From the NCBI GenBank assembly GCA_965235115.1, contig OZ249436.1, positions 55,676,001 through 55,740,000 of the forward strand: a DNA stretch of 64,000 nucleotides. Reading direction: 5' to 3'. The position numbers and the translations under genes were made by a program. The notes under the pieces are model-generated. The model was not told the DNA's origin, did no database searches, and saw nothing but the letters and a program-made list of their open reading frames with translations. This DNA is from Laetmonice hystrix. Its lineage: Eukaryota. Shown in pieces: positions 1 to 64,000 of this stretch (its first letter is position 1; every line of letters starts with the position of its first letter).

Positions 1-1963
1 GTGTTCATTGGCTATTAAAGATTGGTTATGCCTATACCAGTATCTCGTTTCCAAGCGTTAGGTCAGAGTGCTGACATCTGGTGGCAACAGCCCACAGATG
101 TCTTTGCTGCGGATGTGTCCAATCTGTATATACCTGCAGATAGGAGGACTGGTGATCGAGTCTAAAATATATAGGAGAAATGAAATGGAAGGCTTCTAGT
201 CATTTTATATTTAAAAAGGGCAAATAAAATGCTTCAAGAGGCCTCCTGTTCGAATTCGCCCCGCTATAAGGCTTTGAAAAAATGTGCCCGCCAATGCCCC
301 GCTTTCCCCTACTTTCTAAAGCAAAGTAGTAAATCCAAATATGGAAAGATTGTCTCATTCAAATAAAGGTTTGCATTTCTTGAAAGAGTTATGTTTACAT
401 CTGATTTCTAGCCCATGGCCCACACCTCCCTGCGGAGGAGTTGGCCGTAAATTCCTTCTGTAGGCCCTACTGCTTATGGTTGTGCAGGAACTTTTTAAAA
501 TTGGTTCATTTTATAACCAACATGATTACCTTTAATTTGCACCTCATCATTTTAGTTTCATCCCTAAGGCCGTAGGCAATTAGGGTCAAATTCAAAAAAA
601 GCGGCTCACTCCTCCCCACTCTCCCCCATGTCCGACCAACGAGTCTATACTCGTTGGTCCGACATACCATTGTGGTAGTTATAAAAGCTGGTCCCCATGG
701 TCCCCATGGGTTGATCTGGATAAGCTAGGTGATTTTTGTTTTCTGCTCACCTGCTCGCCAATTTAAAGACATGACTTTAACGCAGACCCATTACTCGGAA
801 TCACTGTGACCAAACGCAGTAGCGAATCCAAAAATGAGACCAGTTCCAAATTTATTTGCAAGGGGGCCTTCAGACACTCCATATGGCAGAGAACTTTTTT
901 TCGGCTTCGGCGATACGAACAAATATTTTACACAGAGCTAACCTGGCCCTCCTGAATTTGTACCTGTGGGACAAGACTATATATCTGTCCAACAGAATGT
1001 CCGCTTTGAACCTCGGCGTGGGGTATGTCGCGCCTCTAATAAGAATAATATTCAGATTAGATCTAAATGTGGATTTCTATTGCAAGCCTTTAAGCTTGAA
1101 GGTTTTAATATTTATCTCACTGTCAATATAATGAAGACAACAAGGGTATAACTGAACAGGCCAAAATGTCAGGGTATCAATTGCTGAATGATGAATATAC
1201 TGGCAATGATGGTAGCTGTAATTTCCGCTTTCCTTCAATATTTCTGTCTTGTTCGATTGGTACATATATTGAGTATACTTCACAATGAACAAAGATATTC
1301 TTGTGAAGGTCATTACTTAGGCGACTTCCACTTGAATTTCAAACAAAAACGCTACATGTATAACAAAAGCTGCATGCCTTAGAGCAGAACGATGAATAAT
1401 TATGCAATAGCATCTGCATGCACGATTTATGTCACTCATTAACATACATTACAGGCCACAGATTGATACCACCATTAAAATATGTAATTGACAGATAAGG
1501 CAGCCAATGAACGGACTCAATATAATCATTATTATAACTTAATGAAATCTTAGAAAGAATCATTGAGGCCATAACATGATTGAATAACTTGTAAGTAATG
1601 TATTCTTGTCGCGACCCGAGATGCATGCCTACAGAGCAACGTCCACTCGATAACACAGTTAGTGAACTCAATCACACAATAGGCTATAGCGCCGCTAAAA
1701 GTCACGTTATGTCACGGATAAATATTACACGATTCAAACATTCAAGCTCTAGCCCATCGGCACATTTTGTGACCTTTTTGTGGCACATTTTGCCTCAAGT
1801 GTCTTAGAGTGACTACAACATGGCGTTTTTATGTGTTTCTTTATGAAGCATGAAACAGCTTTGGTAGAAGTGCTAGCTCGTATAGGCCCCCTATGCGTTT
1901 TTGAGACATGAGCTTCTTTTGGTCGGGAATGTACGAAGGACCCTTAGTGCCACACGGTTGATA

Positions 1964-2444
1964 CCTTTTCTGGTTGTCGCCCCATAAATTATGTGGCGGT
2001 AGCCAGAAAAAGGAAATAACCCAATTAGGCCTATAAGGCGGCAGCCAGAAAAACTATCTGGCGGCTGCCACATAATTATTTATCTGACGGCCGCCACTTG
2101 ATATTCCGTGTGTGTAGGAAGGTGTCATAAAGGAAGGTAGGCGTACGCATGGAATGCAACTGGAGAACTGGACCGCAGGTTTGCATGTTAACAGCTTCAT
2201 CTGTTCATTTAGTCTGAGCTTAAATTTGCCACATGATTTAGAGCGTAGGCCTAGGCCTATCCTTTGACACATCACCCACCTATAGTTCAATATAAACTTA
2301 GTGTCTACGGTGTTCTTATGCATTGTTTATTGCGGGATGGCTGCCAGATAAATTAGGTAGGCCTAAGTGGCGGCCGCCAGATATTTGGTTTTTTTTCTTT
2401 TTCTGGCTGCCGCCATATAAATTATGTGGCGGCAGCTAGAAAGG
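1964..2444. repeat. Cluster of self-complementary repeats (MITE/foldback-like relic)
   Basis: A self-complementary unit of about 50 bp (ccttttctgg..gcc..ataaattatgtggcgg(t/c)agc..aga aagg) occurs at 1964-2013 and again at 2396-2444. More tggcggc(t/c)gcc copies in both orientations lie between them. Confidence 0.5.
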
Positions 2445-4439
2445 CACATTGTAACCGAAGGTTCAACGAGTTTTATGCAGGACAAAACGTATAGGCCTAC
2501 TGTCACAAACAATCTCGTCATGGCAACAACAACTTTCTGGGTCATGTGGTGAATAATTATGTCACGCCAAAGCCCGTCATGCATCACGCAGCAAACCAGT
2601 TGACGACTGTGACGTTGTCCTTGAATCAAGACACGCTAGGTAACTGAACATTTCAGTGGGCCCTACGTCGCCACTCACATTTAACTGTTCAACACATTTT
2701 TAACCCTTTAACACATATTTTTGAACGATAATGTTCCTATTTTTAGATTTGAGAACATAGACATTCTAAACCTTTAATTAATGTTGAACCCGTGCAGTGT
2801 GGGCTCACTGTCCAACTTACGTTTAATGATTATAATAATAATAAAAACATTATTGTTTTGCCTCCGATTTTTCCTGTATAGAAGATAGATCTATTATTAA
2901 CCGTGTGGCAATAATGGGAGGATTTGCTTTGATTTTTGTGAACGTAGCGATCTCAAGAGCATTAAGAGAACAGGCGTGTCACGTTTACATGGATAAACCT
3001 AACATTTTTAATGATTTTTTTTCGATAATAAAAAGGTATCAAAGTGTTTAAAGTTCTATGAGAGTTATTATGTAGACTCTATTATTTAGGCCTAAAGTAA
3101 CAATAACATATTATATTCGGTTTTATGAAATGGCAGATCAATTTCTTTGTTGCCCAAAGATGTTTTAATACTTTACTTCTTATTTGTACATCACTGTTAT
3201 TTGGCTAATTGTGCACAATGACCAAATTTTGACGGGTTTATTTTTTTTCTGGGAACAGTTTGGCGAAGGGGGGGGGGGTTAAGCCACTGATATCCTTCTA
3301 TTATATTATAACAATTCACCCGTCAAGCTTCAAATTCCGTTCTGATACCCCCTTGACAATCTTCTAGATTCGCACGCAGCTGGTCAGAAAGCATCCGATT
3401 GAAAGGTCATTTGTTGACCCGCTAAGGTCGCTGGCTCGTACGTGATGTGAAATCATTGACAACTGTCAAATTCATGCTAACCCTCCGGGTTCGTATAGGT
3501 AAATGTAGTGTGCATTGCCAACAGTGACATTCACTGCTTAAGTTATTATGACCGAAAATATCATGTATAGAATTGTGGATAATTATGTCGTCTTTAAGGC
3601 AACTAGGTTTTGTCATTCGTTAAACAGCAGGCACAATATACCTGCTCTTGTCACAATTAGACGGTTTACTTACACGCAGACTTTGTATTACTTTCGAACA
3701 ACTGTTGATTAATTAAAGAAATTCCTGGTGGTGTAGGCCTATAACGATTTTGTAAGGTACTGTCCCAGCCTGAAAATCGAGTAGGAACTATACAAATATA
3801 AAATGGGTTCTTCATCCTCTGCGTGTTTCTCAATTGAGGATAAAAATGAAAAACTAATTGCCGGCTCATCCCTTTGCAAATTCTGAGCCCCCCCCCCCCC
3901 CCCTCCAAGATCGAGTTCATATATGTAGCCAAGCGGTTCATCACCAAACTTTTCTGTAAACTTAAAGATGCCTCTCCCTGTATAAGTGTATTCCGATCAA
4001 CCGAAGATGGCGTACATACATTTGTATATACTTTATTGCACCAATCTCATTATTCAAGCATTTCAGCGGGCATCTTCACGCCATATGAAAGCCCGAGGTC
4101 CTGCTGCCGACGCATATATGAATTCGGTCAATAGCATTTTCATAGTTGACTGTATAATAATATATTATATTTCGATTGGTCGCATTTATTATACAACTGT
4201 GACCTGCATTATGTCAGCGATCGTATATGGTAGATAACTGATCATAAAAATAAAGCTTTAACAGAACATTACATTGACCTTCTTCTAATGAAACGTATGT
4301 ATACATGTATGTACATGTATGAGTAAGCAAACGTTTTCTCTACATTGCTTTTATTGATTCGTTTAAAGCCCTCTGTGTGTGCGCGTGTTTTTTCTTTGTT
4401 GTTTATTTTTTTGGGTGGTGCATGGTGGTGGTTTTGCTT

Positions 4440-5113
4440 TGGGTTAGTGGAGGATGCCTATATGCAGTTGGGTACAATGGATTTCCAACAAAACTGGTCT
4501 TGGCGTTCTGCATACCTTTGGACAATTACATCAACAAGTTTCACGACGTTTTCACTTTAAGAATGAAACTGTTTCTCCGTTTGCCTCAAAGAGAACTCTT
4601 AAAAATTTGAGATTCTAATTATGGTCGATCTAATTACTGCACGACGAAATGTGCCCCGCTCATGTCAACACTCTTTTCGTGGCTTCATTCCCAATCTTAA
4701 AAAGGTTTTTATTTCAAGAGGTACTTCAAGGTATTTCAAGAGTACACAGAGGTATTTTTCTACGTTTCTTTTATTGATACATTTTACTGTCAGGTGTGTT
4801 GGGGGGTCTGTGTGTGTTGGTGTGGGGGTGGGGGGTTGTATGTTGCTTTTGTTAGGTTAGTTCTGGGTTTTTTTTGGTTATTCGAGGATATCTACAATGT
4901 TGGTACAATGGGTCTCCAGTTCAGCTCGTAATCTTTATGCATATAGCCTACATATACCTTCGGCCAATCACATCGAAAAGCTTCAGGGCGTTTTCACTTT
5001 CAAAATAAAGCGTTGGTACAGAGGTGGTACTATGGCGAAACCATACGTGTTCCTGGGATTTTCCCGCTCGTGTCAGTGCTCTTTTTGTGGCTTCATACCA
5101 AATTTTATAAAGG
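4440..5113 (+). repeat. Old, diverged local tandem duplication (about 4440-4705 and 4870-5113)
   Basis: Collinear anchors in both copies: gaggat..ttgg(g)tacaatgg, cgttttcacttt, ccgctc(a/g)tgtca and gtggcttcat. Confidence 0.55.
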
Positions 5114-5337
5114 GTGAGTTTTCAAGTTTTCATTTTTGCGTGAAAACAGATACTAATTTCATAACTGTGATTGCCATCCAGCGCATGGAGCGAGGCTATA
5201 TCCGCTGGTAAAACAATACAACGTGGACTGATTTAACGTCAGAAGGTGTAGAAATGTCCTGGCTTCAAGCTTCAATCTGTAATAAAATATCAATGCTGGA
5301 TGGTGGGACATCTCAATGTAAAACAAGGAAAGACGAA

Positions 5338-5565
5338 ATGATAGCATGTGTAAGCTTTGCCTTATCTGCAGTATTGACACCATATCCCTGTATCATGATA
5401 GCATGTGTGAGCTTTGCCTTATCTGCAGTATTGACACCATATCCCTGTATCATGATAGCATGTGTGAGCTTTGCCTTATCTGCAGTATTGACACCATATC
5501 CCTGTATCATGATAGCATGTGTGAGCTTTGCCTTATCTGCAGTATTGACACCATATCCCTGTATC
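5338..5565. repeat. 57-bp minisatellite, 4 copies
   Basis: Unit atgatagcatgtgtgagctttgccttatctgcagtattgacaccatatccctgtatc starts at 5338, 5395, 5452 and 5509. There is one substitution, in copy 1. Confidence 0.97.
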
Positions 5566-7093
5566 CAAAATGAAATGTTGTATAATTATTTCTAGCTGCT
5601 ATAGACGGTTTCATACACATGCCGTGTTTTGAGTTGGCAGACCCATGTTCGGTAAGGACCGTAGATACCCAGGGAGCTGGGTGTCTGACCGTCTATGATC
5701 CCGTCTGTGAATATTTCCTATAGGTCCTAAATCTTCTGTATAGATAGTGGGGGGGGGGGGGGCTATATGTAATCATCGCCCCTAATATAAATGTTATATT
5801 CATTTTTCGAAAATAATAAATTATTTTCAACAAAACTTGGGTTTCTTTTTCAATGAATGCTTTATTTTTCAGAGAGAAACTATAGATAATCTTACTCTAT
5901 GACGTCATTTTTCTGTATAGATTTAGCCAATATACCCACCCACCCCCTACACTGGCAACAAATCTACGTCGCTGTCTAAAAGCACACTACATCCTTGGTG
6001 CATAGGCCTACTCGGCTCAACAAAGACATGAGATATAGTAACTGTCTCCCGAGGAACACTTCAGTTATATGAAAATAATGCATGCTTCATTTAATCATAT
6101 ATCTTATCATATGTATCAGTATGTTTCATCTAGTAGATCCCTTTCTCATCTGTGCGTTTTCTGTTATTATGCGGGCTGCAGTATATTAAAAATCATTTCT
6201 TACAATCTGTAAATGATGCAAATAATCCAGCCAAATTTGAAAATATTACTTTAACCATGCCCGTATTCGATTTTTTTTTAGAAACCTGCGCCCAATTGTT
6301 TTTTTTTTATTATTTTCTTTTAAGAAATCTCGAGTTCAACAGAAACAAATTGTTTGGGAACGTCATGTCAAAGGAGAAAAAGAACGTACAGTATCTCCAA
6401 ACCAAATGTTATATTTGCCTCAGTAAAATAATGTTGGATCTATATTGATCTGTAAGAATTCCTCTGATTTTTTTCAAAATCGTCATTCTTAAATACATTT
6501 GTATAATTATTCCTTCACTTTGGATATTTCCTTGCGAAATTTACGTACAAAATCGGATATTTTCCATTGATTTTAAAAACTCTCTTTTCCCCAGATTGTT
6601 TTAATCGAAGGAAAACGATGATATTTGTACCCATAAGAAGAATATCATCTATGATATGTTGGCCAACAACCAGATGGTCATGTACTTGTATACGAAAAAA
6701 TATTTTTCCATTCTTGCTACACATTATATTGGGGTGTTTTATCTTCCTTTCAAACGATTCAGCCAACCTTCTTGAAAATCCATGCACCATTAACAGCTTT
6801 ACGTTATTACGTTATAATAGCTTTACGTTATTATTGAAATAACATTGTGCTGATTTTTTTTAGTAATACAACACTCTCTGGGTTACGTATTGACCTATTG
6901 CTCTTATTTCAATCGGCTTTTCGTGGAAGTAGGCCTATTTCTGGGTCAGTTTGTCGGGAATTACATTACATATACTTAGAAAAATGCAATTGTCACTCGT
7001 GAACAGTAACTAGGCCGGCTATATCAATATCTTTTCCCTTTCCTATTCCCCGTATAAAGTTAGGCCACGAATATGATGCAACAGCTGTAGAGA

Positions 7094-7366
7094 CCAAAGG
7101 CGGATCCAGAGGGGGCACAGGGGGCACGTCCCCCCCTTTAGCTTCACTCATTATAGATTCTAGGCATATACACGCTATAGCCTACTCATTTTTAAATAAT
7201 TTTAACACTGACGGTGTATCTCAGGGAAACCCCGAGCTATATTATGTAGGCCTATACCTCTAAAACTCTCATTCAAGAGCTTTAATTAGAAATGCAAACA
7301 ATCATGAATTACTTTTCTGTGCCCCCCCCCCCCCCCCCTTTAGTGAAATCCTGGATCCGCCAGTGG
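7094..7366. mobile_element. MITE (GGCGGATCCAG-type TIR), possible 3-bp TSD AGA
   Basis: ggcggatccag (7099-7109) and ctggatccgcc (7351-7361) are perfect inverted repeats. Imperfect extension gives cca..(7094) and ..tgg(7366), each flanked by aga. Confidence 0.7.
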
Positions 7367-7892
7367 AGACTAACACTAATCATTGACACTTCGTTATACG
7401 GTTATACCGAGAACTGCACGGATCCAAAGACCTCGAGAATCCTGATGCCAAAAATGATTTCCAATACCAACAGTGATTTTATAGCATCCCAACTCTGCAT
7501 CCAGGAACAGTTGGATGCGATGCAGACTGCCCACGTATTGGGGCGTTGACTTCCTGTTTTGTGTTTTCCCACCCAGCCGCTAGGCGCTACTAATACTATC
7601 GATGCAAGCCTCGATCGCCGACTGATGAACGTGCTGTGCCGGACCACAACTAGAGCTGCCGAATTTTTAACTGAGGCGCATTCGTCTCTGACTTGCCAAC
7701 TGTGTCGGACTCCCAGCTGGGTGGTTAAGTTTGGCTACGTGCCAACAAAAGACGCCGTGTGCGTGCGTGGTGAACCTACGCAGATTGTCGCCTGGCAAAT
7801 AATCGCCAGACGGTTGGGGCAGGCGGCTGTCTCCGCTGGCGGCTGGGCGATCGACGGGCGGCGGCGGCGACGGTCGACACCGGACGTTGGTT

Positions 7893-7975
7893 TATAAAGG
7901 ACGCTCGACCCAAAACGTGCTCTCTAGCTGTTATACGTTGCCACTCTCCCTTCCTCGCTTGTCATTATACGTCCG
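7893..7975 (+). promoter_or_regulatory. Putative TATA promoter and non-coding exon 1 of gene 1
   Basis: TATAAAG at 7893-7899 ends a CpG-rich stretch (about 7560-7900). A strong donor CCG|GTGAGG follows at 7975/7976. The link to gene 1 is inferred. Confidence 0.5.
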
Positions 7976-10212
7976 GTGAGGATTCTTTGTTTTAATGTTA
8001 CACACCTCTGCATGCATACTCGCCTGTTGTCTATGTAGGCCTATATGTCAGAATGTGTGAGTATAATTATGAGATGGGGAGGAGGATGGTGAACGTAGCC
8101 TTCTAGCTTATATGGCAATATTTAGTATAACGTGCGTTATAGCGGTCTGTCATGATGGAAGCCGGTCTCGTGATGCTGGACAGTGCTAAAACACGTACAG
8201 AATGGCGACAGAGGACGGGACCTGTAGGCCTAAGTAGTGTCCGATACATAGCTCCGTTATTATAACTCTGGGGTCTCGATCCCTCCGGCCATTGAGTTGG
8301 GCCAGTGGACTTTGTATGCTAATGTAGCCGCGCGGGCGTGTGTTTCCATGCGCATGATGTCTGATAGGTGTTACAGTATTATAGGCCTACGTGTTGCTTG
8401 GTGTCATCGCGAGTCGTGCATGTCCTCATGCGGCTTGAGATCGAGTTAGGAACGTCAATAATTAGTTTCGTACTCTCATTGTGCTTGCAACTCAAGATTA
8501 GCAGCCGATTAGGCACCCTTGAGATACGCATGCGTAGTCTGAAGACGATTATGACGCAGTTTTTATCTGATCTGCTGGGTCCGATTCTCTGTAGAGAATT
8601 TAGGCGTAACGTTAATGTGACACAGTAGGCCTAAGGGGCCCCTAGTAGGCCTAGCGTACAATTTAAAATTAAAATTTTGAAATTAAAATATCCATTTGAA
8701 ACGATTAGATAGGCCTACTCAGAAACGAACTGGCTTGGCCGAACGTAAGAACGAATTTGACAAGTAATGTACGAATCAGATGTTTTTGCAACTTTTGATA
8801 CGACCCCCTTCAGCTCATGCCCCAGTCGGTTTATGATGAAAGCAAATACGGAATAGCAAGTGGGGTCCGTCTCAAAGATTGCGATCAGTGAATGTCGTGT
8901 TTTACAGCAAAGAAATATCCTTAAGCAGTATTGACTGCTGTTGAGATATATGATCATATTCTGTCGCTTGGGTCTAAGGTGGGTCTAAGGTAAGTTTCTA
9001 TAATGGCATGCTACTTATTTAACTGGCAATTGCGATCTCCAAGCTCACACTCAGACAGTGCCACAAACCATGGTTCGCGCGCTTGATTATGACGTCACCA
9101 GCTCTGTGCAGCGACGCCACTATCGTGAAATGGGAACGAGGCGTTATTTGGATTTGTTCAACTCTAGGCCTGGTGGTTGGTCTGAGGCATAAGGAGTAAA
9201 CGGGCACGCATTCAGGTGCCCTTGATGGGGGCGGGGGTAGGAAGACGGGGGTGTAAGGGGGAGGGGGCGCTTAAACGTTGAAAGTCAACGCAAAGCATTC
9301 TAAAGTGTCATGTGACCTATGAGTCAGTGGCATTATCTGTTCAAATGCCGGGAGGCTGAACTTGAGGATAGATAAAAGCGGATATTCGACCCCTTTTCCA
9401 GGGTACGGCTTCCGGTGGGGATTAGACCATGACTCAGAGCACCCCTTCCCCCGCCTTCTCAGCATCACATCCAGGCGAACACAAGGGCCGGTGAAACGTG
9501 TGCTGTCGTCATCACATCACCCCTGGCTGGGTCGTGCTGCCGGAGCGTTGTTGCGGCCTACATTATCGTGTCTGACAACCCCCCTCTCCCCCACATAGGC
9601 CTATCATCATTTTTGGCAATACTTGTCTGATGGTAATGGGTATGCCTGCAGCCTACGGCGTCGACCTAAAGTAAATACCCCTGTAGGGTAGGTGTTCGGC
9701 AGCAGTGTGACCCGCATGGCCGGCCGCCGTGTGTCATTACCAAGACCGGGGTCTGTGACGGAGGTAAGTGGGCGATAGCAGACGGCGGTGTGTGTACATG
9801 TCTGGGTAGGTCTAAACCAAGGAACATAAACTGTCCGCATCTATTGTGCCATTATACTCTGTGCTGGGGATGGAGATTTTAGCTGTGCAAATAGGATCTG
9901 TGCGAACGAAATTAACTTTGCTGTTAGCCCATTCCTGTCTCATGCGCAGGGAAATGAGTCGATACGCCCCGTTGGCCAAGAGGAAAACATAGAGGTCTAT
10001 ATCTCAAGTGTTATACCTTATTGCCTGTTGACAATGACAGTGTTGTCAGAATGGCGAAAGACCATCAAATTACGCCACAAAACTCGTTCATCTGCATGGC
10101 ACGAAAGGTGGGGCCTCGCATGACCGTTCGATGGCCTCTACTTTTGTTATTTAAATTAGTTTCCAATAATGAATGAATAGCACTGCCTACAGTGTTTCTT
10201 TGTCTGCGACAG

Positions 10213-10365
10213 GCACACTCGGTCGATTCGGCAGTCTGCGACCGACCCCCGTGCTGGCTTCAGGGTCGGTTGCGAGGACACGCGCCCACAGCCCTGCTCA
10301 TCCTATCTGCTCACGTATCCGACTTGTATGACGACAGCACTGTAAGCGTGTACACGCCGCCCAAG
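10213..10365 (+). other. Putative non-coding (5'UTR) exon 2 of gene 1
   Basis: Acceptor tttctttgtctgcgacag| before 10213 and donor AAG|GTAAGA after 10365, with GC-richer sequence than the flanks. When spliced to 16266, the frame continuous with the main ORF contains a TAA, so the exon would be non-coding. Confidence 0.5.
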
Positions 10366-13300
10366 GTAAGATTTGCTGAGTTTACCTTCTTATGATACGT
10401 TATCAGTCAGGCAATGTGGACGATATGGATTTATATCTGGGTGTACATCCCGAACAGTTACCCGAGGGGGGAGGTTGTTCCGGTTGACAGGACACCCAAC
10501 TCAAGTAATACATCGACGTTGCCTTACACCAGCGAAGGAGCCACCAGTGGAGGTTTTGATATACACCAACCGGTGACCTACATTCGCCTGCATGGCTATA
10601 AATATTTGGCACAACTCTCGTTTCCTGGCCTTGCTAGCAGTGGCTAACGTGCACTTTGGATAACTGAATCTCGGACCGAAAGTACAGGCCATAAGCTCTT
10701 AAAAGAAGCGTAGGGTTACTGCGATTTTAGAAATGTCAGCTCATGCTTTCATAGTGACAGTCATTTTCATAACATACTGTCATTTCGTAACATAGGGCTG
10801 CTCGATAAGTAAAGGAGTAGGCAAAGGGCAAAGTCTTTCCAATGGAATTCGGAGGGGTCGTCTCAAGAAGAGTCGCGGCCTGATCTGCCGGGCCAAACAA
10901 TGTAGGCCTACTCTTTTGGATGTTTATTGACATCTTATATTTGAGCCCTATATTGCCTAATTTGTGACTTGCATTGTAATTTAGGCCCTAACATGGTCAC
11001 TAACAAAACTTACCCATGTGTAGATCGCCTTATTTCTGTGATTTCAGCAAGAAGATTTAGTCCTGTAATATTGAACGTTTCACATCATATCATCTGGTAT
11101 ATAGGTCATACAATTCTTTAATTATTGATGTTCAAAAATCTGTCCTAAATATTTGTTATTTTATCACGGTGGCACAGTGTACCCCGAGTGCTCCACTTCA
11201 ACTAATTACACACCCCAACCCATGGACAACCAAACCCTGTAGGGATTCGCTAAAATGCCCCTTTTAAACTCTTCCATATATTAATGATATGAGTATCCCC
11301 CGGCCATTTATTCACTCATTATCAGCCTCCATCCTTATGGTAATCTAATTTGTGAAGATCATGTGACGTGTGAATTTGTTCTGTGGTATCATTTTGGGAA
11401 AATACCTAAAAAATAATTATCCACCCTATATTGTTCTATATTAGCCTAACATGATGATGTGGACTGAAGTGTCAATCCAACGTGACTTCATCCAGAATAA
11501 TTAACATTACCGGGGGAAAATCAGATTTTCTGATGATCTAATTGTAACCAGTGATGCTCTCCGGCATACACCTATTATACCTTTCACAAACATAATTATA
11601 GGAGGTGATTATTCTGTTCTTTGAGTCCTGAATTTTATTGATCGTAATCGCCTTCTGAGATCAATTCGTTGGTGGGGATGTTGGGCGTTGTATTTTCTGT
11701 AGACTGGTTGGTCTATTTCTGTTTACTTGTGAAAAGATGTGCTATTTTTTATTGGGTGACCTACATGTGTACACACATGTTTCGATTACTTTCATTGGTG
11801 ACAACGGTCGACCTGACTCACTGTGCAGTCGCAATTAAGTTTAATTATAAGTCGTAATTTACTTTATAGACTGTTTCTATGGCATATGTAATCTCATCCT
11901 GTCCGAAAGCAGCGGTAATTAAGAGCCCATATGGTCCAGAAGCAGATGGATTGTAGATAAATGCATGTGAAAAGATCATTGCCTCGAAGAAATCTAAATT
12001 AAGTATATCAATTCCAACAAGTGCTTTTGTGGTTTTCAACTCAGGAAAAGAACACAATGGCAATACAATGACTGGCCAAGTTATATTTTATAGTCTCACA
12101 TTTGATAGTCTCACCCTGTATATGGCAGAACTACTGCTGACAGGGCGTAAAATCACCCAGTTTCTCACTCACATCTGGTATGTCAATCATAACTGCCCTT
12201 GGAAATTGATCTTCTTTTTCACATTATTATTTAGTTAAATGACGTATTGCTGATGATATGTTGCGCACAAGTGTTGCAACACATCATAAAAACCCGGTTC
12301 TGTGTAATGTCAGATAAACGGTAGATTAATTCAGTATGTCCAATCTTTGATCTCCACTTTATCTCATATCACAGACTTGTATGTAGATAACAGTTGTACA
12401 TTTCCTAAATAATACAGGATTTCTATTCCTTTTTTCTATAACAAAGAAATATACGGTTGTTTTATGTTAGCAAATTAGCCATTCTTTTCTATTCCCGTTT
12501 TCTTTTGGTAGAGCATCGCAGATGTCCTCTAAATCATCTAGTTTGTAAATCTATTGCCCTCTTTTATACCATAATATTCTCTATGTCCTCTATTTCTTCA
12601 ATGAGATGTTGCGCCGCATCTTTTTTACCTGTCCGTCTATCAGGTCTAACTCTAAGACCTTGGATTTTGTTCCCATATGCCAGAAAAACCCGCACTTTAT
12701 TAATTTTCATCTTTTTCTGGGGGAGGGGTCGAGGCTTCGCGCCTTCGGCGCTCGCATTTAAAATCTTAGAACTTGGGACCAATAAAATGGTATTGATTAT
12801 GTACCTTGTACTTTGGTAGAGAATGTTCTACATTATTGTAATTTAAGTAATTGTGCCTAGGATTGATGTGGTAATGTTTGCTACATAAGGCCAGACTTTT
12901 TTAATAATTCTGTTTACGCGCCCGCCGACCATAGATTTCCGAAATTTGAAAAAAAAATCAAGACCAGTTTTATTTATTTTGTCCCCGGCGACAGTGCCTG
13001 TTGCTGGGATATTTTTTTAATTTTAATATTCTGTTGCGAGGGATTTTTAATATCATGTTTAAATATGCTGAAATTGCTTGACTATAAAAGAGCTACATGC
13101 ATGGTCTGTGGGGCAATGTCACAAACAGAATTTGTGTAAATTCATATTAAACATATTTTTGCAAATCACTTTGTTTGTTTGTTCTATTTCAAGAAACTCT
13201 TCCCATTCATACATTTTTTTACCACCTACCGACCTTAAATTGTCAATGTAAATAAGACGTTGATAGTCAATTGCCCTTTTGTCCCTACCGACCTTGTTCT

Positions 13301-13709
13301 CCGTCCAAAAATGCGCGTAAACCGAAATATTAATTAAGTCTGGCCTAAAGCTTTCTATCTGAAGTTTCAAAATAAAATTATATTCTTATGGAGAAAAAAG
13401 CAGTTGTATTACGATGCGGCAAGAGGGGTCAAATTGTCCTCTATGTCCTCTAAATATTATATGTCTGTCCTCTAGTCCTCTAAATATTAGATGTCCGTCC
13501 TCTATGCGTTTATATGTCTTTTAAAGTTGTCACTTGGTGCTGGGAGGCCTGTATGCGTATTACCAAGCAGGTGGAACAACGTGAGGGTATGGTAATTTTC
13601 AGTACTTTCAGTATTTTCAGAAATAAGCATTCTATAAAAAGCTCTTGTTTGTTTTGTTGAGGGGGTTTTAAGGGTGTACATGATTTCAATAGCGGTATTG
13701 TGACTGACT

Positions 13710-14300
13710 AGTCATGTGGCCACGACCAGACTATAGAGTCTGCATCTCCAGAGATGTGGTAAGTATAAGACTCGAGGTCACCATGGCTTGTCCGTTGCAT
13801 CCAGATGTAGGGGCCGGATAAGATTACTTCTACTGGTATAGTCCTCCGCACCTTTAGTATGACCTGGTTGATTGTATCTTGAGTGGCAATATAACAAACG
13901 ATGTGGGCGTATACAAGCACGTTTTTTGGACTTGGCAAATTATGTGCACTTGCTTTATTTGTCGCCATCCTGGTACTTAGATATGCCATTAGTGGGCATC
14001 AATGTATAACAGTTACTGATATTAATGTGGGAAATGATCAATAGGTCCCTTGGCGTCACAGAAGAAGCCCCTTCGTTTCCGATGTAAGAGCTTTGGACGG
14101 TAAATAGAACACAGGATTACGGCATAGAGTTGGCTTGGGGCACGCCACCGGAAGCCTGTGTAATCAATCTGTGGATCAAAGGAGTATGGGATATCCCAAA
14201 GGGTAGTCATGCAGACGTCCCCAGTAAAAAAAACGGATTATGTTTCGATGAAATCTTTGATGATAGTCGCAGAGGTTGTACATAGATGGACCGCATTTCT
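13710..14300 (-). mobile_element. Possible highly decayed non-LTR (L2/CR1-type) reverse transcriptase fragment
   Basis: Minus-strand translation across a frameshift gives GVPQANSMP / ILCSIY, resembling the RT motif GVPQGSxLGPxLFSIY. Weaker matches lie either side (CY.. where YADD is expected, later IWMQR). Weak, by eye only. Confidence 0.35.
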
Positions 14301-15049
14301 TGATCGGTTGCATAGACAGGAAAATCCGTACTGTTATAAGCACCTCAACAAAAGTAAGTTCCCCTCTAAATAATTGGTCACATTTTCCAAAGTATCCACC
14401 ACAATGCGATGTTAATTGCAGGATATGATATGACCTCTATGGTGCCATGTGTGAAAAGCACAATCATGGCATCTTTCAGTATACTCTGCTGTAGTACATG
14501 ACCCACACTACCAGTGAAATTCACTGTTGAGGTCTTGGTGAACCATTTTGTTATTTTTGAAACGAGTCATTTTTCATGTAATTGAGGTTTATTCATGCGT
14601 AACAATAGGTATGGTCCTGTCCTTCTCACACATTGTCCCTATGACCATGCATGGTCACACACTGCAATTATTTAGGGGGAAACTTATACTTTTGTTCAGG
14701 TGTTTAGTTTGCGGCCTTTTGTTTTCCGTAGAGAGAAATACATATCGAAGGAATGTAAATTTTGGTATTGCTTAAGTGAAGTATAGACTGGAATACGTTT
14801 AAGTTTCAATAGTGCGTATAACTTGTCGTCCATCCAGTTCTTGTTATCCAGATGAACTTAAAAAACGACCTTCACTCGTCGCTAAAAGTGGGTGTATCTA
14901 CACACACTATACATAAATACTGCAACATGGGGAGACTGGAGAGACATCCACGTTCAGTTTGAAATAACATCTTAATTTTGTTGTTGTTGTCAGTTTTGAC
15001 TTTTATTCAGTACGTTCACCCCTGTTAACCAGCACACAGTTTGCGACTC

Positions 15050-15300
15050 AACTATTGCAGCCATTCTTCTGTGCATTGTCCTGCGATGACGCCGATCTTC
15101 TCTCGCCGTGGTCTTTCTCGGCCGACCACTTCTGTAAAACTTTCTCTTGCCTGATGTTCTTGGTACCTCTCCAATACCCGGTAAACTGTTTGGTAGCAGC
15201 AGTGAAACCATCTGGCAATACTTTGGACGAAAATACCTTCCTCTCCAAGGCAGATTATTTCTCCCCGTTCTGCATTTGTTAGATCTCGTACTTCTGGCAT
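15050..15300 (-). mobile_element. Tc1/mariner transposase N-terminal (HTH) remnant with a frameshift
   Basis: MPEVRDLTNAERGEIICLGEEG..SIARWFHCCYQTVYRVLERYQE, then after a frameshift SGKRKFYRSGRPRKTTAREDRR. This is the HTH and GRPR layout typical of Tc1 transposases. The catalytic DDE domain is absent. Confidence 0.85.
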
Positions 15301-16437
15301 GGTAACACCAAAGCGAACGTCCTTCTGCACTCTGACCAACCAACGAGACTAGACAGGTCTGTCTAGTCTCGTTGGACCAACTAAGAGTTCCATACGACTT
15401 TTATACAACACACCTTGACATCTAATGTTTAATGTGAAATTGACAGGACACCGTTGAATGTGCGCCTCTAGTATTACCGAGAACTTCTAACGAGGGCATG
15501 TTGCAATACCATGTTGTCTAGTGAGTGTATTTACTATCAACGATATATTTAGACCTGAAATAATCAGTGGTTAATAAGCAACGGCTGTTTGTAAAATATG
15601 TAATTTCCCGTGACTCTCAAAGTAGGGGAAATAAGTAAATATTGTACGAATTGAATTTAATAACAAAGTCAATAGTATAAAACAAAAGGAAATTTACTAG
15701 TTATTTCCTTACAGCGTTAAACCGAATGTTCCATTGTGGCTTTTTTCGAAATATTTGTACGGCACATACTTTCACTCAAGTATGATCTCACTGGCCAGTT
15801 ACTTTGATTTATTATGAGGTGCCAGCTGCTATCTTGTTCGATGTCGATGTAATCACGGCTAACAATCCCAATTACTGAATCGGCGTCGGTCTCTCCTGAA
15901 GGATATAATCTTACGTTCAATGGTTGTGTTGTCTTAGTTACAGGGAGCTGATGTCGAAAAGTCGACATGATTATACACGTAATTGGCCGGTATGGGCCTT
16001 GACCTCAATGACCACTTTTGTGGCTTTCAATATTTACAGCAAAGAAATAAAACACCGTCTTAATTTTGCACTTTTTAGCGCTGTACATGATGTAAAATAA
16101 AAGAAAAAAGAAAACAGTGCTACTATAATATATCATATAGCAATGGGAATTTGCACTTTATGCCTCACAAACAGCCAAAGGTTAACCATGACAAGAGCGA
16201 CAACAAGGAATTAAAGGAAATTCTCACCAATTGTATTTTAATTTTTACTGTTTTCTTTTCCTCAGGTTATGGGTGCGTGGAGTGCGTGACGCCAGGGCGG
16301 ATGCTCGCAATGCCAGCGTGTTCCTGTCTCAGTCACGGCCACACGTACGGGCCGACCAGCCTGCTGCGATTTCTCCCGCCTCACTATTCACCAGTCACCC
16401 GCAACCAGACCTTGACCCGACCCAGCACGGACCCGCC

Positions 16438-18735
16438 ATGCAGCCTCCTTCCTACGGAAGCAGCCTCCAGAATGCAATAATGTCACGTGGGTGGAATGGA
16501 GGGAGCCGGATGCCGGTGTACCGCCCCTCCACCATCATGGGCGGTGTTGGCGGACTGGTGCCGCCTCCGCCCACCTCCACTCCGGTCAGCATGGGGCGGG
16601 CCCTGCCCGCAACAGTCATCCGACAACATTCTCAGCTACAACAGCATCAGCACCAGCTTCCGCCCCATCCCGCCCATTCACGACTGCCAACCAATTGCTA
16701 CATAAGACCGACACACAACAACGGACCCAGCCTCCAACATTTACGATCAGGGGGTCAGCCACCCACACCCCCGGCCCAGCCCAGGACTGTCTCTCCCAGT
16801 GCTCTTGTTTTACAACCAAATAATGTCTCCAAAGGTCAAAGGTCATCCTCCTCCCCTGTTGACCCTAACCTGGTTACACGAATTGATGGCGCCAGCGAGA
16901 AGGGTATATTTGGCTGGACCACGGTCGATGGAGTTAATATACCTTTCCTGTTTAGAGATAAACAGAAATATTTAGCAGTGCGCATGGTAGAGATGAAACT
17001 GCTTTCTAAGTATCCAAGCACTTACCCAGATGAACTTAAAAAACGACCTCCACTAATGAGTCACTACATCACAGAATCGGAGTCCAAGCTCTTGAATGAG
17101 ATCAACATGGACCATTGTGCTGGCGAATATGGCAAACATCCATTCGTCACTCAGGACCTCATTGTAAAGATGTCCGACTTTGAAGACTTCTATACCATAG
17201 TGAAGAAACATTTCCCGCCAAGTCTGCTAGCGCAATTACCTGCTAATCAGGTCGTTGAGAAAAAGGCAAACGGTGGCTGGGTTCAGATTAACAACACAGT
17301 CGTGCCCTATGTTGTTAGGGGCAAGGCTAAGTACGTGCCACTGTCGGTGATTCGTTACGCTGCAGGACTTCTTACCGACATTAGGGTTGGTGGCGAAACG
17401 TGCACTGAAGAGGAGTGTAACTTTCTTAATGAAAGCTGCAAGGCAGCTGGTGTAGACTTTAATTTCAAGAAAACTAACAAGTTGGTTATGCTTGATGTGG
17501 TCCAAAGACTCTGCAGCAACACGCTGAATATCATGGAGCTTCCCAAGGACGATCCATTCAGCCAGGCTGAATTCCAGGCATTACCTGAGGAGGAAAAGCA
17601 GGAAGATGCTCTAACAGGTGGCAGCATGTCGCTTTCCACAAGTCAGATGCCTTACCCTGGAATACCAATGTCGTCTGCGGTACCCACAAGTCGTACCATA
17701 CAAAATGGGGCTGGCATGCCATCGGCCGCGGCTGGGGGCCCGTCTGTAGGCACCCCACAGCAGCAGCAGCCTGGCATCATGCCCCCTGGAGGACAAGGGG
17801 TTCCATACTGGATGAACCAGCACCTTGGGATATATCCTGGCATGCAGGGGGGATTCTCAGGGGGCCCTCACACCATGCGTGGTCCAGGAAGACCTCCCCT
17901 GGCAACGCTGCACCACCAGCCGGGTCTTCCACCACACATACAACCACAACAACAGCAGCAACCACAACAAGGACAGTTTGGTAGCCAGCCCACAAACACT
18001 GGAAACGCTGCAATGCCTGGTCGCAATCCAAACCTAAGCGTTCACCTTCCCCTGAATGGTACAAGTGCACAGCTTCCAAAGTCGGCAGAAGTCAACAACA
18101 ATTCGTATCTAAATGCCCACCGCGACCAAGGAAGCAGGAGACAGTCACAGGAAGCTATGGACCTCACCAAAGACAACGCCAGTCCTCGGGAGAGAAAGGA
18201 CCTGAGCAACCCGCCCACCCCATCAGGGACACCGCTCCACAGAACGCTGTCAGCGTCCTCCCTTCCACAGGCATCTCCTCCTGTGAGTCGTGCGGGAAGT
18301 GCTGGGTCCACGGGACATCAGCGAACCACACCCGATGGTTCTCCTCAGATCCTGCTCCACCAACAGACCGCCCCTGGCCCCACCGCCCCACCAACGGCCC
18401 CCACGGCCGCAGCCTTCACTCAGCCCACCATACAGCTGGGCCCTGACGGCCATCCCATACTCACCAGCACCACACCAGTCCCTCCTCCGGGCCACCCCGG
18501 CTGGCATCCTATGATGTCCAACCCGGCCGAGTACCAGAAAATGGTGCAGCTCATGCAGCTTCAAGCGATGGCACAGCATCAGCAACAGCAGCAACAACAG
18601 CTGCAACAACAGTTGCAGTTGTTGGAACATCAACACCTACATCAACAGCGAATGAAACAGGAGCTGGCCATGGCCAAGATGTCACATCGCATGATCCGGC
18701 CCGAAGGTCCTAGACAGCCCTCGCCAATGCAGCAG
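16438..18735 (+). CDS. Gene 1, first coding exon: large uncharacterised Pro/Gln-rich protein with two putative Ski/Dach-like domains (full CDS join 16438..18735,20207..24685; 2258 aa)
   Basis: Lies within an 840-codon open frame. The acceptor ttttcttttcctcag| precedes 16266, and the first in-frame ATG (cccgccATG) is at 16438. The phase-0 donor CAG|GTAGTT at 18735 matches the phase-0 acceptor at 20207. Folded-looking blocks at about 16912-17214 and 17272-17517, poly-Q near 18575-18650. Confidence 0.88.
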
Positions 18736-20206
18736 GTAGTTTGCTTCTTGTGATTTCCGACGGTAGTATTGTGGGCAATATGGGAATAGTTTGTGTCAGT
18801 ATTTAAGGATTGATGAAGTAAAATATCATGCTGCAGGGCTGCCGATAATGGATATTACATGTTTTTTTTCTGAATCTCAGAGCCCTATTAAATGTTTTTC
18901 TTGTAAGCAAAGACAACAACAACTATTTTTTCAGAAGGTGTTATAGGTTATTTCTTTATACTTGAAATAATTGGCTCTCAATTCTTTAGTTAATTGTATA
19001 AATTATAGATTTCTGTCAAGGAGAAAACCTGCTGCCTGCATGGATATAATTGCTTTTCATCTCATAATAACGAGCCATTTGCCACATGTTAAAATGAAAT
19101 TAAACATACATTGTCTGCAACAGCTGATATCGATTAATCTTCGCCAACTGCGTTCATAGTTCCAAATAAACACACAGGCACGCAAACAGACAAAAAGAGA
19201 AAACACGATTTAGCTGAGAATGTAAAAGCAAGATGACAGATAAAGCAATTTATTGTGTAACTGACGCCAATTTCGGATATTGAACAGACCTACCTATTCT
19301 TACCGGTACTTTTTACATAAACGATAGAGATGGAAACACACTTTTCTTAAATCCAGTGATTTCTTTTTTGCTTTGATATCGGTCCTCTATACACGTACTG
19401 TCATAACCCCTGACTTTCGTTGGTTTTACGAAATGCCTTTTTAAAGCAAACATTGCTTCAGTACTTTAACCTGTTACAAACAGGTTTAAGCCGGGGATGA
19501 TATCAGTGAGGGACAATATCCAGTTACAATGTATATGAGTGTAATTGATTATAGAGTCGTGCTTTGCCAGGGTTTAAACAATGCTATAAGACTCCGACTG
19601 TAACTGGTTGTCACCCGGTTCACCACGTCAGCAGCTTGTACGTGCCTCCGTGCCTAAAGTGTTTCTATACGTGGATTGAGATGGGTGGGGTTGGGGGACT
19701 ATAGTAATTGTCATTGGTACATTTTGACATTAGCAGAGGCAAGAACATTTCCTGGGTCTGACCCTGGTATGTGGGTCAGTAGTTCCAAACGCGATGCTTC
19801 CATGTGTGTCAGTAATTCGCGTCATATATGACGTTGTGCAGCGTGACTAACATGTTTGGAGGGGAATAATAAAAACTGACGGATGCAGTTATTTATTAGA
19901 ACACATTTACATTATTAAACTACAAATTAAAAATCACAGTTAAGGAAACGATAGAAAACGAGTATGAGCGAAAGTCTGATAAATTGAGATTAAAATCGTA
20001 CCATTTTCGACTGGGCCCAAATTAATCAAACAAAACAGTAAACTGACCTGAAATAATATAGGCTTGTTTTGAGCGCTCAATCCTGTAATCAGGAAGTGGG
20101 CTATGATGGCCAGCCTCCCGAGACCAGTCTAGTGGGACATAACACACTTCTGTAGTCCACTTCTCTACACGTGTTTGCATGTCATCTTTTGTTTCTTGTC
20201 TTGCAG

Positions 20207-23200
20207 ATGATTATAGCTCGAAGTCTTTCTAATGGGAATGCACCATATACGACATCGAATGGTGTGCCGGTGGTTGCGTCAAGAGGTCCTGTCAGTACGC
20301 CCCCAGTACAGTCCACATCCAGTCAGAAAGAGACGTCTTCCCGAATAGAACGAAAGGAATTCCAGGGGAAGACTTTGTCGTGTCTTGTGAAGGAAGATGG
20401 ACATTATGCTCTTGTTGAGGCGTTGTCGAGGGTCTACTTTCCATACTGCTCTCTCGAGGACTTTCAGTTCGCACTTGAAAAACTTTTACAAGTGCCTTTG
20501 GTCAGACTTACCCAAGATGAAGAGAAATCATTTATTGCCTTTTACAACATACCAACGAAAACCCTCATGTGTAACAAAGTGATAAAGTTATCCGAGTTCA
20601 AGGACTACATTCCACAGTTAACATATATGTTTACAGAGAAAGGTGGCTATAAAGATGGTGCAGCAAGGGATGTTTCTGATTCAAACAGCAGCAGCAGTAG
20701 CACAACAGAAGATTTCAGAGGTGGAACCAAGGTAATAACAGAAACACTTGGTAAGAAAATATCTGCTGCTTTGAAAGCTCAATTCGGAAAGCGTCCTTCA
20801 TCTACAGATCCAGAAAACCCCGATGGCTCTGAAAGCCCAACTCCGGCCAAACAACCGCGAGTGAGTCTAGAAGAGGCAGTAAACCGACTGAAACAGTTCC
20901 AGGCAGAGCAGAAAGGCAGGCGTAAGGGATCGAGGCCAGCCAGGCGGATTGGATCCCAGTCTCCATCGAGTGATTCTCCCACTGAATACTGTGCCCGGTC
21001 ACCTGCCCTTGATGGCTGTTTGACCGACGAGTCCACAATTACAGAGCCCATGATAGGCGCTGATGACATGGATGAAAATATACTCGTTGGCACCAGCAAT
21101 GAAACCGTAGTTGAACCATCCGAAGTGGGTACGATGCAAGGAACTGAACCAGCTGATGTCAGCAGTGGGCAGGCAGTTCTAGATACCGAGATTGGTAGTG
21201 TGGAGGAAAATAAAGTAGCTGAGATAAGCATTGTTCAAACAGTCGGACATTCCGAGGTGGGTAATGTGCAAGTTATTGCACCTATGCAAGCGGGTAGTAT
21301 GCAAGAAGTTGAGCCAACCAAAGTTGGCGGTATGCAAGAATCTGAACCTAAAGCGATGAATAGTGTACCAGACGTTCAAGCCACACATGTAGGATATATC
21401 CAACCTCTTGATTTTACAAAGGTTGACAGTATTCAAATAGATGACCTAGAGGATCGTAGTATGCATGCAACGGACTCACTGCACGAGGAGAGCATGCAGG
21501 CAACCCCACCGACTCAGACTGACAGTCAACAGACAGTTGAATATTCGCAGATTAGCGGTATGCAAACAGTTGTACCCACACAGTTTGACGGTGGAAAGGC
21601 AGTTGAAGAAATGCAGGACATCCTACCAGAAGTCACTGAGGTTGTGAATGTACATCAACAGACGCCAGACGGCAACATGCAGGCAACTGAACCTACAGAA
21701 ATGGACACACTGTTGGAATCAGAGCCTTCATGCGAGGAGAGCCCTCCAGAACTACAAGAAGGGAAGGAGCAGGAAGTTGATTGCACCCATGGAAACGTTT
21801 TCCCTCCGTTAGGTGAGGATATCAAGCAGGCAATTGAACCGTCATCGATTGACAACATGCAAGGCGATTCTCTTACATATGAAGGCAATGTTATCGGTAA
21901 CTATAGCAGTGATGAACCACTTACGTCAGAGGTTAGGTTATGTAATGAGGCCATTCCACCAGTAGAGGCCCAAGGTAATATCGACAACCAAACTGACGAA
22001 AACAATGACGCAGTACCCGAGTGTGGCTTAGAAGGTCAGCCAGATGAACAGCCTAATTTCGAATCAGAACAGACGGAAGAAGTTGAGCACAGAACTACCT
22101 GCAAAGATACAATGGATAACTTTACAGAGACCTACCATGTTAGAGACAGAGAAGACGCAAGTAATGCCCCTAGCGTGCCAGTCCAGTGTTATCCACATGA
22201 CCGTGGAGTCCCATCGGGATGTTTTGAGGAGGATGGACCTCCTCCTGTTTCTGGAGAGGAGAAGACAGTGTTTGAGGAAGGGAACTCCGAGGGAGATCTT
22301 GATGACACAGACCAGCCAGGGCTTGGTCCCAGTGAAAATTTGGAAGAGATAACTCCCAATGGTATTCCTGCATTTGAAGACCCAACCAAGGAAACTCAAG
22401 AAGAAACATGTCATCAGCCTGGAGATTCAGTTGCATTAGTTGGACAGGACACAACAAGCACTGCATATGCGCCTGGTCCCGAGTCAGATTCCCAGTATGC
22501 AAGTTGCGTTGGGGGAGAATCAAGTTCTGCCGTGCTAATTACAGAAGAGAAAACTCTCAGAATGAATGTTGAGCCGTTGCCAACCATCGCAAGTGAACAA
22601 AACGTTTCAATGCAGGCACCAGAGAGCGATGTGAAAGACGTGGTTTCTGATGACACAATCGTTGGCCAAGCCTCATGTTACAAGAAGCCTGACACATATA
22701 TGGATGATGATGATTCAGGGCAGATCTTTAGAGACCTGGCAGCTGGCCACGTGGGTGCATCTGATTGTCCAAATCTTGGCTCTGGTGCACAGAAATTGGC
22801 AGAGGGGCAGGAACATGAACCCACTGACCTTATTTGTCTAAACCGAACAGAAGATGATGGGAAAGAAAAGCAAGACGACGAACACGCCACACAGACCACC
22901 ACTGATGTAGACCCTGATCGTGACTGCACAGCAAACTCCTTGCCAGCTCCTTCAGATCGGAGTTGCATTTTAGGGCTGTTTGGACTTGATGCTGCCAACA
23001 GTCCAAAAGATTTTAGTTCAGATGCAAATGATGAGGAAGATGAAACTACCATTACAACATTCTGTGGAAGTTATGTAGAACCAGGTGAGAGTAATCCAGA
23101 CGTTCAGCAAGATCCCACTTTATTGCAGTTAGAGTCCACAGAAACGTCGCCGGAGGAAGATATCCCAGGACAAATAGAATCAGGACACACTCTACAAACA

Positions 23201-24685
23201 GCTGGAAATATTGATATGTTAACGGGGGATTCGACGGAGGTAAAACCACCCCTGCTGCCCATGCATGATCGGGAAACTGGAGTAGAACAGAATATCATCC
23301 CAGATACGTTTGAAAGTAACGACCAACATTCAGAATTCGATGCAATGGAAGCGCAGTTTGACCAGACAGAAGGTAATCTTCCTGAAAGCCAAGCTTCCAT
23401 CCCGGCAGTTGCTGTCAAACAAGTAGACCCGACGCCATCCATGCCACAAGATCTCTCGAATAAAGGTGAACACGAGGCACCTCCTGGAGAATGTAACAAT
23501 GGACCATCAGTTGCAGAGGATCGCGGGGACAGGTCTGTGGAAGCAGAAATCCCAGCGCCAATGCAGACCGATATGAACCTAGACTCAGGTACGACCCAAG
23601 TATTGGAGCACGACACCGATCGACTTGAGGTAATGGATACTGATGAATGTTTTCAACAAAATGATGAAAACAATACAAATGCATCTATTGACATATCAGG
23701 TGTCGACGAGGAGCATGATGGAAGTGGCGTAGATGATGGCCAGGCAATGGAGGTCGATATAAATATTGGTACATCGTTGGCTACAGAAAGTAGTACGGAT
23801 CCGTTGCCGCAGGATCCGATTGAAAAAACTGTTGAGAGCCGTTGTGATAGCACTACCATGAGAGATGCAAGTCTTTTTAATTCCGGCATAGACATAAGTA
23901 CCCAAAATGCCATCTCGTCAGTTTCTACTGAATCAACGGTGGCAGATGATCAGACTGACCACGTATTAACAAATGTCACAGATATCCCAACGACATGTAC
24001 CAAGGAATCTAACACATACAGTCTTGGTTATGAGGATGAAACCCTTCCAGAGGAGGGAAGCCACTCGCAGGAGAATCTTGAAGTTGATACCAAGTTACAT
24101 GAAACGGACAACAGTCAGATTACCATAGATCAGTATCCTGTAACTGTACAAGCAAAGAGTAGTACCGTTGAAGACACAAAAGTGGATGTAGCGATGCAGG
24201 GAGACGAAGTTCCGTGTAATTTGCACAGTGACGATACTCTGCCGGAAGTGGAAGAGGTAGCTAGAGATTGTTCAGATAGTACGACAAAAGATGTTGATGA
24301 TTGTCTTCCTGAAATGGTTAGTGATAATCCAAGTGGAACAAATTCCGAGGGTTTCATTGAAAATGTACATGTAGATGTAGTTCGTGAGCAAACAAACGAA
24401 ACTGTGGAAAGTGCTTCCAAACCCATAACTTCTCCTGAGGCTTGCGAGACTGGTTTGTCAGCTACTGAGGAGCAGACTCCGACTGGTCTTAGTCAGGCAA
24501 GTCTGTTTGTTGAAATCACAGAAAAGTCAGTAGACGATTGCAATTCTGCTCCGGGAAACAGTTCGCCAGCAACAAAAGATATCACCCCTAATGATCAAAG
24601 TAGCATATCTACGCCAGAAACATCAGATTGCGTTCAGCCTAAAGATTATGGATGCAAGGACGTTATCGCTGAGGCTGATGTCTAA
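20207..24685 (+). CDS. Gene 1, last coding exon: third putative Ski/Dach-like domain, basic patch, 11-mer repeats and long acidic tail
   Basis: 1504-codon open frame. Acceptor ttttgtttcttgtcttgcag|ATG ATT at 20207 is in frame with the upstream exon. Stop TAA at 24683-24685. Confidence 0.9.
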   Translation: MIIARSLSNGNAPYTTSNGVPVVASRGPVSTPPVQSTSSQKETSSRIERKEFQGKTLSCLVKEDGHYALVEALSRVYFPYCSLEDFQFALEKLLQVPLVRLTQDEEKSFIAFYNIPTKTLMCNKVIKLSEFKDYIPQLTYMFTEKGGYKDGAARDVSDSNSSSSSTTEDFRGGTKVITETLGKKISAALKAQFGKRPSSTDPENPDGSESPTPAKQPRVSLEEAVNRLKQFQAEQKGRRKGSRPARRIGSQSPSSDSPTEYCARSPALDGCLTDESTITEPMIGADDMDENILVGTSNETVVEPSEVGTMQGTEPADVSSGQAVLDTEIGSVEENKVAEISIVQTVGHSEVGNVQVIAPMQAGSMQEVEPTKVGGMQESEPKAMNSVPDVQATHVGYIQPLDFTKVDSIQIDDLEDRSMHATDSLHEESMQATPPTQTDSQQTVEYSQISGMQTVVPTQFDGGKAVEEMQDILPEVTEVVNVHQQTPDGNMQATEPTEMDTLLESEPSCEESPPELQEGKEQEVDCTHGNVFPPLGEDIKQAIEPSSIDNMQGDSLTYEGNVIGNYSSDEPLTSEVRLCNEAIPPVEAQGNIDNQTDENNDAVPECGLEGQPDEQPNFESEQTEEVEHRTTCKDTMDNFTETYHVRDREDASNAPSVPVQCYPHDRGVPSGCFEEDGPPPVSGEEKTVFEEGNSEGDLDDTDQPGLGPSENLEEITPNGIPAFEDPTKETQEETCHQPGDSVALVGQDTTSTAYAPGPESDSQYASCVGGESSSAVLITEEKTLRMNVEPLPTIASEQNVSMQAPESDVKDVVSDDTIVGQASCYKKPDTYMDDDDSGQIFRDLAAGHVGASDCPNLGSGAQKLAEGQEHEPTDLICLNRTEDDGKEKQDDEHATQTTTDVDPDRDCTANSLPAPSDRSCILGLFGLDAANSPKDFSSDANDEEDETTITTFCGSYVEPGESNPDVQQDPTLLQLESTETSPEEDIPGQIESGHTLQTAGNIDMLTGDSTEVKPPLLPMHDRETGVEQNIIPDTFESNDQHSEFDAMEAQFDQTEGNLPESQASIPAVAVKQVDPTPSMPQDLSNKGEHEAPPGECNNGPSVAEDRGDRSVEAEIPAPMQTDMNLDSGTTQVLEHDTDRLEVMDTDECFQQNDENNTNASIDISGVDEEHDGSGVDDGQAMEVDINIGTSLATESSTDPLPQDPIEKTVESRCDSTTMRDASLFNSGIDISTQNAISSVSTESTVADDQTDHVLTNVTDIPTTCTKESNTYSLGYEDETLPEEGSHSQENLEVDTKLHETDNSQITIDQYPVTVQAKSSTVEDTKVDVAMQGDEVPCNLHSDDTLPEVEEVARDCSDSTTKDVDDCLPEMVSDNPSGTNSEGFIENVHVDVVREQTNETVESASKPITSPEACETGLSATEEQTPTGLSQASLFVEITEKSVDDCNSAPGNSSPATKDITPNDQSSISTPETSDCVQPKDYGCKDVIAEADV

Positions 24686-27600
24686 CCTCGGTAAAAAAAC
24701 AATTTCAGAAAGTCTTGCCCACTTGTGCCAAATGTTGGTGCATCAGACAGCGTGGTATTCTTTTATAGTGAAGAAAGGCGCTGAAAATAGTAAGGAATGT
24801 AACTTAGAAAGAGTATATCCACAGTTATGGAGGGGTATTTGACATCTTTCGATGGTGTCATGATATTAGGTTAATTGCAGGTGCTCATAGGATTCTTGCT
24901 TTAGCAGTTTTCGCAATTGAAGCAATGGAAAGGCACGAAGGTGGTGTGATATACACATATCATATTGTACGAGAAGAACATTGAATCTTCTTTTAGGAAG
25001 AGAATACTATGCTATTTGATATGATCATTTTAACAAAAGGAACATTTTCATATCACCGGATCTCAGTCAGCTCTGGCCATTGTTGGCTACTTTCAACCAA
25101 ATGGCTGGTATGTTGTGCCCCAGGAGCACTTATCCTTGTTTCCGATTATTTATAAGGTGCTTGTCCTTGTTCGATGTAAGTGGTGTGTACGATGGAACTG
25201 TTAAAATATTTCTTTATAAGTAGATGAGTTCTGCTATACATGCACTGAATGTAGACGAATATACAACACAATACATGTATACATGTATGAGGCAAAAAGG
25301 TCAAATAGGCCTATGTCATTACAGCGTTTCATTGTGCTCCTGCAGAGGCGTAAGATTATGTATACCCCATGTGTATGCTTTCTATTGTAGTGGTACATGT
25401 ACTGACATAAGTCATTATTAATTTATTATTTTAAAGTTAGAACTTACATTGATATAAATGTAGCAGATTACATACTCTAGTTGTCAGTTAGTGTACATGT
25501 TTCCGTTCAACTTACACGTTCCAGTGTCACCAGGTTGTCTTCCAACAGATACTCGCGTAGAACGTATGCCAGATACCAAATGAAAACATTAAAATATTTA
25601 TAATAATATGCACGTTTTCGCCTTTTATTTACTTGATTCCTTTAGAAATTTATTGTAGGCAAAGTTGATGAGGTCTCTAGCAAGGGGTTTGTACTTTCCA
25701 TACCACATTTTTGATTCACTTTGTCTTTACTTCGGTGGGGTAGTGGGGGGGGGGTAGTGAACAGAATACACATGGTACCGAAAAAGCCCCAAAAATAGAT
25801 GGCTGGGGCTTCCCTGGCTTGGGGTGGTGCAGGTGAAACCTAATTACCTCGCTAGGTGGCGTTTCATAAGCTTGAGTAAGCAGATAATTCCTAGGATGGT
25901 TTCAGCGTCAGTAGCTTGTGGCCGTCCATAGTGTTGATCAGATTAGTTTGATGTCGATATTGTTTTCAGTGGTGCGAGACTAGTTTCCTTAAAGCCATTT
26001 GCCATTCTAATGATAAATTGAAATGGTCAGTAAACTACGGAACATAGATATTATGCCTATACTTCCTTAGGCCTATTTATATTAGGCCCTAATCGTCGTG
26101 ATACGAAATGATCCTATAATCAAGAGTATACCAGGAGTCGAACCAAACCGACACACACACACACACATCCCCGCTCAAGACCGGGGAAATCCGACTTGTT
26201 TTATTATGCACCAATATGCTGTTTTCTCTCAACAGTTGTAGACCCTCTACTCCTTTAAAAGTTCCCACTCAATAGGGCGCACCTCTCGGGAAATGAGAGC
26301 GTGATATGTCACGAGAATCGCTTGCCTCTGTGATAGGCCTACTCGGCCTATCGCCAAGGCTATGCCCATAAGATAGTTTGTATTGCGCGCAGAATGGGAG
26401 GCTATAGCGAAGTAATGAAGTTTTGCCTTTACCTTCAGCCACTGAGTCCGATGAATTCAGCTCAAGTCCTTCTACAAAGCAGATTCAGGTGATTTTTCAA
26501 ACGGAACGCGCACTTCAACATCGTCACGGCCGGCGGTCATTTTAAATAAACGAAGGGAGCAGCTATTATCTAAGAACGGGGCCTGGATAGATCTATCGGG
26601 CTATAATGAAGGAATCCGACATCAGTGCTTGACTTCTTGTGTGATGAAATGCTCCCCTACTGGCCTCTTCAGTGTGCATGCGCATTATAAAAACATGGCT
26701 TGCAACGAAAATCAAACTGCTCGGTTCAAATTTTCAAACGTCTGATTTATTAGCCTAAATATAGGCCTATGGGATAAAACCAAGAAAAAGTGAGCAGTGG
26801 AGCGGTTTCATGAGAAGGAAGACACACATTGATCAAACGGCATGATTCACGACGAATTGTAGGCCTACCATAGCGGTGAGTTCACATTGGAGGTAGGCCT
26901 ATAAGTTTAACGACCCCAGGGGGCCGGTTTTACTAAAGGTCCTTATTTAAGGACGTCGCTAATTTAACATAGAAGTGAATGGTTGCTAGGTCGTTCCTCA
27001 TCTATCGTTATCCTGTCGTGCGTTAAAGTCCCCATTGAAAATACACTGATCCAGAGTTAACGATACGACAAGCTAACGACATGGCGAGGAACACCCCCAG
27101 TTGCGGGCAGCTGGGACCACACTCAGTCACAGAATAGGTAGAGTAGGGTAGGCCTACTCTACCTACTCTGTGACTCAGTCAAGAGAATCGTATGCTCTGT
27201 ATATCTCCTACATTATCGCCCATAGGCCTACTGTTTTAGGTTGTCTTTTGCCTAGCCTGCTCAGTAGGTGGCTCTGCTATTGTTTTATTGCAATTAGGCC
27301 TATACCAAGATTTGAACGTCAGCAAGCATGCACCAACCTACTGCACAGAAGATCTAAACAGGCGGCGTTGGCAGAAAGGTTGTTTTCATTCAACTACGAC
27401 GTGATGACGGATGTAGGATGCTGGCGTAGACTGGTTCCCAGCTCTGTGGATTACGCATACCGAGACTGACGAAGTCTAATCTAAGGGGGCGCTGGGATTG
27501 ACCCATCGATTGACCCATCGTGATTGACCCATCGCAAACGTCGATGGCAGTTCCGTATCCTCTGTATTTCTGCAACAAAAAATAACCACTTCGGTAGAAA

Positions 27601-28351
27601 TATATAGAGGTCTACATTGTACATAGGCTCCTATATGCCCTAGCTATGCCTACCTGACTGTGGTTGTTGCCTTGGTGGGCGGGGCTTAGATCTAATTTGA
27701 TTGTCACCAGACTGTCGTAGTTGTCTGACCGGCGTTGTTGCAAAAGAACATCTGCCAATTAGGCTACTGTCAAAGTAGGCTACTTGCTACACGTACCATA
27801 GCCTTGTAAAGGAAGACCAGCCTGAAAATTTCAGGTCGATTTGGGTATTTGTAATGGTGTTGGTCTGTTAAAACTAAACGTTGATCCCTTGCTGCCATGG
27901 CACAGGTCAAAGGGCAAATCGTGCTTAAAATAGTGTGTAGGGCCTATGCTTTTTCACTCTGCCATGTTGAAAAATGCAATGATCGGAAGTGTAATGGTCC
28001 ACGATGTCTTCGGTAGGCGTATAGTTTAACCTCAAAGAATTCATTGCATTACATGGATGGTTTGTACACTAAAATTAGATAAAATTCAGATAAAGTTACG
28101 AGAAAATGTCCTAATTTCCCAATGACATTTTCTCCCAGAAGGTTAGGGGGTTCCTTAATGCATAGACCTTTTCATCCTTTTCACTATTTTGCCTCAATAG
28201 GCCTACGTCTCTATTCGCCCATGATCGTCACAAATTCAGAGACGGTCAGGTCTAGGCCTAGATAATAGAATTTCATTTTCACTACGTAACGAAGGAACTT
28301 GTTCTGTTTACATTCTCCCCTCTGAACAGAATCGGTTGCGTCGTGCATGAT

Positions 28352-28662
28352 GGGAGTTTGTTTCCTCAGCCCGACGAAAACGAGGCAGCTTCTAAATGTA
28401 GGCCACACGTGACCGAATCTGCAAAGGAACGGAACAAACGACTTGCCGATCGTAACAGTGCGATAGACATGGTTTTGGTGACAACATTGAGAAATTGCAG
28501 CATTTAACATTTTACGGCAAGTTCTTCGACTCAAGATCTGTCTGAAGGTCACCTGACACAATTCCTCTCGCAAATTCAAGTGTTAGATTGGCATCGAAGA
28601 GATGATGGTCGATGATGGCTATTTATCGATTACAAATGAAAACCAGGTAGATCTAGACATGT
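28352..28662 (+). repeat. Interspersed repeat; second copy at 34685-35090, same orientation
   Basis: Shared collinear blocks: tcagccc(g/a)acgaaaa(c/t)gaggcagcttct, taggccacacgtga, acattgagaaat, ggcaagttctt(c/g)gactcaagat, gagatgatgg and gacatgt. Confidence 0.8.
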
Positions 28663-28690
28663 GCTGCCTTAGAATTTCACTCTGTAATTT

Positions 28691-28805
28691 TTCCTGGCTG
28701 GCCTTCCCTGTTTCTGGAAATGGTTTCCATCCTTTAATCTCAAAATCACTGTAAAATATAAGGGTGATATCATAATCGCCAGGACATGGCAAGAAAAATC
28801 GCCGT
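28691..28805 (+). repeat. Interspersed repeat; second copy at 55239-55351
   Basis: ttcctggctggccttccctgttt..aaatgg(t/a)ttccatcctttaatctcaaaatcac is shared nearly verbatim. Confidence 0.85.
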
Positions 28806-29975
28806 CGTGAAACCAGTCCTTTAGACACACGATTGAAGTGATAGCTAAGAAGTGGCTTATTTTTTTATGTTAGGACGTATTCCCGTATCTTTAAGTAATC
28901 CTAGACTATAGGTTATAAAAACATTTTTTTGAGAATTGTCCCCTCCCTCAACCTCTCCCCTTACTTCATACACGGTAAATATAGCATCAAGTTTACACTA
29001 TACCGCTACACAAAGTTCATTGTTAGGAACTCCCTAAAAAGAACTATACGCCCTGCTTTCAAAATGGCATAATGAAGAGAGAGCTACTAGTATTTATTCA
29101 TGGAATGACTCATTCAAAACGGAGGTTGGTGACCAAGAGGCTCATTTCAATGTGACTGATTACAGGGTGAGTACTATATTTTCATTTAGAAAATATTGGC
29201 CAAATGGTTTGACGTCATTAAATTAAACTTGATAATGCAATATCCTTAATTATGATTCCGGCATGAACTTTAATTTATTTCAGAGAAGCGGATCAAGATC
29301 GATTTAATAAAAGGAATTTTGTTAACGTATGGTTTACATAAATCTTTTCCCTCGGCTCCAACCCATCGAGTTCCGTCCGGCATCGTACGATACCAAAGTA
29401 TATACATACGGATCCGGGACTGCCTAGATAAATAAAGGTGGTTCGAGGTAATAGGATCTTTATCACATGGAAGCCGATCCCATGATTTGGCAAGGTCAAA
29501 AAAAGGTCGTGGCCAAGGCGCCAACCTCGTGCTGTCTTGTGTATCTTCGCGGTCTCAGTCATAACAAAGACTGAACTATGTCAGGCCCGTGCATGGGTGG
29601 GTCGGTCGGCCGGCCGATCTCCGCCTTACTCGTGTGGGATTAACAAAAATATGAAGATATGTATATTAGCTTTGGGGCGGGACTAGTATTTAGGGACAAA
29701 AACGGAAAATCCAACAGCTCATGGGCCACGTCAGCAGATGGTAGAAAGCACAGAACTATATGAGAAAAAGGGGCCAGCTGAGGTCAGTATTTTGCAACCG
29801 GGGTTGACTTAGACCATCTAATTAAGGCATGCTGCTGGTACACTGCATGCACAGTGGCCCCTCATACCCCCACCCCCACCCGCACACATAACTTCCGATT
29901 CAAATAAATATCTTATAAATAGCTAAATGAAAGTGTCTAAAAATAAATTGTACTTTTTTTTAGCAATAGCGTGTT

Positions 29976-30365
29976 TTCCCCATAGTCAGTGGGCAATATT
30001 ACGAGAGTATCATGTTCATGATACAAGTAGTCGTACCATCTGTCGTGGTGCTGTCGTTCATGGGCGCGGCCATATTGCTTCCCATAATTTGATAAATTAC
30101 CGTATCACGCCCATTTAGGTAAATTAGGTAATTGATTTTTTCAGTTCAAACGTTCCCCTTCATACCACAAAATATATATTTGCACATACGATGCCAAGAA
30201 GCAGGTTTCAATAATGCACTACTTTATGGCTCGATGGGATATGACGGTTCACTCAGTGCCTCGCTACACAGGTCGATTTCGCCATGTATCTGGTTGCTAA
30301 TGGCGCCCATTTCACCCGAGGGTATATGCAGATATGACGTCATATGCCCGAGGGAATCCCGAATG
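29976..30365 (+). repeat. Interspersed repeat; inverted copy at 48739-49104
   Basis: Reverse-complement match along about 380 bp, e.g. agtcagtgggcaatat, atcatgttcatgatacaagta, ttgcttcccataattt, ggctcgatgggatatgacggttcactcagtgcctcgctacacaggtc and gcccgagggaatcccgaatg. Confidence 0.9.
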
Positions 30366-31699
30366 CACTCGAAGGTCATTGGCCACAGAAAATCTTAATT
30401 TTAGCGAGTCAGCTAGGGGGTCTATTCCCACCGCCCTCAATAGATCTGCCAGGTTATTCCTGATAACACTGAGGTTCCTTTACGTATAGTTTCAAGGCTA
30501 TACATATGACCGAATGTTAGCTATAGAGATAGTTATTGTATATTGTTCAGTATGAGGAGAAGCCCAGCTTGTTTGCTCAATGTTTATTTATATATAGTAT
30601 AATAAGGTGTGAGGTCAATGACATAAGAATGTAATCACACAAATGAATAGCTAAGAAGGGGTTACCGAACTGAGATCCACTGAAGCATGCTTTGGCTAAG
30701 ATTATTGAAAAATGTGAACCCCTTTCTTATAGACAAAATTCTCCGTTAAACATAAACTTCATCTTGCAGAGATGTGGGTAAGAGCTCCACCTCCAAGATT
30801 GAAAAGATCGATAAAAGACCGTACGGTCAACGCCTTCCAATTAGGAGGTGACCGAGGAGGAAGCGGGGAACACAATGCTATTGATGATGGCAACTATACT
30901 CTATAGAAGCCAAATCGGCTTAACCGCTCGGTAAAAGATGGCTGTTCGGCTTCAGCGGGTGGGCTTGAAAGAAGATATATAGGCATAGCTCGGAAGTTTC
31001 TCGTCCATTTGTCACTGTAAATCGTGTCCCAAATGTTTAGAAGCAAGGATGGGATAAATTAGGCTCTAAATGTTCCTGGCCTATATCCAGCATTTGCAGC
31101 ATGAATGGAGGGAAACTAGTGACCACCGTTTTATTGAGACTTGAGTTGTTAAGGAACCATTCGATAACGTCTTGTTCCCATAAATATAAATCCCAGAGTC
31201 TCAATACGGCTATTATTAGTTTCATCACTGATGGAGCAAGAGACCTAAACGAAGACAGGAAGAAATACATTTCTTTATAATTACATTCTTAGCAATATAT
31301 AGCCTGATAATAAAGAAAAAGATATAAAGTGTTTTCCTTTTTTTGAGGAACCTATTGTCATACCTAGGCCAGAGGCCCCAAAGTCTGCCCCCAGAGAGCC
31401 TACAAACGAACCATTGCATTGTCTAACATACAATTACGTACATTTTACCTCATACAAAACGAAAATCGTGCCTTGAGTCGGAGCTTACTGGCCTAACTTG
31501 GCGGTTATTACGTGTTAATCGACGTATCTTGGGATAAACCATTGTGAGAATATATTTCTGTGCAGTTAGGATAAAACAGATCCAGTTTGGGACTATAGCA
31601 GATGAGATATCCCGCCAATACTTAGAGGAGGGAGTTTCTTACAGATTAGAGTTTACAAATCCTCCAAATTCCATGTATAGCACACCAAGATTTATACGT

Positions 31700-31950
31700 G
31701 TCACTTGTTACCGAGTTTTTGTGTGGAGTTTCAAAGAAAACATGAAAGAATTCCAAGAAATTATAATTCTCCCCAGATCTTACCGGAAACACATGATTTT
31801 TAGGTCCAATCTTAATTTTATGGTGCCTGAAGAACGTATTATCTTCGAATATCTCGCGTTCACAGGAAAAGGATCAGATCTCGGTGATCAACGCTTCGTA
31901 CTCGAGATTTAAGATGAAGTCATGGCGCGTTTCGCAGATGATGCAAATAT
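31700..31950 (+). mobile_element. Decayed non-LTR retrotransposon RT fragment
   Basis: The frame of ORF 31544-31912 reads KGSDLGDQRFVLEI*DEVMARFADDANIY through the stop. The spacing matches QGSxLGPxxFxxxINDx..FADDxNI. The left boundary is approximate. Confidence 0.45.
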
Positions 31951-32293
31951 ATATGTATTTTTCGCCCACTTGATAAAAATAGAACTTTTATCAAAGTTAT
32001 CTAGTTACTAGACACCCAAGGTATTTATATAGCCTTTGGACCCGGTCATATCAACTCGGTTGTTGCAGAGATACGTTAGAACGGTAAAACTATGCACATA
32101 CATGTGATAAGGAGGTCACAGGACTGCTTCTTGTACCCTTTAATTCTGACAAGAATAATTACCATTGTGGCATGTTGCTTAGATGCTTTGAAGGGGTAAT
32201 GTGCATATTTTACCTTTTTGAAGTTAGTAACAAAAGGAAGATAGGCTCCGTGTGATTTCTCAAAAAGAAAGATATATAGGCCCCGTACCTAAC

Positions 32294-32358
32294 TATCTAC
32301 CTACCTACCTACCTACCTACCGACCTCTACCTATCTATATCTACCTATCTACCTACCT
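32294..32358. repeat. (CTAC)n/(CTAT)n microsatellite
   Basis: tatctacctacctacctacctacctac..ctacctatctacctacc. Confidence 0.9.
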
Positions 32359-33661
32359 CAGCTGGTAAAAGTTTTAAGGATTTGTTCACCGGGCCTCTTA
32401 AGTAATGCACCCATCTACGCAGTTACACAGACTGACTGGTGCGGCAGAAAGTTCGGTTTTCGTGAGAAGTCACATTCCAACGAATACGTCACGGTTAGAA
32501 GACATGCCAACCTATCTGTCATGCGCCAATTTCTCTTGGCGTTCCCTTGGCAACAGCTTCCAGTCAGACGTGGTAGAAACCCAATGTTATATACTTGGAG
32601 ATCAGCCATTATGATAGACAGGCTATACGCAAACATCCATAACAACGTCTGTACGATTTGGCACATGACATCTGATGGCCAGTCTCTCATCGGTTAAACC
32701 TATAGCACCAATCTGATTACGTATTATGAAGCTTGAACCCTGTTCGCAGCCCTTCCGAAAAAACGGGGAAACTAGGTTTATCAGAATTAAAGTCTGATAA
32801 CCTTGAAGTTACCTTTCTTCGAGAAAGGTAACTTCCGCCAAAGTAACTCAGTTTGAATTCTGCTGCCGTTTTCGAATATACTGCATGTCTAGATAATATG
32901 GCATGGCCGCACCGGAACACCTGCTAGCGGGGGGAGAGACGGTTTTTGTTTCTCGAGTTACGAAAAGTTGTACGATTTCTAACTTTACCCGATTGCATAA
33001 TTTGGTTAGACTCATTTTCCGAGTTTGGCGACACGCCCCGCCTCCTATGTTCACTTATACTGGTGATAGGCCAGACTTATGTCGTTTTCAGACGGAACGG
33101 AAATATTGGCTAGTCAGTTGAGTTATGTCGGCGCCTATAGTACCATGGATTCATGAACACTGGTCACCTCTATCTGAACAAACGACTTGCCGGATTTATT
33201 TGATCACATTCATTCAGAAATTACAATTCGTCTTATAAAAGTTGCATCCTGGATACAGAAATATAGGCCTACATAGAACAAGGACGATACAGTTGAGAAT
33301 TATGTACATACACGGTAGGGAACGTTTATATAAACACCTAACGGGATGAGTGTTCTTCACTGGGGGAAAGTATGGAGCTCGATGCCTGGCGCATGAATAT
33401 GGCATCGAGTTCCATACTTTCCCGCAGTGAAGGAGCCGAATCCCGTTACGTGTTTATTATTATGCGCTTGGATTCTTTCTAATTTGAGGAAAAGAGCCAA
33501 CAGCACAAGAATTAACAATTAACACATTATCCGAGGGGCCACGGGACGGGGCGGTTTGTTAAGTGCACCCCCCCCCCATTTTCTCTACATGGTACTCATT
33601 AAGTAGTAGCAAACGGAGGGGGTGGGGCCTGCTGTTGGAATGGCCGAGCGAGCTCCTCATC

Positions 33662-33735
33662 GCTAGTTGTTGACAAAATCGTTGACCTGGCATTGACTTG
33701 AACAACAAATGAAATTCATCGGGCCATGACCCATT
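33662..33735 (+). repeat. Short interspersed repeat; second copy at about 50898-50970
   Basis: gct(a/g)gttgttgacaaaatcgttg(a/g)cctggcattgac...aatgaaa(t/c)tcat is shared. Confidence 0.75.
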
Positions 33736-34684
33736 TTGCATATTGCCAAACCGAGGCTATAAAAAGCAAATTGGGGTTTTCCTAATTAACATGCGATTTA
33801 CGGCTTGCCAGTCACGTGACCGTGATCAGGCGAGCCGAGGACATCATGCTTGGGTACACCGGCGGGTGGGGTCCCGCCTTTGAATTGTTATCTCAGCGGT
33901 GGATCTAGGACTAAGCAAAGTATTGGTATGCCTTGCGCAAGTGATTCCTAGGGTGCTGATGCCTCTTTTTAATTCTTTCCAAATTAAGGTTGATTTTGTT
34001 ACTGCGAGATTGATTGCTTTAAAACGTCTTCTGAGAGATTAAATGTTATTATATTCAACCAAGTATAATATGCAGGCCCATTGTATCTTTATTAAACGTA
34101 ATCGTAGTCCACGGATTATCAGGCCCGTCCTATTGAACCGTCTACGCCGATTACAAAAATAGCATCCAATACGGGTTAATCAAAGTGGAAAGTATTGTGG
34201 TAACAAGAACAGGTATGCTGTTTGTTGTGCAAACTGAACAACCACATGGAGAGATACGGTGAACAAGCTATACCGCTGTGCAACGCTCCTTTCCATTGGC
34301 GCTATATCAATAAATATTCTTAGTGTTTGTATAAACAGTACCGTTTGAATTGACACTACTCTTGCAAGCTATTGACACAAAGCTGGATCTGCAGCTATTG
34401 TCATTAGTATAGCAGCTGTGTGCTATTTTCGTTCGCATCTGTATGTATCTTTTGTTCCTTTTTTTTGTCTGCTGGCAATAAATTATGAGTATCAATGGCA
34501 AAACAGAAACACGCCGGTTACAAGGAACATAGCAATAGAAAAGGATTATGTTTATTAGTAGATGACAAGCCATCGAAACTATCACAGACACTGAGAGCTT
34601 TCATAATATGCCCGTATGCACTCGATATATGGCCGAAATACTTGTCTTTACATCACCTGACTAAAGTGCGCAAGCACAGTAGTT

Positions 34685-35090
34685 GGGAGTTTATTGCGTC
34701 AGCCCAACGAAAATGAGGCAGCTTCTGAATCTAGGCCACACGTGAACGGCATGGCCATGGGGTATTCCCCGTATGCTTGTTGGCAAGAATGTCGCGTAAA
34801 CTATTAGAATAATAGAAACGTCCTCCCGATCGCAAGAGAGCGATATCCATGGTTTTTACTGGTGACCACATTGAGAAATGGCAGCATTAGCCGTTGTATG
34901 GCAAGTTCTTGGACTCAAGATAGCTGACAGCACCGGAGTTGTTGTAGGCCTCGACTGCAAGCGCGTCATCCAAATCTGTCAAAGAGTCACGTGATGGCAT
35001 TCGCTCTCAAATTCAAATGTCAGATCAGCGTCGACGAGATGATGGCTATATTTATTTTGTCATTTACAAATAAAACCTAGGTGGACATGT
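34685..35090 (+). repeat. Interspersed repeat, paralogue of 28352-28662
   Basis: Same collinear blocks as 28352-28662, with extra internal sequence. Confidence 0.8.
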
Positions 35091-37608
35091 CCTTCCTTTG
35101 AACCCGTTTGGCACTATAGGAAGCGTAAGTCTCGCGACCGAAAACGAGATTCGGTCTAACTAGGTCAGACCGCTGGCGACATGCTAGCCTGGTGCCTTGT
35201 CTAAACACTGCGTATGGCACAGGGCACTATAATAGGGCGAGCGTACACCTCTCCAAACATCGGCCTTTCTTTTGACAATTAAATATTTCTTAAGTATGAA
35301 GTGTACTTTTTCTAACATAAGAGATGATGGTTCTGATGTATAGTAAGTTTAATAACAAAGAGAACAATAATGGTGAAGTTATCAGTTAGAACGTTTTTTC
35401 AATGGGCCTCCCAATGCTAAATGAACGGAACCGGAATTTGGCTGGCGCCAGTTTAGACCTCCAAACTGCATTTCTCGTCGATTCACGCATTGTGACGTGA
35501 CGTATTTATGCTCCCTATACAGATGATCTCAAACTTATGGTAGTGATAGGAACTGATTTATTTTTGATGTATTGGTTACGTTTTCCAACTTTAATAACTC
35601 GCGGGTAATGAAAGCTTACCAAACGTTTGTCGAGACTGGTAAATGACCTATTTCTCTGGCGGCCCGTTACACCCCCAGTGGCCCCGTTGAGCCTAACTGA
35701 AGTTTAACCTGTTAAATCGCGACGGTTCGTGATCCAAGCATAAGATTCTGTTGGTGTTGATGGCAAACAAGTTGGCAGACACTGAAACGGAACCGGAAAC
35801 TAGGTCATACGTAACAGTTGGGCTGATGGAGGTTTCATTGCAGCAGTAGGCCTATATCGGTAAAGCTTTCATAAAAAGCAATTGGAAAAAAATCGCACCT
35901 AGTAGAATGGACAGCTTTGCTATTCTGTATAGATTTCGGAACAGCCTATTATTCGATGAAATGCAAGGGGCTATTGCTTTCCAGCGCGGGGCAGGTCAAT
36001 CTACGTCGTTAGACGTCCAAGTTACAGTGGTAATTTCTACAATCATGGCTATATTTTTCACGCGATTCCCATGGTTACAGAACCAGAAAATGCGGAGAAC
36101 CACTTCCTCAAATCAGTGTAAACCTATAGATTATGCTATACACGTTTATTGTGCTCATGGCAGTCTGTGACAAAATGTATTTTTGAATAATACACCAAAT
36201 CTATTTTCTTGATTCAATAAGTGGTGTAATGTGGCGTTCTTCCTAAATATAGATTTGAAAGATGCGTTTCCGTTTCCGTGACGTCCTCCAGGATCATGAA
36301 GGTGTCGGCATTATAAGGTGGCTCGCGTAAATCTAACAGTGGACACACTGTTGTGGGACGGAACGGCGGGTTTGTACAGCAAGGGCGAATGCGCTTTAAA
36401 ACGAGTAGGGCCTACGTCACAAAGAGTTCATTTCAAAGTTGACAGCAGACATGATGAATACCCATGACGTATTCACTCGCAAGCAATCAAATGTGGCATC
36501 TTTGAAGGCTTCTCTTTCCGCTTGGACGTCATGACAGTGGCACAGGTGGAGTATTTGAAAAGTGAATGCGAAGCTTTGCCGAACGACTGCATCACTGATT
36601 ATCTACCCCCGAGACGCAGTGATGTATGTACTCCTAAGCGGGCGGGGCCTTTTACATACTTTGAAAAACTGATGGTGTCCCCACCCGTCTGGTTCGGCCG
36701 TAACGGAATTGTCAATTTGTACCACACACATACACCAATGCTCAGCGTTGTCTTCTTTGTTGACAGCAGACACCATGTGTTTGAACCACATAGCATTCTA
36801 AACTATCTACTGAAGGAAGCATACAAAATTATAAATGTTCTTAAAGATCGGCCCCGACTATAAAAGCCGTCCCCGTGCCAGTGTGTAAGTTAGCTCAGTG
36901 CAGCCCCGCAAGAGGGTCAGTTGAGGTCAACGTTACCGGGTGGTAACGAATCTCGGCCTTTAACATGCTCAATGCCTGAAAACGTTGTTAAAGCGTAACC
37001 CAGGGCGCACTTCAATCGGCTGACATGGATTTTAATGTATACCACCTTAAACCGACACTCTTGATTAAATCGATTAAATCTAATTTCGTGGGGGAGGGGA
37101 TATACTCAACTGTGGCCAGATATAGTTTATGACCACCCGTCCGTTGCATGAGCGCTTTGAAGTTAGGGTCTGATTCACACTACACGGTAAGCCTACACTA
37201 TTCAGACTTCCAGGACACGATTCAGATTCCGTGATCCGATTCGAAATGTGGCCTGGTGGAGAGACTAACTTATTAGAACGACCCTATAAAATAGAAGTGC
37301 CCAAAATAATTTTAGGGGTCGAAAAATTGCCTCAAAGTTATGCCTAACCAGTGCCTTCCGATTTCTTACTGTGAGACCCCTACGGCATGGAGGGAAAAAG
37401 ACCGAAAAATTTTGTTGGCACCAAAACGGTAAGGGGTCAAAAAATTGCCCCCAACTTGGCCTATTCAGCTAAAACCGCAAATGTTATATAGGTTACCCTC
37501 ATCCTAAAGCAGTTTGAATTCTTCTAATTTTTTGCGTTTCCAGAAGATCATAATATACTTAGCATGATATCCAGAGGTCACCAATAAGGTCACGAGAAGA
37601 GACAGATC

Positions 37609-37774
37609 CCACATCCCACGCCTATATCTAAACTAACCACATCCCACGCCTATATGTAAACTAACCACATCCCACGTCTATATCTAAACTAACCACATCC
37701 CACACCTATATCTAAACTAACCACATCCCACGTCTATATCTAAACTAACCACAACCCACGTCTATGTCTAAACT
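37609..37774. repeat. 28-bp minisatellite, about 6 copies
   Basis: Unit ccacatcccacg(c/t)ctatatctaaactaa starts at 37609, 37637, 37665, 37693, 37721 and 37749 (partial). Confidence 0.95.
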
Positions 37775-39253
37775 GCAGGGAATCCAGAACCCTTACAAAC
37801 GCCTGAATTTTCCCGCCTGTGGTGAGAACATTTCATTACTGTGCGGAGTGAATTACTGCTGGCCCGGGTGAAATGGCGGATATTGCTGGAGGGGAGTTCT
37901 AGGACGCACTGTGGAAGGATGAGGAGGGTGGGTTCAACCCAATACAACGGTTGAATTTCAACTTTTGATTTTTTTTTGTGTCCTGTGAAATTCGTTCGAA
38001 TTTTTCGAGATGGCCCTTGGCGGACCGATGGTTTTCCTTCTTTTCTTAGTCATTAACAATCTCTACATAAATATTTCAGCGAGTACATTTAGTTTTCTTG
38101 GTTGAGTGTTTATTGATTTATCACTGAGTCGCACACATTGTATTTTCTACATATAGGCTTACATGAACATTCTATGCAGACAAATGATAAAGATGGCCTC
38201 CACTTCTTGAAATGGAAGTCGCCCCAAAAAGTCAATTTAGTGCGTCTGAAGATTCGCCCCCTTGGCGTCACATTTCAAATCAGTATGAAATTGGGCACCT
38301 CAGGATTCCGAGTGGCCGATATTGTTACATCCGTATTCCCCGTGAGCACTTCCTTTTACACATGCGCAATGACAACATGTCAGTAGAGGAACAACTGGCA
38401 AATTCCAAAGAATAAGTATGATATTGGATCATTGTCTTGATCACTTTTAGTTTCTATGCTAAGGCTCACCAAAATAATATCAAATAAAAGTCAATTCGTC
38501 GAAATCTTTAACAGCGGTACATATGCTATGGATACGGAAACGGTGACAATTTTTCCTCACTTGGAAGATCTTGCTCTAGGGCCTTCATATTGAAAATATA
38601 TTATTTTAGAACAGCAACAAACATGATTTTGACTCCTTTGTTTGTTTTGGGCTGCCGTAAGGATAAGAAGTTCTCAATGATTATTGATCTCAATTATCAA
38701 GGTGTTTATTTTTGTACCCATATTTAGTATTTAACCTAATTCTGGGCCCGATTTCTAAGTCATGTTCAGTTTAATTGCGTTGTGGCCAATCACATTTGAA
38801 TTACGTTTGGTAAAATTAATGTTATAATTTTTAATTTGATAATATTATCGCATCGGCTAACAAAATTTGACTCTCTGCCCCAGTTCGTGTATTCAGACTC
38901 GAATCACAGCCTCTTGTCGTGGCATCCAATACGCTAAGATATTTCAAACGCTTGGCCGGAAGTTAGTTGTCGCCATCAGAAACGTTATTATGATTCAAAG
39001 ACTTACGTTTTAGTGAGACCCCTTATCCTATTTTTATAGTATTCTTTGTGCTATTCCACCACTACCTCACTCCATGTGATGTGTTCCGGGATGGCGACAT
39101 CAAGTTTTACATAATAATAATGAAAACAATTTCGACTCAGTTATCTCAGTAAAATGTCACCTCCTTCCAATGAGTGACTCTAGGAACACAAATAGCGAAT
39201 GTAAAGGAGATTCTCTACTCTTCTAATCACCGGCAAATCTACTCGAGACTGCA

Positions 39254-39690
39254 CTGAATGATATTATGGCTACATGTTATGGCTAGATTTTATCCTTGTA
39301 CTGAATGTTATGGCTACATTTTATCCTTGTACTGAATGATATGGCTACATGTTATCCTTGTACTGAATGATATGGCTACATGTTATCCTTGTACTGAATG
39401 ATGTTATGGCTACATGTTATCCTTGTACTGAATGATATGGCTACATGTTATCCTTGTACTGAATGATATGTTATCCTTGTACTGAATGATATGTTATCCT
39501 TGTACTGAATGATATGTTATCCTTGTACTGAATGATATGGCTACATTTTATCCTTGTACTGAATGATATGGCTACATGTTATCCTTGTACTGAATGATAT
39601 GGCTACATGTTATCCTTGTACTGAATGATATGTTATCCTTGTACTGAATGATATGTTATCCTTGTACTGAATGATATGGCTACATTTTAT
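39254..39690. repeat. Minisatellite of mixed 31-bp and 23-bp units, 15 units
   Basis: A = ctgaatgatatggctacatgttatccttgta (31 bp). B = ctgaatgatatgttatccttgta (23 bp, internal 8-bp deletion). A few longer variants are present. Confidence 0.95.
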
Positions 39691-40429
39691 TTCATTCCTG
39701 CATTCCATTAACAGAGATCCTTACTACAATGCCCGATGCCCCTATATATATAACTGAATATGTATGAAAGAGCTAAGAAGGAGGCGGGGTAGCTAGTACG
39801 TCAACTTTGAGAAGGAAGTAAAATTCCCCTCTTTCAAAGCGTTGTTTATACGGTTTACTTTATGGCATCATTCCCGCAAATAGACCACGTTTTATGTTAT
39901 CTTTGTGTTGGCTTCGAAACCAAGAAGATAAAACATCTAGCATTCCGAATTTGCACCCGTAGGCCATTTATTTTTATTTTTATTCTATATCAGAAGAGTG
40001 CCTCTGAACTCTTCACTATAAAACCTAGCAATTCCCCATTGACCTTACTCTCTTATTGTGGATTGAACCCGTCAGCACCTCAACCTCCTACATGCCCATT
40101 CAGGTCAATCTCAGCAAGATGAAAGACAGTAAAGCTCCACTAAGATCAGCTATTGGTTTGAGTACCCGACCACTTCATCTTCTTGCCCTTAGATCGCCTG
40201 GCGGAAGCAGTGACCTATATACTAGGTCACGTGACAAGCGAGCTCTTCACGACTTAAGGTCATGTTGCCGGAAGCGTGAATATTTAATAGATACTCCTAT
40301 TCAAAATGCCATATAAATTAACAATTGCTCAGTAGAGCGAAAGGTATCCACTTTTTGAGGTTATACGGCTATAGCTAATGATGGCTTCATTTTTTAAAGG
40401 TAAGTGTGCAACAGTATGATACTGTAGAA

Positions 40430-41156
40430 CAGGGGTTCTTAACCGGGGGGAAATTTCCCCCTAGGGAGAGATTTCTGGATGTCAGGGGGGAAATAGGAGC
40501 ATCTGGGTTTTTTTGTTTTTTGTTTTATTATTCATGCCACAAACTAGGCCCTATTTACCCCTACAGGGCCAGATTGGGCCTCTCAAATGTAAGAAGGTAT
40601 AAAATATTACTATAGTACTAGCATAGTCCTTTAACTGACTTTTATATGCAGCTTAAGTTTTAATCAGTAAATCTTGAAAAGATCACACCATTTCTCATAG
40701 TCATATGTTCAGGTTGATGGGAAATCATTTTGTACAGGGTTTAGGAGAGTGTGGAATCCTAGAGAAATACTTTATTTACCAAATTTCCGCTTTTTCCGGT
40801 TCAAAATGCGTGGTCTTCGGGATCGATGTAAATATGATGATATCTCAAAAACGCATATGGGGAGGGGGGTTAGGGTGAAACTTGTCCAAATCCATGTTAG
40901 ATGATACACCCTCTCAAATGCCACCAAAATGCACCCAATTAATGTCAAGATTTTCAAATTTTCTACCAAGGGAGGGGGCCCCCTCCCTTGACCCTCCCCC
41001 TCCCCTCCGAGGCATGTTATGTGATATATCCTTAATGTCTCGAAACCAAAGTTTGCCACGATATAACTATCTAAAGGTCGGGCGGGGGGCAGGGGGAAAT
41101 AATGCTCTGGTAGTGGCCAAAGTGGGAAACGGTAAGAAAAACGTTAAGAACCGCTG
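40430..41156. mobile_element. Non-autonomous hAT (Buster/Charlie-type) element, 727 bp
   Basis: TIRs caggggttcttaac (40430-40443) and gttaagaaccgctg (41143-41156) match at 13/14. There is a perfect 8-bp TSD CTGTAGAA at 40422-40429 and 41157-41164, with the central TA typical of Buster hATs. Confidence 0.92.
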
Positions 41157-43925
41157 CTGTAGAAGTACTAAAATTGCATGCTAAGGTAGTATACTCTGAT
41201 CTCATGTAAAAACAAAGAATGGAAAATATTGAGGATCTATGATAGTCGCACTACACCGCACTACAAGCACACTTGGAGTGACTGATTTTTTTATAGTTAG
41301 ATTGTAGCTTTGACACAAATGACACTTCTTCCTCTGATGGTCACTTTAAAAAAGGGGAGGATCAGGTATAGGGTCGAAGGGGGGGGGGGTCGTGTTGGGG
41401 ATTTGCCGTTGCACCAACAACTTTCCACTCCAAACCCTCCGTACTCTTAAATATTATATAGTTGCGTCTGACCCGTGTGTCACCTTCTCTCCTCATACCA
41501 ATATAACTGCAGGGAGCCTGCCGAGGAGGGTTACACAGATCAGGATCCACACAGAAAATATAAAATACACACATTGCCGATATCAGTAACCGTGTATGTT
41601 ATGTAGAGCCCACTGTAAAGGGCTCCTGCAAAAGTGCAAGAGGCCGGTGATCTGATGTTATGAACGCTTACAAGGCCTATGTGTGTGCTTGATATTTTGA
41701 TGTGCGATGGTAGTTAAGCCCCCTCCCTCCCCTGGCAGCCGTGGTCAGCCGACAGCATGATCACTGGACCAGCAAAGATAGACCGGAAACTGTCCACTTC
41801 GCTAGGCGCAGGGTGGGACAGTAGTGCAGCCGCCATTTTTAACGGAATTTCCGTTGCGCGCGGAAGTGGCGTTGTGCGCATGACATACACTGAGACTGGT
41901 CCCCTGCCCCCTGCCTCCGCTCCGCGTAATCAAGAGAGCTGGGGGCCAGTCCAAACGTTGCTATCTATAAAACAACCAATCAGAAAATTCGGCCCACTAA
42001 AGATAGACTAACCAATCCGCGCTATGCTGCTGCTACTCCGATATGGACCTAGCTACCCTGCATGGTCATGCCGTTGGTGGGTCCGGTGGGTCTGCCAGGT
42101 GGACTACAGCAACGGTCGTCCTATCGCACCGGAAGCAGTCGGGTGCAGTCGGGAACCATGGCTGCCGACTCGAGTTGAGCAAAATTGGGAAAGTGTACGG
42201 CGGGCTTTAGGGCGACTGATCCAAAATAGAAAAATCTGATAGCCAGGGAAAATCCGATCTTCCTCTGCCAATTTGGACTTTCTGGAGCAAACAGTGTAGC
42301 CTATGAGTTATTATTAAGGGATAAGTAAACAGAAAAAGAAAGATCTATGATACGAAAACCGTGTCTACGCCGCTATGAAGACAAACGGTCTCCCCGCTCT
42401 AGCAGGGATATAAAGAGACATGCTCGACAAGCGACCGCAAAAGGAGCCGAATTTGAGGTACGCAGTAACCAATTTTCCGAACCACTGATTCAGAATGTTC
42501 CGAAAATGGTCGCCGGTTCCCATGCAGTGAGACAAAATGCAGACGGAACCTTAAAAGTGAGTTCACGCAAAGAGTTTAAACTTGTGAAAGAGGAGTTCAG
42601 TCATAATAAAAGAGAAGAACTGCACCAGACTAGTAGTAGTAGTTTGGCCCGTGTTTTATTCATTTTCTATTGTAGGTTATGCACTACTTGCCCCTTCATG
42701 TAGCTATGTCAAGTTAGATGCAAATATTCCACGAGGTGCCCATTGGGCATAATGCGTTTCTTATGCTCATATCACGGGGCAGTGTGCTGGTACCGCGACC
42801 AATTGTTTTGTAGTTCAGTTGCATCAGTGAACCTTCTCGTGTCATATCAGTGCAAAGAACAACGACTAACTTTTTTAAGGCATGACGTAACTCTCATTAA
42901 ATAATTATGTGCCCTAGATCACGTAGGTAGTAATTTAAACAGTTGAATTCCTGGCAGATCGGCAAGACCGACCGCCCTCCACTTGCACGGAGCAAATCGA
43001 CATAAGAAGTAGCATTCTACTTATTATATCAAAGCTACGTCAATTTTTAGTCAAAAATGTATGCCCCCCCCCCCCCCCATTGCTGGTGCATTGGTACGGT
43101 GTGATACACGCATCCTGTATACAAAAACCTAATATACAAACACCTAGTATACAAACATAATAACACAGTAAAAAACTAAAGCGTTGTAAATCTACTCCTT
43201 CTGCTGCAACTCTTCAAGTGTCAGTTAGACCTTTCAACGAGTTCAATGTATTTTACACTTTAAAAGTAGAAAAGTAGGATTCCCCCGACCTACACCCGGC
43301 TATTTATGACGTCACAGGTTATGCAGATTGGCTGCAACCTTAACCTTTGACTGATCACGATTGACTCTTTCCTGTTCCTTTCTTTGACTCTATACCCCCG
43401 ACGTGTCATACCTGCGAGAGCCAGGTAATGCGACTTGTATTGCTCACAGAAACACCATCTCTGGGGGCGAGATCATATTAACTCCTTGGTAAAGACATTT
43501 GACGTTTTCATAATAGGCCTATACGGAGTAGATCTATACGGAGTATGCCTATAGCCTCCTAGGCTGCAGACCTGTGAACTTTATACAAATGGACCTGTCT
43601 GAAATCACCAGGCCATACGGTTCGCACCAAGACTAAACATAATGTTTGCGTATGCGAAATTAACCGACAATTTGGTTAAATTGGCCAATTGACCCTTTTC
43701 GGGTGGAAGTTGAACCCCAGGAAAGGGTAGGCAAATACCCCATAAATGTCATCCTCCGCTGAGTTCGCTGTAAGCTTCAGAAAGAGTCGAAACAAAACTA
43801 CTTTACAGTGTTGAGATGTTTTCTCTTTGAAAAGTGTTAATGTAACACAAAAAGAGCAGTCACCGTTTGTTTGAAAGAGTTGCAGCTTACCGCAACTATT
43901 TAGTTTTTAGAGTGTACATTGCCTT

Positions 43926-44190
43926 CAGTAGAGCGCATACCTCGGCCAAGCGAAGCAGTCCTCCATGTTGGCCTATATCTCGCAATGGTGAAGAAATGAC
44001 AAATGATCCTGAATCCACGAAAACATACGGATCGATTCATCATTGTTTCCTGGCACGAGACCAATCATACCTGAAGGTTCCATGAAAATCCGTTAATTAT
44101 ACTTTTTGAGATATCTTGCGAATAGAAAAACAGAGAAACAAACAGACAGACCGGGCTAAAAACATAACTTCCTTCCAACTTCGTTGTCGG
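43926..44190 (+). mobile_element. Non-autonomous interspersed element of a widespread aquatic-animal type (class uncertain)
   Basis: Layout tatctcgcaatggtgaagaa..catgaaaatccgtt..actttttgagatatcttgc..(a)cagacagac..aaaacataacttcctt, recognised from memory of common invertebrate and fish repeats. No second copy in the window. Confidence 0.45.
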
Positions 44191-46325
44191 AGAAAATAAC
44201 CCTACCATCAGCACTGGTTTCATTTTTGTACGTGTCAGATTTCACGTACGTCACTGCAACACATCACCGGGAAGTTAAGGTGGGGAAATCCGACCACAGC
44301 CAATTCCAAATGGAAATTTCTAAGGGAGTGGTTGGGTTTGGTTACATTTATGATTCTTATTTATAGTTTCTGCATGGCCTTCTCTGTGAATCAACATACA
44401 TGTATATATTACTATACTTTTCATATGATTATGTTGTTAGGTGAACTGTTCAACCAATACATTGTTCTATGTTGAGTGAGGACAGAAAAGTTACAGTGCG
44501 GGGTCCTCAACATAGAATCATGTCGTTGGTAAGTCGACTTCCTGGAACGATACATGTTTGTATCCGAAACCGAATACTCACAACATGTTTGGACGTTCTG
44601 TGGAAATCAACATACCATCCTAACCAATAAAGACCTAACTTGACCTCTAAATCTAGGGCATGCGCATGTAGAAATCATTTTATTGCGCGATCATTTCGCA
44701 CGGATCATAGGTACAACTTAACCCCCACGAAATTTGGTAAAAAGTAAAGATCCATATATAGTCCTGACCTTATCCATAACCCCTAACCCCGGTCCGTACA
44801 CCTCCCAAAAACGTCTCCCTCTACTATCCCTATCCCTGACCTTAACTGGAACTCCTGCCCAAAAATGTTGTGGAATAACCGGATCAGAACGTAATTACTC
44901 GGCCTGTAGCGATTTAAAAACATCATTTGGCCGGTTGCAAGAACATTTTGTGAAGTTAATCCCAAGAATGGCTTAACTTCTAGCCTAGATTTAAGGTTGG
45001 GGACGTTTGGTAGTCCTGTTTAATGGAATTCTTTTGTGCTTGGTCAACGAAATAAGGGCCAGTCTCCAAAAATGAGAAAAGGCTAGAAAATTCTGACTTT
45101 CTGGGAACTGAAAATATGCGTAAATCCACAGATTGGGTTAATCTCGAGACTATAACTATGTCCTTGCAATCGGCCAATTATGTTTAAAATCCTTAATCTT
45201 CCTAAACTTATATAGGTCTATATCCTATATCGGGCCTAAACCAACTTGTTTACTGTTATTATTAAATTATAAAGTTCATAGAATGTACGTTATGAAAAAC
45301 TATCAAAGTATGATAAGCTAAACAAATCGAGCTACTGATATTTAAGGGGCTTCTGGGCCATGTGAGATGTGCGTACATCTTTAAACATGAAGCTTCCGGA
45401 GAAGGCAAATAATCAACCGAAGATCAATCAACTGTTTACGCTGTGACGTTCAAAGACTTCCTATGTCTACCCAATCCAAATAGCTTCCGAAAGCTACTGT
45501 ATATTTCATAATGTAGTATAGGCCCAATTACATAATACATTTCGCTCTTACAATCAGCTCCACTCAGAGCCTGCTTTGCCTGGTCGCGGGAACTGCCGAC
45601 CCTGCGAGTCGCAGGGCCCGACGTCATATCCGGTGTTGGTCCCCAGCACCGCATGGAAAATTCCATCCTTGTCTTGCCCGCATACAGTTTGTCCCTCTGA
45701 GACGGTCCCTTTCTAAGACGAGCCTGTTTACTGGCGCTCGGGTCGATCAATTCTGGAACAGCTAGGGGGACGAGTCAGAATTTGCGCCAGTGATTAAAAT
45801 GCCTGAACAGCGTCGATAGGCATTCAAGGCGGCTGCGGCCTACGCTAGAACCAACTATTGATCGTCATATACGGCAGTCGATCCCATTTCAAGCCTCCTT
45901 GAAAACGCCCATGTCCAACAGAGACCTGGAACAGGATAATTTTGCGTTGCTATGGTAACTCAAGTCTTGCCGGGCTTTATTATGAATAGGGAACACATGC
46001 AAGTGTTGGTGGGAGAAAGGGGGGGTATATGTACTCTCAGGGCTGCCTCTCTAGCGGCTCGGTGGGCGCACAGGGTCTGCCCAGGGGCTCCTGGCACCAG
46101 GCCAACTCTGAGCTGAAATTATATATGTTGTTGATGAGCGGTAAAAGCCTGGCGGGCGTAGTTGAATATTACCCCATTTTTCAGCAGAGCTAGCGCGTGA
46201 CGTCAATGGTTGCGATGGTAATCGATTCAGTGCCAATACAAGAGGCCCCTAAAACTGTATGACCGTATTTTGTAAACCGTTTAACGGCCTGATCCAGCAG
46301 CAAATTCCAGACAAAATCAGAATTT

Positions 46326-46327
<2 letters not shown>

Positions 46328-46375
<48 letters not shown>
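46328..46375. repeat. (CT)n microsatellite
   Basis: About 20 uninterrupted CT units followed by a short interrupted tail. Confidence 0.97.
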
Positions 46376-46376
<1 letters not shown>

Positions 46377-48738
46377 AAGAAATGGGATATAGAGGGCAAC
46401 AGAAATCATTCCTTTCCCTTTCATATCGACGTGGTGATACTCCCCCCCTGACTATAAAGGGTGTATCTATATGTCAGACGAGGGGGCAGTAGATTAACGT
46501 CAAATGCAGATTATACATCTTTTTTATAGAGCCCACAATGGCGCACAGTGAGTAGCTATGGGCCTATTACATGTCTCGTATCGTTTACCGAGAGAATGCC
46601 AGTTATATAACATCAAATGCATTGTGAAATGTCATTGGCATTGCTACAATATACAAGCAGAACGTGGTACCGGCCGTTTGTGTCCTTTTCATCAAAGAAT
46701 TTATGAATTGACAATATTCAAGTCTGTACAAATTTCTTCCAGACGGAACTATATAACTGTTCTGTGTATATGGACAGCTGGAGGATGGAGGGAATCAAAG
46801 ATGGTATCGCTTTGAAGCCGATCACTGTGTAATAAGTCAATATCCGCGCCTCAACTTTTTATACCTTTTCCTGGAGAAGCAATGGATCACAGAAAGTGCA
46901 GCATCGTAAAGCTTCTGCATATGTGGCACTATAAGTAAACCAGGAAGGTATAGGACTGCATGCATGCTCCGAAATTGCAATGCTTGTATGATCTTATCCC
47001 AAAGTATAAGAAGATATAAAGACTTTTTATCATTATTTTTTAACCTAATTTCCCTTTGGCCGTTGATGGGTCTTTTCTACAACCTCGTAGACAATTTAAG
47101 ACCACAGACGTGTACTTCCTCTGGGAAATCTATGTTGAGGCCAAGATTAAATTCCCGTGAGCGTTGGGCGTTTAATTGCAAGCAGACTGTTCGAAGGTTT
47201 TAAATGTCACCGAGATCAACTGACCTTAACATTCGAGCATAAATTCCCCTGTGCACTTCGTAACTGGCCACCCCTCAACGCAAACAAACGGGGGGAAAGA
47301 AGGTGCAGTGGCATCCCCCCTGCTCTGTTTAGAGGGCAATTGCCCTTCCATGTCGGAAAGGCCGCCTTCGTATAGTTCCATTACACGCTAGTTTGCCTAT
47401 GCACACGATGACGTGTAAAAAACCGTGTTAGATCTATGTCAGCGCTTATGGGCCTACCGTCGGCAATTTGAAGGTACAATCGTTAGTGGCAGCCACCTTC
47501 GTTTCTGAAGCCATGTTTAACAGCTGACCCTTTCCATAGTGCCACAAAATGTTACGCAATGCCAGTATAATTGTGTTTTCGGCGAGACATGTGTTTTTAT
47601 CGCGGCATGATTTTTTTATCCCCGTTCGGCAACCCAAGCTGTAACTTTGATGTGGAGTCTCATCTATTCTAAATCGTTGCGGCATAGCAACTCGCCCCTC
47701 GCCTGGGTAAAATTACATTAGATCTGGTCATTTATGGATACTATGAAGCTCCCTTGATAAGGCACCAAATCTGGGCATGCGTCTCAGCATGGTTGACATA
47801 AAAACACAGACTCAGCTCTCCTCTCGCACAGAGGGCAAAGTGTCGTTATCAATTGTTCCTGGTCTTTTATATATATAGTTCCTTACCTGACCCTTCTGGA
47901 TTCCTATTTGGAGCCTTTTCTACTAAAACCGCCTCTTTTCATAAACTTTCTGCCTCTGACCTTCCTTAAATTGCCAAATTTCCTTAAAATTCCTTATGAT
48001 TTAGCACCACAATGACCCCAAATCTTGATCCAACCCTCGGACGCCTCTACACAGCATCATCATGGTTGGCACACAATTGAACATTGTAGTGCCATACACA
48101 TTATACACACAAGATCATTCTTTTGATCTTTTTTTTGTAACACCAAGCTTGGCCGAAGTGTAATTAAAGATGCCTTAACTTGCATCCAATTGAATTGTTA
48201 CCTAGCACCAAAAGTTTCCGCAATCCCCACTGACAAGACCTTTAGGTACAAAAAAACGCATGGCTTCTTGGCATTTCGAATCGATGGCAAATCGCGGCCG
48301 GTATGCATGAGATTGGTTCACCTTGGAGGAGTAATTAGACGAGTACCGAATCTTGAAGGGCCTTCAACACTAATGCGAGTGTCTGCATGACGTCAGAATG
48401 ACTTTGAATTCAAAGGGCGGCACCTGGTTCTAATTAAGTATCAAGAATGGCCCTCGAAGATATACCGCAGAAGAGGGCTAAAGTTCCACCTTTGAACTAA
48501 AAATCAGTATGGGCGACCCTTCAGGATTTCCCAGCTCTTTCAGGTAGAGCAGACGTTACGAGCTGGTATACAGACTTTATGAACCATTTTCTAATTTAGT
48601 ATCATGGAGGGACCAGGGGATATCTATCACGGAGTGACAGAGTAGGCCTACGTAATTATCTGGTGTCCAACCTCAATGGGGTGTTCAAGTGGGTCAAGAG
48701 AGAACACGAGAAAACACCAGAACAGCCGAGTTCGGTCC

Positions 48739-49104
48739 CATTCGGGATTCCCTCGGGCATTTGACGTCACTTCCTGCTATTCGAAAATACCCTCTGGTGA
48801 ATTGGGCGCCATTATGGCAACCAGATACATGGCGAAATTGACCTGTGTAGCGAGGCACTGAGTGAACCGTCATATCCCATCGAGCCAGGAAGTAGTGTAT
48901 TATGGAAACCTGCTCATTCGGCGTTGTATGTGCAAATATAAATTTCTGGTATGAAGCGAAACGTTTGAAGAAGAAAAATGAATCACCTAATATACCTAAA
49001 TCGGCGCGTGATACAGTATTTTATTAAATTATGGGAAGCAATATGGCACGGTAGGGATACTTGTATCATGAACATGATAATATATTGCCCACTGACTTTA
49101 GGAA
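48739..49104 (-). repeat. Interspersed repeat, inverted paralogue of 29976-30365
   Basis: Reverse-complement match of about 370 bp, with scattered substitutions and indels. Confidence 0.9.
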
Positions 49105-49159
49105 GAGCACTAGAGGCCTATTTTAGTTGCTTCCATGCCTGATGTAGACAAAATACTGC

Positions 49160-49813
49160 AAGCACTGGCCAGAATCCCGGCTCAATGCACCCGCGATGCA
49201 ATGCTCAAAATGGCGCTCAATTCACCCGAGGCTACTTTCGAAGATATGGCCGAGGATTCCCAATTGGTTGGGTCCCAACGTAATCTCGTCACTGTACAAC
49301 ATTACAACGATTAGGGAAAAGTGTGTACAGTCCCGAGAATCCTCTTCAAGGGTAGCCACGTATCTAACAATGAATCCATCTTTAGAAGTCCATCCATGTA
49401 ATTCAGTGAATCCAGATGCCAATATACTTGAACACAATCGGGTACTGTTCTCCTGATTCCGACTCTCTGCTCATAGACTTAAGATAGAAACGGGACGGTG
49501 GGCAAGAATCCCAAGAGAAAGATCCTGCGACCAGGAGGAAATACAAGATGAACGTCACGTTATTTTAAATTGTCCTAAGACAGCTGATATTAGGCTTAAG
49601 TACTTAATCACTGACAGAGACGAAGTTTGTGATGTCTTCAAACGGGACGCACACCAAGTGTGTAATATCCTATATGAAATCATGGCAAAATACGTGTAAA
49701 GCATTATTATTGGACATATTTCTGTAACATTTAATGGTATATAGGTTCTAGAGGCCGAGCTCAAACTTTCTGTATGTGTTCGTTTATATCAATAAAATAC
49801 AATACAATACAAT
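49160..49813 (+). mobile_element. 5'-truncated LINE (L2/Crack/Daphne-like) 3' end
   Basis: Reading through one TGA (probably CGA>TGA) gives SRVATYLTMNPSLEVHP..RVLFS*FRLSAHRLKIETGRWARIPRERSC..IQDERHVILNCPKT..KY, ending TAA at 49697-49699. This is the typical ORF2 C-terminus of this LINE group. It is followed by aataaa and an (ATACA)n tail at 49791-49813. The 5' boundary is approximate. Confidence 0.88.
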
Positions 49814-51125
49814 ATAGTAGTCACTGTATAGCATTGCGAATCCCATAGCATCCGGCAACTGTCAACTTTTAAGTAGTAGTCCTAGTATTTCATGTTTAGG
49901 GCTATCATCACTATACAAAAAGAGTACTTTTCATTTTCTAGATGTCAAAATTGACAAAAATCTGGTCGATGTTTGAAAATGTGTTGTCTCATCTCCATAT
50001 TCATAATAAAAAAGGAAGAGGCCCCAAAGTTGAAGAAAATGTATCTGCTAGTTACAAATAGCTAGAAATAGCAAAGCAAAGCAAAGATTCCACAGCAACT
50101 AAGGTTTTCATAGCATATGAAAAAGTAATTCGCCCTTTCAAGTTAAAACAGCTCAGCATGTCCTATTCCAAATATGACGGTTTTGATAGGGCTATTCTGT
50201 TATCGGTTCTTACCCCCGACTAATGAAGTAGCCTCCCCCTTTTCGGACTTCGGCTACTTTGGGAATAGGGCAGGGAAGTGGGGGATTAAGCGATGGGCCT
50301 ACCAATCCCTTTACGCTTTCATGCATAAGGTGTCGTTTGTACCACTGGAGAGAGAGGGAGAGACACAGAGAGATTGAGAAACAGAGAGACGGGGAATGAT
50401 GTCATAAACACAATGACGAATCTCATCGATCTCAAACACGAGTATGTAATTTTAGATTTTTCCGCAAGGTGACGCTCTCGAAACAAAATATTAACTTTTG
50501 GCGCCACCTCGTGGTGAAGACCCAGTATTAATATCTTCAAACCAAAGCGACAGGGGGAGCGACTGCATGAGTTCGTTGGTGTGTTGTAAGCCCTGTCGGC
50601 AGTGGGGGGCCTATTTCTTCCATATTCAGTGCAGCAGTACGATGTTTACACCTTATTTCCCTCTAGTCCTCGAAAATCACACGCCAAGATGAATCTCTAC
50701 ACAGGGCATTTATTAAAGCCATTCCAGATCACCCCTTACGTCAATGACTACACAATGAAGACATGGGCCGTTAGGTTAGATAAGGCCTTGGCCTACATAA
50801 ATCAATAAAATGACGTATAGGCCTACCCACAGAAAGGGAGAACTCTATTGAAAAACATTCCAGTTGCGTGTTGTGGCTATGAAGCTATCAGCTATGGGCT
50901 GGTTGTTGACAAAATCGTTGGCCTGGCATTGACCCGAGCCAATGAAACTCATTGGCTCATCGCCCCTTCTTTAATATCATTTGTAGCACCCTTAGGTACT
51001 GCATAAACAGATGAACATACCACTAGTCTAGCTCTCCAGCTCAAGGGGTTTCTGTAGGAATGTGTAAGCGGTCTATAGGCCTACATCCCATATGTCCTCG
51101 GTTTCCCATACTGAAGTACCCCCCT

Positions 51126-52228
51126 ACATTATTTCATAGGCGGCATTATTCCATAGCTATAGCTATGAAATATTGCAGTCCGGGGAATATTGCAGTCATG
51201 AAATAGGCTAGTACTGCATTATTCCACGGACTGCAATATTTCATAGCCTATAGCTATGGAATAATGCCGCCTATGAAATATTGCAGTCATGAAATAGCCT
51301 AGTAGCCTACTACAATATTCCACGGACTGCAATATTTTATAGACTATAGCTATGGAATAATGCCGCCTATGAAATAATGTAGTGATGCAATACTGCAATA
51401 TTTTATAGGCAGCAATATTTCATGGCTACAGGCTATGAAATAATGCAGGCTATCAAATATTGCAGTATTGCGTCACTGCAATATTTTGTTGTGAAAGTGC
51501 CTTGGGCCGGACCTAGCGCCACCTAGAGGGATGAGGCTCACCTAGTCAGTATATCCCCATATCGCGCCCTCTGGCGGATCGTGTAAATCGGCCGCCTCAG
51601 TTTGGCCCCAGAAGGGTAGAATCTATATAAGCCTGGGTTTCCCGCGATAACTAGAGAGTTGTTGCAAGTTTGTCGTCCTGTGAGGAGCCCCACGCGGTTA
51701 CCTTACAGGCCGATATTGCAACCCTCGGCCTATGCCGCCACAGCCCAGTGACCATTGGTCCACTGTGCTGGCCTAGTAGGCCCTCGCTAACCCAGAGCGT
51801 TTGACCGCCTCCATCTACTCGGTCGCCCGGGCCACTGTCGCATGACGACCGGTATTTGGTAGGCTTTATACCTGACGACCGCGCCTAGTCCTATCGGACT
51901 CCGTTTAGTGACTAGGGAAACACTGACCACGGACTTCGACATTGATTACGGACTAACTGATTGACCTACGACTGACCCTGATATTGACCCCGGCAACAAC
52001 CACGGACCATCCCTGTGATACGAAATATACCCACTCCAGTGGCAGGCCCGACACAGTCGACACGCAGGCCGCTACGGTAAGTGTATTTCTATCGTGCCAG
52101 CGGAAAGCCCACGGCTATCCGACCCGTGCTGTAGTGACACGGCCCAATTTCACTACAATTTCATAGGCAGAAATATTTCATAGCTACAGGCTATGAAATA
52201 AAGCAGTGACGCAACAATATTTCATAGT
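51126..52228. repeat. Foldback/MITE-like array of ctatgaaatattgcag-type units in both orientations, interrupted by a solo LTR
   Basis: 51126-51179 (ctacattatttcataggcggcattattccatagctatag..gaaatattgcagtcc) is the reverse complement of about 51325-51381. Related units continue to 51486 and resume at 52158. Confidence 0.8.
51487..52157. mobile_element. Solo LTR, 671 bp, probably Ty3/Gypsy-type
   Basis: Termini TGTTGTGAAA..TTTCACTACA (TG..CA, 9/10 inverted match). 4-bp TSD ATTT at 51483-51486 and 52158-52161. The interior is GC-rich, with tatataa at 51624. Removing it restores the host unit aatatttcataggcag. Confidence 0.85.
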
Positions 52229-53409
52229 ACACCGACAGAGGCGGATTAAGGGTACCTTGACCCCGGGCGGTACTTTGCATGAAGCAACATCTGAGTATTA
52301 TGTAAGTCCTGTGTATTTATGATTGTAATATTTTGAACAGTTTAAGTAAGAAAGATGAAGTGTTCTTGGTGCCCCAGGGTGCTGATGGTGCCCCGACCCC
52401 AGGAACCTGAAGCAGGGCACGATGAGCATTTTATTATCTTTATAATAAAATAAAAGAATTATTAGCTATATCATGTTTACCTAAAGTTTATATGATTTTT
52501 AATATATAGGCCTATATTCACCTTTTACAGTCCATAGAACGTATTGGCTACTATATACTTTCATTTTCATGAGTCAACTATCATGATCAGACAGCTGAGA
52601 CAAAAGGATAGAGAAGAATGTTTGATTGATTATGGAAGACTTTTTACAAGCTTCAAGTTAATGCTGGTAGCAGTAAAGCCTACTAAGATTGGTGAAACTG
52701 TTTTAGTTTGACTTATAATCGTCTGAGAGAAAAGTGTCCGACCGGTTCAGTCAAGAAAGTGTTCATGGTGGCCCGTCCATGGTGCCCCAGATGACCTTTC
52801 CCGCCATTTTTATCTGCAGCACATGCCTTGCTCATTCGATTCCCAATTACCACACATAATTACAAAGCGATAATATTACTCTTTCATAGTCTTTAACTAC
52901 ACCCACCATGACCAAGTATTCTAGACACAAGAAAGAACGTACCTACGGTGAAGAAACTTACTTTTGGGGTCTGAAACCAACTTCCAAAGACAATATAAGG
53001 CGTTGCTCTGCACTCTGCCACGTCTCGTTCAGATAGGATCACCCCATGGTTATCCATGTAAGGAAAGACACTCAAAAATCAACTTCTCATGATACCACAG
53101 TGCTCATGGTGTCCCCAGCACCCACTCTCCCATACGCAGCGAAGGAATTGTCTGTGAAGACAAGCAATTTAACTGTGCAGCGATAGAATCTTCTGTGATG
53201 TACAGTTTATAATACTTCTGGGCCACCGTAGACCATAGCTGCTATTAGGTGACCAAACTTACTTGGCAGTAATCATTTTGTTGGCAGACGTGGAACTACT
53301 GGCAAGTAGCCTACCCTGACCCCGTTCCAGGCGAAGCTTCAACCGAGTCTATAATATTATAGCGCGAACCAGCCGGAAAAGACCATCTCTTTGAGATATA
53401 GGAAGAGGC

Positions 53410-54025
53410 CCTGTTCCGGCTAGATATGTCCGAACGGCAAGTTATGTCCGAGAGGATATATGTCCGAAAATATCAGCTAGATATGTCCGGTAATCCGGAT
53501 CTGTCCGCAAATATCAAATAGAGGGTAGAGTTCACTAGTCCAAAAGTTCACTAGTCCGAGGGTTCACTAGTCCGAAGTGGGCAATAGGCAACCCTAACCC
53601 AAAAACCAAATATAACTAACCCTAAACCTAACCTTAACTCTAACCCATATAGGGATTGGTCTGTGGCACCACTGGGCTGTCGGACTAACGCCCCCTGAGG
53701 TTAACCCCCTATTTGCCCCATGTCCCCCTATGCCTACTGTCAACTTCGGATAGTGAACCCTCGGACTAGTGGCCCCCCTGACTAGTAGGTAGTTCCCCAG
53801 CTGGATGTGTCCGGTAATCTGGATATGTCCGCAAATGTCAGCTAGATATGTCCGGTAATCTGGATATGTCCGCAAATGTCAGCTAGATGTGTCCGGTACC
53901 GGACACATCTAGCTGATATTTGCGGATGGGTGATATCCATTTCTTCGGACATATCTAGCTGATGTTTGCGGACATATCTCCTATCGGACATAACTAGCCG
54001 TTCGGACGTATCTAGCCGGAACAGG
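53410..54025. mobile_element. MITE with long imperfect TIRs and a nested smaller inverted-repeat element
   Basis: cctgttccggctagatatgtccgaacggc..gttatgtccga at 53410 and tcggacataac..gccgttcggacgtatctagccggaacagg ending at 54025. Internal agctagatatgtccgg subrepeats. Nested cactagtcc..ggactagtg segment with ctaaccct repeats at about 53533-53772. Confidence 0.85.
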
Positions 54026-54162
54026 CCCACATGGCCTTGAGGTGCGACTTCAAGGCGTGTCATGTGTGTGCCATACTACACATAATTACAAAGCGATCCA
54101 CCGAGTTGGAGGTATGACACACATGTTATTTCAAACTGGAGGTATGGTCTAGTTTGAAATAA

Positions 54163-54597
54163 TACTGTTGGGGACATGAAGAGAAAAAAACTTGTGGTGA
54201 TCTCGAAAATACCACTTAGTGATGTCATTAACTCGTTATTTCGACTCAATGCCGTCACTAAGTCGTTATTACGAGGTAATCACGTTCGTTTCAGAGAAAA
54301 AGTGTGGTGATCTCGAAATTACCACTTAGTGACGTCATTAACTCGTTATTACGACTTAATGACGTCACTAAATGGTGGTAATTAGTGACGTCATTAACTC
54401 GTTATTACGACTTAATGACGTCACTAAGTGGTAATTTCGAGATCACCACACTTTTTCTCTGAAACGAACGTGATTACCTCGTAATAACGACTTAGTGACG
54501 GCATTGAGTCGTAATAACGAGTTAATGACGTCACTAAGTGGTAATTTCGAGATCACCACAAATTTTTTTCTCTTTATGTCCCCAACGGGATTCCGTA
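54163..54597. mobile_element. 435-bp near-perfect palindrome (foldback element) with candidate 7-bp TSD GAAATAA
   Basis: Arms 54167-54371 and 54382-54586 are reverse complements, with about 5 mismatches over the outer 160 bp and a 10-nt spacer. Ends are TAC..GTA, flanked by gaaataa at 54156-54162 and 54598-54604. Confidence 0.85.
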
Positions 54598-54924
54598 GAA
54601 ATAACATCTTAACAATCTTTTTTTGTCAGTTTTGATTTTTATTCAGTATTTTTCATGGTAAGACTCATTTAGTATTTTGTAGGGTAGCCACGTAACCGAA
54701 CTATGGTCGTGTGACCGTAAAATGTGACCGCAGCTTTAAGACGATACCGTGCGACGCCCTTGCGATTTCTACTTTCAGTTAAAGGTTTAACAAACGTGAT
54801 TACTGACCCACATTATGTCTAGGCATATCTCCAGCGTTCCGGTGCGGGCCGACTGTACAACACGAAGTAGGCCAACAGAGGAAGTAACTACAAGACGTTA
54901 GGAATAATATTAAGTTGTCACAAC

Positions 54925-54991
54925 ATGGGACAGTTCGTATCAAGACCTGCTCCACGGGTAGATATACTGCCGGATTATGATTACGTTATTG
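54925..54991 (+). CDS. GMC oxidoreductase (glucose/choline dehydrogenase-like) exon 1; full CDS join(54925..54991,56429..56640,58098..58281,58581..58712,59785..59906,60023..60190,60552..60705,61698..61849,62314..62491,62646..62859,63141..63294), 578 aa
   Basis: MGQFVSRPAPRVDILPDYDYVI + G|GTGAGT donor (phase 1) joins exon 2 to give DYVIVGGGAAG. The 11 exons sum to 1737 nt and all intron phases are compatible. Confidence 0.85.
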
Positions 54992-56428
54992 GTGAGTAGG
55001 CCTACCAGTCTATCATATCAAAGGTCGAACAGAAGTGGTGAACCCTTTCACCCACCCACCCCATTCCCCGCGCGGTGACAGTTAGCCTTTGGCCTATGTT
55101 CGATGCGTCTGCATAGTCTGCATTAGCCTAGTTGTGGGAATCGTCAGTGGATCAAAAACCGTCGCTAAAGGGCCCTTTAAACACATAAGCGATGGTCATG
55201 TGATTTTTGATTTAATGGTGGAATTTTAAGCTAAAGTCTTTCCTGGCTGGCCTTCCCTGTTTCAGAAAATGGATTCCATCCTTTAATCTCAAAATCACAT
55301 TAAAATAAAAGGGTGGTGCCAAAATCGCATGGACGTCGCTTGGAGAATCGCTTATGTGTAAAGCATAAGCGATCCCCCCCGTTCCGGCGCCTATGATTAA
55401 ATAAGTTTAAATGAACTCTAGTCCCCCACCCCCCGCCCACACACACACCTTGAAGTTAAATTATCGTATCAGGATTACATCAGTGGACCTGAAGAGATCG
55501 CATATTATGGGTCTGCAGTTCGCTTGTAGATCACCTGACATGTAGATCTTGGGGAGAACTCTAACCGCTCCACATGAAGTTCATACGATAAATGTATCGG
55601 TCCATCGCTTCAGTGGATCGCGGCCTTCCAGCAAAACAGTGCTCACAACCATTAATCGGTTGTAACACTGGTAAAATGGTAGTAAGGTATACAGGTTGTA
55701 AAGGATAAATATAATAACGGTGATGTTCTTTATATTGAGCCAGTAGGTCTTGAAGTACTGTTATATTTGTATCCGACATATAAAATATGCACTTAGGCCT
55801 AAATGTTTAGTGTTTCTCTTTACACACTCCTATTTCTTTTATGGTAATTAGCACTAGGTGCCATTCGCTCCTTATAACGCGTGTTCACTCTCGAATCTGG
55901 CAGTATATGGCTGCCACTTGAGTTACAGTTGGGAGTTCTGGCCCATGATTAAAGTGTGTATGGCGCGATATATCCACAGCCATGTTCTCCCATGGCGGCC
56001 AGCTGCTATCATCAACTTAATCTGTGGACAATTCTTTTCTTATTCTTCATCTTGTGAAACTGCGGCTCCAGCGGTTTTACAAGGTGCCCTTCTGACACCA
56101 TTCTGACACCCACATAATAGGCCAGAGAGGCCTACATAATTCTTGTAAACTAAGGTTGAAATTCTCTTTATATAATAAGAGAAAGGGACCACCCACTTCT
56201 AGAAGTGGTATGCTGCTATAATAATGCATCGATGATATTCGATTGATAGCAGCAGACCTGTTTCACATTGCCTCTGATAATTTCTGCACGTTGTTGATGG
56301 TGGCCATTTGCTGCACATGGATGAGAAACCCATGTGCCAATATGAACAATTTTAAGTTTGTGGTTTTTCTCCAAATTGACTTGATTTGAGCTCTTGAATT
56401 GACATTTCCATTCCCGTTTTGTGTATAG

Positions 56429-56640
56429 TCGGTGGGGGTGCTGCTGGATGCGTTCTTGCTGCCCGCCTGTCGGAAGACCCGGATGTGACGGTTGTGGTTC
56501 TCGAGACCGGAAGTGAGGAGACGCTGGAACCTCTGCTCGAGGTGCCCTTCCTGGCCCCGAAACTGTCCGACTCAGGCACCTGGGCCACCTATAAGATAGA
56601 ACCGCAACGAAAGGCATGCTTGTCCATGAGAGATGATGAG
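56429..56640 (+). CDS. GMC oxidoreductase exon 2 (FAD-binding GxGxxG)
   Basis: (V)GGGAAGCVLAARLSEDPDVTVVVLETG..; tag| acceptor, GAG|GTATGC donor. Confidence 0.95.
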
Positions 56641-56680
56641 GTATGCTAGTGGGTTGGTACATGGCTTTTTTTAGCCAATA

Positions 56681-57914
56681 CGATCAGCCCCGGCGTTCGT
56701 TCCTCTCAGCGGGGCTGATGATATACCCATTGGAAAAAAAGCGAGAAAACCCTTCTACAGGCTTTACGATGCATCTTTTGGTGCCAGTCGGGGCAGTAGG
56801 GCACTAACCGTTCAAGTGGTGCACGACAATAATAACTGAAGGATTACAAAAATTGTCCTGCAAGCGACGTTGTCGAACATGTTTTCTCCGCCATCTTGAA
56901 ATTGCTTGAAATTGTCGCGGCCGTCACGTGATCTTGATCTGGGGAGCAGCTAGTCCCTGAGACCCCGGCTTCGGCTCAGCTCTATGTTTGTCGACCTCAC
57001 GTCACATAGAGTTGCACTCGGCACACGTTTCGACAAACTGACGTCATGTGTCGGCTGTACGACGAAGGTCGCCATGTTTGGGGGGTGGGGTGGGTGGGTG
57101 GCTATAGGTCGGGATCAGTGGTCCGGATGTAGACAACAGCAAACTGAAAATCCCACGGTGCCGCCGTGCTGAAAATGGAAAACTTCCCACTTAATTAGCC
57201 TGTGTCGGACTTTACAGAGTAAGAATATCTGGTTTGCTCGCAGGTGAAGAAGAGACTGCTTTTCATCTACGGTAAAAAAAATTCGACAAGTATAGGTATG
57301 TTGAGAAATTAGATTAGAACTATGTGCCTGTGCGTAGGGGGAAATTCGACTATTTACTGCTCATTGCTACATCCGCGATGCCGCTTTACACGACTTTGCG
57401 CAGATCCTAGGGAAATAGCCGCGGCATACATCCGAGGCCTGGTTCGCCTCCGGATATGACCTAGAAACAGCCAATCAGAAGCAGCCTCGGTGTTCGAAGT
57501 GATAGAGTTGGGACTATAGTTACGATATGCTCCCTANNNNNNNNNNNNNNNNNNNNNNNNNNNNNNNNNNNNNNNNNNNNNNNNNNNNNNNNNNNNNNNN
57601 NNNNNNNNNNNNNNNNNNNNNNNNNNNNNNNNNNNNNNNNNNNNNNNNNNNNNNNNNNNNNNNNNNNNNNNNNNNNNNNNNNNNNNNNNNNNNNNGCGTC
57701 CAGGAGAGCGGCGAAAACACCGCTTGCAGGACAATTTTTGTAATCCTTCAGTTATTATTGTCGTGCACCACTTGAACGGTTAGTGCCGCACTGCTAAGTA
57801 TAATATCTACCGACTGGCCACAAAAGATGCATCGTAAAACCTGAAGAAGGGTTTTCTCGCTTTTTTCCAATGGGTATATCATCAGCCCCGCTGAAAGGAA
57901 CAAACGCCGGGGCG
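56681..57914. mobile_element. TIR/foldback element in GMC intron 2 (TIRs of about 190 bp, TA flanks), spans an assembly gap
   Basis: 56687 to about 56867 (gccccggcgttcgttcc..aaaattgtcctgcaagcg) is the reverse complement of about 57721-57913. TA at 56679-56680 and 57915-57916. Confidence 0.85.
57537..57695. other. Assembly gap (159 N)
   Basis: Run of N. Confidence 1.
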
Positions 57915-58097
57915 TAAAGAGTACGAATGGGGGTAAAGAGTACCGGTAATTATAATCATATAATTTAATAAGTTAATATTTACATTATTTAAATATCTAC
58001 ATCTATTATTCATCAGGATTCCCGCATAATTCTTCTTTCGTTCTTCCTTCATTTTAGTCCTTTGACGTATATCACACTTTATGATAATCATTTTTAG

Positions 58098-58281
58098 GTG
58101 GGATGGCTTGCAGCTGGGAGAGTTTTGGGAGGTGGAAGTTCTATCAATTTTCTACAGTATCTAAGAGGCAGTTGCCATGACTTCGACGAGTGGGAAGCAT
58201 TAGGATGTGAGGGGTGGTGTTATAACGATATTGTGAAGTACTTTATTAAAGCTGAAACGTACGAAAATCCTCATCAAACAG
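58098..58281 (+). CDS. GMC oxidoreductase exon 3
   Basis: VGWLAAGRVLGGGSSINFLQYLRG..DFDEW..GCEGWCYNDIVKYFIKAE, the GMC N-terminal signature region. Confidence 0.95.
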
Positions 58282-58580
58282 GTTTGTAATCATTTGAGTC
58301 CTGGTTATTATTTCATATCCGGTTCATACAGTCCCTTGAAGCTATAGGCCACCAAGTTAATTTTTTTTTATATATATCTTTAGCTAATTCTTCACAGGGG
58401 AACAAACTTTTAAGTGACTTAGATTTGCCTTCAGATTCACAATCCTTAAGGCATATACGCTCTGCCAATGTAGTCTTTAATTAATTCCTCAAAGAGGAAC
58501 AAACTTCTAGGTGACTAGACTCACAAGTTTTAAGGCCGATATATATTCACTACTAATGTTGTCCATAAAAACGATTCCAG

Positions 58581-58712
58581 ATAACTACGGACAGGACGGC
58601 CCGGTCCAGCTTTCAGACTGTGTGGGATTCCCTAGGATTACCACCGCACTGTTGGATGCCGGGAGGGAGCTAGGTTATCCGATCGTAGACCTGAACGCTT
58701 GTCCAAACATCG
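58581..58712 (+). CDS. GMC oxidoreductase exon 4
   Basis: (D)NYGQDGPVQLSD..ALLDAGRELGYPIVDLN; phase 1 in and out. Confidence 0.88.
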
Positions 58713-59784
58713 GTTCGTTCTGCTCCCAGCCACATCCTCACATTGGGAATCGGAATTCTGAAAAGGCCACAGCACATGGGCCTGGTTGTCCTTGATGATT
58801 AGATCTATAACATTATATCTCATATATCTGGGACAAAGGTATAAAAAGAAATAACTGGAGCTCCGACATGCTCCACTTGCTGACTTCCATTGGCCAGCAA
58901 CAGGTTTTTTTCACAGTAAAACACATATTGATGTCAAACTGGCTTGTGATAGTCTTCAAAATCTACAGTATGTCCCCCAAAAATTATAGTCTAACTTTAG
59001 GTGTGCAATACACTTAGATATTTTAGAGGATTGTCGAATTTTGAATTTTGAAGTTGAAGTTGAACATAACGTTTGATCCCCATAGATAACTCTCAGCAAG
59101 TTTGGTGTTGACAGGGTCACGCATTACTGATCACAACCAGTATCTCTTTTTGACAATGGAACAAAGACTATCATTTTTTCGGAACATACTCTAGTTAGTG
59201 AGAAAGTAAGCGTCCTAATGTGCCCAAACTCGGAACGTACCATATTTTTAAGCACACATAATGTATCTGAGCCTTATGTTACAGTGCTGATGAAGAGATC
59301 CACTCGATCATATTTGGCCCAATTCAGGTGTAAAATCTTACCCTTAAAGAAACCAAATCAGAAATGCATTTTCTGTTGTACTGCATTTTTTTTTATAAAG
59401 GGCTCAGGGAGGTATTGTACAGGCATGTAACATATGTCTATCCATACTTCAATAATTGCACCGACTTAGATAAACTGCATGGCCCGTATGCATAAAAGAG
59501 GTATAACTATACTTTGGTTTAACCAAAACCTGATTTAGTTATTTCTCTGTCCCTAGTGTAAGAAAATTTAGCTAAACCATCTTCCTGCATAAAGACACTT
59601 ATGCCGGGTGTAACTATAAACCGCTGGGTTTCTTGAACTATTTATGCCTACTGCAAGACACACTATACTGTGATCAGAGGTCGTTATCATTTTTTTACTG
59701 GCTTTATATAAGATTAATGTAAATTGACCGTTGGTGCTTCACTTTTTACAGAAAACAAAATAATCTGTAGTTTTGGTCCTGCAG

Positions 59785-59906
59785 GAATCGGTTACAGCCA
59801 GCAGAACGTATCAGGAGGTCGACGGTGCAGCACGGTTAAGGCTTACCTCCGACCTGCCATGAGTCGTCCCAACCTTCACGTCCTCACGTCGGCCCTCGCC
59901 GTCAAG
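59785..59906 (+). CDS. GMC oxidoreductase exon 5
   Basis: (G)IGYSQQNVSGGRRCSTVKAYLRPAMSRPNLHVLTSALAVK. Confidence 0.93.
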
Positions 59907-60022
59907 GTCTGTCATCCACCCTCATATAGTCCAGGAATATGGTCCAAAGTAAAACGGCCAGTTTCTTTTTTACTTGAATCCTATATGACCCCCAGTAGCC
60001 CTTACATGTTATATTTGTTTAG

Positions 60023-60190
60023 ATACAATTCGAGGCACGTCGCGCTGTGGCGGTGAGATATGAGCATGACGGTGCAGAGAAGGAAGTGCGCGCCAGACGG
60101 GAAATCGTCGTATGCGCAGGTGGCATCGAATCACCCAAACTTCTCCTGTTATCTGGAGTCGGGCCGCGAGAACAGCTCGACCAACTTCAT
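60023..60190 (+). CDS. GMC oxidoreductase exon 6
   Basis: IQFEARRAVAVRY..REIVVCAGGIESPKLLLLSGVGPREQL, the second GMC signature; CAT|GTAAGT donor. Confidence 0.95.
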
Positions 60191-60551
60191 GTAAGTCTAC
60201 CAGATGTATACTGTCTACATGGAGTTACAAGAGTTTTCTCGATCTGTATCATCAAAGCAACATAGTACAGTAAATGTCATGGGCAATTGGGGGTTGTTCC
60301 GGTACAAATCTAAATTGCGATGTGTACTGGTACGATCTAATCTAGGTCCTAAACATAAATAAGGAATCTAGAAGTATCACCCTATAGTATACGAACAAAT
60401 TGCACTATATTTTCCCATTTGTCTCTTATATAGGCCACGGTCGGCCAACGATAATACTTGAACGAGTTCCTAATTTTCCCGCCGGTCACCCGGCCGGTCC
60501 AGTGAATATGGTCCTCTTGTAAACAAGGTGACGGTTTTGTTTATCTCCTAG

Positions 60552-60705
60552 GTCCCAGTCGTGGCGGACCTTCCCGTCGGAGAAGGGCTTCAGGTCCACA
60601 TGTTCAGTGATGGAGCTGCAGCCACTCTCACTCACGGGGACGCCGTTACTTGGCCCAACGTCACCAGTTCGTGGTCCTGGCTCAAGTACTCACTCTTCCA
60701 CAAGG
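60552..60705 (+). CDS. GMC oxidoreductase exon 7
   Basis: VPVVADLPVGEGLQVH..WLKYSLFHK(G). Confidence 0.92.
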
Positions 60706-61070
60706 GTAGGTATCACTACTGCCTTTTGTCGTACTCACCCGACCATTATCAGAGGGAGATTCATAATCAAATATAAGTCAAGGATTGACCTTTCAGACAC
60801 TTTAGTAACATTATGTGAGATAGCCACAGGACTCACTGATATACTCTGAGTCTCCCAATATGCCCGCAGTTTTAGCGACCATCGTCTTCGGTCTCCATAA
60901 CGTATTTCTACAGCTAGGACTGCTTCTTATAAAAAACAAATTCTCACGATAAATGAACATAGATCTTAGATTTTTTTATTCCTTTTCCTGGTTTCGCCAG
61001 GATCCTTCCGAAGAAGGAACTAAGTGAACAAACCGTTTATAAGCTTGAGACAATGCCCTCGGCCGCTATA

Positions 61071-61664
61071 TAGAGTGAGCCAAAAAAAAAACTAGACACT
61101 TTTTAAAAGGCCCACTGTTTTATTGTGTACTAATATATACAATATATTTTTGCTTGTACTTATGGAGCAATTCTTCCTGCATCTTTTGGTACCAGTCATG
61201 CTTGATTGGTTTTCATGCATGACTGCACAGGAGACAATTAAGGGACAAGGGTGAAATCTGACCTGCGCCAACTGACCAGAGCTGGGTATGAACAAAAATC
61301 AACCAAGGCTCTTTGCTGAGGAGTGAATTGTGGACGCACCATACTGCTGCAGTGCCAAGAAGGCCTAATGAGGCCTATGAGCAAGTGTGTGTGATTTGAA
61401 TTAACTGATTAAACCAGGGGCATGAAAATTACTTGGCTATCCATTTCATATCCAGCTCTGATCAGTTGGCGCAGGTCAGATTTCATCCTTGTCCCCTAAT
61501 TGTCTCCTGTGCGGTCACGCATGAAAACCAATCAAGCATGACTGGTACCAAAAGATGCAGGAAGGGTTGCTGCATAAATACAAGCAAAAATATATTGTAT
61601 ATATTGGTACACAATAAAACAATGGGCCTTTTAAAAAGTGTCTAGTTTTTTTTGACTCACCCTG
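61071..61664. mobile_element. Tc1/mariner-type MITE in GMC intron 7, 594 bp, TIRs of about 220 bp, TA TSD
   Basis: 61071-61292 is the reverse complement of 61445-61664 (terminus C/TAG(G/A)GTGAG(T/C)CAAAAA). TA at 61069-61070 and 61665-61666. Confidence 0.93.
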
Positions 61665-61697
61665 TAGAGGCACTTGATGATCGAGGCTGCCTTTCAG

Positions 61698-61849
61698 GTT
61701 CCCTATCCCAGTCTGACATACCTGGGGCCGGCTACTTTCGGTCAGACCACCAGTCGGATAACGACCCTAAACCCCAGTTCTTGTTGACGGCCCGTACAGG
61801 AATGCTTGGAGATCCAAAGTGCGCCGGGATGGCTAACCTTAAGCCTGAG
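61698..61849 (+). CDS. GMC oxidoreductase exon 8
   Basis: (G)SLSQSDIPGAGYFRSDH..PKPQFLL..NLKPE; ctttcag| acceptor, GAG|GTGGGG donor. Phases fit the neighbouring exons. Confidence 0.85.
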
Positions 61850-62101
61850 GTGGGGAAGATTTTACCAAATTATTTTATTCAACCACGTCAGTACTTCTAT
61901 ATCCTTTGTTCGATAGTTCTGCCTGATTTCTCAAAAGTACGTTTTATTTTTTTTAAGTCGATATAATCGTATGATGGGTAAGCCTATACTTTTTATAATC
62001 CTAAAGCACATGCATGTTTTGTGTGGGTGTGTTAAAGTAATTGGAGGCCCACGGGATTCGTGATAGATTTCTTTCATCCGCTTTTATCTTCCGATAAAGG
62101 C

Positions 62102-62253
62102 NNNNNNNNNNNNNNNNNNNNNNNNNNNNNNNNNNNNNNNNNNNNNNNNNNNNNNNNNNNNNNNNNNNNNNNNNNNNNNNNNNNNNNNNNNNNNNNNNNN
62201 NNNNNNNNNNNNNNNNNNNNNNNNNNNNNNNNNNNNNNNNNNNNNNNNNNNNN
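62102..62253. other. Assembly gap (152 N)
   Basis: Run of N inside GMC intron 8. Confidence 1.
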
Positions 62254-62313
62254 ATTGACTTCATTATATCCCTTTCTTTTTTTTAATACAAGATTCACGC
62301 CTCTATTTGCCAG

Positions 62314-62491
62314 GTCGAACGGGCTTTATACGGAGATTTTGAGCACACTGAGACCGTGACACTCATTGCTATGTTGTGTCGTCCGAAAAGTAGGGGTTTT
62401 GTCAGACTCGCGTCTACTGATCCCCATAGCCCACCTGTCATCGACCCAAAATACCTGGACAGTGACATCGACGTGAAAATATTAGCTGAAG
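62314..62491 (+). CDS. GMC oxidoreductase exon 9
   Basis: ..LCRPKSRGFVRLASTDPHSPPVIDPKYL..DVKILAE(G), a conserved GMC C-domain segment. Confidence 0.95.
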
Positions 62492-62645
62492 GTGACAGTC
62501 TGGGAGTCGGTTCCCCTTCCCTATTCTTGGACTTTGCCACAGGTTTAGCTTTTTATTTCCGAAATATTCGATACCAGTATCTAGTATAATCGGAAATGGT
62601 GAATACAGGTCGAGTATGGTTGTAATTTTCTTATTTCCAATTCAG

Positions 62646-62859
62646 GTGTAAGGAAAGGTATAGAGTTGTTGCAGACGAAAGCCTTTCAGGAATTGGGCGC
62701 TGAGGTGCTGAGCAGGGAACATCCGGGGTTGCAGTTCGACAGCGACACCTACTGGGAAGAGTACGTCAAACACGTGACCTTCTGTATGTCGCACTATGCT
62801 GGAACGTGTCGAATGGGGGCGCCACACGACCAGCATGCGGTTGTCGATCCTCGGCTGAG
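62646..62859 (+). CDS. GMC oxidoreductase exon 10 (catalytic His)
   Basis: ..DTYWEEYVKHVTFCMSHYAGTCRMG..AVVDPRL(R); AG|GTAAGC donor. Confidence 0.95.
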
Positions 62860-63140
62860 GTAAGCACAGGGCAAACGTACCAAGACCTGATCCATTTTGG
62901 ACGGGGGGCGAGGTTCATCGTGGAAAAGGTTTCGGAGCAGACCGGGGATGCATGGGGGAATATGAATCTCATTGCATCTAGCTGAAAGTGATCGATTTTT
63001 ATTTCGGAAATAACGGGTATTATCATAAAAAGAATAAAGTAATAAAAGTTATTATAATTATTATAATTATTATTATTATTTCCCCCTAATAAGATTTATT
63101 TAGGTTAATATATTATATATATATAATTATGTCTCCTCAG

Positions 63141-63294
63141 GGTGCGTGGCATTGTGGGACTTCGTGTGGCCGACTGTTCCATCATGCCGGAAATAACGTC
63201 CGGAAACACGCACGCACCGACCATCATGATTGCGGAAAAGGCGGCAGACATGATTCAGGCAGACTCAAGGGTCGACTCACCGGCCAGCCTGTAG
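63141..63294 (+). CDS. GMC oxidoreductase exon 11 (last)
   Basis: [50 protein letters not shown]; stop TAG at 63292-63294. Confidence 0.95.
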
Positions 63295-64000
63295 CTAACT
63301 GTTCAACATTAAGAATTCCTCACGGCAGACATGATTCGGGCAGACTCAAGGGTCGAATTACCGGCCAGCCTGTAGCTAACTGTTCAACATTAAGAATTCC
63401 TCACGGCAGACATGATTCAGGCAGACTCAAGGGTCGACTCACCGGCCAGCCTGTAGCTAACTGTTCAACATTAAGAATTCCTCACGGCAGACATGATTCA
63501 GGCAGACTCAAGGGTCGACTCACCGGCCGGCCTGTAGCTAACTGTTCAACATTAAGAATTCCTCACGGCAGACATGATTCTGGCAGACTCAAGGGTCGAC
63601 TCACCGGCCAGCCTGTAGCTAACTGTTCAACATTAAGAATTCCTCACGGCAGACATGATTCTGGCAGACTCAAGGGTCGACTCACCGGCCGGCCTGTAGC
63701 TAACTGTTCAACATTAAGAATTCCTTACGGCAGACATGATTCTGGCAGACTCAACGGTCGACTCACCGGCCAGCCTGTAGCTAACTGTTCAACATTAAGA
63801 ATTCCTCACGGCAGACATGATTCTGGCAGACTCAAGGGTCGACTCACCGGCCGGCCTGTAGCTAACTGTTCAACATTAAGAATTCCTCACGGCAGACATG
63901 ATTCTGGCAGACTCAAGGGTCGACTCACCGGCCGGCCTGTAGCTAACTGTTCAACATTAAGAATTCCTCACGGCAGACATGATTCGGGCAGACTCAAGGG
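63242..64000 (+). repeat. 81-bp tandem array derived from the GMC C-terminal codons, stop and adjacent 3'UTR; 9 full copies plus a partial one, continues past the window
   Basis: Units start at 63242, 63323, 63404, 63485, 63566, 63647, 63728, 63809, 63890 and 63971. Unit 1 is the real end of the CDS. Confidence 0.98.

Follow-up and report, generated by a model that had tools for sequence, protein, structure and literature searches.

A gene of Laetmonice hystrix with three predicted Ski/Sno/Dachshund-like domains belongs to an unnamed invertebrate family

Background

Ski, SnoN, Dach and Skor proteins are central co-regulators in TGF-beta/BMP signalling and in organ specification, and each carries one domain of the Dachshund-homology (DHD) fold, a winged helix whose wing contains an additional helix. 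DHD-like domains are confined to metazoan chromatin-associated proteins, and the N-terminal domain of SMARCB1/INI1 has been described as one of them (PMC4509781). The neutral surfaces of SKI and SnoN have been read as protein-binding (PMC2944819), and DNA binding is a proposal for DACH1 box-N and a demonstrated property of the N-terminal domain of SMARCB1/INI1 (PMC4509781, PMC2944819). SKIDA1 has a single DHD and an EPOP-like C-terminus that binds PRC2 (PMC8864842). Here we describe a gene in a 64,000-nucleotide stretch of Laetmonice hystrix DNA (the window) whose product, unlike SKI and SnoN, has three domains predicted to be of this fold, D1, D2 and D3, instead of one.

Gene structure and expression

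The earlier note on this DNA had read the gene as two coding exons joined at 18735/20207 and coding for 2258 aa, and both the exons and the junction were borne out. Open reading frames are present on the + strand at 16231-18753 and 20171-24685. Coding exon A (16438..18735, + strand, 766 codons) runs from the ATG at 16438, with no other ATG in frame further upstream, to the donor CAG/GTAGTT at 18735/18736, and coding exon B (20207..24685, + strand, 1492 codons and the stop) follows the acceptor TTGCAG/ATG at 20206/20207, both sites being in phase 0. Over 750 aa, exon A shares 75% identity with P0194 of a closely related species, which has the same end point, and exon B has equivalents, P0001 and P0002, in related species. 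The intron (18736..20206, + strand) was seen to be removed in a 333-nt contig of X4, a cDNA-like public run whose library kind is unrecorded: this contig omits a stretch of 1471 nt that has GT..AG ends, which corresponds to splicing of 18735 to 20207. The X4 contigs are confined to exons and leave the intron uncovered, and the intron is covered in three genome-like runs from the same sample. The 5' leader (16266..16437, + strand), read from the sequence, lies within the first coding exon directly after an AG acceptor at 16264-16265; a cDNA-like X4 contig begins at 16277, and an upstream open reading frame of 6 codons is found at 16269-16289. Among the open reading frames of the window none that is coding lies upstream of exon A. 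The copy number in this genome is 1. Thus, the gene is genuine, expressed and single-copy.

Three related domains

Three blocks had been singled out beforehand as tandem domains, the first two repeating each other. Comparison of 33 full-length orthologues confirmed that these are the only long conserved stretches of the protein, besides which few short motifs are kept across phyla, and their limits could be refined. D1 (16882..17226, + strand, aa 149-263) was delimited from its AlphaFold2 model, its structural matches and its conservation in the orthologues, to which its mean identity is 55%. D2 (17266..17568, + strand, aa 277-377), placed by its homology to D1 and by its AlphaFold2 model, is a trimmed DHD-like copy of D1, and its limits take in a conserved ELPKDDPF tail. 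D3 (20351..20641, + strand, aa 815-911) is, by its model and structural matches, the most canonical of the three. That D1 and D2 repeat each other was upheld both by profile-profile alignment (hhalign, 98.4% probability, E 5.5e-15) and by BLASTP within the window (E 4e-6). The word tandem holds for D1 and D2, which are separated by a linker of 13 aa, but not for D3, which lies 437 aa further downstream. Profile-profile alignment by hhalign relates D1 to D3 as well (81% probability, E 1.2e-5, 97 columns) and gave no significant result for D2 against D3. Judged by these sequence comparisons, D3 is a more distant copy. D1, D2 and D3 derive from one ancestral domain of the Dachshund-homology fold.

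Fold of the domains

Confident AlphaFold2 models were obtained, with pLDDT of 91 and 90; for D3 the pLDDT was 89.9 and the pTM 0.79, and in D1 the pLDDT was mostly above 90. For both models the top 12 Foldseek matches in the PDB were SnoN (3eq5), SKI (1sbx) and DACH1 (1l8r), with a probability of 1.0 throughout. In Foldseek D3 superposes on these three with TM of 0.72-0.80 and rmsd of 2.2-2.7; against SKI and SnoN its rmsd is 2.2-2.8 over about 95 residues. In an unbiased VIA-wide search of 48,161 chains, independent of Foldseek, the highest Z scores of D3 were those with DACH1 (12.4) and SnoN (11.5), the next entry being at 7.8. In VIA, D1 scored Z 10.0, 9.8 and 9.6 to SKI, SnoN and DACH1, respectively, over 94-104 residues. 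The box-N of DACH1 is the top single structural match of D3 (rmsd 2.2, 95/99 residues), and yet the sequence identity between them is 12% and the second Dachshund box was not found. The D2 model has the strand and helix order of D1, minus the second helix. Its best match among solved structures, when searched alone, is the DHD-like N-terminal winged helix of SMARCB1/INI1 (5aj1, 6lth_M; PF21459) at Z 5-5.8 over 73-80 residues (VIA), which is middling, and unlike SMARCB1 the protein has no SNF5 core. Among the AlphaFold models of Swiss-Prot proteins the significant structural rows were exclusively Ski, Skor, Dach and SKIDA1.

We took as DHD-like a fold with the order beta-beta-beta-alpha-alpha-beta-alpha-beta-alpha whose superposition on solved DHDs scores far better than that of unrelated folds. 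D3 shows this by its own Z and TM values, D1 by its own Z values, and D2 by its homology to D1, its own Z being middling. Thus D1-D3 are predicted from their models to carry the Ski/Sno/Dachshund winged-helix fold, as the earlier note had proposed, and in D3 and D1 the alpha/beta winged helix has a helix inserted in the wing as in SKI and SnoN. DHD structures came first in the structural searches by Foldseek, VIA and VIA-wide and in that of the Swiss-Prot models. It has to be considered whether these domains are instead domesticated DNA-binding modules of the KilA-N, Bro-N or APSES type, of viral or mobile-element origin and not relatives of Ski and Dach, since there were weaker matches to the N-terminal domain of the P22 antirepressor, to Bro-N clusters, to Mbp1 and to a granulovirus Orf22 domain, and AFDB matches include entries named DUF4158 or FLYWCH. 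Several of the AFDB match accessions are presumably aphid and rotifer proteins. These matches reach TM of only 0.56-0.61 and Z of 3-5.4, against TM of 0.72-0.80 and Z of 10-12 for the DHDs; moreover, the gene is single-copy, its tree follows the split of arthropods and spiralians, and it is PF02437 and not Bro-N that D3 orthologues match. We therefore regard such an origin as very improbable.

Sequence signatures of known domain families

Membership of Pfam Ski_Sno, which had been expected from the pattern of D3, did not hold up in profile searches. PF02437 (Ski_Sno_DHD), which has a gathering cut-off of 24.5 bits, did not match either exon or D1, D2 or D3 singly in hmmscan even at E<=10, and a six-frame search of the whole genome with PF02437 recovered Dach and two Skor-like loci and not this gene. 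Among the orthologues, 7 of 42 D3 sequences gave weak or sub-threshold matches to PF02437 (best E 2.5e-4) and none of 80 D1-D2 segments did, while one of these 80 segments touched PF21459 at E 0.11. The ESM features of D3 are nearest to PF02437 clusters. When D3 was aligned by hhalign with the DHDs of Dach and Skor from this genome the alignment was in register over 83 columns (E 0.0016) with the loop cysteine aligned; D1 and D2 gave nothing significant against this three-sequence DHD alignment. In hhalign, FCLVEA and LPV..LKCNK of the D3 family consensus fall opposite ICLPQA and the ..RC.. loop in the Dach of this genome. D3 appears to share with SKI and SnoN the strand motif ISC, CL..A where helix 1 begins, and a P...C loop, but unlike them it scores under the PF02437 threshold and does not have CLPQ, the P and the Q not being retained. 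D1 and D2 are without both groove motifs, namely, CLPQ where helix 1 begins and the P....C loop ahead of the last strand.

Profiles of D1-D2 and of D3 searched against PDB sequences did not recover any chain of SKI or DACH, and single-sequence searches gave the same outcome. Designed TPR-like repeat proteins, matched by the D3 profile at E 3.7e-5, were rejected because this value is the sum of four very weak repeats, each with E >70, and matches to thermonuclease, SNF2 and DLG4 in the PDB sequence searches were at noise level. Pfam scans of the window protein and of 14 orthologues from other phyla were empty but for the HMG box of abalone. PF08782, the SAND-like Smad4-binding domain, is absent from the window protein and from the orthologues scanned, and the Ski C-terminal coiled coil is lacking too; in the Skor-like genes of this genome the CxxC...H motif region of PF08782 comes directly after the DHD.

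Could the gene be the invertebrate counterpart of vertebrate SKIDA1, the PRC2.1-associated DHD protein, with its DHD multiplied? Both proteins are long and largely low-complexity, SKIDA1 has the top identity to D1 among the Swiss-Prot structural matches (20-22%, with rmsd of 3.5 over 104 residues for mouse), and a SKIDA1 cluster of the ESM Atlas aligns with model residues 16-244. On the other hand, PF15223, the SUZ12-binding C-terminal region of EPOP and SKIDA1, is absent from the window protein and from the orthologues scanned, and PF02437, which covers SKIDA1, does not recognize the D1-D2 segments. Cnidaria have separate DHD+EPOP clusters, which makes the SKIDA1 lineage appear distinct, and we give this counterpart very little credence.

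An unnamed invertebrate family

Altogether 521 representatives match D1-D2 at E<=1e-3. By HMM, 70 of 150 representatives, including those of spider, whitefly and flies, have D1, D2 and D3. Molluscs, annelids, a brachiopod, a spider and insects all show this order, Drosophila being within the family range. The gene described here has the arrangement by which we define the family, that is, a tandem D1-D2 and then a distant D3. Its nearest relatives are P0194, which is 89% identical in D1-D2, and P0001, which is 74-82% identical in D3. The D1-D2 of a tephritid fly is 75-100% identical to that of mosquitoes and of Papilio. In the tree the arthropods are split from the spiralians and the window protein falls among the spiralians at a position without resolution. 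Because the tree separates arthropods and spiralians and because the gene is single-copy here, we conclude that this invertebrate family, which has no name, is old and has been inherited vertically. It agrees with the earlier suggestion that the gene matches no named family that Pfam was empty and that all of the named orthologues are called 'uncharacterized' or bear low-complexity misnomers ('mucin-5AC', 'histidine kinase L', 'pqn-41'). A literature search by DHD and SKIDA1 subjects and by six orthologue identifiers found no paper on the family. In abalone orthologues an HMG box is fused at the N-terminus, a fusion that we count in favor of a role in chromatin or transcription. An HMG box was sought in the window because of these orthologues, and tblastn gave nothing better than E 2.8.

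Regions outside the domains

The composition of the regions outside the domains and their non-conservation suggest that they are disordered. At its N-terminus the protein has a very basic stretch of 148 aa with a pI of 11.9. The middle region (17569..18735, + strand, aa 378-766) is rich in Q, P, S and G and contains a helix-like, Q-rich segment (18526-18693) as well as a polyQ-coding CAG/CAA repeat (18573-18617); it is conserved with the nearest relative and not across phyla. After D3 there is a motif cluster (20786..20947, + strand) made up of a basic GKRPSS, a conserved helix SLEEAVNRLKQF at 20864-20899 and a basic patch KGRRKGSRPARR at 20912-20947. The helix motif SLEEAVNRLKQF and the KR-P preceding it are also found in Haliotis, Gigantopelta, Pomacea, Lingula, Ylistrum, Potamilus and Paralvinella; the basic patch is lineage-specific, being retained in the two nearest relatives only. 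The C-terminal tail (20999..24682, + strand, aa 1031-2258) is very acidic, with a net charge of -218 and a pI of 4.05, and fast-evolving: the identity to the nearest relative is 18-32% from aa 1067 on versus 72-78% for aa 767-1066. Most of the orthologues are only 850-1000 aa long. The tail is without tandem repeats, the polyQ CAG/CAA repeat being the one repeat detected. The protein ends in DVIAEADV (24659..24682, + strand), and the C-termini of spiralian orthologues are VIVLD, IIILDD, VICLD or VICID. It is possible that DVIAEADV is a degenerate remnant of a spiralian V-[IV]-x-L-D end.

Proposed function

We consider it fairly likely that the product acts in the nucleus as an adaptor associated with chromatin or as a co-regulator of transcription, and that its DHD domains dock partner proteins. 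The nuclear location, the protein rather than DNA ligands and the regulatory role are what we infer. Nuclear localization is suggested solely by short basic motifs. The median net charge across the family is 0 for D1, -1 for D2 and -1 for D3, and docking of proteins by D1-D3 is proposed because this near-neutral charge matches the surfaces of SKI and SnoN (PMC2944819). The family has a fixed domain order, in which a rigid tandem D1-D2 is followed by a long low-complexity spacer and then D3. The near-neutral DHD modules would probably dock their partners in the groove that helix 1 makes together with the helix 3-strand 5 loop, and it is in this groove, as placed by sequence alignment, that the most conserved residues of D3 fall. 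The Q/P-rich spacer, the short helix after D3 and the acidic tail may add multivalent, lineage-variable contacts.

The same fold is compatible with other functions, as in the use of DACH1 and SMARCB1 on DNA and in a Chlamydomonas axonemal doublet-microtubule protein (Z 7.8). If one or more of these winged helices touch DNA directly, the product would be a DNA-binding transcription factor, sequence- or structure-specific. Such binding is described for the domains of DACH1 and SMARCB1 (PMC4509781, PMC2944819), which D3 and D2, respectively, fit best, and the basic N-terminal 148 aa, the basic segment after D3 and the HMG box fused in abalone would accord with it. However, the domains are near neutral family-wide and D3 is without the net positive charge that in DACH1 forms a positive face and is tied to DNA binding (PMC2944819), and the basic flanks are not kept across phyla, so that we think this unlikely but still the strongest of the alternatives. 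The axonemal protein and the fact that huge acidic tails are known in non-nuclear proteins too would fit a role away from chromatin, for example, that of a cytoplasmic or cytoskeletal scaffold. This we hold to be quite unlikely, given that nuclear co-regulators make up all of its closest relatives by structure, that abalone has the HMG box fusion and that Q/P-rich regions and KR-rich motifs are, as we read them, typical of nuclear regulators.

With this gene the DHD proteins gain a distinct family that has three domains of the fold and no Pfam annotation. Two new domain models would follow from it, and hundreds of gene models that are 'uncharacterized' or misnamed would gain a structural and functional handle. 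The function is testable at once because Drosophila and mosquitoes have single clear orthologues, and that of Drosophila is genetically tractable. In our judgment the chances are about even that these proteins, for which Swiss-Prot has neither a human nor a mouse member and whose D1-D2 would be a new DHD-like sequence family, are ancient and strongly constrained chromatin or transcription regulators of spiralians and arthropods, and maybe older, which domain databases and genetics have missed.

Gene structure and expression

The region is dominated by two long plus-strand ORFs, 16231-18753 and 20171-24685, which hold exon A (16438-18735) and exon B (20207-24685). Position 16438 is the first in-frame ATG of the exon A ORF, the donor is CAG/GTAGTT at 18735/18736, exon B starts after TTGCAG, and both splice sites are in phase 0. 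The joined exons code for 766 + 1492 = 2258 aa, the length claimed in the earlier note. The locus is present in four public sequencing runs from one sample, three of which are genome-like with the intron covered. In the run X4 (58 million letters of contigs) the contigs at the locus carry exonic sequence only, and one contig of 333 nt leaves out 1471 nt bounded by GT..AG, equivalent to the proposed joining of 18735 to 20207. The library kind of X4 is not on record; we read it as cDNA-derived, and on that view the contig confirms the junction and shows that the gene is expressed. Since the first X4 contig begins at 16277, just 3' of an AG acceptor at 16264-16265, an upstream non-coding exon probably precedes the ATG exon. 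The 5' leader holds a 6-codon upstream ORF at 16269-16289 (ATG GGT GCG TGG AGT GCG TGA), out of frame with the ATG at 16438.

In a closely related species, exons A and B are annotated as separate proteins, P0194 and P0001, each reported from a 118,536-base contig that we take to be one and the same. P0194 matches exon A at 75% identity over 750 aa and shares its ending, ...MQQV. The stop at 24683-24685 is real because the C-termini of P0001 and the window protein are similar. The gene is single-copy in the 627-Mb genome. On the minus strand at 14990-15343 lie two overlapping ORFs with a helix-turn-helix-like stretch (..LTNAERGEIICLGEEG..IARWF..YRVLERYQEH..) that resembles the N-terminus of Tc1/mariner transposases, so a transposon relic probably lies upstream. 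A plus-strand ORF at 59724-60056 (..GGRRCSTVKAYLRPAMSRPNLHVLTSALAVKV..) looks like a GMC oxidoreductase exon.

Three modules with the Dachshund-homology fold

The protein has a conserved architecture of three modules with the fold of the Dachshund-homology domain (DHD). In an alignment with 33 full-length orthologues of other phyla, long stretches of conservation were confined to D1 (16882-17226; conserved at aa 149-263), D2 (17266-17568; conserved at aa 277-350 and in a tail, 362-377) and D3 (20351-20641; conserved at aa 818-911), with mean identities to the window residue of 55%, 53% and 43%, respectively; a further short conserved motif lies near aa 986. D1 and D2 are repeats of each other (BLASTP E 4e-6 inside the window; hhalign 98.4%, E 5.5e-15), and D1 aligns end to end with D3 over 97 columns (hhalign 81%, E 1.2e-5), while direct hhalign of D2 with D3 gave no significance. 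The earlier note had described three tandem domains. Three related blocks are indeed present; because of these comparisons, however, the arrangement is a D1-D2 pair with a distal copy, D3, and only D1 and D2 are in tandem.

AlphaFold2 models built with family alignments reached pLDDT 91.1 and pTM 0.67 for D1-D2, and 89.9 and 0.79 for D3. The order of elements in D1 and D3 is βββααβαβα (β, strand; α, helix), and D2 keeps this order without the second helix. The Ski/Dach likeness first read from the sequence is borne out by structure: in Foldseek against PDB the first 12 matches of both models were SnoN (3eq5), SKI (1sbx) and DACH1 (1l8r), at probability 1.0, with TM 0.72-0.80 and rmsd 2.2-2.7 for D3. 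By VIA-align, D1 (model residues 4-124) scored Z 10.0 with SKI, 9.8 with SnoN and 9.6 with DACH1, and D2 (model residues 150-229) scored Z 5.0-5.8 with the SMARCB1 N-terminal winged helix, which has been characterised as DHD-like (PMC4509781). A Foldseek-independent search of 48,161 chains with D3 returned DACH1 (Z 12.4, rmsd 2.2, 95/99 residues) and SnoN (Z 11.5), followed by entries at Z 7.8 and 6.9. A viral or mobile origin of the domains from Bro-N/KilA-N is a weaker alternative; such matches do occur, but at TM 0.56-0.61 and Z 3-5 they are much weaker than those to DHDs. The Swiss-Prot AlphaFold models that stood above noise were limited to Ski, SnoN, Skor, Dach and SKIDA1, and therefore the D1-D2 tandem has no human or mouse counterpart there. 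In the D3 search of 48,161 chains, PDB 8glv chain Le, a Chlamydomonas doublet-microtubule protein, matched the D3 model (Z 7.8, 91 residues aligned) and is an unexpected non-chromatin protein bearing a DHD-like fold.

Relation to Ski/Sno, Skor, SKIDA1 and Dach

The window protein has no match to PF02437, the Pfam Ski_Sno_DHD family, and a six-frame PF02437 search of the whole genome did not return the locus, though it did return one Dachshund and two Skor/Corl-like genes (L001, L002 and L003 at G000:C4:23.16 Mb, C1:44.72 Mb and C1:29.49 Mb). In both Skor/Corl-like genes a Cys/His region like that of Smad4-binding domains comes after the DHD; a separate Ski/Sno locus was not returned by this search, whose counts are lower bounds. 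PF02437 matched 7 of 42 D3 orthologues weakly (best E 2.5e-4), as the top family by count. The D3 profile aligned in register with the three canonical DHDs of the same genome (hhalign E 0.0016, 83 columns), placing FCLVEA of D3 opposite ICLPQA and aligning the loop cysteine, and by ESM features D3 adjoins PF02437 clusters (score 0.88). PF02437 touched none of 80 D1-D2 segments, and the remote Ski_Sno_DHD signal is confined to D3.

Neither the Smad4-binding domain (PF08782) nor the EPOP region (PF15223) was found in Pfam scans of the window protein and the scanned orthologues. Lacking these, the protein is not a member of the Ski/Skor or SKIDA1 families, and its link to Dach is the DHD fold and nothing more. 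A relationship to SKIDA1, with which it shares that fold, is one of the weaker alternatives. In one ESM Atlas cluster, of which Cnidaria are the commonest group, Ski_Sno_DHD (84%) occurs together with the C-terminal EPOP region (19%); on this evidence SKIDA1-like proteins seem to be older than vertebrates, against the report that the ancestral SKIDA1 gene arose in early vertebrates (PMC8864842).

Distribution of the family

A phmmer search of 1.84 billion representatives with D1-D2 gave 521 matches at E<=1e-3, 96 of them below 1e-30. No named family emerged, as the earlier note had supposed: every named member is labelled 'uncharacterized' or 'hypothetical' or bears a misnomer owed to low complexity. 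Members occur in molluscs (Haliotis, Octopus, Pomacea, Gigantopelta, Mytilus, Ostrea, Elysia and others), annelids (Owenia, Paralvinella), the brachiopod Lingula, one spider, one millipede, a whitefly, Papilio and many Diptera (several Drosophila species, Aedes, Anopheles, Musca, Glossina). With family HMMs, 70 of 150 representatives, arthropods among them, showed the order D1-D2-D3; the rest are mostly D1-D2 models, of which many are short and likely to be fragments. Identity of D1-D2 to a tephritid query is 75-100% within Diptera and Lepidoptera, which argues for strong constraint. In the D1-D2 tree, arthropods and spiralians part with full support, and the window sequence falls among the spiralians, at no settled position.

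Pfam scans of fly, mosquito, butterfly, Lingula and Octopus members found no domain. Haliotis orthologues carry an N-terminal HMG box upstream of D1-D2-D3 (P0013 residues 14-82, E 3.6e-15), which was found neither in other scanned orthologues nor as an exon in the window, and which may be either a genuine fusion or the product of merged gene models. AFDB clusters include several short D1-D2-like matches, among them J9K5W3, J9JW02, J9JM68 and X1WYG7, which we take to be aphid, and others presumably from rotifers; D1-only matches, presumably nematode, include an entry named DUF4158, and one AFDB entry is named FLYWCH. These matches hint that the domain was duplicated or recruited in particular lineages. 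The family is absent from the literature searched, although a fly study under a D. melanogaster CG number may exist; RefSeq labels the Drosophila orthologues 'uncharacterized', which speaks against a named gene. The DHD fold itself is already known; Pfam has no annotation for the family, for its triple-domain architecture or for the D1-D2 sequence family, and the papers searched mention none of them.

Regions outside the domains

After D3, a basic KR-P and then a short helix motif recur in spiralian orthologues; the motif reads SLEEAVNRLKQF in the window (20864-20899), RRLEEMVQRLKQ in abalone and SRLEDAVNRLHQ in Paralvinella. The basic patch proposed as a possible NLS is present after this helix (20912-20947) but is retained in the two nearest relatives only. 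In many spiralian orthologues the C-terminus reads V-[IV]-x-L-D, of which the DVIAEADV end of the window protein may be a degenerate remnant; by its likeness to the consensus, V-[IV]-x-L-D may be a SUMO-interaction motif. The middle region is Q/P/S/G-rich. A polyglutamine-coding CAG/CAA repeat at 18573-18617 (period 12, about 3 copies) shows an excess of high-depth 31-mers in the DNA runs, and therefore may vary in length or recur elsewhere. The last 1228 aa form a tail of net charge -218. Identity to the nearest relative is 18-32% from aa 1067 on, against 72-78% just upstream, and most orthologues are 850-1000 aa long; the acidic tail is a fast-evolving expansion specific to the lineage.

Possible function

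Solved DHD-like domains are found in chromatin-associated proteins (PMC4509781), and a non-chromatin role is one of the weaker alternatives. The main rival is that the DHD-fold domains bind DNA directly. DACH1 has a positive face tied to DNA binding; the SKI and SnoN DHDs are near-neutral, with a conserved flexible groove interpreted as a protein-docking site (PMC2944819). Median net charges across the family are 0 for D1 and -1 for both D2 and D3, and in sequence alignment the near-invariant D3 residues fall in two segments matching groove-forming parts of canonical DHDs. We propose that the protein may be a nuclear adaptor or co-regulator in which the DHD grooves would dock partner proteins and the putatively disordered regions would contribute multivalency.
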